Source: Mytilus trossulus
Lineage: Eukaryota
Length of the DNA stretch: 64,000 nucleotides
Reading direction: 5' to 3'
Assembly: GCF_036588685.1 (NCBI RefSeq)
Contig: NC_086386.1
Coordinates: 19,406,001 to 19,470,000 of the forward strand
The notes under the pieces were generated by a model. That model saw only the letters and a list, made by a program, of their open reading frames with translations, did no database searches and was not told the origin of the DNA. The position numbers and the translations under genes were made by a program. Shown here piece after piece: positions 1 through 64,000 of this stretch; position 1 is the stretch's first letter; every line of letters starts with the position of its first letter.

Positions 1-199
1 AGAGCACCGTCCCTTGATGAATATTGTCCAGTAGCAATGTTAACCCTTGCTATTGTGCATTAGTCATGAGGAGAATCACTATTGGAGTAATCTCATGTAT
101 CTGTAGCTAGTTCTGAAGGATCCCCCCTTGGTGACCTTTGCATTGTTGTGATGAAGTCCCTCACTACTGTGCACTGGTCATGAGGAGAACTACTGCAGA

Positions 200-492
200 T
201 TGAGATACTATATTCCCGGTTCTATTTTTGCTATTTTTTAGTTTCCGTATTTTAAAATAAACTTAATATCATCATATCCTTTTAATATTAAATCGGCCTC
301 ATTGCACTCAATGTCTCTTACTATAATTATATCCTACATTGCTCATATTATCAATTTATTATTTGTGTATTACTTATTGTGTATTTCACTAATGTTTATA
401 TAATCATTGTATTATGATGTTTTTGTATCTTGCCTGACAAGGGCCCATGATTGGAAAAATAAAATAATGTCTAATGTCTAATGTCTAATGTC
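200..492 (+). mobile_element. Probable non-LTR retroelement 3' end with (ATGTCTA)n tail
   Basis: AT-rich UTR-like stretch, AATAAA, then about 4 heptamer repeats at 466-492; left boundary approximate. Confidence 0.4.
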
Positions 493-2154
493 ATACACAA
501 CAAACAACAACCACTAAAATACTTAGCAACCTGACTTGGGACTGGCACATACCGAATGTAGAGGGGTTAACAAGTCAACTTTCTAGGATTATGACATCAA
601 CGATAAAGATTAATTAGCGAGTTTGGTATTACTAGTACCATAGGCATACAATTTGTAGGGTGCCTCTAATGCAGTAGGGTCTACATTCCAGAGCAGCTAA
701 GATCATCCCCCAATGTTTGATTGATACATGCTGCTTCGTTTTTAGAATTTGTGTTGTGTATTTATAGACGGTTTTACTTTTTTGTCGTTATTTTTTTGTC
801 ACGACTTTGTCGGCTTCTCGTCGACATGTGATCTTTGAATGGCCACTTTGTATATGTTTCCACCTTTTTCCTCCTCTAAGTCATGATAGGGTAATTTTTT
901 CTATACGCAAAAAATAATCTAACTTTCTAATTTATTTTGAAACGTTTTATATGTTTCAAGAATATTATTCTCTCTTCCGTTCAAATATGTTGAGGCTAGA
1001 AAAGATAAGACAAACTTTAGAAATTTTAAAAAGGAGATGACCTTTATTTGAATATTATTTGATGAAATTGCTGTTAAACATGTATAAAACCTCCACCAGC
1101 CATCCTGTGTGCGGCATCTGCTTATACTGGTCCCTTTTTTCTAATTGATACTCAAATTTGTTCATCCTCTCCACCATCGAAACAAATTAAGGGGAACCAT
1201 CTAATTTTGAGATTTTTGGTCTGTGAAAAAAGGCAGCTTTAAAAAGAGGTAGTAGCCGGGCTATTTTACCGGCTTTGGTGAAATAGCTTATATATATAGC
1301 CTCTTAATTCCTTTGTAAAGAGCTCCATAAACCTCTGCTTAAACTCTTCGCATATGAATCAAACATAAAGTTTATTTCACGTTTTCATTCTGACAATGTC
1401 CAATGTCTTACGGATCATTTCCAATGCTGATGAACAATTTTTTTATTTTTTTTTATTAAATTAGACAGACAAATAGCATCGCTATTTTGCTGGAGCCTGT
1501 AAAATAACTCTGAAGAGGCTAATATGCCAAAAATAGTAAAAGGCGTTGAAAACATAATTGCAATTGACAGCGTCTTATCTACAATTACAACGGCACTGCT
1601 TACGATGAGACTATGCGCTAACATTTATTATTTGCACATTTGGCGATTTGTGTCACATCATATATACTGGTTGGCGTTTATACTCTCCTCGACCGGAAAA
1701 ATATACTGATTCTTCGGCGTTTTAAAATGGTAAAGAAAAAAAGATCGCCGATAAATGTTATTGGGTCCTACTATGAACTACAGACACTTTTCATCGAACC
1801 ATATGCATGGGCCATTTTTGCAAGTCATATATATAGAGAATACGATATAACAAATCGAATGCCAGCAACAATGCCAGCAACAATAAAGTCACGGCAGTGT
1901 TGTATTTGCGCCAAAAATAAAAAAAAAATGTTTTCTATTGCGTGAGAACTCCTTGTTTCTCCACAAAAAAAATATCTCATTAAACAGAGGGACAATATTT
2001 CAGAAGGGGGGGGGGGGGTATGATTTTTATTATCCTGTAACGTTGTTATTTTTTCGCGAATGCTTATTTTCATTTTTTGGACACATGCCTGTCTTTGCCA
2101 AAGATTTACTTAAAAAAAGAGGGGGTGGTTTTCTGTGTCATAAATTGTTGTTTA

Positions 2155-2309
2155 GGGAGCTACCAATTAGTTTTTATGGGGGGAAAGGATCCATATCTCT
2201 GTACGTCCTGCCTTTTTAATTTTTTACTTTATTCGGTCCTGCCTATTTTTTTCAAATTTCATCCTAGCCACCCCCCCCCCCCCCCCATAAAAATCAATTG
2301 GTAGCTCCC
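2155..2309. mobile_element. PIF/Harbinger-like MITE (partial relative at 8115-8280)
   Basis: TIR GGGAGCTACCAATT...AATTGGTAGCTCCC; TTA duplicated on both sides. Confidence 0.8.
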
Positions 2310-2685
2310 TTAGCGCACAGCGCAAGCATTTTTATTTAGTTTTTCAACGCTATCAATAAAACACTTTTTTTCATAAATCTAACACTATGAGGTGTGGAAT
2401 ATATCTTTTTTTAATCTGTTTGACCAATTTTTTTTTTATCAACTTGCCGCATGGGGATCAGAATATTTTTTATTTAAAAAAAAATACTTTCCCCCTTAAA
2501 AAGATAAATGTTCGTTCCCTTAGTACCTAGCCAGAAAATTCATATTCAAAATTAGATGCAGATCCAGGATTTGACTTGAAAGGGGGAACCCGGCGGGGCC
2601 CCCAAAACTAAGCAACGTTTATGTAGTGGGACATCTAAAAAGTTTAGATACCATAGCTCCTTTAGTGGGACCGGGCCCTCTACCC

Positions 2686-3474
2686 GGGTCCTACTAAAAT
2701 GCGCCCGGGTGAAGAAAAAGCCCCCGGGGAAAAGAAAAAGCGCCAGGGGAAGAACAAATAGCGCCTGGGGGAAAAGAAAATGCGCCCGGGGAAAATGTAT
2801 AGATATTTTATTAACCAGAGACAACTTTGTGTCGATAAAATAGGTTATGAACATTGATTTACATTGATTTTTTTAAAAATTTTAGACAATTAATTTGCAA
2901 ATTCAGATAATAGACATTCATAATAAAGCACTATTAAAACAAGTATGATTTTTTCAAAGTTTACAATAATATATGAATACTATTTCAAAAGACAGATAAT
3001 AATAGATCACAGTTTATGCGGAAGATTTATAAAATGTGAAACTTCAAAAGACATGTTTTTCAAAAACAATATTAAAATGAAAAATGTAAAAAAAAAACCT
3101 TAAATTTCACAGATAAATATTTATCTAATCAAAATTAAAAGAGTTACACATAATAAATCAGCAAATAAAGCAGTACTATACATGTACAGTAGTTAAATGA
3201 AGGGAGTAAAAAGCAGGAGTTTGGTTTAATTCAAAACTATGCATTAAATTCCTGATAAGCATATATATAGACATTAAAACAGTCAAAGTTTTAGTTTTAA
3301 ATTATAAAAAGATATAAACAACACTTTCGATGTAGCATCGTACATATCCCAATTTATATTAAGGACAACACAAGCAATGATTTTTTTTAAGAAAAAAAAT
3401 ATTGTTATAAAATATTATTATTTTAATCCCACGGGCGCTAATTTTCCTTCCCCGGGCGCTTTTTAGTAGGACCG
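2686..3474. mobile_element. MITE with subterminal GCGCCCGGG repeats and 8-bp TSD, nested in an older small MITE (~2553-3497)
   Basis: TIR GGTCCTACTAAAA.GCGCCCGGG; CTCTACCC at 2678-2685 and 3475-3482. Confidence 0.85.
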
Positions 3475-3735
3475 CTCTACCCACCAAAATCCGACACTAA
3501 AATTCCTTCTGCCCCATATCCGAGCTAATTATGACTTGCAATCCCCTTTTCAAAAAAAAAATCCCTCTCACAAGAGATTAGCTGTCTAATTCGACACTGG
3601 TGTAAATTAATTTATCACAGATCATAACTTTGAAACTCGAATTTCAAATTTCAAACATTTATATATTAATTTCGGGTAAGAAAAACAAGGGTGCTGAACA
3701 GTTTTCTGATCCCTATACATATTGATTTGACCCAG

Positions 3736-3945
3736 ATTCTCGCCTGAAAACATCAAAAGAAATCATTCGCGAGAAATCGTGGGAAGTAATCATCGGTCCT
3801 TTGATGTGTGCCACGTGACCTTGTCAGTTTCCCCATGCGGAGTTCATCAATTTCGTGCACTTTTAGCCGAATCAGCTGATGAAGAGTGTGCGACAGGGAC
3901 ACACTCATAAGGTGCACACGCGTTGTCGCGAAAACAATTATTATT
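3736..3945 (+). promoter_or_regulatory. CpG-rich promoter/5'UTR of the OTU gene
   Basis: CpG cluster in a CpG-poor background; TCGCGAGA-like motif near 3767, CCTTTGATG 3798-3806, CACGTG 3812-3817, CGCGAAAA 3927-3934. Confidence 0.6.
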
Positions 3946-4092
3946 ATGCATTATTATGTGAACAGTCCAGGAAAGAGTAACCAAAGATCACAAAAACTTT
4001 CAAGCATGGACAGTTATTTGTCCACAGTTGGCCTGTGGAGAAAACCTATTGCCCGTGATGGGTTTTGTTTGTTTCGAGCAACTTCTGAACAG
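3946..4092 (+). CDS. OTU gene exon 1 (MHYYVNSPGKSNQRSQKLSSMDSYLSTVGLWRKPIARDGFCLFRATSEQ), OTU Cys box
   Basis: DGxCLFRA motif; donor CAG|GTGAGT, phase 0. Confidence 0.93.
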
Positions 4093-7000
4093 GTGAGTTT
4101 ACAAATGTAGTTTCTGTTGCAGAAACTGCACTTATGAAAATATTTTTTAAATTGCTATAATTTATATGATGTTTATGAATTATTATGTCTTTAATCTGCA
4201 TTTTTACAGCAAGATATTTCTGTAATATGAAACGGAAAATGTAAATAATAAATCCGCTGTTTGTTATTTGTTCATTTCGCCGTTGCATTTTGTAAGATTT
4301 CATATTTATATTGTTGTTTAGCTCCTGGTATAAAGAATTCATACAGCAATAGTCTTGACATCAAGAGAGACCATAATACGTGTATCAAGAATTTATTCTA
4401 TACTATGCGACCCATTCATTCCAGTGTTACTTTTTATTCCTTATTATCTGATGTCGGGAAAGACTTTTAGATAATTGTTGATATTAGGAATTCAATTATT
4501 GTTAAACAAAAAAAGTTCTCTTTTTTTTAAGATGAAAGCAATGATTTTTCGACATCAGAAAAATCATCTACAGTACATAGTTTCTTGATATTAGAAATGA
4601 GATTAATAGAAATCCGTTTTATGATATGAAATGATTGTGACTTTCTAGGATTAAAAATATTTTTTCATGTTTTCTGATATCAACAGATCAATAATTTGAA
4701 TTTTAGATGTATGTATTATAAGTAGATATATAATTGTAGGAAAAGCAGTTTTTGATATAAAAAGTAAAATTTGAAATGAAGGCAGGACTTTGAGTAAAAA
4801 ATAAAAAGTCATGTCAAAACTGTTCATCCTTGCCCGCCCTCTTCACCCCCAATAAAATCAAATGATAGCACACTGAGTTAAAGTTGTGGAAATATATTTT
4901 CAGGTATACATGACGCAAGCTCATTATGAAAAGCTATACAATCTATCCAAAGAGTTTTTCTACAGACTTGAAGGAATAGACCAGGATTATGTAAGTTTAC
5001 ATGCATGCAATAGAATTTTAATTTTGATTTTATACAATAACAGATTTATAGATTTTGATTTACATTTTCTATAACATTTTAATTTCTATTGGACACAGCT
5101 TCTATGCAATTGCATTTTTTAAAAAGAAGTTTGACAAAAATTTATTTTGATCTTGAGCAGCTTAACCTTTCATTTATTTCCTCAACAAGTTGCAATAAAA
5201 CCTGATTAAAATGTTCAGCTGATTTTTACAGAGTTATCTCCCTGTAGTGTTATGTACATGTATCATCTTAATCCGAATAATGTCGGTCGTTATATTCTAC
5301 TGATCTCCGTCTAATCTCTGATTGCTACATTAGCCTCGATAGGCTAGAGAGCGCAGAATTATTCGAGTTAGTATCATCTTGGAGTTCATCCTGAAATAAA
5401 ATGATTCTGAGTATTCTCCCTTTATAAACCAAAGTCATTAGTCTTTCACTTGTTAAACATACATACAAAGATAAGAAAACAATTATCATATACATCTTTC
5501 CATTTCCATAAAAAGTCTTGCAAATATGTTTTATTTTTGCGTTAGAATGAGCACAATTCAATAAAAAAATTCAGACTGATCAATTGTAGGCTTTTTTTAC
5601 AATGAATGGAATACTCTCAGATTATTTTTCTGACCCTATAGTGTAGATAAATGTGTGATTAAATATTTTAATTTGTTTTACTTATTACAGGTATGGACAG
5701 AATCCGATGCTATGTTTTCTTTGTCTGTTATATGCAGGTAATTATCAAAAGCCCTTACAGGAACCCCTTTAAAAAATCATCCTTCTCTTGATGTCATGAA
5801 GAAAAATATCTGTATTGTCTTTCTCTTGTTGATATGAAGGGAAAAAATCCAGATTGTCTGCAAGACGTGATTTATGCACATTATGTCCCAATTAAACTAA
5901 GATTATGACAACTAGAGGTGATTTTGGAATATGATTGGGAAATTTTTAACCACCTTTTGAAATGATCAGCATTTGACCTTGAGTTGGGCCTCGCAATGCT
6001 AGGAACAAAAACTTGCAGACAGAGTTTATAGTTGTTCAGCGAGTCACTTGCTGTTCTAAAGTTATGCCCCTTTAAAACATGAAGAATGCAAATTATTTTA
6101 TTTTTATGCACCATTTATGGGCATTATGTTTTCTGGTCTGTGTGTCCGTTTGTTAGTTTGTTGTCTGTTTGTCCCTCTTCAGGTTGAAGTATTTGGTCGA
6201 GGTAGTTTTTGATGCAGTTGGGGCCAATCAATTTGAAACTTAGTATACATGTTCCCTATGATGTGATCTCGGAGATTTTGTCACATTTTCACAGTCCACT
6301 GAACATAGAAAATGATAGTGCAGATGGGGCATCCGAGTACTTGGGACACATTCTTGTTGCACTTTAAATTAAGAAAGCCTGATTTTGAATTTATCAAACT
6401 CAAATACAACAGAACTTGTCAGAAGATTATTTCATTTGACAATGTTTGAATAAAAAATATGGAAAAAAACACGCAGCACAAACAGATATGTATCATAATG
6501 ATAAATCTAATTGGTCAGATTGCAACTTTTTTTTCTCTTGAAACAATGAAGTCAAATTAAATCCCTCAAACTTGTTGGAATGAAGATGGCAAAATATTGT
6601 ACAGTATACAATGTAGATCCATATTAATTAATATTATTTCCATTATTCTATTTCAGACATAATTTTTTAGTATATGAAGTACCTGGATGTCCACCATATT
6701 TAGCTATAGATAATTGTTTTTCAGAAAATGTAAGTTATGATAATTATTTTGAGAATTTTTTGGCATGATTTCTATAAACTATAAACTTCTAGCATTTATA
6801 ACTGGTCTAAATCTAAATCTGTGTGTCCATTTCTCAAAAGGACATCAATAAGGTCTTCAAAAGATATGATTGGCTTTAATTGCCTTGTTCATCATATAGG
6901 CAGTCTACTTCGTCTTATAGCGATGATATTAAGGTGGTACCTAACACTACAGGGAGATAACTCTGTAAAGTCAGCTAAACGTTTTAACTACGTTGTGTTG

Positions 7001-10000
7001 TAATAGGAATATTAAGCTTCTCAATGATCAAAATTGGTGTTTGTCAAAATGCTTTAAAACCAGTGTAATTTTTCTGACAAAACGGTTGGTTCAAAATTTT
7101 AGAATTTTTTATATTTTTGTTAAAGGGTCAAAGTAAACACTTTGACAAAATTTTATGAAAATTAAACGAGCCAAACTAATTTTAGTGCAAGTGTTGGGTA
7201 CCACCTTAAGAAGTAAGTTATACAAGTTTACAATAAATATAGATGCAGGAAATTTGGTGTGAGTGCCAATGCGACCACTCTCCATTCAAATAACAATTTA
7301 TTAAAGTATTCATAAACATGCTATTAAATGTGACTAAAAAAAAATCCAAAATGAAAAATAAAAATCCATTTTGATTAACATATGGTTTACATTTCACAAT
7401 TGATAATCAGACGTCGTGCAAGCAGTTTCAATTGATGCAAATAGTTTTTTTTTTTTAATTTTTTTTCTTCAGGTTATGCTATGTAGAATAGATGCCACAC
7501 ACCTTGAAAGTGTTTTTCCAAAATCCTATGTAAAAGAATTAGCTCTATGTCAGTGTAAGTTGATTTAAAAATTAAGATACTTCTTTAAAGAGACATAAGT
7601 AACATGATAAAAACAAACATTGTTAAATCATTTATATTTCAAGTGAAATGGTGAAATAGTAATTAGCTTTTAGCAGACAATTTGGTTCAATTTTGTCAAA
7701 ACAGCACACGTGAAAGTGAATTATTCACTTGCTAGTGAATATTTGACCTCATTGAATTGGTATTCCTGTGACATACAATTTAACCTCTTAGCTAGAGATG
7801 TGATGAATATGTATTCAGCTATTAAAAGAAAACAAATTTCAATCTTGAAAATAAAACAAGGTTAACTGAATTGATCCACAAAAATCAGTCTTATCTAAAA
7901 CCTACAATATGCAGTGTTCTTCAGCTTTCTATACTGTGCAGGGTCTTTTGGAGTATTATCTCACAATCTCTTCTCTGAAAGGCATGTAAAACTATAAGTT
8001 AAAAATGCTGAAAAGTACAGAATTTGTCATTAATTATTCTGTTTTCATCAATACATCATAATATCAATATTGATCCTAGATTAACCATGCATTGGGGCCT
8101 AGGAAAATGATTTAGGGAGCTACCATTTGATTTTTATGGGAAGGCTAGGATGAAATTTGAAAAAAATAGGCAGGACAGGAGTTTTGAGTAAAAACAAGGC
8201 AGGATGAGACACTTGCAAAAAAAAAGTCAGGACGACAATTTAGTTAAAAAAAAAGTCGGGATAAACTAAAAAAAAAAAAGCAAACTAATATTCCCTAGCC
8301 CTGTGATTTTTGTTGTAGCAGGACAGTAATATCTGATGGAGAATTATTGAATTGTGAAAACACACTTAAAATTAGACAACAAAAAATAAAAACAGAACAC
8401 TACAAAATTATATGGTATGACTTTTTCCATATATGATCTTGCTTATTAGCTTTCACTAAAGTTACTGGTGAACTTTTGTGGTTCATCTGGCAAGGTACAA
8501 CATTTTTTGTAATCCATACATTTCAATCCTTTTTTAGCTGCATTTATCTGATTATATGTTCATAATTAAATGAGATTACATTTTATTCCCTTTTAGTTGC
8601 ATTTACCTGATTTCATGTCCATAAAATTTCTCTAAAATTTCTAACAGTAAAAAACTTGTACAAGTGATTATCTCTCCTGGGCAAGTTGTTAAACAAGTTC
8701 ATTTATATACCCAGAGGCATATAAATATGGAACCTTGACACACATGGAGGCTGTTCATCTTTATATGCCATTTGGTTATTTTTGTTTTTGAGTTGCAGTT
8801 TTCACAGGCAGAAAAAGAGGGGGAGACACCCCCCCCCCTCTTATTTGGGGAAAAAAATTGGTTGGTTGGATACTTTATCTGCATGACTAGGGCCGATGGT
8901 TGGTTAATTAGAATAAATTCTAATATCTGTGTCTATAGGGAATCACTGAAGCATGACTAGAGCTGGTCCCCTCTAAGGCAGTTAGTGGACCCTCACTTAT
9001 GAAAAATTCTGGATCTGCCACTAGTCTTGAAAACATACTGCACCTCACCTTGATATTTTCATACACAAATTTAATGATAGTAAAATTTACTACAATTGAT
9101 TACTGACCTAGTTTTTATGTAATAATTTTGTGATTTTATTTCCTGTTAAATAATTACACATTATGACATAGTTTTGTTTTATCTTTGATCTTAATGACAT
9201 TGTTAATTAAATAATGACATTAATTATAATATTAAAAATATAATCCTGGGAAAATTTGTTCTCATTCACAATTCTCACAGTTGCTTTACTAGGGATGGGC
9301 ATATTACCAGAACTTTCAGGAATTTAAAGGTCAATGTCACAGCAGTCTGATAGGCAAAGTTAGTTTTCTCATTATCTTTTAAATCATCCAGGTCATCAAT
9401 ACTGAAGTAAGTTTTGTTCTTGTCTCTTGGTAAAAAGGAAAAAAAAATGAAAAATTTGATTTTTTTTGACAAAAATGTTTTTACCTCTACAAGTCTTGTT
9501 CAAATTAGTGTGAGGTCAAGGTTTTGGACTTTTCTTTTCTAGGAGAGGTCAATAATTTTTTAAATTACAAAAGTCCATGACCTACCTTTATTGTCTACAA
9601 TGATGTCTGTATTATACAGGACCATTGATTTCATACAGAGGGCCTTTTGCTAATAACTTTTAAGATGGACCTGGACCTTTAATTATTTAAAGCAAATTTG
9701 AGCCCCTGCATGGATGGGGTCTGATGGGGGTCCTTTAATTTTGTATTTTTCAGCCATTCATCTCTTATTTATAAATTTTGTCTGTTTTTTCACATTCTTT
9801 AAAAATGATGGCCATGTTTCTCTATTCTTTCATAATATTTAAGCACCCATTATTCCTGACATTTTTTGCCCATCATCTCTTCTAAAAATCAAATCCAGTG
9901 GTTCATGTGTTAACTAATATATATCCTTTTGGTTGAAATATATATAAGTGTTAATGTTCCCAACATATTTTGCCTTGGGTTTTATTTGTAAAGGAATGAA

Positions 10001-13000
10001 CATGTTTCTGTGATGAGGAATACAATCTGCATGTTTTTCCATGAAAAGCCAAATGGGTCAAAATTTCAACACTTCAGTTATTTATTAAGTCCATAACATT
10101 GTTACTCAAATAAATTAAAACCAGATGCTCTGCAGGGCACAGCTTGATAGGACTACAGAAGGTCGAACCCTGAAAATTTGGAAAGTATGGACACAACCCT
10201 CATGAAAACAAAATTCTGAATTTGAGTTGAACTTTGCTGAATAGGTTCTGAAGCATACCTGAATACATGCTGAACTAATTTTTAGGGTCTGAAAAACTGC
10301 TGAACCACTTTTTTCACATTCTGAAGAAATACTGAAATCTTACTGGAATATTCAGACATGCTGAAAAAGTACTGTTTCATTTTCTGAAAAGTTCAGACTG
10401 TGCTGAAAAATTCAGACAATGCTGAACTGAAGCTGAAAATATTCTGAACTGTTCAGTGATTGCTGAACTCCTCAGACAAATTTACTGAATTATTCAAATA
10501 TTGCTGAAAATGTACTGTTTCAGGATCTGAACATTTCAGGCATAGCTGAATAGTTCAGAATGTCCTTAAATGTTCAGAATTGATTCTGAAAACATTCTGA
10601 ACAGTTAAATGATTGCTGAACTCCTCAGACAAACATCTGAAAATATGCTGATATTTTATTGAAATCTTCAAACAGGACTGAACTGTTCAGAAGTAACAAA
10701 AAAAATGTACTGAACAAATAAGACAGAGACTGAACTATTCAGAAGCAAATCTGAAAAATGTTGATTTTTTTTAAAACACATCAAACTGTACCAAACTGTG
10801 CAGAACAGCCCTGACACCTTTTTGAATATTGAAAATAACCCTGACACCTTTTTGAATATTGAAAATAACCCTGACACATGCTTGGGATTAAGACTTTATC
10901 GAGCTTTACTCCTAAAACAATGATGAACAGTGCATGCATGTATATGATAATGCTGTTTTCATACAAAATGTTTAAAAGTCTATTTATTTGATTACTACAT
11001 AAACGGATTGTCTGGCAAACGAAATGAATTTTGTTTGAATACTGCAGTTAAATTAAAATACTTAAAATTTGCACTGTTGTAACAGATAACAACAGAAACT
11101 ATTTTGTTTACTCTAAATAACATTATCAAATCAAAATCATGACACATTTTTATCACATTGATTCATCAGTCCTTTTCATAAAAGTTCGGGAATATTCCTC
11201 CAATAAACATGTGCTCAGACTCCATCAAAACAATTTTCTGGTTGATCTTTTCTAATCTCACAAGTCGTATGCCATCTTGCCTGAAATGATTGAAAGATAA
11301 AAGATACCTATATTACGGCTGTATTTTCAAAATCAGGGAAACAAGAAGAAATAAAAATGAGTCTGCCTATGAAAAAAAATGTACGAATTCATGTTGTCTG
11401 CTTTATTTTCAAATCAATGATGTTAGTAGAGTTTTGCCATGTGATTTGTTATCTAATTTGTTTTGTCTAGTTAAAGTGACCTAAGCTTAACAGTGTGCTC
11501 ATTCAGGATTATGATGGTTGTTTAAAGATTTTTTGTGCTTTCAATTGTTAAGTTTCTTTGTTTGCTTAGTCTTTTGAATGTTTCCAACATCATTAAAATA
11601 AACATACTGTGTCAAAGCTTTGCTTAAAAGATCTAGCAACACAAAGTTCTACTTTCTGTTTAAAAAAATGTTGGTTATCATCTGGTTTAATAGTACACTT
11701 GAAAAATTTCAAAGCAATAAAAATAATCACAAAATCTTAACTATTGTGAGTTGCAATATTTAAAAACAAGTTATCTATTTTTAGACAACCGGTCAATTTA
11801 ATCCATACATCTATGCAAAATATGCTGCAACCACTAATGATATATTTCATCAAAATAGAAATACCTTTCTTTCTCGAATATTAGAAGCCCATAGGTCTTT
11901 AAATTGGTTGTAAGATCAGCTACCAAATTCATGTCCTTCTTCACATAGCCTTTTACAAAGGCATATGCGGAACTTTCATCTATCTCAGGATCAACTACTT
12001 CTGCAAAGAAGAGAACTTCTCCATAGCAAATTTCTCCATGTTGAGCATACGATACTGTGTAGCTGTTTCTTTGTCTTACTTTACTATATTTCTGGCTATG
12101 GATCATGTGTCCCCTTACTAACGCTCTCTTAAACAATTTTATATTTCCATGATGAAATGGAAAAACAAAATTAAGTGCAGAAAACAACGATTCCTACGAT
12201 GCGGTTTCTGTATCCTCACCTACTCCAACAAGATAAACACCTGGTTGTGTTTCTGTTAATAGTTTACTGAAAAGTTAAAATGTCAAAATATTATCAGGAT
12301 ATCAATATAGGATTAAACACCTTTTTAAAGGAATTTTTTGGTGTATTTGCATATTAGGGAATACCTTGATGATATGATTGGTCTAGAGGACTTCCGGTAG
12401 TTAATCTTGACGTTGGTTATTTTTCAATAGACGACTTTGACTGAACTTCTTTTTGTAACCAATGTAAACAAGATGGTGGCGATAACAACAATGAAAATTT
12501 ATTTCACTGCACTTTATGCCATAGAGGTTAGGAGTGTGGAAAAATATATTCCTCATCTCCAATTTTAAAGAATTATAAGGATTAAATGCATTTTTGAATG
12601 AATTTATTTGTGTATAAACTGGACCAAGTCATTTACAAACATATCATAAAATGTTACATTCAAGCTTGATACAGCTCTGAATTTGGATTGTGGTTTAATA
12701 GTTGACACACATTAAGGCCAGGATTTTTTAATTTGTTGGTTTACGGATCCGCCGACCCGATTTTGTCGATTTTATTCTCGCCGACCCAACAAATGCATTA
12801 TCCCTGAAAAATAATTAAAATATCCTTTTTTTATGAAATGAAATGCATTAATCACTAACAGAAGTGATGACACTTTCTGTTGTGAAAAAATGAAACTTCC
12901 AGTTTACGTTTCTAAAAATAGACAAATCAATTATTAATGACCTTGAAATGTCGTTTGCGCAAATAATTTTGCGGAACGAAACCTGTGTTTAAAACCAATT

Positions 13001-16000
13001 ACACAATAGGTTCGTTTCCTTTATTTGTTACCAGTCCGTAAGATGCATGTTCTCATAGAAATAGACTTGTCCAAATGTGGACAGGTGGAAGTTCAAGACA
13101 TCAAGTTAAAGTACTGAATTTTAACAAATCATTTGATATTTTCTTGTTTCATAGATAATAAAAAAATATCGTCCATTTGGATAAAAAAACAGGAATTCAT
13201 GACAAAAGATTATTTAACCTGATATTCTCGTTTTTCCATTGGACGAGTCTATTACGTTTTTGACACGTGTGTTGAAACTTATTTTCGTACAACGTTTTTA
13301 CTTTTTTCTTCTTTATCAGTTTTCGTGCTTATTATTTTTCACCAAGTTTTGATTAAAAGCTTAGTCAAAAAACTGACGTGAATCTGTTTTTCTTGTTTGT
13401 GAAATGACGATTTAATTTCGTCTTTGTCCGTGTACTACCCTTTTTTTACGGGAAATTATTAGACAATGTCATGCGATGTTTACAGCTGAGCAATAATATT
13501 TCATCAAACTAAAATTCAAGAACAATGACAAAATAGTATGACAAACATATTATTAGAAAGGTGAAATATATTTTTATTTTGCATATCAGTTTAATTTCTG
13601 TCTTGAAAGGTCTTTTTTTTTTCTTTTTTTTTCCGACCGACCGACCCGACTTTTTCATTGAGAAAATCCGTAAACCAACAAATTAAAAAACCGTGGCCTA
13701 AATAGGTTTCTGACACAAATGAATGTGGTCTAAGAATTTGATTTTTTATACGACCGCAAATTTTGAAAAAAATTTCGTCGTATATTGCTATCACGTTGGC
13801 GTCGTCGTCCGAATACTTTTAGTTTTCGCACTCTAACTTTAGTAAAAGTGAATAGAAATCTATGAAATTTTAACACAAGGTTTATGACTATAAAAGGAAG
13901 GCTGGTATTGATTTTGGGAGTTTTGGTCCCAATATTTTAGGAATTAGGGACCAAAAAGGGCCCAAATAAGCATTTTCTTGGTTTTCGCACTATAACTTTA
14001 GTTTAAGTTAATAGAAATCTATGAAATTTTGACACAAGGTTTATGACACCAGAAAGGTTGGGATTGATTTTGGGAGTTTTGGTTTCAACAGTTTAGGAAT
14101 TAGGGGCCAAAAAAGGGCCCAAATAAGCATTATTCTTGGTTTTCGCACAATAACTTTAGTTAAAGTAAATAGAAATCAATGAAATTTAAACACAATGTTT
14201 ATGACCACAAAAGGAAGGTTGGTATTGATTTTGGGAGTTTCGGTCCCAACAGTTTAGAAATTAGGGGCCAAAAAGGGACCCAAATAAGCATTTTTCTTGG
14301 TTTTCGCACCATAGCGTTAGTATAAGTAAATAGAAATCTATGAAATTTAAACACAAGGTTTATGACTATAAAAGGAAGGTTGGTATTGATTTGGGGAGTT
14401 TTGGTCCCAACAGTTAAGGAAAAAGGGGCCCAAAGGGTCCAAAATTAAACTTTGTTTGATTTCATCAAAATTGAATAATTGGGGTTCTTTAATATGCCGA
14501 ATCTAATTGTGTATGTAGATTCTTAATTTTTGGTCCCGTTTTCAAATTGGTCTACATTAAGGTCCAAAGGGTCCAAAATTAAACTTCGTTTGATTTTGAC
14601 AAAAATTGAAATCTTGGGGTTCTTTGATATGCTGAATCTTAAAATGTACTTAGATTTTTGATTATTGGCCCAGTTTTCAAGTTGGCCCAAATCGAGGTCC
14701 AAAATTAAACATTGTTTGATGTCATCAAAAATTGAATAATTGGGGTTCTTTGATATGCCAAATCTAACTGTGTATGTAGATTCTTAATTTTTGGTCCAGT
14801 TTTAAAATTGGTCTAAATTAAATTGCCAAGGGTCCAAAATTAAACTAAGTTTGATTTTAACAAAAATCTAATTCTTGGGCCTCTTTGATATGCTGAATCT
14901 AAACATGTACTTAGATTTTTGATTATGGGCCAAGTTTTCAAGTTGGTCCAAATCAGGATCTAAAATTATTATATTAAGTATTGTGCAATAGCAAGTCTTT
15001 TCAATTGCACAGTATTGTGCAATGGCAAGAAATATCTAATTTCACAATATTGTGAAATAGCAAATTTTTTTTTAATTAAGAGTTATCTTTCTTTGTCCAG
15101 TATAGTAAGCAAGAAATATCTGCAAGAATTTTTTTTAATTGGAGTTATCTTTCTTTGTCCAGAATCAACTTAAATCTTTGTTATATACAATATACAATGT
15201 ATATTCACTTTTTACTACCAACTGATAAATTTAAATAATCTTTACCATTCAGTGATAACAAGCAGTTTTTTTACATCTTAATATTTTATGATGTATTTAA
15301 ATGAGTAGTAATTGTTGCAAACTCCATTAGAATATTTTAATTGAAATTAGTTTTGGAATAAGGGAAAGGGGGATGTGATTAAAAAATTGGGTTCAATTTT
15401 TCTCATTTGAAATTTCATAAATAAAAGGAAAATTTCTTCAAACATTTTTTTGAGAGGATTAATATTCAACAGCATAGTGAATTGCTCTAAGAGAAAACAA
15501 AAATTTTAAGTTCATTTGAATACATTCATTCTGTGTCAGAAACCTATGCTGTGTCAACTATTTAATCACAATCCAAATTTAGAGCGGAATCCAGCTTGAA
15601 TGTTGTGTCCATACTTGCCCCAACTGTTCAGGGTTCTGGTTTTAAATTGGACATATAACTTTTATGGTCAAATATCCAAAATCTAAATACATGGTTAGAT
15701 TTAGCATATCAAAGAACCCCAAGAATTCAATTATTGATGAAATCAAATAAAGTTCAAATTTGAACCCTTTAGAACTCAATGTGGACCAATTTGATAAAGT
15801 GGCCCATTATTATTATAAGTATATAATTGACCAATGTAGACTTTATTTTCCTTTTGTAGTCATTAACCTTGTGTTTAATTTCCAAAGGTTTCTATATACC
15901 TATGCTAAATTTATTGTGTGAAAACCAAGAAAAATACTTGTGCCCCCTTTTTGGCCCCTAATTCCCAAGCTGTTGGGACCAAAAAAAACAAAACAATCCC

Positions 16001-19000
16001 AACCTTCCTTTTGTGGTTATAAACCTTGTGTTTAAATTTAATTGGTACCTTTTTACTTATACTATTACTAAAGTTATCCGAAAATCACCCTTCTTTGAGG
16101 ACGACGTGATACAAATAAACAACCAAATTTAAAAAAAAAATTGCGATCATATAAAAATATGTATTAGTACGACAAAGTAAATAAACTTTTGCAACTCTAC
16201 AACTATGAAGTTCAATGTTCCATACTTTCAACATGGTATATTTATGATATGTTTATTTGTAATTTGGACTTCTAAATGATGTAATATTGAGGCCTTTGGC
16301 TTGCCATGTAATATATGTACCTGTGAGGAATCTACATGTCCAGATTATTAGTATGCTTGCATGTGGTGCTTTTATAATTTTTGAAAGTATCTCTTGGAAA
16401 TGATTGAATTCATAAAACTGAAATGTGAAGATATTTCATACAAAGGTAGGTTTTTTTGTTGAATTTAATTATTGTCATTAAGTTTCTGAAAAAGTATTTG
16501 GGTAAACAATTTTTTACATATTTGAGGGTAGGGGTCAGAGTTTACAGAAAGAGAATATGTAAAAGGTTAGAAAATAAAAAAAATATAAGAAAAATAACCA
16601 AAAGAACTAAAAGAAAGAAAAAGGAGAATATATCCAGCCATTTTAGAAGGGTGATTCCAAACATATGTCCCCATTTTAATGTATTGATCATCCAAAACGA
16701 AGGGGGGTTCCCACACCTCGAACCCCTGGATATGCTGCTGGAGAGTGATGAAGTATAAAGAATAGAGAATGTAAAGAATAGAGAATTATAGACTGATAAC
16801 AAATAGAGAAAAATGGCATAATAAAAAAAAAAAAATAAAGAGTCAAAGGACCTCTCATCCAGACCCTCGGATATTCAGTTGTGGCCTTCTTGGTTGCTTC
16901 TCATTCATTCCTTGCAGTCTTGAACCAACAGAAAAGTATTATTAATATATCTACCTTTATATGTTCACGTTGCTTTTTTCACTTAAAAATATGTAAATGT
17001 TAATATATATTACAGCTATTGTCTATGATATATTATATCACGGTGTATACAACTTTGGTGAAGAAGAAATAAAAGAAGCCATACAAATAATAAGGGAACA
17101 AGAAGGAAAACAGAGGAAAAAGTCCTGTAGATACAGTGGAACTTCATGGTAATGTATTTTTAGCTCACCTGGGCCACAGGGCCATGTGAGCTATTTTCAT
17201 CACTTGGCGTCTGTTGGCTCCGCATGTGGAGCAGGATCTGCTTACCCTTCCGGAGCACCTGAGATCACCCCTAGTTTTTGGTGGGGTTTGTGTTGTTTAT
17301 TTTTTATTTTTCTATGTTATGTCATGTGTACTTTTGTTTTTCTGTTTGTCTTTTTCATTTTTAGCCATGGCGTTGTCAGTTTGTTTTAGATTTATGAGTT
17401 TGACTGTCCCTTTGGTATCTTTCGTCCCTTTTGTCTGTTGTCGTTTACTTTTTACATTTTGAACTTCTTCTAGAGAGCCACTGAATGGAATGGAACCAAA
17501 TATGGCATGAATGTTCCTTATTATGTGTTGACAAGTGTTATTACTTTGTAGCCGAACTATTATCCAAGATGGCCGCAAGCAGGGGACTAAGTTTAACATA
17601 GGACCCTATAGGAAATGCATACTAATGTCTTCTTTTAGAGAACCACTCAATGGAATGAAACCAAACATGTCATAAATGGTCCTTGTGAGGTTCTGATGAA
17701 GTGTTGCTACTTTGTTGCTGATTTACTGTTCTAGATGGCCATCAGGATTAATTATTAAATGATAGGACCAATATTAAACCAAATTTGGCCTCAAACATTG
17801 TTTAAGTGAGGGCCCTCATGGGGTTTTTGATTATGTGATTACTTGGCCGTTTTTTTAATGATAATTTGATTATTAAGTCAAATATTTCATGATTATTTGA
17901 TTACCTAGGACTGTATTTTTAGTGTATGATTATTTGATTACTAAAGATAAGCAAATATTTAATGATTATGTGATTATATTGGCAAAAAAATGGTGATTAT
18001 GTGATTACTAGGACCCCCCCATGAGGGGCCTCTTAAGTATCTGTTATAATTTTTTCCTTTTTTTATATGATTTTAAAAACCCAAGTAGAGTTGGGTGAGC
18101 GACATAGGCTCTTGAGAGCCTCTAGTTTTACTACTAGGCAAAATTAAATCAAGTTTGGCTACTATGATTATTGTGTTATCTTGTTTAAAAATATTTGTGA
18201 CGCTCCAGCCTTCTGAATACATGGCCGGCAAGCAGGGTGGAGTTCAGACTGATGCTCTTTCATGCTGGTTTTCACCAATATTTTACGTTTTTGGCTATTA
18301 TCTTGTAAAACCAAGTGAAAAATGAGATCGACATTTCAAATGTTTAAAAAGCAAAAATAATCAGCAAGACAAGATAAATCTATCTTTAAAATTGTCTACA
18401 ATGAGGTCCAAAGGCTAATAAAATAACCTTTGATTTTGTCCAAAAATGAATCTTAGTGTGCAATTAGATTTCTTTCTGTTAAAGTGAATTTCTGCAGAAA
18501 ATCCAAGATGTGCAATATAGACAAAAAAAGGGGGGGGGGGGGATATTTTGCTTTTCAACCTTTCATTTGCATTTTAGAATACCTTTTAAAGATTTTACAC
18601 GAATAGTTGTTGACATTTGAGCTGCATCGGATAGAAATCTTCCATATATACAAGTGTACATTTACATGAACCTGTATACAACTTTGGTTGATGTTAGGAT
18701 CTTTCAACATGTTTGAATACGAAATAAAAAATCAACAGTTAGGCTATCCACAGTGCCCATATATTATACTAAAAAAATCTTCATTTTGTATATTTGAAAT
18801 ATTTGAAAAAATTTAGATATTTGAAAATGTTTCTCGTCATTCTCTTAACTTTAGATGCACTGTTTTTTTTACTCTTTTTTTAACTCTAGATCTTTACAGG
18901 TTATAAGGGAATAGATTGGAACTGCTTCTCAAAACGTAAAATTTCTTGAATTAAAAATTTATATTTTTTACTTCAGATATTTTTCTCAAGATTAAATCAA

Positions 19001-22000
19001 TTCTCTTAACTTAAAACACAAGCTTGCAACATCTGGGATCTGTGGAGAAAATAAATTCAAAACCTGTTACCAAGAAAAAAGTATATGTAAAACTTAACAT
19101 TAAAGTACAGTAAAATCTGTAGGCAGGTGTCTATTTATCATAATCATCATTTACAAAAATATTTCAAAAATAATTTTAGTTTTAAGGATTATAATGGTCA
19201 AATAATAAATCACTTGTAGGAAAGGATGAGATTTTGCTCTACCCTTTAAACCTAATCATGAACTTTTTAATTGAATAAATATGAAAAGTTCAGTTACTTC
19301 ATGTTTTACAATTGTAAAAGGAGTTTGATCTAATTACGTCATTGTTTTGTAAGAGTATGTTTCTGAGTTCAGTGTGTAAAATACAGTTCTCAATTGACTT
19401 AATTTCTATGCTTCAATCAACAAACTTTTGTGCCAATATCAGGTATGCAAATGAATTCTTGCTTTTTTCAGAGTATATATTCAATTAAAATATTCCGGTC
19501 CCACCCTCTATGTTGAGTCGTCAGCAGTTTGAAAACTTTGTTATTTGTAATAGTTCACTTTTGGTCCTCTTTGTTCACCTTTTTTTTCCTTAGTTAAATC
19601 AATGATTTTTAATTTATATTGTTTTGAACAAGAAATCTTTTACTTCACTTGCAAAGATTAATTTCAGTGGTATATCAGAAACTTTCATAAGTTTTGGGGG
19701 GGGGGGGGGGGGGCACAAACTGCCTTAGAGGGCCCTAGTGATTCCCTGTATGATATAATTAACAAACTATTTCCCACATAAGGGGGGTCATGTTTGTACC
19801 TGTCCCATGACTGAAATATTGTCAGTGGTTGTCTGAATTATATTTTTTGATGATGGTGTAAAATTTAGAAAAGATTCACAAGAATAAATAATATTTATAT
19901 AGAAATACTCAAATAGGAATATTTTTCAATATGAGCAATATGCTGTTTTAACTTTTTTTAAAGTTAAAATAAGTTTTAACCTGATATACTTGTAATTATT
20001 AATCTAGTACATTTTGTATTTCTGTTATCAGAAATTAAACATTAAATTTTCCATATATTTTAATCCTACCCTGGCCTGTTGTACAAATTTATCACCAGTT
20101 GATTATAAAGGCGGTATAGTTATTACATCTAATCTGGTATCCTTAATTCCTTCTTCACCCTGCAATATATATCCGTATTTATTTTCACCAATAGACTGGA
20201 ATGACAGTTTTCTTTATACTTTATAAAGTTTGATGTAAATTGAAGGGGTTTTATAGAAAAAAATGATGTGATTAAATATAGAAAGCTTTCCACTATATTA
20301 TAATACTTATTTCAAGATAAAATTTTAAAATGGAAGTCTGAACTAAATGTAAGTACAAAATGCATATAGATTTCTTCATTTGATGTGTAATTATGATCAA
20401 ATTAAAGATTTGTTGCATAGCTTGAAGAGCCAGTTATAAATATTTCATGCATTTTAAGGACTGCCTGTATAAAAAAAGTGTTTTGCACAATATGCAATTT
20501 AGGCATAGATTATATTTTGATTTATAAAAAAAAATTATGTTTGAGTTTGTAGAACTGATATAAATCTTTGACTTTATGAGCAATTTGACACCAATAGTGA
20601 ATGTTACCAAGCAGTATTTGTAGAACATGAGGTTAAGGGTACTTTTTTGAGTTTTATCCATATAATACACATTGCCTTATTTTACATAAGTCTGGAATAT
20701 TGTAAACTTGATGTAAATCCATGTTTGGTATTAAAATCATTACAACATAGAAATGGATAAAAATTATTATTGCATATTTTATGTTTGGACTTTGAAGTTT
20801 CTGTAAACAATAGTTAAATAATAAGTAATTTGAAATGACTTATACGATAATAACTATTATTTGGTGAGCAACAAAGATTTAATCATTTTTATGTTTTAAT
20901 GTTCATCATTTGAAAAATCTTTTAGCTTACAATTGAAAATCTTTAAATGATAACTTCTCATTGATTTGTGTAACAGTTTGTCATCTTTTGTTTCGTGGTA
21001 GATAGTAAAGGATGTCCCACGCTCGTTGGCTATTGCAACAGACGTGTTTTCTCTTCATGGATCAATCGTTTAATGACGGAGATCTGTTGATGCAGTAAGT
21101 GAGAACTAACATCTTGTCTTTACTGATTTAGGATCTGTCTTTTCGTTGTAGCAGCAGTCCAGATTCCAGTGACAGTAGCTGCGGCAGTACCGGGGAACAA
21201 TCGCCAGAAAAAGCCTGCGTACTTTATAATCGTCATTCTTCTCATTCTTCGGTAAGGAGTTTTACGAGTGGTAGACACAAGAACATGATTGTTTGATTTG
21301 TACAATATTGTAATAGGATTATAAATCAGTCGGTACATAATGTAAGTTAGGATTTAAATCAATTTAACAAATAGGATTACATGTAAAAGGCAAATAAGTT
21401 ATATCAATATTGTCTAAAAAGATTATATATATTTTGTTGTACAAAAAAGAAAGAGAGAATAAAAATAAAATATCTAATATTAAAAAAACTGACAGCCAGA
21501 GTCCTATGTATTAAGTTTTATAGATAAAAAAGTTGTGAACTTAACTGAACTTAACTGCCAACTGTCATAGTTTTTAAATAGCATGTTGTTCATCTGTTTA
21601 TGCAAAATACTTTCTGGATAATGATTTCAATATTTGTTAGACTGAATCATTTTCTTTTGGTAATGTGGAAAAATATTAAATATATTTTGTATGCATTGGA
21701 CTAGTTTCTGAAGATATACGTGAAGAATAGACCATTAATCAAACACAATAGAGTATATTTATTGATGTTCTTCTTTTTGAAATTTCCTGCTGTGTCTTTA
21801 ACAGTGAGGTTAAGAGTTCATCATGCCTTAAACGTCAGTACCCGGAAGGTTCTTATTTTGAACCTTGTCATTTGATAATACATGTATTGCAGTTCCTGAG
21901 AAAAACGTAAAACATCATTGTAAAACTGAAAATTTCTTATTGAAATCTGAAAGTTACCTGCTATCATAACAAACTGATTTGAAGTGCTGTACATTTAAAT

Positions 22001-25000
22001 GTGAGATTATGTTATGTAATTGTAAATCAAAACCATTTCTGATTTGTCAGTATTATATAGTTCTTTTATTGTTCCTTTTAAGTTCATAAGATGATTTATT
22101 CTAATCAAAACAAATTTTCAATACGTCAATGACATTATAAACAGTTTGAAAGTTAAATTGAACTGAGAAAGTTTTATAAGTTGATATAAAAATAATGTAA
22201 GCTTCTCTATTAAGCTTTAGTTTCTACAGTATAAATTCTGACGTGCATACATTACTTGTATTTATTGGAACTTAAAAAGATATGGTTCATTATTTTTCGA
22301 ATGTTGTGTAAAAGTTATAGTATAGCTGTAAAATTTCTGACAAGATTACATCACTATGTGAATTGGTGGATTATAAAAAGTTGTGGCTCATATTTTTCAA
22401 ATGTTGGGTAAAAGTTTAAACTTATTTTATAAATTTGGACAATATAAAAAGAAGATGTGGTATGATTGCCAATGAGACAACTCTTCAAACGAGACCAAAT
22501 GACAAAAAAAATAACCACTTGAGGTCACCATACTGCCTTCAACAATGCGCTAAGCCCATACCACATAAGCATACATTACTCTGGTGAAACTTGGAGTATT
22601 AAAAGTTGACTGGCTCTTATTTTTCAATTTTTGGGCAAAATTATAAGCTGTACTCTTATATAAATTCTGACTTGCATCAAGATACATAACTTGTGAACTA
22701 TTAGAACTTAAAATTTGTAGTTGCTATTTTTTAAGCATTTTGTTGTTTTAAACTGTTGTGTATTAAGCTTATGATATCCTGGACCTTATACTATAGCTGA
22801 TGATCCTGGATTATATTGTGGTTTCCTGAATACTACAAAACTTTAAGTGTAGCCCATTACTGTCAATTCAGAAATTATTAAAGTCATATGAAACGAGGGA
22901 GTTATGAAAAATAATGTTTGTCCAATTCTTGAACCAATGCATGTATACATCATAAACTTAGTCCTGTGCACGATTTTATTGTTATTTTCGCAAATTTATC
23001 ATATAATCGTCAATTTTTTTTCTCTCGAATATGTCTGCTCATTAAATGCCGTGTTCTGAAGCCGAGTTTTACCGATTGTCACCTTATAGTAAACAAATCA
23101 CAAAAAGCATGGGTATTGAGCATGTGTTTAACATGTATAATCAGATATTTGTTTATTTCAATGACAGCTCAATGCGTTTTGTGGTCACCGGATTTTTACG
23201 AGGAGGGTTTCGCTCGGGTTACTATGCATACGGAAAATATGTCGGCGAATTGCTTCCTGGAAGCAAGCAATTACAAATAAGTAAACTTCTTCTAAATGTG
23301 GACAAATTAAAGAATTTTCCTCAGAAAAAAGTATATGTACATAAGTTGTATAATGAAAACTATCCATTTAGTTATAAAAAACATAGGCATTTTTTTTTTT
23401 AATTTGAGGTTTCGTATGACTTTAAGTACACACAAATGAAAGTTAAATAATTGCTGCATACTAAACATTACTAAATATGCCAAATTAAAAAAAATATTTT
23501 ATTTTTATGATACTTATCTCCTTGCAAATTGTGTAAAATTTCTTGGAAGTCTAAAATATTCCTTTACAATTCAACTAAATATTTTTATCGTAAGAATAAT
23601 TTTTCACTTAAGATTTTTTGTGAAAAAGGGCTAGTGAAGTTTAAACTGAATTTAACTTGATACGAAGGAATGAAACAAGGCATGCAAAATAAAAAAAAAA
23701 ATCATTCTTTAATACAACACTATTTACACATTTGGCAATTATGTATTTAGGTTGAACATATGTAAAATTGACACAAAGCTATTAATATTCATAATTTAAT
23801 AGTATTGCAACCTTATAATGAAAATACAAGATAATCATTTAACTAGAAATCTGACATTGTCATAACTAAATTAAGATAGTTGAAATACAGATAGTTTCTA
23901 GTATTAGTTTAAATAATATATTGGTCTTTTTAGAAATAAGGTCATCATTAAAGATCTATATATTCCTTAGCACAGTTCTGGCTATTCATGTATTGTTGGG
24001 TTTTTATTCAAAGAACCATATTCTGGCCGTTTGTTGACATTCAAGTTAAATATAACAATTACATTTACGATTGTTCCTCTTGAATTTAATTTACTTAAAA
24101 TAGATGTGACTTTGAAAAGAACCAATATGTTACATCTGTGTTCTCTTGTCTATGAGGAGAATCTTTATATTGCCTGGTATTTTAAGTCTGTTACCCTAAA
24201 TAGTCATAACCTATGAACTGATATAACACTAAATATTTCTAACTTTTTTCTTGCAATATTAAAAATGATAAAGGTCAACATGTCAATATTACTAGAGTGA
24301 TCATTCGGAAATAAATAGGAAATAAAATGGAAAAAAAAAAAAGATTTTGTATACAAAATCAATAATTTATTATCTTGAATCACAGTAGCTCAAAATGAAA
24401 GAATGGGGTCATTATCCGTAATGAATACATAAAGATTAATTGATTACAATATGGTTCATTATACAAACAAATAAAATAAGGGTATTAAATTGCACATGTA
24501 AAATAATCATAAATTGGTCGCGAGTTATTTCCCTTTGTGTGATGGCACATCTGTTGTTTGATAAACAGACATTGATTTAGTTAATATCATAAAGATAGTT
24601 TGTCAACATCAATGCATGTAGAGAGGTTTCTGCTGAAGATTTATTTGTTATCAATTTCCTTTATATTTAAATTTTTAAAGATTTATAACTTTTAATATAA
24701 TATTTGGACTAATTTATAGTATATATTAACAGTATGTGCATGGAGGTGCACAATTAGCCGTTTTAGAAATTAAAAGGTTTATTGGTAAAATGAATAATCT
24801 TGACTTTTGGTGAACGAACAATTACTTTTTGGCTAATAGATATTAGGTCATATTGTTCCTAAACCAATCAAAATATTTTGGTATATGCCTCACCAACAAT
24901 GCATTAGATTTTTAAATGGTGAATTAAAGCTTGCATTAATTTTTATGATTTTAATTGATTAGACAATATTTTTACGACAAAAACACATTTCATATAATGA

Positions 25001-28000
25001 AAGCTTCAAGTTGAGGGAATATTGAAGAATGGATTGTTATTTTCAAAGGAAAGATAATCTCTAAAAGCAAATTTCATTAGTTTTAAAATAAATTAAAAAA
25101 AATTGATGCAACTCTTCATATATTTCAGGAAGATACTGGTATCTTTATAATAAAGCCCCCTGTACCATTTAGAATAGCTAAAGCCTTAGATCCACTGATA
25201 TACAGGAACACGGAACTTGATATTTGGGAAGAAGATAAAAGAGGTATGTTGTTCAGGCATATTGTTGACAACAGGTGCTTGATTTTAGGACTGTTCTAAA
25301 GGATATCACACAAAAATAAATGATATTCTGATGAATGATAACTACGAAATGAAATTTTAAAACTAAATATGTTGTATCGATGTAGGACTTTTAGATAAAA
25401 GATTTTTATCAAGATAGTAGCTTTCCAAAACAGAATTTGAAAAATGAGAAAATAGGGGGGCCTAAAACAGGCCTTATGGTTACCTTGTCCTTTGATCCCA
25501 AATCATTTAATGATATCTTGTGATTTTTTTTGCATTGTTTGGTTTGTTGAAAGTTAAGCCAAATAGTACAATCTTTAAAATAATCTTTAGATAACTGTGC
25601 AGCTGTTTATATATTGTGGCCATCATTTACTTCATATGGTAATCTTTTCAAAGTCAACTTATATTAACATAGTTGATATCTTATTCCAATATACCAGTAC
25701 ATGGAAACATTTTTTGTCTTGTAAACCAGTACTTAAACAGAGAAACTTTTTTATTAACTTGTAAAAAATGGATAAACGTATTTTTATGCCCCACCTACTA
25801 TAGGGCATTATGTTTTCTGGTCTGTGGGTTCATTTGTTTGCTTGTCTGTCTGTCCGTCCCCATGTCCTGCTTCAGGTTAACTTATTTTTGGTCAAGATAG
25901 TTTTTAATGAAGTTAAAGTTTAATCAACTTGAAATTTAGTATACATGTTCCCTATGATAAGATTTTACTAATTAATATCCTAAATTAGATTTTTGACCCC
26001 AATTTTACCGTCCATTGAGCATAGAAAATGAAAGTGTGAGTGGGGCATCCATGTACTATGGACACAATCTGGTTGTATGGAATTCCGTGTGAAAGGATTC
26101 TATCAAATTTAATGAATTTTGATATATACCACATGTCAAAAATATTTGTCTTGTGTAATTTACTGCTACATCAATTCCCACTCACAATTTCCCTTAAATC
26201 GTTAGACGCACACAGATTCCACTAATTTACCCAGTAAATAACAATATATATCCACTCGAGACGAGACGGTCAGAACTTGACAAATTTTATAACTATAGAG
26301 AAAAGAATATATATTCATACACTTGGGTGACAGCTTTTACAATATGAAAAAGTGCAAATTTGAATTAAAAAAATCTTGTTGTTAGTCACACATGAATTAG
26401 TTTTCTCAATTTGATAATCAAATTGCATCTTTTCTGAATTATAATTTGCATAACAATTATTTGACTATTTGATACATTTCATTTTAAATTTTTTTCACAT
26501 GGTTTGTTGCATGTGCCCCCCAACAGCGTAATAATGGCAAATTTCTGGTGTCATAAGGATAGTTGAACACCAGCAGTTTCAAATACTGTGGATTCATTGA
26601 TGATTGCATTGACTAGAGAAAAGTTTAAAGTTGGTGGATATTTAATTTGCTGAATTCTGCATACAAACTTACAGAAAATTTGTTATTTGTCAAACATATA
26701 AATTTGTGGTTAACCTAGCTGTACCCATAAAATCCATGAAAATTGGCATCGCATGAATGATAATGAATCCTCAGTAGTTAATGGTGATTACAGCAGGGGA
26801 GCATTTTCATATTAAGGATTCTTCTTGAAAACATAAAGCAAAATTTATTTCTGAATTACAATTTTCCATATGGAGGAACACCAAAGCTTACAGCTATCAA
26901 GGTCATATGCATAAAAAGAATGTCTTCCCATCTGACATGATTCAAGGTGTATGAGTACAAGTTTAAACATACTGGGTTGTCTTCAGTTTCAAGTTTCATC
27001 ACAACACCCTATCATGGATTAAACCAAAATATGTGTTATGATCATTCATGCTTGAGTATTGAGTGTCTGGTAACATAAATGAATTGAGGTTTATTGATAG
27101 TGAAATTTTTACCCATTAAGACATTTAAACTTAAATGCTGATTTAGATTTTTTTTTTATCTGCTAGTAAAATTAAATCGATTTTGTAACTTATTATTAAA
27201 ATTAAATGTTAATAGTATTTGCTACTATTTGATAAATTTGCCCTGTTTCGGAACTGTAAAGTTGTTCAATTTTGCTGAATTTAAATATCACCATTCCTAC
27301 GTATCTACCATTTACACCAAATAAATATTTTTTGCCTTTGTTTAGAGACCGGTACAACCTTTTTCTCTTAAGACTTTTAACATGAATTCAATCATTGCTG
27401 GACATTTCTAAATGTGGTCATTTTCCCCTTTTTCATTTTTTTGTGTGGGAGAACTGGGAATACAGCACCACTTTACATATATTTACCAGTTTCATGCAGT
27501 TTTCCATGTTATAAGAATCTTCCCTTTAATATGTGATTTGAAGCTTAGTTGATGAGCTCTTTATCCTATGGTCTTACATTTCAGAAGCAAGACACAAAGC
27601 CATTGTATACTGTCCTGGTGATAGGTGTATGGTAAGTACTTTACAACATCAGAGGTTTACAACATCAGAGGGAAATTAAGGGTGGGGGAGCAGGGAACCA
27701 GCCCCACTTTTGTGGAAAAAATAGGTTGTTTATACAAGGAATCACTGAAGCATGACTGGTCCAGGTCCATTCTTAGGCAGTCAGTTGGCCCCCTCATATG
27801 AAAATTTCTGGCTACAAAAAAATGAATCTTGAGGTTAAAAAATTATACTTTTAAAAATCTAGGAATAGGTGCTGCTAGGCCTTTGAACTTTTCCAGCAGC
27901 TTTAATGGTTGTCTGCACTGAGTTATCTCGGAGGGTTTAACAACCAATTTGTTCAATATTGTATGATGATCCTTCACCCATATTGTTAAAAATTGATAAT

Positions 28001-31000
28001 AGACTTGTCACTGCAAATTGCTAAGTTTGATTGAAGTGGTAAAAGTAATGTTATGAATGGATCATTCATTGATGTTTTACTTAAGAATTGTTTTGTAGAG
28101 TGGATAAATATAGATATAGATAAGAGACACTCCCATTGCCACAGATGTTACTGATTTACACCATACTTGTCATGTACTAAGTTTAATCAAGTCATATTGG
28201 AAACTTAAGTACATGACAAGTATGAGAGTTCAAGAAGTCAAAAAATGACCTAAATGTTCATCATGTCACATTCCGTTTATTCCATCTTATTCAGGCCAAT
28301 AGTCGGGTCAGGTCTCGGAGATAAGCTTTTAAAAAGTTGGTTTAAAAGAACCTTTAGGCTCCGTGTTAAAGACAGTTCTTTGACCTATCATGGTTTTTCT
28401 TTTACAAATTGTGACTAGGATGGACAGTTGTATCTCTTTAATATAAGGAGTGGCAATCTTCCTACATGGAACAGTTAATCATAACTTATGAAAAAAAAAA
28501 TTGTTCTGTAGTTAAATTCACTGAACAGAAAATGCAGTATTTTCATCGCACTTTTTTATTTCAAATTTTAAACAATGTTGGTCTTCTGGATCCTAACTAC
28601 ATGTATGAAATTGTAAAAGGTTGTAGATTAAAAAAAAATTAGGTCAACCAAAACAATAAATTGTTAAAATGTCTGAATATGCATCTTTTATTTAGTGAAA
28701 CAAGTATATGAGATCTAGATTTGCAACTTGAAACTTAAAATGTATAGCTTTATGTTCATTTTATGCATTTACAGTTACATGCTTTACAAAGAAGATATGT
28801 TTGACACTACTCATGAATGACTGCACATTTAAAATGAAATTTGAATTTCTATAAAATGTGTATCAAATTTTTAATGCTTAATGTATTTAATGAGAATTTA
28901 CGAACTATGGTACTCTTTAATGCACCAAAAGATGACAAACATATTTATTAAAAAGAACAACAAGTTTTGAGTATTTCTCTCAATTTGAAAAGAAATGTAT
29001 TTCCTTGGAAACCCTGTTTGGACTTGATGCACTAGATTTGTAGAATGGGTTATAGCAAATATGTATGAACTTAATACTGGTTGAACAGACAGAAAAATGT
29101 ATGCTACATTTAAATTAACACCCCACACTATGATTGTAATAGATGATCTCTATTCTTAAATCCACCCAGTTTATATTAACCTAGCTAATGATTTCTTCCT
29201 CAAAGGCTGACCTCTGGCAAAATGAGACATAATAAAGACAGGTGATGTTCAGAATTTTTGCTAATTACAGAATTAAAAAACAACAGTAAATACTGTTTGA
29301 ATGATAAATAGTCTCAACTTAAATTGATGTTGGGAAGTAAAATGTAAACATTTTAATTGACATAACAGTATATCCATATATATGGGGAAAAGATTGTTCA
29401 AATTGTATTAATTTTCCATTGGCCATAAAAAAAAAATCTTTCCATTTTGTTTTCCACAGACTTGGAAATATATACCAATCACCATTTGAAATGTGCTGTA
29501 CAGCTGGGTCCAAATCAGGGGCAATTATGTCAATTCATCTCTATTTCTCATGTCAAAGGACAAACATTTTGAGTTAGCACGATATAAAATCACAAATCAG
29601 TTTTGACATATTTCTGCAAACAGAATAGTTTTACATTGCTGGGATAGGATATTCCATTTTGTTGAGTTCTGAAATAGGTCAACTATATATAGTATGTATG
29701 CCTGTGGTATAATAATAAGACGGAACATGTTTGTCTGGCAGGGTTCATCTCACCTTGACCTTGGTTCATGAGAATACATTGATGTTTGTGGTTGGTTCCA
29801 GAGTTATTTAATCCTGATCAGTAAAACAGGCAAGACACTTTAGCATGTGCACTCTTGTTTTATAATATAGACAGTAAATTGCTAATTATAAAACATATAT
29901 TGTTTAATTTTTTGAAAATTATTATTCAGCAAATAAAAGGTGATTGAACATAAATTTTTATTTACTAGTAACCATTCATTTAAAACAAAATTATGTAAGC
30001 TTCCAAAAAATCCATTTTGTAATTCCCTCTACTGAAATGCGGCACAATACATTTTATGTAAATGCGAATCGTATAATTAACAGAACAAACTTGTGTTATT
30101 TTAAAAAAAAATTGCTATCAAAGTTTTTAAAAAGTGACTTATATTTTTGACTTGAAACATCGACAAACTGGAAAATTTTTCATTTATTTTACATTCAAGG
30201 CTATAAAATATAGAAATTTTAAATATTTATTGAAAAATTATTTATTAAATTCAACAGATGTCCCAAATGGGACAAATTTACAATCATTCTAAAAAATTTA
30301 ATGGATTTATAAAACAAAGAAATTGCTGTCAAAAGTAAAAGTTATTACATTACACTTGAAACATCAACAAAAAGGTTTTCTATACATTCAAGGCTTTTGA
30401 AAAATTATAATTTTTTAAATATTTATAAAATTCAGCAGACGTCCCAAGGTCAGGACAATTTTACATTAATGGATTAATTATTTATTAAAGTTTATGAAAC
30501 CTATCATATTGGGGTAAAAAGTAGTGTGAGAAATCTTTCATCTGATAGTTGTGAATATTTAAATGCCCAAGTGAAATAGAGGGAGTTTGCCAGTCTGTAG
30601 ACACGGATGGGTGAATCTTTTTGCAGAAATGCTGTGATATTGTCCGGTTGAAGGGAGTTAATGTGAACGCCCAACAACATAATTGATATTTATTTTAAAT
30701 CTTATATAAATATATGCCAATGTGTGAGATATTTTTGTTTATTTATTTATGTTTGCAAGTCACGACTAGAAAAAGTATAAGTTGTTTAAAATTTCATAAT
30801 CTAATCATTTATACATGTAGTGGGACCCTCTGCCCTTTTTAAATGTCATCGTGGACAGGAATTGTTGTTTTAATGGATTTTAACTCTTAGTACATGAAGC
30901 AGGTAAATAGAAATTTAGTCTTTCGTAGTTATGTCTTAGCTAATGTATATGTTAAAAATTACCATGCATTTTTTTTATAAATACTGTCATAATATTGAAA

Positions 31001-34000
31001 ATGTATTTAATTTCTTAATATTATTGCACCAACACTTTAAAAAAGTTGTAGTATATTGTTTTTAGATCTGTCTGTCCATCTGTCCATCTGTCAGTCTGTC
31101 CGTGCATCCCATGAATATTTTTTGTTTCATCTATGTCAGACCATGATTTCTGAAATTTGGTTTCAAGGTTTTGTATGAGTAGGTCCAAGGACACAGTTGT
31201 CGCCCTTTGGTTTTCGTTGTCTACGAATATAGTCCCTAGTGTAAACAGTGTATAACTTGCATGTTTTATTTAATACACTTTCCCAATTTATTTCTTTATA
31301 TAAAATGCATGAAATATTAAGTAGGGGGATGTAATTACATGTCAAAAATATTTGGGTGCTGAAACTTTATGTTAAGTAGTGAATTGGTCCAGTTCTAAAA
31401 GGTCAAATTTTATCACGTCTGAAGCTGTCAAACTGAATTTTACACCCCCTTTACACAGAATTGTCAATATTTTGAGTTAGAGCTGGTAGAAGTTTCTATA
31501 ATTTTGATATTATTTGTCTCACTGGTAGTACACTACACTGTAAAAATATTTTTTAGAAAGAGCAGGTGCGATTTTTTTTAATTTGAATTTATTTTCTAAA
31601 AGAAATGCACTACGAAATCAGAGATGCAACTAATCGTCGGACCCGTCGGACCTAAGGGGCAGAATTTATGCAGGTCCGGCAAAACTTGTAGCTGTGCAGG
31701 ACCTGATGGCCGGCAATATTTAAGTCCGCTTGGGTCCGCCAAAACTGAAATCCCCGTCGGCCCCGGCAGAGTATTTTGTTTATAAAATTGCGATCATCTT
31801 TAATAAAAGTAAATGTCCTGTTCCCCAGCATTTTCTAACTCCGGGAACCAGTATTTCCGCTCAGTTATAGTCTTTCGTACCTTGTCCATCTCGCCCCGAA
31901 CAATTCTCCGTATTTCCATCATGTTTTTTGTTTTAGAAATTCGCTCTCTAGGAAGGAGGTCTATTAAGCATAGTTGATAAGTTCAGGAAATATGTCATGG
32001 CCGATAAAATTTGTAAGTGGGTCGAAACCCGGTAAAAGACCAAACCAGTCACCTATTCAAGTTGATAAAGCTGTAAAGACGAATGAATCTGGGAGTGATA
32101 ATGATTCTGACTATGAGTCAGATTTTGAATTTGAACAGAATGAAACTACCAATGACTATCTTGTTTCCAAGTACTCTTGTGAAGAATAACTTTTAATCAG
32201 ATCAATATTATGTAATGTATTATTCAATAAACTACAATTGTTATGAATCACAGGTTATTTTAAAATAATAATAATATCAACAAAATCAAAATTAACGTTT
32301 GTTCAATAGCATAATTTCATTTGATTTTTGAGTGAAAATATGGGTCTGGCAGAAATTTGATGGGTCTGGCAAAACTTGGTACCCTGTAGGCCCCATTGTC
32401 TGACAGGAAAAAAACTGTTTGCATCTCTGTGAAATAACTGTGTTCTCGGGCCAGTAGGTCAGTTTCAGATGCATCACTCAGCACTCAGCAACTTCATGTC
32501 TACGTTATACTTTTAACAGGGCAGGGGGTATCATTAGAGAGCAGTAGCTCACAGATTCACTTATCTTATTTTTATTTGATTTTTACAATCATCCTACATT
32601 ACTTGCACCATAAATATATTAAATCACCAAAAATAAGAAAGATAAATGCCTATGTACAGAAAAATTGGCTGACAAGGTTTCGTATATGTTTGAACTGTTT
32701 GAATATCAGTGAGAGCCTCTAAAAATTTTGAATATCTCCTGATGACTTGTCTTTTTAACAGAAATTAAAATTCCTCTCCAAATATTACAGCTTAACCAAT
32801 TGATTTCAATATAACTAAATTTTTACCCAGAAGAAATTAACCAAATTTTTTTCTCATCGTATAATCAGGAAGTCATGTACTAGTGTATTAAGTTTCATCA
32901 GAATTAATCGAGCATTTAAATTAAGCAATTTTGAAAACAAAAAATTATCTTGGATTTAAAGGCAAACAAATGCTTTTTCTGAAATTTAATAAGTTAGAAT
33001 TTAAAAAGATACCGAGTAATTAGTGTCAGATTTCATATAAATGACAACAATTTTAAAGACCTATACAAAATTTCTGATATGTTGGCATGTTTTGTTGCTT
33101 AAATCATTGTTATATTTAATTGCTATAAATTTCATACTCATCCATACACATATTCTACTTAAAAGTATATTATCAGATGGTAAGCATAAACAGATACTTT
33201 CTGAATTGAAATGATGAAGGTTTGTTTACTTGTGTGAGCCTGAGCATGAAAATAATAACATTCATTGTTTATGTTTGTAGATAGTATCTGAAGAAGGAAA
33301 ACAATTATATCATGGACACATACAAGAAGTGTTTGACAACAAAGCTGTGGTAGCATTTATTGAAGAATTAGGTGAAAGGTAGGCATCCCACATGTCTCGA
33401 GTCCTCTGTTTTAAAATGAAAATCTGTATTTTGCTGAGATCAGCAATACTTACTATTAAGATGAAGTATCAAATCATTTCTTGTAATAACTAAATATTTA
33501 AACATGTAATTTTAATATCTTACTAGAACACACCCGCGAAATCGCGGGTTTATACAGCTTGTGGACTGTTGTAGGATGATTTTTTTGGTAAAGGATAGTA
33601 GTATGTATGGGAAATTTCATAAAAGGTATCAACAGCCTTCTCCCCTGTTCAAAAGTCCGATAATTGTTTCCTATCTGTTACATTCAAATATTTTCGTGTG
33701 TCTGGCCTCAGACCACACTTATTCTCCTCCTTTGCTACAATGCTACATTTGATAAAAGTCAAATAAGATTAACAATTTGCACCGTTTCAAACATGAAATA
33801 AATCTAACTGCTTATATATAGACCATTTTTAGTCTAATAAAATATGCTTCTAGGACAATCCGTCAGTGTTTTTTTTCTTTTGAGAGACTCATTAAGATGT
33901 CAATGGTAGGATATGCATCATGTATAAATGACTAAGGCTTATTTCAGGGGTGGTCGGAGGGGTCCTGATCCCGAAATCCCGCGCTTAAAAACCATGAAAT

Positions 34001-37000
34001 CCAGAGATGCAGAATTGAAAGAAATGCATATCCCGAAATCACGAAATCGAAAAATATATTCCCGGATCCAGTAAGGATCAATCCCCAAATCCCGACCTTA
34101 AAAACACACGATCCCGACGCCCCGAAAAATGCTCGCCTACTTTTAATCTCTACCTTACTTTCATTTTTGCCAAATCACTATTTTCCCTTTCAACAATAAA
34201 TTTGTATGCCCCATTTATGGGCATTATGTTTTCAGGCTAGTTTGTTCGTCCGTCCGTTCGTCCGTCTGTCCGTCCGTCCGTCCATGTCTGTCCCGCTTCA
34301 GGTTAAAGTTTTTGGTCGAGGTAGTTTTAGATGAAGTTAAGCATGTTTTACTTATTTTAATATATATGCAAGTGGTATGACCCCTTAAGTAGTAAACATT
34401 TCAAAGAAAACAGTAGACAGAATCAGGGCCGACATTCTATACTAACATAAAAAGTCCCTGACAGAATACAGATAGTCTCTATATATTGAAGTAGTACAAA
34501 ATGTATAATCGTAGTTTACATGTAGATAAACTCGAAAAATAATTATCTTCTCTAAGGAGGTATAATAGTTGTGGTTCTTGCGATCTAAACACCGTGATAT
34601 GAAACGCGAAAAGTAATTGTTCTCTCTAAGGAGGTATAATAGTTGTGATTATTGCGATCTAAACACCATGATATGGAAAACGCTCTGAAAGGCTTATTTT
34701 TCTCTCTCCATTCTTATTATTCATCATACGATTCGTTGTACTTGTGTCAAATATTTTACTTATTTTAATATATATATATATATACAACTGGTATGACCCC
34801 TTAAATAGTAAACATTTCAAAGAAAACAATAGACAGAATACAGAGAGTCTCTATTTATTAAAGTATCATAATCGTAGTTTACATATAGATAAACGCGAAA
34901 AATAATTATTGTAAGGAGGTATAATAGTTGTGGTTCATGCGATCTAAGCCCCATACTATGGAGAATGCTCTGATTGGCTTATTTATTTCATAATTTAGTT
35001 ATCTATCATACGATTGGTTGTATTTGTGCATCTTTCAAACTGGAAATCTAATCTATGACTAAAAGTTAGTCCGAAGACGGATTCTTCATATCCGGACTCC
35101 TTTTTTGTCGTTTTTCTCCCAAAATAACTCAATCTGAATAATCATAAGAATGGATGACAAATGCGACTATGCATGTTACCTATAGGACACAGAGGCATGA
35201 TGACTGATTTATTGTGGAAGGAAGAGAAGCGACACCAAAAATGAGGTCTTCTCGTTTAATAGTATAGATGAGGAAGTCTGCATTGAAATTGTAGTCAACT
35301 TTCAACTTGTAGTTATTTTAATAATGTTTATGAGTTGTCTCCCATTTTGTCTTGTATTAATATTACAAACCCACTGTAGTATTCTATAGAAAGTTGATAG
35401 GCTTCATAGAGAGTATACCTTCAATGGCATTTATATTCAAGACATGTTTCAAAACTTTTGTTTCAATATGCATCTTGATCTTTTGTCTCTCTATATATGA
35501 TATTGTAACCCTTGCAAAGCGGTGTGAAGCAAAGTTTGCCAGATTTGGTGTTGCAGGTTCAAAATAAAATAAACAGAAATAGCTTTTGCATTACATGTAC
35601 TACTGTACGCAAGCAGGTTTAATTATGTTTTTAATAAGTTGAAGAGGAATGCATTTTATTTAGACAATTAAAATGATTATTGACTCTTTCAGCCTTTATT
35701 CTTGTTATTATGCTGGAAGTGTTTATTGACCTTTTAAGTTTAAGGAGATAATCTTGTGGTTTCTACTACATGTTGGTGTTGTTTTGAAATTGTAATAGGC
35801 CTTTCTAAATGGAGATAATCCTGTGATGTCAAATGCATCTTGTTATTGTTTTAACATTGTAATGGCCCTTTGTAAGTAGATAATCTTATATCTGTATTAT
35901 GATGATTTTATTAATACCAGGACTTCCTTCTTAATTTCAGGAGAGAAGTAGATGTAGATAGACTACGTCCAGATAAATCAGCTAAAGCTAGTAAGTCACA
36001 ATACTTTAGTAGTCAATTGGTGAAATAAGACATTGGAATATTATTTAGGAGTATTTAATTTTTTGTGATTTGACCATCGAAAGGTAAACTTAGATGTAAT
36101 CTATTATTTTTAATTGTCATCATAATTCTATGCAACTTTTGCCCTAAATTTAAAAAAAAATAAGTTGGATAAATAAAATGCATATTGCAATTTTCAGGAA
36201 TATATTATATTTCTGATTTTTATCAATTGAGATTTAATTATGTTATATGTAAACTATTATTTTATCATTGAAATTATATAAAATTAATTTCTAACAATTT
36301 TTTCCCCCAATTAAATTGCAGTTTGATAAAAAAAAATTGTACATTCTGATTTCAATCTGTAATGTTTTGTCCTTATGAATGATTATATTTCATTATTGTT
36401 ATTTTTTGTTTTGAAAGCTTGTCAATTATAACTTATCACTGTTTGTATTTTAACAATTTGAAAAACTTCTATTGTGATGACTTCCCTTGAAACTACAATA
36501 GCCAGTGTGCATTTGATTGATAAAATAAAGATGAAAAGCAAAACAATTTATTTTATCTCATTTTTTTTGTAGGATCTATTATTAAACATTGGCAAAAAAG
36601 GCGGGTAAGTGTACATTACTTAAATTTTCTTTTAACTTTTTAATTATCAAAATGAATATAAATGACTTTTAGGTTTTCTGGTATACACATGCATGCTTTT
36701 GATATTATAATTTTGAAACGTATCTATCAACATATTACCAAAATTGGATTTCAGAATTTCTATACTTTTGCTCTAATTTTGTATTAAAGAGCAGGACTGA
36801 TTGATTTATGTAAATATAGAGATAGAATTTTATACAAACTTAAATTTTTCATTTATTTCTATATCCCATGTTATAGTAAGCAGAAGTGAACATATTTGTA
36901 CTGTTGATTTTTCGTTTTCTATCTGTATGTAGGGGATCTCTTTGGGGGGTTCCCATCTCGGATCCTGTTTACTGTTTTGTCAGATTTCTATATCCATTTA

Positions 37001-40000
37001 CACTATGTTTGTTAGCAATTCTCATTTTTTTTTGTCAATTCCCAGGTCCCACTAGACCTCATTTCCCATTTTCAGGACACAATAATTTATAACTTTCACT
37101 TGTAATGCTTACATAAAATCGGCAATCCCACATCATGCTTGGACCCCAATAAGACCCACTATATACATTTTTGATGTCTGTGTGTATTGATGTAGCTCCT
37201 TTATATAAGCCTATATTTTATTTCATTGCATGCATGTTTTGATAGCCTTAGTTTTGTTGTTATGGATGGGTTTTATGTTTTATTGCAGATGAAAGCAATG
37301 ACTGTTGAACAGAACCTCCCCCCTCGCATGACTCAGCCTGCAGCTCTCCCTCCTCCTCTTCCTCTTTCTAATGTGGTACAGAATGACAGTAAGTAGGATT
37401 GTGGTGTAGCTACTTATAAAAAGGGGGTGTGGCTGTTAGTGGAAAGTTGGACGGCAGGTAATAAAAAGGGGGCATGGCAGTTTATTACAAGGGGTCAGGC
37501 TGTTGATGGGAAGGTGGGATAGTAGTTATTTCAAAGGGACATGGGAGTTTATTTGAATGGGTGTGTGTCTATTATTGGAAAGTTTGACAGCAGTTAATAA
37601 AAAGGGGGCATGGTAGTTTATTAAAAGGGGGCCAGGCTGTTGATGGGAATGTGGGATAGTAGTTATTTCAAAGGGACATGGGTGTGTGTCTATTATTGGA
37701 AAGTTTGACAGCAGTTAATAAAAAGGGAGTCAAGCTGTTGATCAGAAGGTGTGATAGTAGTTATTTCAAAGGAACATGGGAGTTTATTTGAATGGGTGGT
37801 GTGTCTATTATTGGAAAGTTTGACAGCAGTGAATCAAATTAGGCATGGCATTTTATAGAGAAAAGGGGTGGGGAATGTGAAACAGATAGACCATTAAATA
37901 AGAAGGGGCATAGCAGTTTATAGAAAGAAGGGTTTTTTATTTTTTGGAAAGGGAATATAGAAGTCACTAAAAAAGGGCATTGTTGTTAATAGAGATAGGA
38001 TGGTCTGTAATTGGAAGGCATAATATCAGTTAAATGAAATAAGCGGACTTTCTACAAGAATGAAGTAGTATGTGGTTAGTTGGACTGGTGAATTGGAATA
38101 TGGTAGTAAATGAAGTTCTTTGAAAGTGAGAAATAGCAGTATTATGACTAACATGAATATGTCAGAAAACTGTTGGATCAAAGCAATAAATTAGTTTGGG
38201 TAATATAGACAATTTGTTTGAGAATTTACTTTGGTTTCCAGAACAAAAGTTTTACAGCAAAACTAGGTTTAAGCTTTTGGTTGAATTCTATTCAAATTCT
38301 TTTGACAATTCTACTAGTATCTACAAGTTGGTGGTAAGAAAATATTGTGATTAAGTACTAGTTATACAGTAAACTACCTGTCAGTACATAACTTAAGAAA
38401 GGTATTAGGGTTTTAATTGTTTTTTGAAATGAGTCCCCATTTTGTAGTTTATCATACCTTACACGCTATAGTAAATGTTTCCTATGTTAATTTCTCATTT
38501 CGGTTATGGGTAATGTCCTTTAACAGTTGCATGTTGTTTCCTCTACTATTTGAAGATTCAGTGAAAATTAAGTAAACATTTCCCGTATAATATGACATGA
38601 TGCTTTTCAGAACCAGCAGTACCAGTATCTAATATGCCACCCCCACCACCAGTTACGATGGCTGTCCCAATGCAGCCCCCACCAGTCTTCCATCAACCTC
38701 CACTTATGGCATACGGTGGCCCTATGATGGACCAACCACCACATCCACATATGAATGTACCTGTGGCATGTCTTGGTATGGATGGCCAGCCACCACCGAT
38801 GCCACCTCATATGATGAATGGTGGTGCTATGGTTGCCTATAATGGTGAGAACGGCATGATGGGACAAGAAAGTATGACAAATCCAGTTGTTTATGTTCCA
38901 TTCATGGAAACAATTATGCCTACAGAAGTTAATGTGGATTATCCCCCTTCTGAAGATTCCAGGGGACTGGATCTCCCTCTTAATGGTAGGTATTTTATGA
39001 AGAGTGACAATACTAATAAATGATAATAGAACATTGCTGAATCTCTGTTTGGTTTAGAACAAACTAGGTACTATGGATTAATTTATTTTCATGGGTACCA
39101 ATTTTATATGAATTTGGTTAAATATACTTACCATGAAATTACATTTATATTATATAGAATATGTTTGCTTTCACAACATGTTCTCATCGCAATTAACTAG
39201 GTGATTAAAAATTACATCCATGAGATGTACTCACCTACGTCATAGTTCACCTGTGTAACATACACTAGCTTTAGTTTTAATTTTTGCGTTCAAGAGAACG
39301 CATGTTTCTCGTCGGCAAGGATTCTTAACAGTTTACTGTTGAAAATCCTTATGTTTTATAAAAGACATTATTTGTTTTCGGAATATCGGTATACGATTGA
39401 TTTAATGTGAATCAGAATACAGCACTTCTGCCAAGATTCTGCTATGCACGTTTTCGTCATTTTTACAGCTTACGAGTCTGGAAATACGACGACATAGAAA
39501 ATGACCTTTGTTTAGCCGCCATTTTCAAACATTAAATCGGGTCCGAGGAAAGGCAGAATTTATCTGTCAAAATCGGACATGTTACGTGAGTACTACGTTT
39601 TAAAAAAAAAAAAAAATATATTTTTAAACGGATGTTTATTTCTTTTTTCAAGCTCAGCTGACCGGATTTTTCACTGCATTAGAGCAATGCTACGAAACGG
39701 GTCGAGTGTAAAGTTTGGATAAAGTCGATTGTTTACAATTTGCAATCTGTACACGAGACTGTGTAAACACATCACTATATTAAAATCAGAATAGGTATTT
39801 TGACCAGATCTGATTGTTTTTCATGTGGAAAACGTCCGTATGGGAGCGTATACCACTTTTGTCACTTGTTTACAATTTGCAGTCTGTTACGTGTACACCT
39901 GGTACACGAGACTGTGTAAACACATAACTATTGAATCAGAAGAGGTATTTTGACCAGATCTGATTATTTTAATGTGGATAACGTCCGTATGGGAGCGTAT

Positions 40001-43000
40001 ACCACTATTGTGACTAGAACCTTAATTGGTTCAATAAATTTCAATCAGAAAAGGGAATCTGCCCATTTCTGATTGTTTTATTTGGAAAACGTTTCATACA
40101 GAGAGCGTAGACCAACAGTGGTAATGTTTTAACAGTTGATAAATACATCACAATCAGAATAGGGATTTTGCCCACAACTGATGATGTTTATTTGGTTAAC
40201 CTTCCATTCAGGGAACATAAACCATATTTATTGAAAATAAAACGTGCTCAATGGATCACTATAGAATTGAAATAGAATAGGGATTTTGCCCAAGTCTATT
40301 TGATTAATGTTGACATGTTTCATACAGGAAACATAGGAACTAGAACAACATGCATGATTTAGAATCTGTAAGTTGATTTCATTCTAATAAAATACAGATT
40401 TGATATCTTACATAAAATTAAATCATAACTATTTATTAATTGCACATTGATATTTATTGAGCATAGAATTGCACGTGGATGATTGTTGCAAATAAAATAA
40501 ATTAGAATCAGACTAGTGAATTTAAGTACAAGTCTATCTGATTTTTCTAGACATCCTTCCACCCAGGGAAAATTATGTCTACTTTTTATTATATTTTAAA
40601 ACAACACAAGCATAGCTAATATATGGTTGCACATTGTTTTTGTGATGAACCAACAGTTAAGTCAATTGACATATTTGCTCATATTGATAATATATTGAAC
40701 AAGTGTCGGGAAATAGTCAAGACAGATATTAAAGACACTAAAATAATACATTGTTATCTAGTACAATACAAATGTGATTGCAGTTTAAGCATACCAATAC
40801 ATACTTCTTTTAAATATGTCCAGTTTAAATCAGGACAGTAATATTTTTCCAGAACAGCAAATTGCTGTAAATATTTAATTATTTTTTACTGATAAATAAT
40901 TCTCCAATGCTCTAACAGACATGGAGACAGTAAGAATGGAGCACTGTTCTAAATACAGTTGATAGCTTGTGACAACTCTTTTTACTAATATTAAATTTCA
41001 TGGTCAGTTTACTTATGACAAGAACAACATGAATATTATAAGTATGAACTGCTATAACCAATTGTTTGTTTTTGTCGGCAGTAAGGAAACAAAGGCTTTT
41101 ATATTTTTTTATGTAAACATTAGATTGTCTATTGAATAAAGAGTTTAGGGGATGCCATGATGCATTTCACAAAGACTCATTCAAGGTAATGGCTTATATA
41201 TTGATTACATAATTCAGAGTGTACATTGCCAATGCATATAATATAATATGTACTAATTCTGTTTTGTTTTGAGTACACAAAAAAGAGGTGATAACATAAG
41301 ACTTAAGAGAATATCTTATCCTCACTATATGGGAATCACTGTCAAATTATACATATATGTATCTTCCAATCATGAAAGCAAAAGGAGTTTGGATGCTCTT
41401 TTAAAGATAGAAAATTATGCCTAATAATTTACATCTTAAGTTTTTTTAAGCAATGCCAACAGATGGGCAAGTTTCTGCTATAAGGATTCATTCATTGGGT
41501 CTGTTTTATTCTTAATGTGAGATTGGTAGAACCCAACAGTTTATGCAATGGCTACACATTGTTTTTCCTAGAGTTAAATATTGATTCAGAATTCTGAAGT
41601 ATAGAGGACTCAAATATGCTGATTTATAGAAACAAGATTATCATTAATAAATTAGATCTTGTAAAAAAAAAAAAAAAATAAAAAAAAAAAAAAATAAGTA
41701 AAATATTGGTAAATAAATAAATAAGATTTAAGCATTGTGGATGCCGGATTTATTTAAAATACTAGACATGATCTAGGAAATAGAAGTAGTTCTCAAGATT
41801 TGAAACTATCTATTATACAGCTCTTTATATAAATTTTTTATTTAGTCAGTCTTTACGTCAGATGCAGAAAAAAAAAAGAAAAAAAAGAAGAGGTTATTTT
41901 TGGAGTAACACATGATGTACCAATATAAACATATAATATATATACTTTTCAATTGGTTCTCAAATTTTAGCACCATTGTAGAAGCAGTTAATCTAACAGC
42001 AAAATGTAGGAAAAGCAATTTATTCAAAAGACTGATTAATAGTTAGCAAATAGCTTTCAATTGTCTAAGAATAGTACATGGAAGTAAAATATAGTATGAT
42101 AATTCCATGATTATATCAAATCAAATACGAGACATTTTCTTAATATTATACCTAAATATTAAAATGTCACTGTTTATTTTTGCTCATTATATGCATAAAG
42201 TTAAAAAAATCTAGTCTGGTCAAAGTCAAATTGTGTATAATCTACATGCTGGAAGGTTTTCCGAATGCATGTGATTTTAATTTCGGAATTGATGGTAATT
42301 ATTCATTTTTCAATTTCCATATTACCAGCCAGAATAATATAAATATAAAGCATAGAGTTAGTATCTAATGCAAGAATATGCTACACAAAATTAAAATGTG
42401 TTTATTTTAAACAATTACTTTGAATTTTGATTCAATATTGTTTTGAAAGATGTGATTATTTAAATCACATTAATTTTGTTTTTTCCAAATCTGGGGACAA
42501 ATGCAAAATTCTTCTGAGTGACTAAGTTAACCAAATGGCTGGGTTGAAGTCACAAAATACTACAAAAAGTTGTTTGGTTTATATATATTGAATCATATCA
42601 GAATGTATAGGATTCAGATGAGGTGAACCAAGACAGAAATAAAATGAGCATTTTTGATAGTGAAACCATTTCTGAAATAACTAAGAACACTTAGGATACT
42701 GCAAGTTAGTACAAGTGTTTTCCATTTTGTCAAACAAGTGTTTTTCTTTAAATACAACTATAGAACTATATTTGACAAGTTGCATTTAAGTATTTCTGAT
42801 AGCGAAATAATTTCTGAAATTAATATAAACAATTGTCAAGAGCAACATACAAGAGTTGTTCATTACATGTATGTCAAATTTTTGTTTCTTTAAATTTGGA
42901 ACTGTGTACATGGCAAGATATTCTAGAAAGTTAACCGCTGTGAAATGTTAATTAGAAATATCAAAACATTTTATTTTAGACAGATTTTTCATAGCTGGAG

Positions 43001-46000
43001 AAAATCATCTGTTAGCATTCTTTTTGGATTTATAAGGACAACAATCATGGCTTTAATTCAGCTCAACATCCAAATGTTCTGTGGAAGCAGTATATCAATG
43101 GAAACATGTATACTGAAACTTTTCCACTGATTTGTCCATTTCTGTATTTTTACACTTGAGTAGTCCAATACAAAACAAAAATATTGTTCATGGTTGAAAT
43201 GGTAGACATTGTATTCAAAGGTTCTACCACTCATAGAAATTTTATCAGATTTTTAAAATTTAGTCAGTTTAGAGAATTGTCATTATACAATAGTACAAGA
43301 CTTCTCTTGAAGAAAATATTTTATTCTTAATCTATAAAATATTAAAAGTAGTATATCTAGCAGAGAAGCAAATTCTCAGGGACTATAACTTTAAAAAAGT
43401 TTAAAGATTAATCCAGATTTAGCATAATCATGAAACAACTTTGATTTGAGTCTTTAATAAACTTTGATTGTATTAAGGACACCTATTTACAAAGTATATT
43501 TTTTAATTGATTATAATTCTTTAATTAAGTAGAAAAGAATTTATTTCGAAAGATATGATATTGAACAGGTTATCAAAAGACGACAGCAATCATATATTAT
43601 CTGTTATTATATTAATATAGACAGAGACATATAAATTGAATTATATGTCTTTGATATAGAGAAAACAATGGAAAGTTAAAGAAAGGTAATAATGTTTCCA
43701 AATAAACTTAAGTTTCAAAGTTGAAAGTAAATGAAATTAAGGTTAGATTAGTTCTTGTCGATTTGTACAAGCAACAAGAACAACCTATTCAGAAACAAAT
43801 GCTTATTTACTGTTGCATAAATATTACAACACATTTAGCTCATAATGAAGGAGCTTTAATATAATTATTTCTATACTGACCTGCAGATTATTTATTCATC
43901 AGATATAGAAAGATGGGGTATATATATATACATGTGAGTGCCATTGAGACAACTCTACATCAAGTCTATTAATTTTGCATACTTGTATTTATACAATCTG
44001 CAAAGTTTGCCATTGATACATATAGTTATGCTTGATACATATAGTTATGCTTGATACATATAGTTATGCTTGATACATATAGTTATGCTTGATACATATA
44101 GTTATGCAGCATAGCTTCATTGTATAATAAATTCAGTAATTTCGGTTTTTACTAATATCCGTATTTACAAAAATTAAATGGAGTTACATTTTAAAAAATT
44201 TCACATTATTTTTTCTATGTTGAAATTGTATGTGTGTGAGAGAATTTATCCTCCACCAAATGAAATACTGCTTGTTAATCAGTAAATATTCTATATAATA
44301 TAAATGTAATTTCATGGTAAGTATATTTAACCAAATTCATATAAAATGGTAATTTTTGAAATCTCAAGAAGAGATTTTATATGAATTTATAGGGTTAAAT
44401 ATACTTACCACAATCCACCACCACCCCTGGAATAAATTCAGTTTTTTGTTCACTTAATTGAAATTATTCAATTAAAAGACAAATTAAAACTAAAGCTAGT
44501 GTATGTTACACAGGTGAACTATGACGTAGGTGAGTACATCTCATGGATGTAATTTTTAATCACCTAGTTAATTGCGATGAGAACATGTTGTGAAAGCAAA
44601 CATATTCTATATAATATAAATGTAATTTCATGGTAAGTATATTTAACCCTATAAATTCATATAAAATCTCTTCTTGAGATTTCAAAAATTACCATTTTCA
44701 TCGAATAACACTTGCAAGTTCATGGAATTTCATTTTTATGGTTATGTTGATTGCATTAAAGCCTTTAGAAATTTTGTCCTTTGTTGAACATTTAATTTCA
44801 TTGTTCACCTATGCCATGAAATCAACCAAAAATTGGTTCTGTCCGTGACTTTATCATATTCAACACTTTTTAACTGCTTATAAAGAAAGATTACAGTATA
44901 AAACTTGCCTCTATTGTCACTTCCTAACAAATGAACACTTTAAATAAGTAATTTATAGAATTCTGTTTTCTTTTTCAGATATCAACACACTAAGATTCTT
45001 CTTTAACCTTGGTGTCAGTGTAAGTATTCATTTTTCTCACAAACGTAAGAAATTCTATTGGCAAATATATTGTAGTAGCTTTACATGATAGAAATGTGGT
45101 GTGATGGCATAAGCCTTTTATTCATAGGATCATACCCGATTGATTATGTGTCTAATAACAAAGATTAATAATAGCAATGGTTTATGAATATGTGCAAGCC
45201 ATGAGATATTTACACATTTCACAATGGGTAGATGGTAAAGTTAAACTAAAAGTGAAACTTATCTGATTGTGATTGTTTCAATGGAATAAATTACAAACTT
45301 TTCTGACAATGAAAAACATTTTGGGACAATTCAGTTGTAGCTGACTTAGTACTTAAATAGAGAGCAAGTTTAGAATTTGAAAACATGTGAATTGTTGCAG
45401 TGGCAATCATGCCACATCTTGCGACTTTTATACCTAGGCTACTCTGAATGTTAAAAAAAACACTAGTACAATTATTTAGTAGTACACAGTAGTATACATT
45501 GTTTTCATACAGTTGAAATGAGAACTTAAACAAAATGCAGAGTATTTTTGCTCTAAATTGTTAAATTATTGACTTCTAAATATATCTATACAGTGGCGGA
45601 TGCAGGAATTTTCGAAAGGGGGGGTGCAGGGGGGGGGGGTGCAAAATTATCCCGATTCAAATGCATTGATCGGCCAAAATAAAGGGGGGGTGCGGACCCC
45701 CGGAACCCCCCCTCTGGATCCGCCACTGCTATATATATGACATGTGTAAGGGAATATAAATGTGAAACAACCAACCAACCAAAACCAGTTCAACAATGAA
45801 CTGTTGTCTATATAATGCCATGCTCAAACTATAAAAGTTTTGTTTGTTATAGCTATTACTAGAAAAATAAACACTTCTTTTTATTGGATGATTTAAGATT
45901 TCAATAATCAAATGAGTATACTGAATGTGCATGAAATATTTGCCACTGGACATTAAGTAACAACAATCAATCAATCTTAGAAAATATTTCGATCAATTGT

Positions 46001-46973
46001 GATGGATTAATTACAGAGTTGAAAGGTCAAATGCAATGTATAATCAAATGAGAAGTATTAATTATAGAAGTGTTTTTCATTTCAGCATTACAGAACTGTT
46101 AGTCTTCTGAGTCACTCCATGGCTGCTAGTCACAATGGAATCACACAGGGTCAGTCTCCGATAGTTTTATGTCAGTCTGCCCCGGTAACAAAATATAAAA
46201 CTAGTCCTAGTAATGGAGTTGATTATGCTCCCGTCTTTTCAACTTTCATACAACCAACGACACATAGTCCTGACAATGGTAATGAAAATGATGATAGAAG
46301 TAGTAACATATCGAATGATAGCGGGTGTGAGGCAAACAAGAATGATAGTGAACAAGATAATGTCAAAAACAACGAGGGTAGCATGAGTGAGAGAAATGGT
46401 AATAGTTCAGATATGTCAATATCTGATTCTGTCAACACTCCTCCTCCGGAGATAGATACATCGTCAGATCATGGTTATAAGACTGTTAAACGTAGAAAAT
46501 ATTTTATGTATAAAAATCTGAAACTTATCAAGCCTATCAAAGAAATACCAAACAAATATCTTGATTTGTTGAAATATTTAAGTCTTGAAAAATCAAGGTG
46601 TGAAGGTGAACCAATCATTTTGGCACCCCAGAATATACCTCAACCTGTTAATGTTGGGAACATGGCACACAATCAGATGCCTCTGTCACAGTGTAATTCA
46701 TGTAATGTCAACTTGAACCCCACGGCACAAAGTTTTGTTCCAGGGAAAGTTCCAAGTGGCATGGTAATATCAAATTTACCAAATAGTTGTAGTAGTCAAG
46801 GCAACAATAGTACAATTAACAGTAAGAATAGCATGCCACCACCCTCTTCTCCTTCTGTGCACAATGCATGTTCTAGTCATACTCGCCTGCCTAATATGCC
46901 TAAACCATATGTATCGCCACATAACATTAGCTTTTCACATTTTCATACCATTCCCTTTCCAGCAGGTCAATGA
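3946..46973 (+). CDS. OTUD4: Spliced gene for OTUD4/ALG13/ovarian-tumor-like protein (OTU + Tudor + Pro-rich + FFFNLG motif). Exons: 3946-4092, 4904-4990, 5691-5737, 6657-6729, 7473-7554, 17016-17148, (21152-21251 or 19023-19080), 25129-25243, 27585-27631, 33281-33378, 35941-35990, 36573-36604, 37289-37388, 38611-38985, 44979-45019, 46086-46973
   Basis: Manually spliced; all GT-AG junctions are phase-compatible, giving 804 aa (790 aa with the alternative exon 7). Family motifs: MDSYL..VGLWRKPIARDGFCLFRATSEQ, PVPFRIAKALDPLIYRNTELDIW, PGDRC..HGHIQEV..FIEELGER, GLDLPLNDINTLRFFFNLGV. Symbol is a family-level call (OTUD4/ALG13 co-orthologue). Confidence 0.88.
4904..4990 (+). CDS. OTU gene exon 2 (VYMTQAHYEKLYNLSKEFFYRLEGIDQDY)
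   Basis: ttttcag| acceptor, |gtaagt donor, phase 0-0; V..TQ..H follows SEQ as in OTUD4/ALG13. Confidence 0.88.
5691..5737 (+). CDS. OTU gene exon 3 (VWTESDAMFSLSVICR)
   Basis: ttattacag| and AG|gtaatt; aligns with the family W.....I.ALS..Y segment. Confidence 0.85.
6101..6358 (+). mobile_element. Short HINE/DINE-like element
   Basis: TTTTTATGC.CC start, (GTCC/GTTT)-like microsatellite, GGGGCAT subterminal repeat, 3' hairpin, CTTGTT end; relatives at 25781-26074, 34201-34340 and near 51333. Confidence 0.75.
6657..6729 (+). CDS. OTU gene exon 4 (HNFLVYEVPGCPPYLAIDNCFSEN)
   Basis: tttcag| and |gtaagt; matches the family F..Y..PG.PP....DN segment. Confidence 0.9.
6933..7205. mobile_element. 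TTAA-flanked MITE (Kolobok/piggyBac-like)
   Basis: TTAA|GGTGGTACC...GGTACCACC|TTAA; second copy at 49426-49689, inverted remnant near 5120-5270. Confidence 0.85.
7473..7554 (+). CDS. OTU gene exon 5 (VMLCRIDATHLESVFPKSYVKELALCQ), His box
   Basis: Long polypyrimidine tract + cag|, T|gtaagt; aligns with LC....HYD.VY.......A.CQ. Confidence 0.9.
10198..12300 (-). mobile_element. Truncated CMC/EnSpm-like DNA transposon relic
   Basis: CCCTC terminus interrupting the host repeat, dense CTGAA/TTCAG subterminal repeats 10215-10800, transposase-like exons; other terminus not found. Confidence 0.55.
11166..12266 (-). pseudogene. Spliced C-terminal fragment of an EnSpm-like transposase (exons 11865-12266 and 11166-11280)
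   Basis: RNSYTVSY...YGEVLFF and terminal FPNFYEKD*; phase-2 GT-AG junction; in-frame TAG near 12194. Confidence 0.6.
12716..13698. mobile_element. PIF/Harbinger-like non-autonomous element
   Basis: ~33-bp TIR GGCCA.G.TTTTTTAATTTGTTGGTTTACGGAT; TAA at 12713-12715 and 13699-13701; CpG-rich, suggesting it is young. Confidence 0.88.
13742..15636 (+). mobile_element. HINE/DINE-like element with internal tandem arrays (~160-bp unit x~4, ~130-bp unit x~4)
   Basis: TTTTTATACGACCGC start, GTCGTATA inverted copy, (GTC)n; repeats at 13824-14430 and 14437-14960. Confidence 0.8.
17016..17148 (+). CDS. OTU gene exon 6 (SIVYDILYHGVYNFGEEEIKEAIQIIREQEGKQRKKSCRYSGTS)
   Basis: ttacag| phase 1, TG|gtaatg phase 2; matches the family LYEILY..VF..DEEE...AI segment. 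Confidence 0.9.
17218..17430 (+). mobile_element. Dispersed repeat fragment (GGAGCAGGATCTGCTTACCCTTCCGGAGCACCTG family); class uncertain
   Basis: Interrupts the HINE microsatellite; recognised from memory as an abundant mollusc repeat. Confidence 0.55.
17808..18032. mobile_element. MITE with internal TGATTA repeats
   Basis: TIR GAGG.CCCTCATGGGG; TTAAGT duplicated on both flanks. Confidence 0.82.
19023..19080 (+). CDS. Candidate alternative exon 7a (LQHLGSVEKINSKPVTKKK)
   Basis: Phase 2 to 0 fits exons 6 and 8; branch-like cttaac just upstream, but weak AAG acceptor and gtatat donor. Confidence 0.35.
21012..21094 (+). CDS. Candidate alternative first coding exon (MSHARWLLQQTCFLFMDQSFNDGDLLM) for an OTU-less isoform
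   Basis: In-frame TAA just upstream, ATGs at 21012 and 21057, strong |gtaagt donor, 57-nt intron in phase with exon 21152; locally CpG-rich. Confidence 0.45.
21152..21251 (+). CDS. OTU gene exon 7b (SSPDSSDSSCGSTGEQSPEKACVLYNRHSSHSS)
   Basis: ttttcgttgtag| and TCG|gtaagg; phase 2 to 0; GC-rich coding-like composition. Confidence 0.72.
22882..23421. mobile_element. TTAA-flanked MITE (Kolobok-like)
   Basis: TTAA|AGTCATATGAAAC...GTTTCGTATGACT|TTAA; CpG-rich interior explains the overlapping short ORFs. Confidence 0.8.
25129..25243 (+). CDS. OTU gene exon 8 (EDTGIFIIKPPVPFRIAKALDPLIYRNTELDIWEEDKR)
   Basis: Hallmark KALDP.IYRN.E.D.W motif of OTUD4/ALG13/Otu; canonical splice sites. Confidence 0.93.
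25781..26074 (+). mobile_element. Short HINE/DINE-like element
   Basis: Same family as 6101-6358. Confidence 0.72.
27585..27631 (+). CDS. OTU gene exon 9 (EARHKAIVYCPGDRCM), start of Tudor domain
   Basis: tttcag| and |gtaagt; Y..GD(K/R)C motif. Confidence 0.9.
31619..32429. mobile_element. Non-autonomous TIR element nested in an older repeat
   Basis: TIR CAGAGATGCAA/TTGCATCTCTG; flanks CGAAAT and TGAAAT look like a 6-bp TSD with CpG decay. Confidence 0.78.
33281..33378 (+). CDS. OTU gene exon 10 (IVSEEGKQLYHGHIQEVFDNKAVVAFIEELGER), Tudor core
   Basis: HIQEV..FIEEL motif; tttgtag| and AG|gtaggc. Confidence 0.92.
33523..35268 (-). mobile_element. Canonical non-autonomous Helitron, 1746 bp
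   Basis: Minus strand reads A|TCTATACTATTAA ... ACCCGCGATTTCGCGGGT hairpin (33532-33549) ... CTAG|T; no TSD. Confidence 0.9.
35941..35990 (+). CDS. OTU gene exon 11 (REVDVDRLRPDKSAKA), end of Tudor domain
   Basis: tttcag| phase 2, A|gtaagt; V....LRP Tudor terminus. Confidence 0.9.
36573..36604 (+). CDS. OTU gene exon 12 (RSIIKHWQKRR)
   Basis: ttttttttgtag| and CGG|gtaagt; phase 1 to 0 bridges its neighbours. Confidence 0.82.
37289..37388 (+). CDS. OTU gene exon 13 (MKAMTVEQNLPPRMTQPAALPPPLPLSNVVQND)
   Basis: ttgcag| and A|gtaagt; LPPR motif. Confidence 0.85.
37409..37980 (+). repeat. Degenerate G-rich tandem repeat (~100-140-bp higher-order unit)
   Basis: Recurring GATAGTAGTTATTTCAAAGG and GTGTCTATTATTGGAAAGTTTGACAGCAG blocks. 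Confidence 0.8.
38611..38985 (+). CDS. OTU gene exon 14, Pro/Met-rich low-complexity region ending SEDSRGLDLPLN
   Basis: Overlaps ORF 38634-39023; ttttcag| and G|gtaggt. Confidence 0.9.
39729..40351 (+). repeat. Array of five diverged hairpin modules inside the DIRS-like element
   Basis: Hairpin AATCAGA..GG(T/G)ATTTTG(A/C)CC..TCTGATT at about 39784, 39934, 40042, 40151 and 40270, each followed by a second hairpin. Confidence 0.8.
44013..44107. repeat. Perfect 19-bp minisatellite x5 (TTGATACATATAGTTATGC)
   Basis: Direct reading. Confidence 0.95.
44979..45019 (+). CDS. OTU gene exon 15 (DINTLRFFFNLGVS)
   Basis: LRFFFNLG motif of OTUD4/ALG13; canonical splice sites. Confidence 0.93.
45591..45728. 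mobile_element. Small MITE CAGTGGCGGAT...ATCCGCCACTG
   Basis: TIRs; CTATA on both flanks; degenerate relatives near 8800-9022 and 27670-27810. Confidence 0.85.
46086..46973 (+). CDS. OTU gene terminal coding exon (N/S-rich, basic cluster, PAM2-like motif)
   Basis: tttcag| phase 0 reads HYRTVSLLSHS into ORF 46119-46973. Confidence 0.9.
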   Translation, partial: HYRTVSLLSHSMAASHNGITQGQSPIVLCQSAPVTKYKTSPSNGVDYAPVFSTFIQPTTHSPDNGNENDDRSSNISNDSGCEANKNDSEQDNVKNNEGSMSERNGNSSDMSISDSVNTPPPEIDTSSDHGYKTVKRRKYFMYKNLKLIKPIKEIPNKYLDLLKYLSLEKSRCEGEPIILAPQNIPQPVNVGNMAHNQMPLSQCNSCNVNLNPTAQSFVPGKVPSGMVISNLPNSCSSQGNNSTINSKNSMPPPSSPSVHNACSSHTRLPNMPKPYVSPHNISFSHFHTIPFPAGQ

Positions 46974-49425
46974 AGATCACCAAGATTTAATGTTAGAAGC
47001 GTCAATCACACAGGTGCTGGGTCTCCGCCTCATTTTCAGATGTTGGTGACGGAAGAATAAAAGAAAATGACATTTTGTATTTTGGTGCTTGACAAATGTT
47101 CATGCATTAACAAACATTCATCAAAATCAGAAATCCAAATAACAAATGAACTTATTCTAGTCATATGAATGTTTACTTCTCAGACAATTGTTGCCATGGT
47201 GATGGGTTTTTGTTCTTTGGTTGTGGATGTAAACTTTTTCTATATATATGTAATATCTGCACATATGTTTCTTCTATGAATACTAAATTATCATACAGCA
47301 GACTTTGTAATTTAAATGTTGATGGATTCAATAATCAAATATCAGAAATGAGGGGACCATTCTTTGGTAGAGAAACTTGTTAAAACATTTCACTAAAGTG
47401 CCTTAAAATTTAATCAGATCATTTCATCAGATCTTTAGAAACAGCTGGTGAGTTAAATGATAAAAGAAAAATTTGAAATTGGGTGTCACCTTTTTAAAGG
47501 GGGATTAGTAAAGAAATAACCAATTTTAGAATTTTTTCCATTAAAAAAACCTTTTTGTTTCAGATGCTCTTCAATTTCTATTGAGATTTCCACAACAAAA
47601 TCTGAGTTCAGAAAAGTCTGATATGGGGCACTAATTAATGATTTATAATTGAACTGTCTGCTGTAACATAATGTATATAACTTTCACTGTTTGTATCACT
47701 GGACTATGTTGCATATCATTTACAATTGGCAGCAATATTATAACTTTTTTGTACTTTAAATACTTAGTTTTATAACAATCAACATTAGATATGCACATTT
47801 GAATGGAAAATTTAATTTTAAAAGCCAAATAGTTACCTTTTAACAACAAATGACTTTCAAAAACAAATGTTTTCATCAATTAAAAGTCCTATAGTAAATG
47901 TTCATAAGAGTCACAGTGCTTGTTTGTAATACACCATACTCTCAAGTCCTGTTTGATCATAAATTTTTGTGATTTATAAGGATAACTCAAATTTATTAGC
48001 AGTAGAAACATTGACCGGTTTGATTTTAAAATTTCACCCTTTTTTTTTTTATCATTTAGAAAGTATACAGTTAAGAATATCACTTTTTTTGTCAACACAA
48101 AATGTTGATTCCTAAAAAGTTAGTTGTCCTTGTTACATTGCTGTCATTTTATATTTATTGCTTCTTACATCCTACTCTAACCCTACCGTATATCATGCTC
48201 GCATTATTATTTTAAACATTAATTCATACTCATATATTTTCATACTAAAAACAGGTACATTTTTGCCTTTCTGCTTGGTTATAGGTAAAACTGGAGAAAA
48301 TGTAATTTCTCAATTTTTTAAACACATTTGAATTTCAGATACATTTTTGCCTTTCTGCTTGTTTGCAGGTAAAACTTGAGAAAATGCTATTTCTTAATTT
48401 GTTTTTAAAAAGACGTGTTTCAGTTTTCATTTATCTTTTAAGAGGTTTAGCCCTTTTAAATTACATATATGCCATTTATAAATTTTACAGACATTTTACA
48501 AAACTTACGAATTTAATCAGCTAATATTATACCAGATTTTACTGATATGATATCAATTGTATTTTATCAGCATTGAGCATAATAATATCATGAAAACCAC
48601 AGTTTTAGTTTGTCTAGGAAGTTTTATATTAGTGCTACAGTGTTAATTTCATGTAAATATATGTATGAAGTGTGTATAGTTGTTGAAGTGTGAAAGTTAA
48701 AGATATTAAGTTTGATTTATCATACAAAATGTATACTGAGACATTCCCTTATCATTCAAAATGTATACTGAGACATTCCAATATTAAATGTGTCGAGTTA
48801 GAAATGTCTAAATTCATAGAACGTTTGGTTTTACAAAGTGTTCAAAATACCTTTACTTTCTTATATTTAAGCAAGGTGATATGAATAAGATTCCAACAGA
48901 TTTTGTTTTTATTAAACTGGTTTTCTAAAAGCACAGGTTATATTGCAGGAGATTATTGACTTAATCTTCTGCTATATTCTGCGTGTTTTTGCGTATGAAA
49001 TAACTGTTACTATTTGTGTTGGCATTTTTTGTGTAAAGCAGTTTAAAAATAGTAAAAAGTGGTGATTCAAAAAAAAAAATAATTCAACTCTTACCACAGA
49101 AGAAGCAATCGAAAATATATGCCAAAATTTTTTTGAGATAAACTTACATTTTAGTTATAGATAAGTCATAGAAATATTCAGTATTTTTACAGTCATTAAA
49201 ATATTTAGTATTTTCATGAAACAGTTAGAAGAGACATTTTCATGTTGTAATCTTATTTGACATCTGAATGTGATTTTTGTCTTTTTTTATGATGACAGTT
49301 TTAGAAGCAAGAGTTATCTTTCAAATACCAACAATTATTTAAAGTTTGTGATTATGTAATCTTAACAAAGTTAAATCTCTATTTTTTTTTAGATTGTTAG
49401 CTTTACTAAAAGATTTAACTGTTAA

Positions 49426-49689
49426 GGTGGTACCTAACAATGCACGGAGATAACTCTGTAAAGTCAGCCAAACGTTTTAATTACATTGTGTTGTAAAAGA
49501 AATATTAAGCTTTTCAATGATCAAAATTGGTGGTTGCCAAAAGTTATTTAACCAGTGTAATTTTTGTAACAAAACGGTTGGTTCAAAATTTTTATATTTT
49601 TGTTAAATTGTCAAAGTAAATACTTTTGACAAAATTTTATGAAAATTAAACGAGCCAAATTAATTTCAGTGAAAGTGTCGGGTACCACC
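49426..49689. mobile_element. TTAA-flanked MITE, second copy
   Basis: Same TIR and body as 6933-7205. Confidence 0.85.
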
Positions 49690-50144
49690 TTAAGCAAAAC
49701 ATAAGTTTATTTTGATGAAATAGTAATTTAAAAGTGTTCAGCACTGGATAAATGGCATCAAACACAAATCTTGTATTTCTTTAGTTCTTGATGTTTTCAT
49801 TTGACAACACAGAAAATTAATGTTATAAATCTTGTGTATACCAACTTCAAATATAATATACATAAGTGTTCTAAGAACACATATCTCCTTATTTTTATAG
49901 TCTTCTGTTCTGAAAAGATTGAGATTTGATTCAGAATTAAAATATCTGATGTATGTAAGTGTAATATATGTGTAAAGAAATCTTTTTTTCTAGTAGATTT
50001 AGAAAGTTAATAGTTTACCTCACTCTTAGGCATACAATTTTTGCTCATGTGGATTAAGTGAAACAAAACAATGTTTTGTATATTGTGAATGGACTTTATT
50101 TTATATGTTAATTTCATACGTAAATTCTGTGAGAATGTAGATAG

Positions 50145-50150
50145 AATAAA
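50145..50150 (+). terminator. Candidate polyadenylation signal of the OTU gene (~3.2-kb AU-rich 3'UTR)
   Basis: AATAAA after a U-rich tract, second AATAAA near 50202; other candidates exist upstream. Confidence 0.35.
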
Positions 50151-50304
50151 AAGAATATTTTAAATTTATAAAAACCTCTTGATATTATTATAATTAAAAC
50201 AAATAAAGATAAAATACAAGTCATTTGATAATCTATTGATGAGTTCCATTAACTGTAAAAGATTATAAATACTATTCTGATGCAAGAAATACTAAATTCA
50301 AGTC

Positions 50305-50525
50305 CAGGTGAAAGAAATAGATATTTTGGGGTGTAAGAAATGGTTTTGTTGTATGTGAAAGAAATATTTATTTTGATGTGTAAGAAATGGTTCTGATTAA
50401 GTAAAAGAAATAGTTCTGTTTGGGTGTAAGAAATATTTATATTGAAGTGTAAGAAATTGTTCTGTTGAAGCGAAAGAAAGTTTTGTTCAGAAGAAAGAAA
50501 TTGTTTTGTTTAGGTGAAAGAAATG
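50305..50525. repeat. Degenerate ~24-26-bp tandem repeat (GTGTAAGAAAT/GTGAAAGAAAT core)
   Basis: About 9 recurrences of the core. Confidence 0.7.
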
Positions 50526-51539
50526 AATGATTTTTTGAGTAATTGTCTCATTAAATGCATGTGAGCAAAAATTGCATGTTATTGTTTTGTGATAATACAA
50601 TAATTCTATTAGATAGTGAATCTAGGATTTAACTCTTTTAGATACATTTAGATACATTAAATTCAAAGCATTTGCTGAATCTTTCCAAAATGATTTGCTA
50701 GACAATCAAGTTTTAAAGAAAATGAATTTTCAATAAACAAAAGCAAGTTTATGTCAATGAGATTGCATTTCAAAAAAAGGCTCCTAGTCTTTAAGGATAC
50801 CCTTTATCAAAGATACATTGTAAGGACTTTCAAAAACTCCGCTTTGTAAAATGATTTGTTGACACAAATAATTTTTTCAATTAAACAGTTGTGTACTTAC
50901 TGATAAATTAATTGTTAAATTATGAATAAAATTGTTGGTCTTGAATGTCTATATAAAAGTGGACAAAAAGAAATGAAAAGTCTTTATTTTCAACACGATT
51001 AATCAAATTATAATCAAACTTACAAGACGCCTAAACAATCTGTGATAGCACCTTGATTAAATGAAAACCATAGCAGTGTTAAAAAGAGTTAAATCCTAGA
51101 CAATTTATATACAAAGTGTACTATATTTATACAACTTTCGCCATTCCTGCAATGAAGAAGATGATTGTTTATATTATGATTCCTAATGATCTGTTTGTTA
51201 GAGTTATTATTGTCATGTCGACATACATGTTTTAATCATTTTGAATCATTTAATTTTTTATTCCATTTAACATCAATAAAACATTCATTATAATTGTGTC
51301 TTTATCATGCTCCTTTATCATGCTCCTTCTAGACATTATGTTTTCCTGTCTGTCCATCTGTCCTACTTCAGGTTGAAGTTTTTGTTGAGAAAAGAGGTAT
51401 TTGGAGAATATTGAGCTAGCAACCCAACAACAAAGATTACCCCCAAAAACAACCTTCCGGCCTTCAACAACAGACAAGTCACAGGTGTCTTTTATTGCAT
51501 GTTGTAGTAGTATGGAAGAGTTGTAGGGCGTTGATCATG

Positions 51540-51803
51540 CATACCTGCCAAGTTTTAAAACTGCCCATGGGGGTTTTGCGTGCAAGATGGCTGTCATACA
51601 CTTAAACAAAATTGAAGGGGGCCTTCAAATACCGTGTTATGTTGGTTTTTTTGGCTTTTTCATACTTTTATACATGTAAGTCTTAATTCATTGTTAAATT
51701 GATTGTTTTGTTAAAATTTTGTACATAACTGCTCTTTAAAAATTTCAATTTGGGAGCCTCCATGGGAGAAATCCCCCGCAAATAGTGACAGTTGGCAGGT
51801 ATG
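51540..51803. mobile_element. hAT-like MITE
   Basis: TIR CATACCTGCCAA/TTGGCAGGTATG; GCGTTGAT on both flanks (left copy offset by CATG). Confidence 0.8.
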
Positions 51804-52544
51804 GCGTTGATTGACATTTATGTAATAGAAACTGTTCAAATTGAGAGAACTGACCAAACTTGCTCTAGGGTATCCACAGTCAAATCATAAATGATAGTAG
51901 TGCTAGTTCAAAAAGAAGTCTGTCTTATAATTTAAAAATAAGGTGATGTGGTTATATTGCAAATGAGAGGAGTAGTATCAATAAAGACCAAGGAACAAAG
52001 ATATGAATAAACACAGGTGACCATAAGTACTTCAACAAAATGCAAAGTATGTATTACAAGCAGCGAACAGCCTCCCTGGATGACAAAATGTGAAAAAGAA
52101 AACCATTGGCCTGATTTACCAGTATACAAAAATGAACCAAAAAACAACCTTGTGTAGCAAACACCAATCTATAAGGATTCAGGCTCCTGTCTTGGGACAT
52201 GCATGTTAGGGTTTTAATAATTTGTATACACTCAACTCTTCTCATATTAAACTGGCACATATGCATAGCATTAGACCTTAAAAGTGAAATAACAGAAATA
52301 ATGAACTCTTTGGAAAATTCAAAACAGAAAGTCCTTGCAACAAATGACAAAATCAAAAGCTCAAACACATGGAACCAATGGTTAACGACAGTCATATTCC
52401 TGACTTGGTACAGGCATTGAAAAAGGTGGATCAAACTATGTTTAGTAGCTATCTAAACCTCTCATTTGTATGACAGTCACTTAAAATTCCATTATGTTGA
52501 CAATACTGTTTGCAAATCAAATCGACATTATAGGTAAAAATGTC

Positions 52545-54317
52545 AACTAGAGTGCACACGCTGAAATGTCTCGCCTTCTTTACTACAATCCATGATTGAT
52601 ATTATGTTGATTGTCTCACATTGAAATTTTACTACAACTATCACATAAAATGAACATGATCAAAGAAAATGAGGTCACAGTCATGTAAACCAAAGGATAA
52701 ATATATGTACACCTTACAATCAGCCTATACACTAAATATAATTGACCTATTGGATATAGTTTTCAAGAAACAGACTTGACCAAGAAAATTAAACATGACC
52801 AATCAACTATCATAGTCTCTGAAAATGAGGTCAAGGTCAGATGAACCATACTAGGCAGACAAGTACAGCTTGCAATCCTTCCAAACAACACATATAGTTG
52901 ATATATTGCTTATAGTTTAGGAAAAAGACCAAAACACAAAAACCTACTACTGAGCAATAAACTGAAAATGAGGTCAAGGTCAAATAAATAATGGAAGACT
53001 GACATATACATCATACACCAAATATAGTTGACCTATTGCATATAGTATTAGAAAAAAAGACCCAAAACTTTACTTTGACCACTGAACCATGAAAATGAGA
53101 TCAAGGTCAGATGACAGCTGCTAGTTGGACATGTACACATCACAATCATTGCATACAACAAATATAGTAGACCTATTGCATACAGTATAGAAAATCAGAC
53201 TAAAACACAGAAACTTAAAAAACTATAACCAATGAACAATGAAAATGAGGTCAAGGTCAGAAGACACCTGCCCGTTGGACATTTACACCTTACAATCCTT
53301 CCATACACCCTATTACTTAAAGTATCTGAGATATGGACTTAACCACCAAAACTTGAATTTGTTCACTGATCTATGAAATGAGATGGAGGTCAGGTGAAAA
53401 CTGTCTGACCAGCATAGGGACCTTGCAAGGTATGCACATACCAAATATATTTTTCCTATAACTCACCATAAGAGAGAAATAAACATTACAAAATTCTTTA
53501 CTTGTTTGCCAGTTGTCCCTGACCCATGAGAATAAGGATCAGGACAATGAACATGTGACAGAAGGAAACATTGTAACATAAGGCATATATATACAAAATA
53601 TAAAGCATCCAGGTGTTCCACCTTCTAAAACATAAATCTTTTAAGAAGTAAGCTAACGCTGCAGTTGTTGCCACTGTGACCACCAGATCAATATCCCTAT
53701 GTTTTACTTCTTGCGACAAAAGGAGTAAGTTCGGTAAGGGCCATATTTGGCCCCAATTATAAAGTTCATAGTTACAAGACAATAAATGTTTTTAGTTGCC
53801 TTAAAGACATGTTAGAAAGTTAAACAGAACTGTGTTTGTCAAAGTTTAATTCTAACACGTTGATTTTTACATCCAAAAAAGGTCAAGATAAGGGATTTTG
53901 GTGAAATTTGACAAAATCAGCTAGATTTCAACCAAATAAAGGACCAGGAAACATAGAGCGCAGGCGTCGACAAGCTTAAGATTCAAATAAGACATGTGAA
54001 ATGTCTCCACAAACATTATTTTAAAAGATCGTTGTTGTCAACGTATGCGCTCTATGTTTCCTGTCCAATAATCTATGGAAATTCACCCATTTTTATTGAT
54101 TTTTACTTGAAAAATCAATATGAGTACAACTTGTGACGTCATAATGAAATGCAGAAATGTAAAATTTTCAACAAAATGGTTTATATCCTAGCTAGTCCAT
54201 GTATTAGCTATAATTTATCGTGATATTGGTCGATAAATCCAAATTTGAAATTTACACTAAAAAAGGGGGCCATTTTAGGACCTTATCGAACATACTCCTT
54301 TGCAGGCTTGACAAAAA
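52545..54317 (-). mobile_element. HINE-type element with ~130-145-bp internal tandem array
   Basis: AACTAGAGTGCACACGCTGAAATGTCTCGCC end, GAAAATGAGGTCAAGGTCA recurring about 6 times, GACAAAAA other end. Confidence 0.75.
53721..54299. mobile_element. MITE with ~35-bp TIR nested in the HINE end
   Basis: AGGAGTAAGTTCGGTAAGGGCCATATTTGGCCCC versus GGGGCCATTTTAGGACCTTATCGAACATACTCCT. Confidence 0.8.
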
Positions 54318-55192
54318 TTGGGGTACAACAGTCTCTAAACGAAATTGCACAACAAATTTTAAATTGAAACCTCAAGTCTTTGAAATAAAGTTCATCTGAG
54401 TATTGAGCAGAACCTCGTAAACTTATGTTGACTAATGAACCAAGAAAATGGGGTCATGATCAGGATTGCAAGACTAACACAGTCTCCTTACAATCATTCT
54501 ACACACCAAATTTATAAACATATACTAAAATTCTGTACTACCCCTACCTACATTTTGAGCCATCCTAAGAATTCAATTATAACCCCTACCATGTGTTTTT
54601 ATACTGGTAACATTCCCTTTTTTTGTCTCTATGAAATGAATCCTATAAATCAAATCTGGGAACCAGTATTTAAACAAAAAAAATTATCTATGAACATTTT
54701 ATATCTTCCCAAAAGAAACGTAGCTTGTGAAACAGCTGTGATTACAAAGTATTGTGCAATCATCAGATTCCGAGTTTCTCTATTTTTGGGACACCTTTAC
54801 ATGTTTGATTGTGATTTGCTTAAAGTCAAGTGGCATGTACTTAGTGCATATTTAGGAAAAGTAATTTGTTTGACAATCCTTTACAAATCAACCAATTGTA
54901 AAGCAAAATGAACCTGATGTTCAGTAGATGTTGTTTGTTGATGTGATTCATAAGTGTTCATTTTTGTTTCTTGTTTTTTATATAGATTAGACAGTTATTT
55001 TTCTGGTTTGAATGGTTTAACACTAGTCATTTTTGGGTCCCATTATAGATTGCTGTTTCGTCTGAGGGACAACCACCGTTTTGAAGACTGTACTTAAAAC
55101 TATAATTGTTTTTCTTTTACAAATTGTGACTTGGATGGAGAGTTGTCTCATTGTCACTCATACCACATCTTCTTTAACCTACTAACTAAGTT

Positions 55193-56200
55193 ACTATACT
55201 AGATTTTTATACCCCTAAATTGACAACACTTATACTAGATTTGTATACCCCTAAAATGACATCACTTATACTAGATTTATATTCTGCTAAATTGACAACA
55301 CTTATACTAGATTTTTATACCCCTAAATTGACAACACTTATACTAGATTTGTATTCTGCTAAATTGACAACACTTCTACTAGATTTTTATACCCCTAAAT
55401 TGACAACACTTATACTAGATTTTTATACCCCTAAATTGACAACACTTATACTAGATTTGTATTCTGCTAAATTGACAACACTTATACTAGATTTTTATAC
55501 CCCTAAATTGACAACACTTATACTAGATTTGTATTCTGCTAAATTGACAACACTTCTACTAGATTTTTATACAGTAAATTGACAACACTTATACTAGATT
55601 TTTATACCTCTAAATTGACAACACTTAAACTAGATTTTTATACCCCTAAATTGACAACACATATACTAGATTTTTATACCACTAAATTGACAACACTTAT
55701 ACTAGATTTTTATACCACTAAATTGACAACACTTATACCAGATTTTTATACCACTAAATTGACAACACTTATACCAGATTTTTATATCACTAAATTGACA
55801 ACACTTATACCAGATTTGTATACCACTAAATTGACAACACTTATACCAGATTTGTATACCCCTAAAATGACAACACTTATACTAGATTTGTATACCCCTA
55901 AAATGACAACACTTATACTAGATTTGTATACCCCTAAAATGACAACACTTATACTAGATTTTACACCCCTAAAATGACAACACTTATACTAGATTTTACA
56001 CCCCTAAAATGACAACACTTATACTAGATTTGTATACCCCTAAAATGACAACACTTATACTAGATTTGTATACCCCTAAAATGACAACACTTATACTAGA
56101 TTTGTATACCCCTAAAATGACAACACTTATACTAGATTTGTATACCCCTAAAATGACAACACTTATCTACACTTTTATACATTAAATTGACAACACTTTA
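55193..56200. repeat. 36-bp minisatellite, about 27 copies
   Basis: Unit ACTTATACTAGATTTTTATACCCCTAAATTGACAAC. Confidence 0.95.
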
Positions 56201-56530
56201 CTAGGTTTTTGTAACCTATGAGTATGATTTCAAGTATAAAGCTGGAAATATTACATCGCTGTATAAGAAAACATTTATGTATGAAGCAACAAACAACTGT
56301 ATAATAAAAACATTTTATTTTAAAATACCAATATTTTTCTTTAATTCAAAAGTAAAATGGTCAGTATGTCCAGTGTTTATGGTGATAACATAAATTACAT
56401 ATCACATTTTAATAATTTGCATAAACTTAAATGACAAATGTAAGTAGACACAATAGATATAATAAAGTAACACTCCATCAACACGTCCCTGAAATCTGGT
56501 ACCCATTATCCAATAATTGTATACTGTTAC

Positions 56531-56797
56531 AGCTGATTTCCTAATGCATGTAAAGCAAGACATTGGTTGCTTTGTTTGTATTATTGTTTATACAAGCTTT
56601 GTAATTAGGATTACCATTTTTAAACAACATCTATAGGCATAGCTTAACCTGTATATATTATATTTAAATTAGATTTGAATTTATTCCTATTACAATTATA
56701 CAGTATACAAACAAAGCAAGCAATTTAACCAATTTAAGCAAAAAAAAAAAAAAAAAAGCAATTTAAGTCGCGCTTTACATGCATTAGGAAATTAGCT
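56531..56797. repeat. Foldback inverted repeat
   Basis: AGCTGATTTCCTAATGCATGTAAAGC pairs with GCTTTACATGCATTAGGAAATTAGCT; inner arm TTGCTTTGTTTGTAT/ATACAAACAAAGCAA. Confidence 0.85.
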
Positions 56798-57903
56798 TTA
56801 ATGGAAATCTGATTTTCATATAATTTTATAGGATATATGGGTAGGAACCTGTATGTTTGCAGATTATTACTAGAACTGATACAAGTCGAAATACATAATG
56901 TTACAATAAATTGACAAACTATGTATAATGCACACCCTAATATTACATGTTATACTTTTTTAAATGAAGTTGTTTTTACCCAACTAACCCCTTTTTTCTA
57001 TCTGATCTGAGTTAATGAAATAAATGAAATAATTAGTTCATGAAAATATTAGAGAGTTAAATAAACAAAATTATTTTGCTTCCTGAATTATGAAAACCTG
57101 ATAAGGTTTTGATTTTTGATTCACAAAAAAAAAATGACATATCAATCAACCTAGACTTAAAAATAAACATATGATCTATATATAAATTTACAAGATGTTA
57201 TTTCATACGATCAAAAACCAGCATACCCTTCAAATTTAAATATTGATTTATTTAATTCAAAATATAACAATTATCAAAAATTAGTGAGTTATCTCCCCTT
57301 TTCATAAAATGCTATTGTAAGATTTGAATTATTTATATGCAATTAACTAGAGAATAAAAAAAAACTATGTCACCAAACAAATCTAATCTTATTAAAAAGT
57401 TGTAAAAGTGATGATCCCTCAGGTTGAAGATGTCAACAAGGGATACAGTTCTATTTGAAAATTTCATAAATAAAAGAAGTTGATCAAAATTACATGGTAA
57501 ATGATCATACCGACTAGTATCTAGACATGACTGGATGAGTTACATCTACAGTATAACATTTGTACTTATGAACAATTATACAAAATTAAAAGCATGGAAT
57601 TTATTGCATTAATTGGTCCCACAGAAACAGATAATGTTATATCAAATGTAATATTAAATAAATTTACTGTGATTAAGTCATACTATGGGTTTCATGTTGG
57701 ATTGAAAATTTGTAAAGTTTGTTGAACAGTTCTGAGAAAAATTCAAATTTAAAATATTTTGATAATCCATAAAAATTCTTTTATGAGAAACACTAACTCT
57801 CAATTGTAAAATGATTTCGGTACAGAACTGCAGATTGAATTGTTATGTGTCTGTTCAACATTAAATAAAATTTGTCTCAAATATCCGTAATAGTGGTTAC
57901 CAA

Positions 57904-58115
57904 TACTGTGGATTCAAAATTATTTGTTGGATACCAATTTCCGTGGATTTAATGGGTACAGCTGAAACACAGAATTAAATGTTTAGCAAATGTCAAATTT
58001 TCTATAGTTGTGTATGCAAACTTCCGCAAAACCAAGAAACTAAATATTCACAAAAATGTGATTTTTCCTTCATCCACGAAAATTGGTACCCCCAAAAATA
58101 AATGAATCCTCAGTA
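57904..58115. mobile_element. MITE TACTGTGGATTCA...TGAATCCTCAGTA family
   Basis: TIRs; relatives at about 26584-26776, 59233 and the DIRS-interrupted copy starting at 39069. Confidence 0.75.
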
Positions 58116-61100
58116 GTATGCAATTCAAGCCTAAACTCTCACATCACAAAGTTGAATAAAAGTATTTAGCAGAAGCCACAATAAGACATGAACACATTAA
58201 AAATTGTCAAAGATAGAAATGAGCAAACCTCAGTGGAATGTATAAGATGGACACTCAAAATATTTGACGAAATTAGTTTTTATTAATCTTGCTTCCTATA
58301 ATGGCAAATGTACAACATTTAACTGATGATGAACAAGTTACTGTGTCTAAAATGTCTAGGTAAGTGATATATGCAATTAGTGATGGCATCATGCCGTTAG
58401 GCTTATACAGTGCTAACACCAATATCTAAACTATCTGAATTGATATGTAGTGACCTGTTTTTCAAAGAATTGGAAAACAGACAAAGCTTATAAATGAACT
58501 TATGTTACAACTCATACCTTTTGAGCTGTTGACCAACTATGAGGTTATTCTGTTAAGTTGTTTCTGACAAAAATGGGAAGAAAACATATTTCCTGGATGA
58601 ATTGAGGGTCAAATGATATGATTGCAAATTAATTATATCTCACAGACACATAATTGAAAGGCTTCAACATTACTTGCTTTTTATTTATATAAAATAAGAA
58701 TGATATTATCTAAAGCTAAACAAAGGAGATGTGGTATGATTGCCAATGAGACAACTAATTACCAGTACCTGATACCAAATGTATGTAAAGCTAAACAAAG
58801 GAGATGTGGTATGATTGACAATGAGACAATTATCTACTAGATGTATGTAAGGCTTTATAAAGGAGATGTGGTACAATTACCAATGAGACAACTATCTACT
58901 TGTACCAGAAACCAAATAAAATTAAGAATAGAAATAGGGGAGGTGTCAAAGAGACAACAAGCCATCCAAAGAGCAGAAAACAGCCCAAGGTCACCAATGA
59001 ATCTTCAACACAACAAGAAAATCCCTCACATGGAGGTGGGCTTCAACTTCAAGTGTATGTAACATCAAAGGTCACCTGTAACTAAACGTAATCTGTTTTG
59101 ACTGTAATAGCGATCACACATGCAATGCAGAGTTTTCATTTCATGTTACCAAATCAATATTTTAATATTGTTGTACAACTATCTATCAAATATAGCTCAA
59201 CAAAACAGCACTTTATCAGTTAAAATCTAAATAACTGTGGATTCATTTATTATTTGTTAGTTATCAATTTTCGTGGGTACAGGTAAACTATGAATTAAAA
59301 TGTTCATCTTATTACAATTTTTTCTATAAGATTGTATGCACTTTAGAAAAAACATGAAATTAAGTATTCATGAAGATGCATTTGCCTAAATCTATGAAAA
59401 AGTAGCGAAAATATTAAAACAGATTCTTCCTCATTGAGGTAATAAAAAGAAAGAATAATTTTAGATTAGAGGAACTATCTATCTATACACAAATGTTTAT
59501 AGCATCATTGCTTTAAATTCAACAACTATACAAATACAAGAAGAATCTTAAGTGTTTGATTGTCAAACGAAAAGTCAGGTCATGGATTATCAACTTGAAC
59601 ACAAATTACGATTATTATGCGACACAATAGCCAAAATTTGTCAGTTCTACAAATTTCCCTTACTGAGCAGGAGTTCCATACGGCACCCCAGAAAAAACAC
59701 AATTATACCTTACAGTTTATACGCACAGGGTCGGAACCAGCCATTTTAAAAAGTGAGGATCCTAACCCAGGATAAACAGATAAAGGAGGGGGTTCCAACC
59801 ACATGTCCCCATTCAAATGCATTGATCATCCAAAAAAATAGGAGGGTTCCAACATGCACAGTTGCAAGTTTTATGCACAATACATTGTTTAAACAAGGGC
59901 CCCAGATAGCTTCAAATGGTTTGTATTGTAAAAAAGAGTTGTGCAATTTGAGAACTTATCTGGATGGGAATAAAAGCGATTAGGTGTATTCCAAGGGGTT
60001 GCCATATGGAAGCGTCTTCAATAACTGTAATTAAAATTACATTCCCTAAATAATTTTCATTTCTGAAATCTAGAACAACAAAACTTCTTGAACTTTATAT
60101 TCATTATTTAATTACTATTTCTGTTCTACTTCTTGTATCAATCATTCTTGAAAGAGATTAATTTTCAAGCAAATTTTGCATAATGAGCAAAAGGTAGAAA
60201 ATGTTTAAAATTATTTAAATGATCAGAGCTTTTATGGTTCTTCTTATCTGAATATAAACCTATAACTATGTCAGTGGTAAATTTTCTATATATATACTTA
60301 TTATTCTATAATGGGACTTTTGATTTAGCATTTCACAACTGCTTCAATGCTGAATTGTAAATTAACGATCAGAACAAATGGATTTTTTTACTTGTAAAGT
60401 TTAATATTTGTAGAAACAGCATAAAATGGATAGCTATATACTTGTTATTGAAAAATTCATGATTTCTTTAAAAGATTATCATAGAATTATAAATGCATTT
60501 CTTCATAAGAGGAAATCTTTAGCAAAATTCTCACATATAAATGACACATGAATGTATAATATTGTTTACAAATATAGGTGGGATTTTTTTTAAAACTAAA
60601 TGGATAAGATGCATAATCACACTGTTATAGAATATATATATAAAACAATTGTGTGAATAATTCAATGAAACTAAAATATTACCTGTCGTAAACTTTCACA
60701 CCCTCACAATAAATACACATTTTACATTATAACATATAAATATATCTTTCATTTAACAAATATATACAGCAAATTTATAACAACTCACACATACACACAA
60801 CTATAGCACTAAATGAAATATGTAAGCTATGTTTCTATTGGTTAAATATATGATAGAGATCACATGATACCTGCACAAGAAACATTTGGTTAATCATATG
60901 ACACATCACATGATACAAATAAATTAAATAAAATTATAAACTAATCACAAAAACCCAAATCACTGGTTTGATAATATTACAGAACATTAAATATGCCACT
61001 AACACAATTAATGGCTGGATTCCTGATATGATTTGCATAACAAAATATGTCTACAATTCTTCTTCTCATAGTACGTTCCTCCTCTCTTGGAGCACCCAAG

Positions 61101-62527
61101 ATACAGGGTCATGAAAAGTCAAACCCCTTTATTAATCAAAACAAAAATTATCTTCTCTGCCTATTTTTTTGGTTCTTTTCACTCTTTCTTTCACTGTTCA
61201 TACTTGTAATTTGAAGCTCCCATTTATTATGTTTATATTGTAAAAACTGAAAATGTGAATTTTATTCAATAAAGAGATTTTTTTTTTATTTTCAAGTAAA
61301 TCTGATGCTCATTTTTATTTTCACAGCATATTATCCTTGGACAATACTCTTTACAATAGTTATAAAATGGTGTAAATGATAAAGAATTCAACAGTTTACA
61401 ATTAAAAGCTACAGTTTGTCTACATTAAAACTCATATAGAAGTACTGGGAATTATTGCTTTCCCTGGTGGTGAAAACAATTGCTGCTGAATATCCTATGT
61501 TAAATATTTCACAAATTTCTAGACACGACTATATTTATAGTAAAATGATATTTTTAATATATTCTGATTTATTTATTCTAAAAACTACAAGAATTGTGAA
61601 TACCTCTTTTACATAATGTCAAAATAATTACTAAATGTACGCATAACATGAGCGACAGTGATAAGTTGAGTTTGTATGCATTAAATGAATAGAGATGATT
61701 TGTTTAATTTGTCTGTATCTTTGATGTTTTGATTTCAGATTCATATTTTATTATGCTGCTTATAATTATGACTATTGTAATTCCTATCACTATTAACAAA
61801 ATATGTAGGAATGAATTAATGCCCTAAAATATCAGAAACCTATTTTTTGCAAATATTTTACGTATTTTTTTTTATCTTTCTAAAGCCTAAATACAAATTA
61901 CTGCACAGATGTTTTTTGACTGCAGACACATGCACTTGTTTATTTCATTAAGCTTTTAAATGACTGCTATTATCCTCCCCCTTAAGTATATTCACAAATT
62001 GCTTTAGCTTGAAAAATAATTCAAATTCCATTTCTTTTCTGGAATAAAATCAACCCTGAAAGGTTAGACCGTATTGATTTTGTCCTCTTTTGCTTAGCAA
62101 TAGTTAATATTTTCATAATTTGATATATACAGTTATAAAATTCATAAACATGAAAACTTCATATCACAACTTTTGGTTGATTGTTTACTGCTAAAAAATT
62201 ATCTTGCAATATCCAACAATTGCAAAAGATAACTTTTTATATTTCTAATTCATAAAACTATTTTACAACTTAAAAATCTGAATCACAATTTAATTAAACT
62301 TTTAACAATATTCACAACAGCACACACAAGCTTAAAGCTTCTCTCCCATACCTATGTTTTTATCACTTTATATATGACATATGATGCATGTCCTAATAGT
62401 ATACATCTTTCATGATTTAACACAGTGAAACAGGTTAAGAAATCATGAAATGGTTAAAAATAAATGTACAAAATAAACAAAAAGAAACTGAAAGACATGG
62501 CATCAATGGATTTGTGTGAAGAAGTTA

Positions 62528-64000
62528 TCACATTTCTGTATGTTCATAACCAGAATTTACGTGAGACTTTCCATTTCTGAATGTCACATCACCGTTCCTC
62601 TGTCTCGTATGATTAGAGTCTGGGATGTTATTGGTAAGACCATTAATATCGTTTGTATCTTTGTCAATGATATCAGGACTAGTACTACAACTTGCCACAT
62701 TTCCGTCCTTTTCGTTCAGAGATCTTTCTTCCATTTCTCTCAGGTGTATCATTTCCTGCTCCTTCTCCCACAATTGAGCACGCACAATCTCATCTGGATT
62801 TATCGTCCTATGTAACACTCGAACTACAAATCTGTTAAAGACAAAATTAGTATAAATCAGCCATTAAAACATAAGCTTAAGATTGAGATGAAAAAAATGT
62901 AGGAAGTCTTATAACACTTTTAAAGAGACTCGACCAAACTAACGATTAATATTGGTTTACTTTCATTTGTAATCTTAAATACAAAAGAAGTGATAACTTT
63001 GTTAATGTATGTTCTTGACACTGGAAAATATTGTGCTGGCTTTATTTTTTGATAATTTCAGGATAAAAATAAAATTTGGAAAATATATCCTCGATTTAAT
63101 TTGAAGAGAGGTTATACTATTTCTGTCTTCACATTAGGGTGATTATACTATTTCTATCTCCACATTAGAGTGGTTATACTATTTCAATCTTCACATTAGA
63201 GAGGTCATCCTATTTCTATCTTCCCATTAGAGTGGTTATACTATTTCTATGTTCACATTAGAGTGGTTATACTATTTCTATCTCCACATTAGGGTGGTTA
63301 TACTATTTCTATCTTCACATTAGAGAGGTAATCCTATTTCTATCTTCCCATTAGAGTGGTTATACTATTTCAATCTTCACTTAAGAGTGGTTATACTATT
63401 TCTATCTTCACTTTAGAGTGGTTATACTATTTCTATGTTCACATTAGAGTGGTTATACTATTTTTATCTCCACATTAGAGAGGTAATCCGATGTCTATCT
63501 TCTCATTAGAGTGGTTATACTATTTCAATCTTCACTTAAGAGTGGTTATACTATTTCTATCTTCACTTAAGAGTGGTTATACTTTTTCTATCTTCACTTT
63601 AGAGTGGTTATACTATTTCTATGTTCACATTAGAGTGGTTATACTATTTCAATCTTCACATTAGAGAGGTAATCCTATTTCTATCTTCCCATTAGAGTGG
63701 TTATACTATTTCAATCTTCACATTAGAGAGGTAATCCTATTTCTATGTTCACATTAGAGTGGTTATACTATTTCTATGTCCACATTATAGTGGTTATACT
63801 ATTTCTATGTTCACATTAGAGTGGTTATACTATTCCTATGTTCACTTTAGATTGGTTATACTATTTCAATCATCACTTTAGAAGTTATACTATTTCTATC
63901 TTCACATTAAAGAGGTTATACTATTTCTATCTCCACATTAGAGAGGTACTTACCTTGGTAATAGACATGTCAACAAAGTTAAGAGGACAGTGATGAAATG
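62528..64000 (-). CDS. ATP10: 3' end of a P4-type phospholipid-transporting ATPase (ATP10-like); exons 63954-64000 (partial) and 62528-62831
   Basis: Spliced HFITVLLTLLTCLLPR|FVVRVLHRTINPDEIVRAQLWE...GYEHTEM*; AG|gtaagt donor and cag acceptor in phase 2; last TM helix followed by LLPRF...T..P is typical of ATP10-class flippases. Confidence 0.7.
63105..63947. repeat. 31-bp minisatellite, about 27 copies, in the last intron of the ATP10-like gene
   Basis: Unit AGAGTGGTTATACTATTTCTATCTTCACATT. Confidence 0.95.

Follow-up and report, generated by a model that had tools for sequence, protein, structure and literature searches.

A Non-Coding DIRS1-like Retrotransposon Family and Its Candidate Helper in the Mussel Mytilus trossulus

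Anatomy of the element

The window analyzed here is a stretch of 64,000 nucleotides of Mytilus trossulus (assembly GCF_036588685.1, contig NC_086386.1, positions 19,406,001 to 19,470,000 of the forward strand), and all positions below without a contig name are counted from its first letter. Positions 39101-44698 hold an element of 5.6 kb that interrupts a repeated, MITE-like host sequence. The element has inverted terminal repeats (ITRs), an internal complementary region (ICR) near its 3' end and a right extension, but no genes. The features are as follows.

39068-39100 (no strand): left half of the interrupted MITE-like repeat, ending ...GGGTACCA; it matches two other loci of the genome, L068 and L069.
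39101-39105 (+): left junction 5-mer ATTTT, with position 1 coming from the target and the last positions from the element.
39101-39136 (+): left terminal 36 nt, identical to the autonomous partner described below, including the outer, divergent part of the ITR (39101-39115).
39116-39283 (+): left ITR, the strictly complementary part (168 nt).
39284-44285 (+): non-coding, AT-rich interior or cargo (the whole element is 28.5% G+C), shared by all family copies examined.
39285-39302 (+): small hairpin with a 7-bp stem just inside the left ITR, within a block (39273-39306) conserved with the partner; the folds of the element and of the partner are -9.6 and -8.3 kcal/mol, with z about -3.
39729-40351 (+): array of five hairpin units with periods of about 110-150 nt, absent from the short leader of the partner; the number of units varies between copies, and sequencing data include joints that go back 168 nt.
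44013-44107 (+): 19-nt tandem repeat, 5 copies here; alignments of other copies break at this point, and one joint in the sequencing data skips 74 nt.
44243-44257, 44268-44283 and 44287-44296 (+): three short blocks upstream of and running into the ICR, conserved with the partner.
44286-44347 (+): left ICR, the reverse complement of the left terminus 39101-39162.
44343-44347 (+): circular junction AAAAT, where the two ICR halves overlap.
44343-44410 (+): right ICR, the reverse complement of the right terminus 44631-44698 including CTAT and the right extension; 44312-44410 (99 nt) is identical in the partner.
44415-44427 (+): C-rich block just after the ICR, conserved with the partner.
44481-44648 (-): right ITR, the strictly complementary part.
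44628-44698 (+): right terminal 71 nt, identical to the partner, comprising the outer ITR part with CTAT (44649-44667), the 31-nt right extension (44668-44698) with a 7-bp hairpin (44664-44682), and the right junction ATTTT (44694-44698).
44699-44812 (no strand): right half of the MITE-like repeat, a 74% match to L069 downstream of its single ATTTT; joints and loose ends of reads also support it.

A sequence-only reading of the window had described the 168-nt inverted repeat, the 4-nt CTAT insert on the right, the 31-nt right extension, the ICR that spells the junction of a circle, and a host MITE that is restored around ATTTT when the element is removed. We found that observation to be correct at every base. 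The arms 39116-39283 and 44481-44648 are 100% complementary, the outer 15 nt also match apart from CTAT, both ICR halves are 100% complementary to their termini, and the right extension lies within the right ICR match but outside the ITR. Both genomic junctions read ATTTT, and uninterrupted copies of the MITE-like sequence carry a single ATTTT (L069) or ATTGT (L068) at that point. Reads pile up on the left flank, and their loose ends continue into the other half of the MITE. Perfect repeats of 168, 68 and 62 nt cannot be chance, and the same pattern recurs in dozens of copies and in independent sequencing runs; it is, therefore, not an assembly artefact.

The longest ORF inside the element is 72 aa, and the longest stop-free stretch is 84 aa. 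A Pfam scan of the 30 longest stop-free stretches gave only chance-level hits (E>=0.03) and none to a reverse transcriptase (RT) or tyrosine recombinase (YR) profile. An Rfam scan of 38500-45300 at E<=1 returned nothing, and tblastn with the proteins of the partner or of other mussel YR elements found no hit.

The family and an autonomous element with the same ends

The element is one member of a multi-copy family, called N here. An exhaustive search with a 27-nt junction pattern gave 52 exact hits; subtraction of one left end and three partner ICRs leaves about 48 N-type ICRs, plus a few with one mismatch. At least 27 copies aligned over most of the interior, a lower bound because only about 40 hits were scored per DNA search. 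The 19 complete paired copies without a foreign insertion measured 5,389-5,598 bp. All copies examined share the same ORF-less interior, although its middle 1.9 kb was read in only four copies. In those four full copies the longest stop-free stretch was 83-123 aa, and a conservation profile showed no clear conserved islands in the interior. In contrast, the 125-nt ICR is 100% identical in most copies ascertained through their interior, even though those interiors are 86-96% identical, which is indicative of selection on the cis-acting parts. Sub-lineages of N differ by up to about 25%.

Our first candidates for a helper were loci L061-L066, the top Phage_integrase hits in the genome. These were rejected because they have split direct repeats of the Ngaro/PAT-like kind, as seen in L061 and L066, and no likeness to N. 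Partial hits at 26.855-26.862 Mb of contig C5 were also rejected, as they represent a tandem duplication holding a 1.4-kb N fragment with no ORFs. However, an autonomous DIRS1-like element (A) with the same termini, right extension and ICR is present in the same genome. Element A is 5,508 bp, exemplified by G000:C6:30171026-30176534 (genome G000, contig C6; locus L089, 327-5835 on the minus strand), and its four copies are 99-100% identical, two of them 99.96%. It has ITRs of 160 nt at 100% identity and intact ORFs: one of 558 aa in the gag position, one of 617 aa (RVT_1 at 83 bits, RNase H-like), and a C-terminal recombinase (Phage_integrase, E 2.8e-5), although the score of the latter is just under the Pfam gathering score (24.4 against 27.1 bits). 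The copy of A on contig C1 shows no ICR junction within 2 mismatches.

N and A are identical over the left 36 nt, 99 nt of the ICR and the right 71 nt. Alignments of their ends also showed small conserved blocks at the inner ITR edges and on either side of the ICR, but the inner ITR matches only patchily. The interiors are unrelated; blastn at word size 7, tblastn and a colinear-diagonal test of N against A all came out at control level, so the idea that N is a decayed coding copy was rejected.

Insertion sites, mirrored variants and recency

Among 25 distinct left sites, the junction 5-mers varied only at position 1 (A 20, T 3, C 1, G 1), giving NTTTT. The right 5-mers varied only at positions 4-5 (ATTTN or ATTGT). 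Of 20 junction pairs, 7 were non-identical. Together with the uninterrupted paralogous sites, these data show crossover within a shared TT(T) core and not a target-site duplication. No target preference was seen outside the 5-mer in 25 left and 26 right flanks; however, a second N copy sits at the same point of another copy of the MITE. One DNA contig of sequencing run X3 joins 39100 to 44694 with 5 shared letters, the form of an empty site, but it has only 25 nt on its shorter side and lies in a repeated flank, and is therefore only suggestive.

The ITR arms were identical to each other in 18 of 20 copies. Four variable ITR sites, with eight occurrences in all, were each mirrored in both arms of the same copy, as the DIRS-1 model predicts. 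Recent activity is supported by these identical arms and by two copies at different sites, L023 and L026, which have 0 substitutions over about 1.56 kb. Two raw RNA-seq runs gave almost no reads inside the element, and contigs from a PacBio cDNA library covered only 39101-41856 and could be DNA carry-over or host read-through.

Inferred mobilization, alternatives and relation to other elements

Taken together, these data indicate that 39101-44698 is one copy of a non-autonomous DIRS1-like family that encodes nothing and is mobilized in trans by the gag-like, RT/RNase H and tyrosine-recombinase proteins of the low-copy element A, a reading to which we assign a probability of about 0.88. The cycle would follow the Cappello / Poulter-Goodwin model as summarized in PMC7192593 and PMC3266345. 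A sub-genomic sense RNA would be reverse transcribed, the left ITR would be rebuilt from the right ITR, and the outermost 62 and 68 nt would be rebuilt on the ICR, giving a circle whose junction carries one ATTTT. The recombinase would then cross that junction with a genomic A-TTT-T-like site, leaving (N)TTTT on the left and ATT(T)(N) on the right, with no target-site duplication. The anatomy, the family, the partner, the shared cis sequences, the junction pattern and the mirrored variants were observed directly, whereas the RNA and cDNA steps, and which proteins act, are inferred; the role of A specifically rests on shared ends. The mirrored variants and the conservation of the ICR give only indirect support for reverse transcription. 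The sequence-only reading had interpreted the locus as a recently active, large non-autonomous DIRS with non-coding cargo and borrowed enzymes, and that interpretation is supported: its predictions, namely more than one copy, no RT or YR remnant in the interior, an autonomous element with the same ends and signs of recent movement, all came out in its favor. Its T-run target is refined here to a crossover inside the TT(T) core.

It is possible, but unlikely, that N is excised and reinserted as a double-stranded circle by the recombinase of A alone, in a Crypton-like cut-and-paste or copy-out manner without RNA. Site-specific crossover at a short core and the near absence of RNA reads would fit this scenario. 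However, a pure recombinase mechanism needs no ICR, yet the ICR is the most conserved part of N, and such a mechanism does not explain the mirrored ITR variants. In Dictyostelium the ICR is essential after cDNA synthesis (PMC7192593). N itself has no recombinase gene, as a Crypton would, the only element sharing its ends encodes RT/RNase H, and about 48 N-type ICRs against 4 copies of A fits replicative spread. Alternatively, N could be the immobile remnant of a once autonomous lineage, resembling A at the ends by shared ancestry. The mean length of N (5,510 bp) is as expected if N descends from a coding element of the size of A, and N sub-lineages are diverged, but this scenario is also improbable. 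All copies, including the 25%-diverged lineage, share the ORF-less interior, so the amplifying masters were already non-coding, and shared decay cannot give ends 100% identical to A beside interiors with no residual likeness at all; the identical ITRs and the identical pair of copies also argue against it. Assembly error or duplication of host segments is refuted for the family as a whole. Some copies do lie in duplicated blocks (five truncated left ends with the same flank at C1:69.40-69.78 Mb, and the pair on contigs C72 and C8:36.17 Mb), but 25 distinct left and 26 distinct right flanks were counted, the boundaries are sharp at the same base, and the element is present at high depth in independent runs under several organism labels.

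The terminal anatomy of N is identical to that of DIRS1-like retrotransposons of molluscs and other animals, for example LgDIRS2 and AcaDIRS1 (Piednoel et al. 2011, PMC3266345), with an outer divergent ITR part constrained by the ICR, a strictly complementary inner ITR, a right extension, two abutting ICR halves, ATT-type termini as in most of the mollusc elements listed there, and insertion without a target-site duplication. The ranges in that paper are 66-316 bp for the ITR, 85-130 bp for the ICR sum and 9-75 bp for the right extension. N differs in having no gag, RT/RH/MT or YR, in its 5-kb non-coding interior unrelated to its partner, and in a junction overlap that reads as 5 nt, of which only the central TT(T) is always shared with the target. 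Non-autonomous members of the DIRS order are already known. TOC1 of Chlamydomonas reinhardtii, termed an "active nonautonomous DIRS retrotransposon" (PMC9940879), is non-coding and depends on proteins supplied in trans. TOC1 is about 5.7 kb, much the same size as N, but is an algal element that has split direct repeats and is not known to have ITRs plus an ICR, whereas the terminal repeats of N are inverted and its partner was identified in the same assembly. SIRE of Trypanosoma cruzi (PMC6681497) likewise keeps the terminal parts of its partner, VIPER, but is a deletion derivative of a few hundred bp made of VIPER's own ends, whereas N is full-sized with foreign or untraceable cargo. LARDs (large retrotransposon derivatives of LTR elements, for example Dasheng/RIRE2, cited in PMC9210276) also have a large non-coding interior, share ends with an autonomous partner and outnumber it, but have direct LTRs and integrase-made target-site duplications, whereas N has inverted repeats plus an ICR and is inferred to insert by tyrosine-recombinase crossover.

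A more speculative and rather unlikely possibility is that N is a length-matched, cis-optimized hyperparasite of its helper. The 19 complete copies average 5,510 bp against 5,508 bp for A although the interiors are unrelated, which would point to a length constraint (particle packaging or circle geometry) in DIRS replication. N-specific RNA structures, such as the five-hairpin array, might let N out-compete A for its proteins, which would explain about 48 N copies to 4 A copies.

DIRS retrotransposition is the least understood retroelement cycle. In the only experimental system, the ICR was shown to be essential and RT to act in trans, but whether the other proteins act in trans could not be answered, and a truncated donor did not complete a cycle (PMC7192593). 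The N/A pair is a natural helper-donor experiment; if N moves as inferred, it implies that all the proteins act in trans. The pair also delimits a candidate minimal cis set of 36 nt on the left, about 100 nt of ICR, 71 nt on the right and a few small blocks, and gives sequence-level support, in an animal, for two steps of the 1985 model: rebuilding of the left ITR from the right ITR, and insertion by crossover in a 2-3-nt core. It adds to DIRS1-type elements a LARD-like category, which annotation pipelines that rely on RT or YR will miss.

Structure and copy number of the element

A repeat search of positions 38500-45300 returned three perfect inverted pairs, as follows.

39116-39283 with 44481-44648, 168 nt
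39101-39162 with 44286-44347, 62 nt
44631-44698 with 44343-44410, 68 nt

The last two pairs abut in the internal segment 44286-44410 and overlap by AAAAT (44343-44347). Inspection of both ends showed that the outer 15 nt also match, apart from a CTAT on the right, that a 31-nt right extension follows, and that ATTTT stands at both junctions. The sequence-only reading had described these same repeats, and its observation held at exactly the coordinates it gave. Inside the element, the longest ORF was 72 aa and the longest stop-free stretch was 84 aa. The element is 28.5% G+C.

We searched the 1.3-Gb assembly (G000, in which the window is C14:19406001-19470000, contigs being numbered C) for further copies of this family, termed N. 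Each of the similarity searches scored only about 40 candidates, so that these counts are lower bounds, whereas the search with the junction pattern was exhaustive.

Searches of the assembly with parts of the element (query: result)
Left 300 nt: 40 scored hits at 97-100%, of 175 candidates
125-nt ICR: 34 hits at 100% and 6 at 99%
4.9-kb interior: 27 copies aligned over most of the query, at 86-96% identity with gaps counted
27-nt circle-junction pattern, up to 2 mismatches: 83 hits, 52 of them exact

Of the 52 exact junction hits, one was a left end whose flank happens to match and three were ICRs of the autonomous partner, which leaves about 48 N-type ICRs plus a few with one mismatch. Twenty copies could be paired end to end; 19 of these measured 5,389-5,598 bp, and one had a 1.2-kb insertion. 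All loci examined had the same interior next to both ends. The middle of the interior was read in four full copies, including a lineage only about 75% identical, and none had a stop-free stretch above 123 aa.

Some loci were partial or duplicated. Five copies of an N left end at C1:69.40-69.78 Mb (loci L010, L011, L012, L016 and L018) stop matching at element position 727 and all have the same left flank, indicating a segmental or tandem duplication that carries a truncated or interrupted copy. At C5:26854500-26862500 (L070), a tandem duplication with a 4,063-bp unit, 99.3% identical, contains a 1.4-kb internal fragment of N (element 452-1862) without its ends. The same N insertion with the same flanks was found on the unplaced contig C72 (L022/L031) and on the chromosome-scale contig C8 at 36.17 Mb (L028/L045), about 1.5% apart, which is probably a retained second haplotype or a recent duplication.

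Two repeated regions within the element varied in length. Positions 39729-40351 hold five hairpin units with a conserved stem (AATCAGA...TCTGATT) and periods of about 110-150 nt. The number of units differed between copies and between sequencing runs, in which joints going back 168 nt were seen; the array was largely missing from the 75%-identical lineage and absent from the autonomous partner. Positions 44013-44107 hold a 19-nt tandem repeat with 5 units in this copy. Alignments of the other copies broke between element positions 4931 and 4989, and DNA run X3 showed a form that skips 74 nt; this looks like a VNTR inside the element.

No coding remnant was found. The 30 longest stop-free stretches gave no Pfam RT, RNase H or recombinase hit, and a search against Rfam returned nothing. 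A tblastn search with the RH and YR ORFs of other mussel YR elements found nothing, and one with the partner's own ORFs found nothing below an E value of about 0.02. Likewise, a colinear-diagonal comparison of the interiors of N and the partner equaled a reversed-sequence control (0.366 against 0.364 for the best 300-nt windows).

The autonomous partner and its shared sequences

We read 1.2 kb on the interior side of the 18 junction-pattern hits whose interior had not yet been read. Most were N-type. Three, however, had the ICR but, in place of N's interior, an ORF ending in a tyrosine-recombinase domain. The full element, termed A, lies at 327-5835 on the minus strand of locus L089; it is 5,508 bp long and 35.2% G+C, with 160-nt perfect ITRs, an ICR made of the complements of both ends, and a right extension. 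It has a 558-aa ORF in the gag position with no Pfam match, and a 617-aa pol ORF with RVT_1 at 83 bits, weak RNase H-like matches and a C-terminal part resembling the DIRS 'MT' region seen in L061, a locus of another recombinase-bearing family. A recombinase was identified at the C-terminus of a 1,020-aa ORF, although the Phage_integrase match (24.4 bits, E 2.8e-5) was just under the 27.1-bit cut-off. The frame that ends in the recombinase stays open for 1,020 aa (L089 1023-4082, minus strand) and overlaps the whole 617-aa pol ORF in another frame, whereas Piednoel et al. 2011 (PMC3266345) reported no long ORF overlaps in mollusc DIRS1-like elements. The copies of A on C6 and C13 were 99.96% identical. 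The genome holds four full copies at 99-100%, and the next DIRS families were at most 76% identical.

Other recombinase-bearing elements were also present. The genome gave 730 first-look candidates for Phage_integrase; the best-scoring family (L061-L066), with a 347-aa stop-free frame holding the recombinase domain and an RNase H/MT-like ORF upstream, has split direct repeats (102 nt, 535 nt apart) and so is Ngaro/PAT-like. ICR-like regions 85-93% identical to those of N and A were found at C8:65.70 Mb, C13:48.60 Mb and C5:66.64 Mb (L073, L087 and L088), next to sequence that is neither N's interior nor an intact ORF of A. These may be further derivative families or old deleted relatives of the partner.

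N and A were aligned at both ends and were identical over three stretches, given in positions of the N copy.

39101-39136, the left 36 nt
44312-44410, 99 nt of the ICR
44628-44698, the right 71 nt, including CTAT, the extension and its 7-bp hairpin

Short conserved blocks were also seen at the following places.

39273-39306, the inner edge of the left ITR, with a small hairpin that folds in both elements
the mirror of this block at the inner edge of the right ITR
44243-44296, upstream of and into the ICR
44415-44427, just after the ICR

The inner parts of the ITRs aligned poorly, with only scattered matches, even though each element's own two arms are perfectly complementary. Nothing else matched. 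Conservation within N points to selection on the cis parts. Among copies ascertained through their interior, most had a 125/125 ICR although their interiors were 86-96% identical, and the roughly 75%-identical lineage kept 36/36 at the left end and 89 of 93 aligned positions of the ICR core.

Insertion junctions, ITR variants and expression

Left junction 5-mers were ATTTT (20), TTTTT (3), CTTTT (1) and GTTTT (1). Right junction 5-mers were ATTTT (18), ATTTG (6), ATTGT (1) and one aberrant AATCT. In 7 of 20 paired copies the two 5-mers differed, with every left variant at position 1 and every right variant at positions 4-5. A mutated 5-bp duplication would not give this pattern, whereas a crossover inside the central TT(T), between a circle junction ATTTT and a target N-TT(T)-N, does. 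This matches the published DIRS1-like model of recombination at a short junction sequence, no target-site duplication, and ATT-type termini in most of the mollusc elements listed (PMC3266345).

The window copy interrupts a MITE-like repeat (39068-39105 and 44768-44812), whose uninterrupted copies read ...GGGTACCA-ATTTT-CGTGG... (locus L069) or carry ATTGT at that point (locus L068). The repeat is very abundant (word depth about 5,000 in run X3) and is present in RNA reads. Its GGGTACCA-ATTTT site resembles the element's own junction, ...TTACC-ATTTT, and was hit by at least two N copies, the second of which (C4:80.95 Mb) sits at the same point of another copy of the repeat. A copy of the partner on C1 also has a CCA|ATTTT left flank. 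One DNA contig of run X3 joins 39100 to 44694 with five shared letters, which is the predicted empty form; however, its short side is only 25 nt and the flank is repetitive, so this contig is suggestive only. Upstream of the insertion, a proline- and methionine-rich 129-aa ORF (38634-39023) ends 78 nt before the element. It may be a host exon, which would place the element in or next to a gene.

Across 20 copies, four ITR positions varied, with eight occurrences in all, and every one was present in both arms of the same copy. The only unmirrored changes were in an old duplicated pair. The DIRS-1 model, as summarized in PMC7192593, has the left repeat restored from the right one and the extremities restored on the ICR, and it predicts exactly this. 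It also predicts the diverged but internally perfect ITRs of N and A.

Two raw RNA-seq runs gave almost no reads in the element. Contigs from a PacBio cDNA library covered 39101-41856 only and stopped at an internal A-rich tract, in contrast to DNA run X3, which covered the whole element. This looks like internal oligo-dT priming on sense RNA, but DNA carry-over or host read-through is not excluded. Runs under four coded organism labels (A-D) and several metagenome labels held 0.09-0.59 of the words sampled from a stretch that includes the element and its flanks.

Relation to known elements and age of the family

The terminal anatomy is that of DIRS1-like elements in every respect tested. The coding criterion is not fulfilled, and N is therefore a non-autonomous derivative. 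The interpretation in the sequence-only reading, that this is a recently active, large non-autonomous DIRS that borrows a helper's enzymes, was supported; the anatomy, the family, the sequences shared with A, the junction pattern and the mirrored ITR variants are seen in the sequence itself, whereas replication through RNA and cDNA and the supply of proteins by A are inferred. Non-autonomous members of the DIRS order are already known, namely TOC1 (PMC9940879) and SIRE (PMC6681497). In the literature searched, the phrase 'non-autonomous DIRS' and its variants occurred only in two versions of the same Chlamydomonas paper, and we found no description of a full-sized ITR/ICR-type non-autonomous family with its helper in an animal, curated repeat libraries being outside this search.

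N copies average 5,510 bp and A is 5,508 bp, with no traceable homology between the interiors. This could reflect a length constraint, complete sequence turnover of an old coding ancestor, or chance.

Within-copy ITR differences totaled 4 in 3,360 nt. Nearest-neighbor substitution divergence of the interiors was mostly 0.5-1.5%, and was 1.3% for the window copy. One pair of copies at different sites, with different flanks, had no substitution in about 1.56 kb. The family is therefore old, since its lineages are up to 25% apart, and was also active very recently.

What the first reader, a model, noticed from the sequence alone, without database searches (positions are those of the whole stretch)
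39729..40351. Five-unit array of covarying hairpins near the 5' end of the DIRS-like element
Hairpin A recurs with its pairing kept while the sequence changes: AATCAGA..GGT-ATTTTG-ACC..TCTGATT (39784-39815, 39934-39965), CAATCAGAAA..GGG-AATCTG-CCC..TTTCTGATTG (40042-40075), ATCAG..GGG-ATTTTG-CCC..CTGAT (~40153-40182), AAATAGA..GGG-ATTTTG-CCC..TCTATTT (40270-40301). GGT/ACC to GGG/CCC and AATCAGA/TCTGATT to AATAGA/TCTATT are compensatory. Hairpin B follows each (GTGG..ACGTCC/GGAGCGT..CCAC; TGGTT..TTCC/GGAA..AACCA; ATGTTTC/GAAACAT). Units 1-2 are preceded by a longer stem (GTTTACA/TGTAAAC; in unit 2 also CAGTCT/AGACTG and CGTGTAC/GTACACG). Covariation between diverged paralogous units implies selection on structure. 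Inference: a multivalent packaging or helper-protein recruitment signal, or a small-RNA precursor cluster. The loop contains ATTTT, the same pentamer as the recombination core, which may be coincidence.
Basis: partly seen in the sequence, partly recalled or inferred. Interest (0 to 1): 0.8.

Follow-up and report, generated by a model that had tools for sequence, protein, structure and literature searches.

The report
Hairpin repeat array in ORF-less DIRS element
A mussel jumping-gene family that encodes no protein carries six diverged tandem repeats that each still fold into two small hairpins; the pattern is real, but the protein-coding partner that must move this family lacks the repeats, so they are probably not its packaging signal.

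Summary
The array is real. It has six units, not five: alpha1, alpha2, beta, gamma, delta, then epsilon after a 150-nt spacer. Each unit has hairpin A and hairpin B.

**Host element.** The array lies 620-1490 nt inside a 5.6-kb ORF-less DIRS1-type element (39101-44698). That element has about 50-57 copies in a Mytilus genome.

**Support for structure**
- Pairing among the diverged units exceeds shuffled and slid controls.
- Compensatory changes are confirmed.
- Stem positions differ about half as often as other positions between old lineages.

**Arguments against an RNA-specific reading**
- Both strands fold equally well, and the stems are almost purely Watson-Crick.
- Changes between subfamilies and lineages show no clear excess of compensation.
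- Old copies lose hairpin A.
- Two of the strongest stems (pre-alpha2, beta) are recent, lineage-specific gains; the pre-alpha2 gain looks like an inverted copy of neighbouring sequence.

**Partner.** I found the autonomous partner. It has identical termini and ICR junction and an intact tyrosine recombinase. It has no hairpin-A motif and does not share the sequence just inside the ITR.

**Verdict**
- A helper-shared packaging signal is disfavoured.
- Small-RNA precursors are unlikely by size and could not be tested.
- Best reading: a family-specific palindromic repeat module, possibly acting in cis in single-stranded intermediates. Function is unproven.
- Interest is moderate to low.

The parts
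39101..44698 (+). Host element: ORF-less DIRS1-type retrotransposon copy (non-autonomous)
   Evidence: 29 genomic copies all begin at 39101. No ORF of 100 aa or more lies inside it, and there are no tblastn remnants of DIRS proteins. The pieces below give the DIRS1 design.
39101..39287 (+). Left inverted terminal repeat
   Evidence: It is the reverse complement of 44481-44667 at 97-98% in sister copies. The sequence was read.
39724..39781 (+). Pre-stem of unit alpha1 (GTTTACA...TGTAAAC)
   Evidence: MFE -10.1 kcal/mol; direct repeats D5 and D8 match alpha2.
39782..39858 (+). Unit alpha1: hairpin A 39784-39815, hairpin B 39825-39856
   Evidence: Model R1 scores 84 bits; folds.
39867..39922 (+). 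Pre-stem of unit alpha2 (7+7+7 bp, includes CGTGTAC/GTACACG)
   Evidence: -22.7 kcal/mol as RNA, z = -4.6; -15.7 kcal/mol as minus-strand DNA, z = -4.1. The insertion that makes the inner stem is absent from alpha1, L043-L046 and L047.
39932..40007 (+). Unit alpha2: hairpin A 39934-39965, hairpin B 39974-40005
   Evidence: Model R1 scores 84 bits; folds.
40017..40032 (+). Small hairpin before unit beta (GAACC...GGTTC)
   Evidence: -7.0 kcal/mol, z about -3.5; kept in L045 and L046.
40041..40117 (+). Unit beta: hairpin A 40042-40075 (10+3 bp, the strongest), hairpin B 40082-40115
   Evidence: Model R1 scores 81 bits. Hairpin A is -16.9 kcal/mol, z = -6.6. The old lineages have mismatches at pairs 40050-40067 and 40053-40064.
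40150..40227 (+). Unit gamma: hairpin A 40153-40182, hairpin B 40193-40224
   Evidence: Model R1 scores 85 bits; folds.
40268..40345 (+). Unit delta: hairpin A 40270-40301, hairpin B 40309-40340
   Evidence: Model R1 scores 76 bits; folds.
40350..40413 (+). Spacer hairpin between delta and epsilon
   Evidence: Inverted repeat I6: 21-nt arms, 76% complementary. The 40301-40400 bin is 73-87% identical in the four old copies.
40504..40584 (+).
   Evidence: Model R1 scores 62 bits; folds. Present in all lineages.
44286..44410 (+). Internal complementary region: reverse complement of the left end, then reverse complement of the right end
   Evidence: 44286-44347 is the reverse complement of 39101-39162. 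44348-44410 is the reverse complement of the right end, as read. Strongest fold signal in the element, z = -6.6. 57 such junctions in the genome.
44481..44698 (+). Right inverted terminal repeat (to 44667) with its right extension (to 44698)

Best explanation
The array is a family-specific module of the non-coding body of a non-autonomous DIRS1-like retrotransposon.

**What is shown**
- Ancestrally there were five head-to-tail units of about 110 nt: alpha, beta, gamma, delta, a spacer, then epsilon. Alpha was duplicated in this family.
- Each unit is built of two short palindromes, so either single strand can fold into hairpins A and B.
- The array is as old as the family.
- Hairpin potential, and especially the sequence of hairpin A's 5' arm and loop (AATCAGAAWAGGKAWTYTGMCC), has been kept while the rest of the units drifted.
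- The partner that supplies the recombinase does not carry the module.

**What is inferred**
- The module arose by unit duplication plus inverted, template-switch-like copying.
- The active lineage retains it because it helps this parasitic element in cis while it is single-stranded. The form concerned could be the genomic RNA or the single-stranded cDNA that DIRS elements use. The benefit could be stabilising or organising the intermediate, or binding a factor other than the helper's own recognition signal.
- It is not the packaging signal shared with the helper, and not a small-RNA gene cluster.
For: **An integral, old part of the family**
- All full copies have it.
- Independent old lineages L043-45 and L046, at 73-81% identity, have alpha-beta-gamma-delta-spacer-epsilon.

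**Pairing kept among units only 63-76% alike**
- 90% of cells paired against 82% in shuffles; 5 doubly changed pairs.
- The same trend holds on 47 distinct units.
- The two halves of hairpin B are only 0.48 identical between unit types, yet each unit folds with z between -1.3 and -3.7.

**Uneven conservation inside the unit**
- Hairpin A's 5' arm and loop: 0.83 pairwise identity. Linker: 0.60. Hairpin B halves: 0.48.

**Stems change less between lineages**
- Against L043-45: 9.6% of paired sites differ against 18.1% of unpaired sites (p = 0.002).
- Against L046: 10.5% against 17.3% (p = 0.015).
- 122 of 159 pairs are pairable in all three lineages, with balanced turnover: 7 pairable only in F1, 5 only in both others.

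**Other**
- Fold signal: z = -3 to -5 at 39840-40040.
- Low-level transcripts cover the array. In one paired RNA run they lie mostly with the first mate on the - strand, which means sense RNA if the library is of the usual stranded type.
- DIRS-1 amplifies through single-stranded cDNA (PMC7192593, read).

**Partner lacks the module**
- The partner shares the left-end 32-mer and the ICR junction and has an intact recombinase ORF.
- It shows no strict or loose hairpin-A motif.
- It does not share the 32-mer at 39300-39331.
Against: - No strand asymmetry, and almost no G-U pairs on either strand.
- In the young family, shared substitutions are as frequent in stems as outside them.
- The excess of pair-keeping changes there is marginal: 5-6 of 9, against 17 of 70 for neutral private mutations.
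- Between lineages, changed pairs are mostly broken and only one is doubly changed.
- My own rough calculation from the counts: the stem versus non-stem rate ratio between lineages (odds ratio about 0.48) is not clearly different from the ratio among neutral private mutations (about 0.80). The difference gives z about -1.65.
- Other internal blocks of the element are as conserved as the array.
- Units gamma to epsilon fold only weakly in 120-nt windows, z = -0.6 to -1.7.
- As DNA, most of the hairpins are only -3 to -5 kcal/mol.
- The strongest stems are recent gains in one lineage.
- No experiment or small-RNA data are available.
- The partner's 5' region could be checked only by motif and word searches, not read.
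Confidence: 0.4

Rival explanations
1. The array is a by-product with no function. A tandem repeat of palindromic units is created and kept palindromic by mutational processes: unit duplication, and template switching during replication or reverse transcription that copies one arm from the other. It is carried along as stuffer in a non-coding element.
For: - The inner stem of the alpha2 pre-stem comes from an insertion that is the reverse complement of the adjacent GTACACG. Alpha1 and all old lineages lack it.
- Beta's 10-bp stem and several other pairs are gains specific to the young lineage.
- The stems are strand-symmetric, nearly pure Watson-Crick palindromes.
- No purifying signal within the young family.
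- Old copies lose hairpin A.
- The autonomous partner lacks the array.
- Template switching is documented to create and repair hairpins without selection (PMC8794818, found).
- Satellite-like arrays inside non-autonomous elements are common in bivalves (PMC7492417, found).
Against: - Conservation inside the unit is uneven: hairpin A's 5' arm and loop are at 0.83 against 0.48-0.60 elsewhere. Neither template switching nor whole-unit homogenisation explains this.
- Stems differ about half as often as non-stems between lineages.
- Five diverged units all keep two hairpins.
- Several separate template switches within 900 nt would need a high local rate.
Confidence: 0.27
2. The array acts on double-stranded DNA. 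It is a row of binding sites for a host or element protein, working as a promoter, enhancer or insulator-like module downstream of the left ITR. The palindromes are dimer-binding sites, not hairpins.
For: - A 22-nt motif (AATCAGAAWAGGKAWTYTGMCC), including the 'loop', is the best conserved part of every unit.
- The arms are symmetric and strand-neutral.
- The units repeat at about 110-nt spacing.
- The array lies in the 5' transcribed region. From my own knowledge, other retroelements carry binding-site arrays there: the Su(Hw) sites of gypsy and the promoter monomers of mouse L1.
Against: - Both-side changes that keep complementarity (GGT/ACC to GGG/CCC, TC/GA to AT/AT, G-C to T-A) are not expected if one protein reads all units.
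- Hairpin B keeps its fold with only 48% sequence identity.
- No binding-site library could be searched here.
- The arms do not resemble the element's own recombination junction.
Confidence: 0.18
3. One reading: a multivalent packaging or helper-protein recruitment signal in the RNA, recognised by the proteins of the autonomous DIRS element.
For: - The array lies 620-1490 nt from the 5' end, after the ITR.
- Hairpins with a conserved loop are repeated.
- The non-autonomous family far outnumbers the partner: about 50 copies against 3-4.
Against: - The autonomous copies share the 32-nt left end and the ICR junction.
- The strict hairpin-A motif has 174 genomic hits against 11 for the control, but none in C1:8355324-8360450 or C6:30171361-30176533.
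- The loose invariant-only motif has no hit in the C1 copy.
- The 32-mer at 39300-39331 is absent from all four partner copies, although even the 20-27% diverged lineages keep it.
- The partner spans only 5140 nt from its left end to the ICR and ends in a recombinase ORF. If it carries the usual DIRS genes, there is little room for a 900-nt non-coding array. This last step is inference; only its last 1.4 kb was read.
Confidence: 0.1
4. A cluster of small-RNA precursors (miRNA-like or other hairpin-derived small RNAs).
For: - Hairpins sit in a transcribed repeat.
- The alpha2 pre-stem is a 56-nt hairpin with about 21 pairs.
Against: - Hairpins A and B are 30-36 nt with stems of 5-14 bp, too short for known Dicer or Drosha substrates (my own knowledge).
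- The one long hairpin is recent and lineage-specific.
- No Rfam match at E <= 1.
- No small-RNA run was on offer.
Confidence: 0.05

Closest known systems
TOC1 of Chlamydomonas, an active non-autonomous DIRS retrotransposon
   Same: An ORF-less element of the DIRS order that must be moved in trans. It is named as such in bioRxiv 10.1101/2022.06.16.496473 (read).
   Different: The sequences were not compared here. Whether TOC1 has a hairpin repeat array was not checked. The present element is in a bivalve and has the ITR plus ICR design of DIRS1 proper.
LARD-type non-autonomous retrotransposons (large non-coding internal domain with conserved predicted RNA structure; my own knowledge, not checked in the library)
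   Same: A large non-coding body between functional termini, parts of which are conserved and predicted to fold. It outnumbers its autonomous partner.
   Different: LARDs are LTR elements moved by integrase-type partners. Here the termini are DIRS1-type, and the structured part is a tandem array of short palindromes.
Retroviral and retrotransposon packaging (psi) signals (my own knowledge)
   Same: Several stem-loops in the 5' transcribed region downstream of the terminal repeat.
   Different: A psi signal is shared by helper and passenger. Here the helper lacks the motif.
Satellite-like tandem arrays carried inside non-autonomous mobile elements of bivalves (Helentron-borne arrays, PMC7492417, found)
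   Same: A short internal tandem array dispersed through a bivalve genome by a non-autonomous element.
   Different: Those are rolling-circle elements with fairly homogeneous monomers. Here the carrier is a DIRS-type retroelement, the units are only 63-76% alike (TRF finds nothing), and each unit is two palindromes.
Hairpins created and maintained by template switching (PMC8794818, found)
   Same: One-step creation of perfect stems by copying the opposite arm. The alpha2 pre-stem insertion looks like this.
   Different: That work concerns replication of cellular genes. Here the switch could equally have happened during reverse transcription. No ancestral reconstruction was made.
Arrays of protein-binding sites in the 5' region of retroelements (gypsy Su(Hw) sites, mouse L1 monomers; my own knowledge)
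   Same: A repeated module just inside the 5' terminal repeat, with a conserved core motif per unit.
   Different: Those arrays are not palindromic hairpins and show no complementary double changes.

Membership tests
DIRS1-like retrotransposon (host element, non-autonomous derivative) | Inverted terminal repeats | tested here: met
   39101-39287 is the reverse complement of 44481-44667.
DIRS1-like retrotransposon (host element, non-autonomous derivative) | Internal complementary region made of the complements of both termini | tested here: met
   44286-44347 is the reverse complement of the left end. 44348-44410 is the reverse complement of the right end including its extension.
DIRS1-like retrotransposon (host element, non-autonomous derivative) | Encodes reverse transcriptase and tyrosine recombinase | tested here: not met
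   No ORF of 100 aa or more and no tblastn remnant, hence non-autonomous. A partner with the same termini has a recombinase ORF (PF00589, E = 2e-5, below Pfam's cut-off) with 31% identity to clear DIRS recombinases. The partner's reverse transcriptase was not read.
Packaging / helper-recruitment signal | Present in both helper and passenger RNAs | tested here: not met
   No strict or loose hairpin-A motif in the partner copies that the hit listings reach, and the 32-mer just inside the ITR is not shared. This rests on motif and word searches only.
Packaging / helper-recruitment signal | Bound by the helper's Gag-like protein and needed for mobilisation | not testable with these tools
   Needs binding and retrotransposition assays.
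Structured RNA under selection | Covariation beyond phylogenetic expectation | tested here: inconclusive
   Above shuffled and slid controls among paralogous units. No excess of compensation between lineages or subfamilies.
Structured RNA under selection | Strand-specific signal (G-U pairs on the RNA strand) | tested here: not met
   6 G-U of 172 pairs on the + strand against 9 of 179 on the - strand, with equal energies.
Small-RNA precursor hairpins | Hairpin long enough for processing (stem of about 20 bp or more) and a known family match | tested here: not met
   Stems of hairpins A and B are 5-14 bp. Rfam finds nothing at E <= 1. Only the recent alpha2 pre-stem reaches about 21 pairs.
Small-RNA precursor hairpins | Discrete small RNAs mapping to the stems | not testable with these tools
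   No small-RNA run was offered, and the single read-laying run was used on long RNA-seq.
Tyrosine-recombinase core site (two inverted arms round a short spacer) | Arms resemble those at the element's own recombination junction | tested here: not met
   The geometry is similar (13-nt arms, 6-nt spacer), but local alignment of all six units, both strands, to the circle junction gives p >= 0.1 against shuffles.
Element-borne satellite-like tandem repeat | Head-to-tail units, also found as longer free arrays | tested here: inconclusive
   The units are head-to-tail. All of the best 150 model hits lie in arrays of six units or fewer within element copies. The hit lists are capped, so free arrays cannot be excluded.
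tRNA-derived module | Cloverleaf detectable | tested here: not met
   ARAGORN finds nothing in 39000-44800.

The most novel reading that the evidence does not exclude
The array is an invention of the parasite's own: a multivalent structured module, absent from the helper, that raises the success of a non-autonomous DIRS element. It could do this by protecting or organising its single-stranded RNA or cDNA intermediate, or by recruiting a host factor through the conserved hairpin-A loop and 5' arm. That would explain why the ORF-less family outnumbers its helper more than tenfold.
Probability: 0.2. Interest if true: 0.6.

Novelty: new member of a known kind. Interest (0 to 1): 0.33.

Why it matters
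How DIRS elements replicate is poorly understood. From the DIRS-1 study read (PMC7192593), the primer for reverse transcription is still unknown. From my own knowledge, no packaging signal has been defined either.

Non-autonomous DIRS elements are hardly described. A phrase search found a single mention, TOC1. The DIRS1 overview paper mentions no non-autonomous copies, tandem repeats or hairpins.

This genome offers a clean helper/passenger pair with identical termini. Such a pair shows which sequences a DIRS passenger must share with its helper: here only the terminal repeats and the ICR. It also shows which sequences it may invent. If the hairpin array does raise mobilisation, it would be a handle on the single-stranded stage of the DIRS cycle.

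If it does not, it is a tidy example of short palindromes that are made and kept by mutation alone and look like covarying RNA. That is a caution for structure scans of repeats.

Tried and rejected
- **Tandem Repeats Finder** on 38000-42000 found no array; the units are too diverged.
- **Rfam** at E <= 1 on 36000-44000 found nothing. **ARAGORN** found nothing.
- **Coding remnants.** tblastn of DIRS proteins from this genome against eight copies of the element found nothing.
- **First search for the partner.**
  - The 12 best Phage_integrase loci are true DIRS1-like elements with the order RNase H, Dam-like methyltransferase, recombinase.
  - They share no DNA with this element and give no model hit.
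- **Left ITRs without an array.**
  - The five on C1 at 69.40-69.78 Mb are a truncated copy that breaks at 39827 and was then duplicated. They are not a partner.
  - The distant ITRs of L023 and L028 are explained by unrelated nested insertions.
- **Old copies L043, L044, L045.** They looked like a sister family, but they share flanks. They are one old insertion that was later duplicated, so they count as one dead lineage.
- **Column-wise covariation for hairpin B** failed because the stems sit in shifted registers.
- **Loop ATTTTG versus the recombination core:** no similarity beyond chance.
- **Reading the partner's 5' region.**
  - I stopped there and used motif and word searches that return only coordinates.
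- **Counting method.** Majority states of copies were used inside scripts only to count differences in the non-coding array.

Full report
**What is there**

The stretch 39724-40586 holds six related units, not five.
- The repeat finder finds five copies of a 51-nt core, spaced 150, 109, 109 and 118 nt.
- A covariance model built from the units (R1) scores these five at 76-85 bits and a sixth, epsilon, at 40504-40584 with 62 bits. Nothing else in the 64-kb window exceeds 18 bits.
- Each unit folds on its own into hairpin A and hairpin B.
  - Hairpin A has a 5-10 bp outer stem, an internal loop, a 3-bp inner stem and a 6-nt loop (8 nt in epsilon).
  - Hairpin B is a two-tier stem with a 5-6 nt loop (8 nt in the window's beta).
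- The two alpha units also carry a longer pre-stem, at -10.1 and -22.7 kcal/mol.

**Is it more than chance**
- On the six units, 90% of pair cells are standard pairs against 82% in shuffles (0 of 500 reach the observed value).
- Five of 14 pairs show a change on both sides (3 of 500), and the covariation score is 0.29 against 0.125 (0 of 500).
- Sliding the partners by 1-3 columns drops pairing to 31-60%.
- On 47 distinct units from ten sources the picture is the same: 84% against 79%, and 7 doubly changed pairs. Relatedness inflates such numbers.
- The whole array folds better than dinucleotide shuffles on both strands: z = -4.6 on + and -6.7 on -.
- In a sliding scan, the signal sits mostly in the alpha2 pre-stem and beta (z = -3 to -5). 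Gamma to epsilon reach only -0.6 to -1.7.

**The element and the genome**
- The array is 620-1490 nt inside a dispersed repeat whose copies all begin at 39101.
- The element has 187-nt inverted terminal repeats. Its internal complementary region is the complement of the left end followed by the complement of the right end with its extension. This is the DIRS1 design described in PMC3266345.
- It has no ORF of 100 aa or more and no remnant of DIRS proteins.
- The genome holds 57 ICR junctions with at most 3 mismatches and 174 strict hairpin-A motifs against 11 for the reversed control. That means about 50 array-bearing copies.
- Young copies fall into groups about 97-98% and about 95-96% identical to the window over the array region 39600-40700. 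Over the longer aligned stretches they are about 96-97% and 92-93%.
- The genome is a Mytilus. Contig C3 has exactly the length (94,312,406) of the contig that carries an NCBI M. trossulus protein.
- Public runs under four organism labels hold 43-62% of the element's 31-mers.

**Older lineages**
- L043, L044 and L045 (73-80% identical to the window copy) share their flanks. They are one old insertion that was later duplicated.
- L046 is an independent old copy (75-81%), and L047 is a fragment.
- All have the order alpha, beta, gamma, delta, spacer, epsilon, with a single alpha.
- The array therefore predates these splits. The alpha duplication and the pre-stem are specific to the window's lineage.

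**Tests for selection**

*Within 32 young copies*
- Private mutations hit paired and unpaired sites alike: 0.145 against 0.175 per site.
- Subfamily-shared variants do the same: 9/344 against 19/519.
- Of the nine shared variants at paired sites, five switch between Watson-Crick and G-U, one creates a pair and three break one.
- Among neutral private mutations, 17 of 70 keep pairing. The excess among shared variants is marginal.

*Between the young family and the old lineages*
- Paired sites differ about half as often as unpaired ones: 9.6% against 18.1% (p = 0.002) for L043-45, and 10.5% against 17.3% (p = 0.015) for L046.
- However, three quarters of the changed pairs are simply broken, and only one is doubly changed.
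- A symmetric count finds 122 of 159 pairs pairable in all three lineages: 7 only in the young family and 5 only in both old ones. This is turnover, not steady improvement.
- In the old copies, hairpin A of alpha, beta, delta and epsilon has lost its fold signal (z from +0.5 to -1.2), except alpha in L046. Hairpin B mostly keeps it. Dead copies would do this under any reading.

*Among unit types*
- The 5' arm and loop of hairpin A are the best kept (0.83 pairwise identity).
- The linker is at 0.60, and the two halves of hairpin B are at only 0.48, yet every hairpin B still folds.
- This uneven conservation is the best argument that something reads the units.

**Which strand, RNA or DNA**
- The stems are nearly pure Watson-Crick palindromes: 6 G-U in 172 pairs on the + strand and 9 in 179 on the - strand, with total energies of -161.2 and -161.9 kcal/mol.
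- As minus-strand DNA, only the alpha2 pre-stem (-15.7) and beta (-11.3) are clearly stable.
- Three raw RNA-seq runs of a related organism label give thin coverage of the element. In one run, depth was 1-13, with 3-5 over most of the array.
  - Reads there lie mostly with the first mate on the - strand, which means sense RNA if the library is of the usual stranded type.
  - The reads carry fixed differences from the window copy, which suggests that a few other copies supply them. Read-through from host genes cannot be excluded.
- No small-RNA run was on offer.

**Origin of some stems**
- The inner stem of the alpha2 pre-stem is made by an insertion that is the reverse complement of the neighbouring GTACACG. 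Alpha1 and every old lineage lack it.
- In beta, two pairs (40050-40067 and 40053-40064) are mismatched in both old lineages. Its near-perfect 10+3-bp hairpin is therefore probably a gain of the young lineage.
- Such one-step gains are what template switching produces (PMC8794818, found).

**The helper**
- Listing all ICR junctions and fetching the 1.4 kb upstream of those not yet seen revealed three copies: C12:34353253-34358424, C6:30171361-30176533 and C13:37803735-37808906.
  - Their similarity to the window starts only at 44243 (89% identical).
  - An open reading frame of at least 318 aa precedes it.
- That frame matches Phage_integrase (E = 2e-5), is 100% identical in the three copies, and is 31% identical to the recombinases of other DIRS1-like elements here. 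A fourth copy on C1 is 98% identical and has a stop.
- These copies carry the same 32-nt left end, 5140 nt upstream of the ICR.
- They have no strict hairpin-A motif; the sorted listing covers the C1 and C6 copies.
- The loose motif made of the invariant positions alone has no hit in the C1 copy.
- The 32-mer at 39300-39331 has 51 genomic hits, including the old lineages, but none in any partner copy.
- The passenger therefore shares only the terminal repeats and the ICR region with its helper. The array belongs to the passenger alone. This speaks against a helper-shared packaging signal.
- I could not read the partner's 5' region.

**Reading**
- Shown: a family-specific, old tandem module of palindromic units whose hairpin potential and hairpin-A motif have been kept.
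- Inferred, with confidence about 0.4: the active lineage keeps it because it helps the passenger in cis while single-stranded. DIRS-1 is reported to amplify through single-stranded cDNA (PMC7192593).
- Rivals:
  - a functionless palindromic repeat made and repaired by template switching (0.27);
  - a row of protein-binding sites on double-stranded DNA (0.18);
  - small-RNA precursors (0.05).
- The likeness of the loop to the recombination core is chance.

**Known relatives**
- The host element is a bivalve counterpart of non-autonomous DIRS elements such as TOC1.
- Element-borne tandem arrays are common in bivalves (PMC7492417).
- A hairpin array of this kind in a DIRS passenger did not turn up in the library searches I made. 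I file it as a new member of a known kind.

Noticed in passing
G000:C12:34353253-34358424, C6:30171361-30176533, C13:37803735-37808906, C1:8355324-8360450 (loci L056, L058, L059, L067 hold the last 1.4 kb): Autonomous DIRS1-like partner of the window's ORF-less element. It has the same 32-nt left end and the same 31-nt ICR junction. Its recombinase ORF is 100% identical over 318 aa in three copies, so it was probably active recently. The C1 copy is 98% identical and has a stop.
   Followed up: partly
window 39200-39330 (inner edge of the left ITR): Two sister copies have unrelated nested insertions at 39300 (L023) and 39305 (L028), and a third (L024) has a deletion of 39203-39324. The spot also has a strong fold signal (z = -4.2 at 39280). 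It may be an insertion or breakage hotspot.
   Followed up: partly
G000:C1:69.40-69.78 Mb (L054 is one of them): Five left-ITR-bearing copies lie on the same strand within 380 kb. The one I read (L054) breaks at 39827, inside unit alpha1, so this looks like a truncated copy that was then segmentally duplicated.
   Followed up: partly
G000:C13:25.05-25.50 Mb (L043, L044, L045): One old insertion of the family was duplicated three times together with several kb of flank. The copies are 88-95% alike.
   Followed up: yes
window 44012-44108: A 19-nt tandem repeat (TTGATACATATAGTTATGC, about 5 copies) is expanded in the window copy. Sister copies and a public contig skip 57-74 nt here.
   Followed up: partly
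window 40350-40413: A further hairpin (21-nt arms, 76% complementary) lies in the spacer between units delta and epsilon, within one of the better-conserved 100-nt bins of the array (73-87% in the old lineages).
   Followed up: no
window 39404-39441: A possible worn-out seventh unit upstream of the array (AATCAGAATA ... TTCTG, matching repeat D10). It scores below the model's threshold.
   Followed up: no
L031-L041 (for example G000:C7:48489708-48493232): At least three other DIRS1-like families with RNase H, a Dam-like methyltransferase and a tyrosine recombinase in that order. Their ORFs are intact and many copies are near-identical. Their termini are unrelated to this element.
   Followed up: partly
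window 38634-39023 and 46119-46973: Proline-rich and serine/asparagine-rich open frames flank the element on the + strand and look like exons of a host gene. The element may sit in an intron, which would complicate reading sense RNA-seq coverage as element-driven.
   Followed up: no
window 41663-41724 and 41868-41891: Long A-runs (up to 32 A) lie inside the element. Alignments of some sister copies break here.
   Followed up: no
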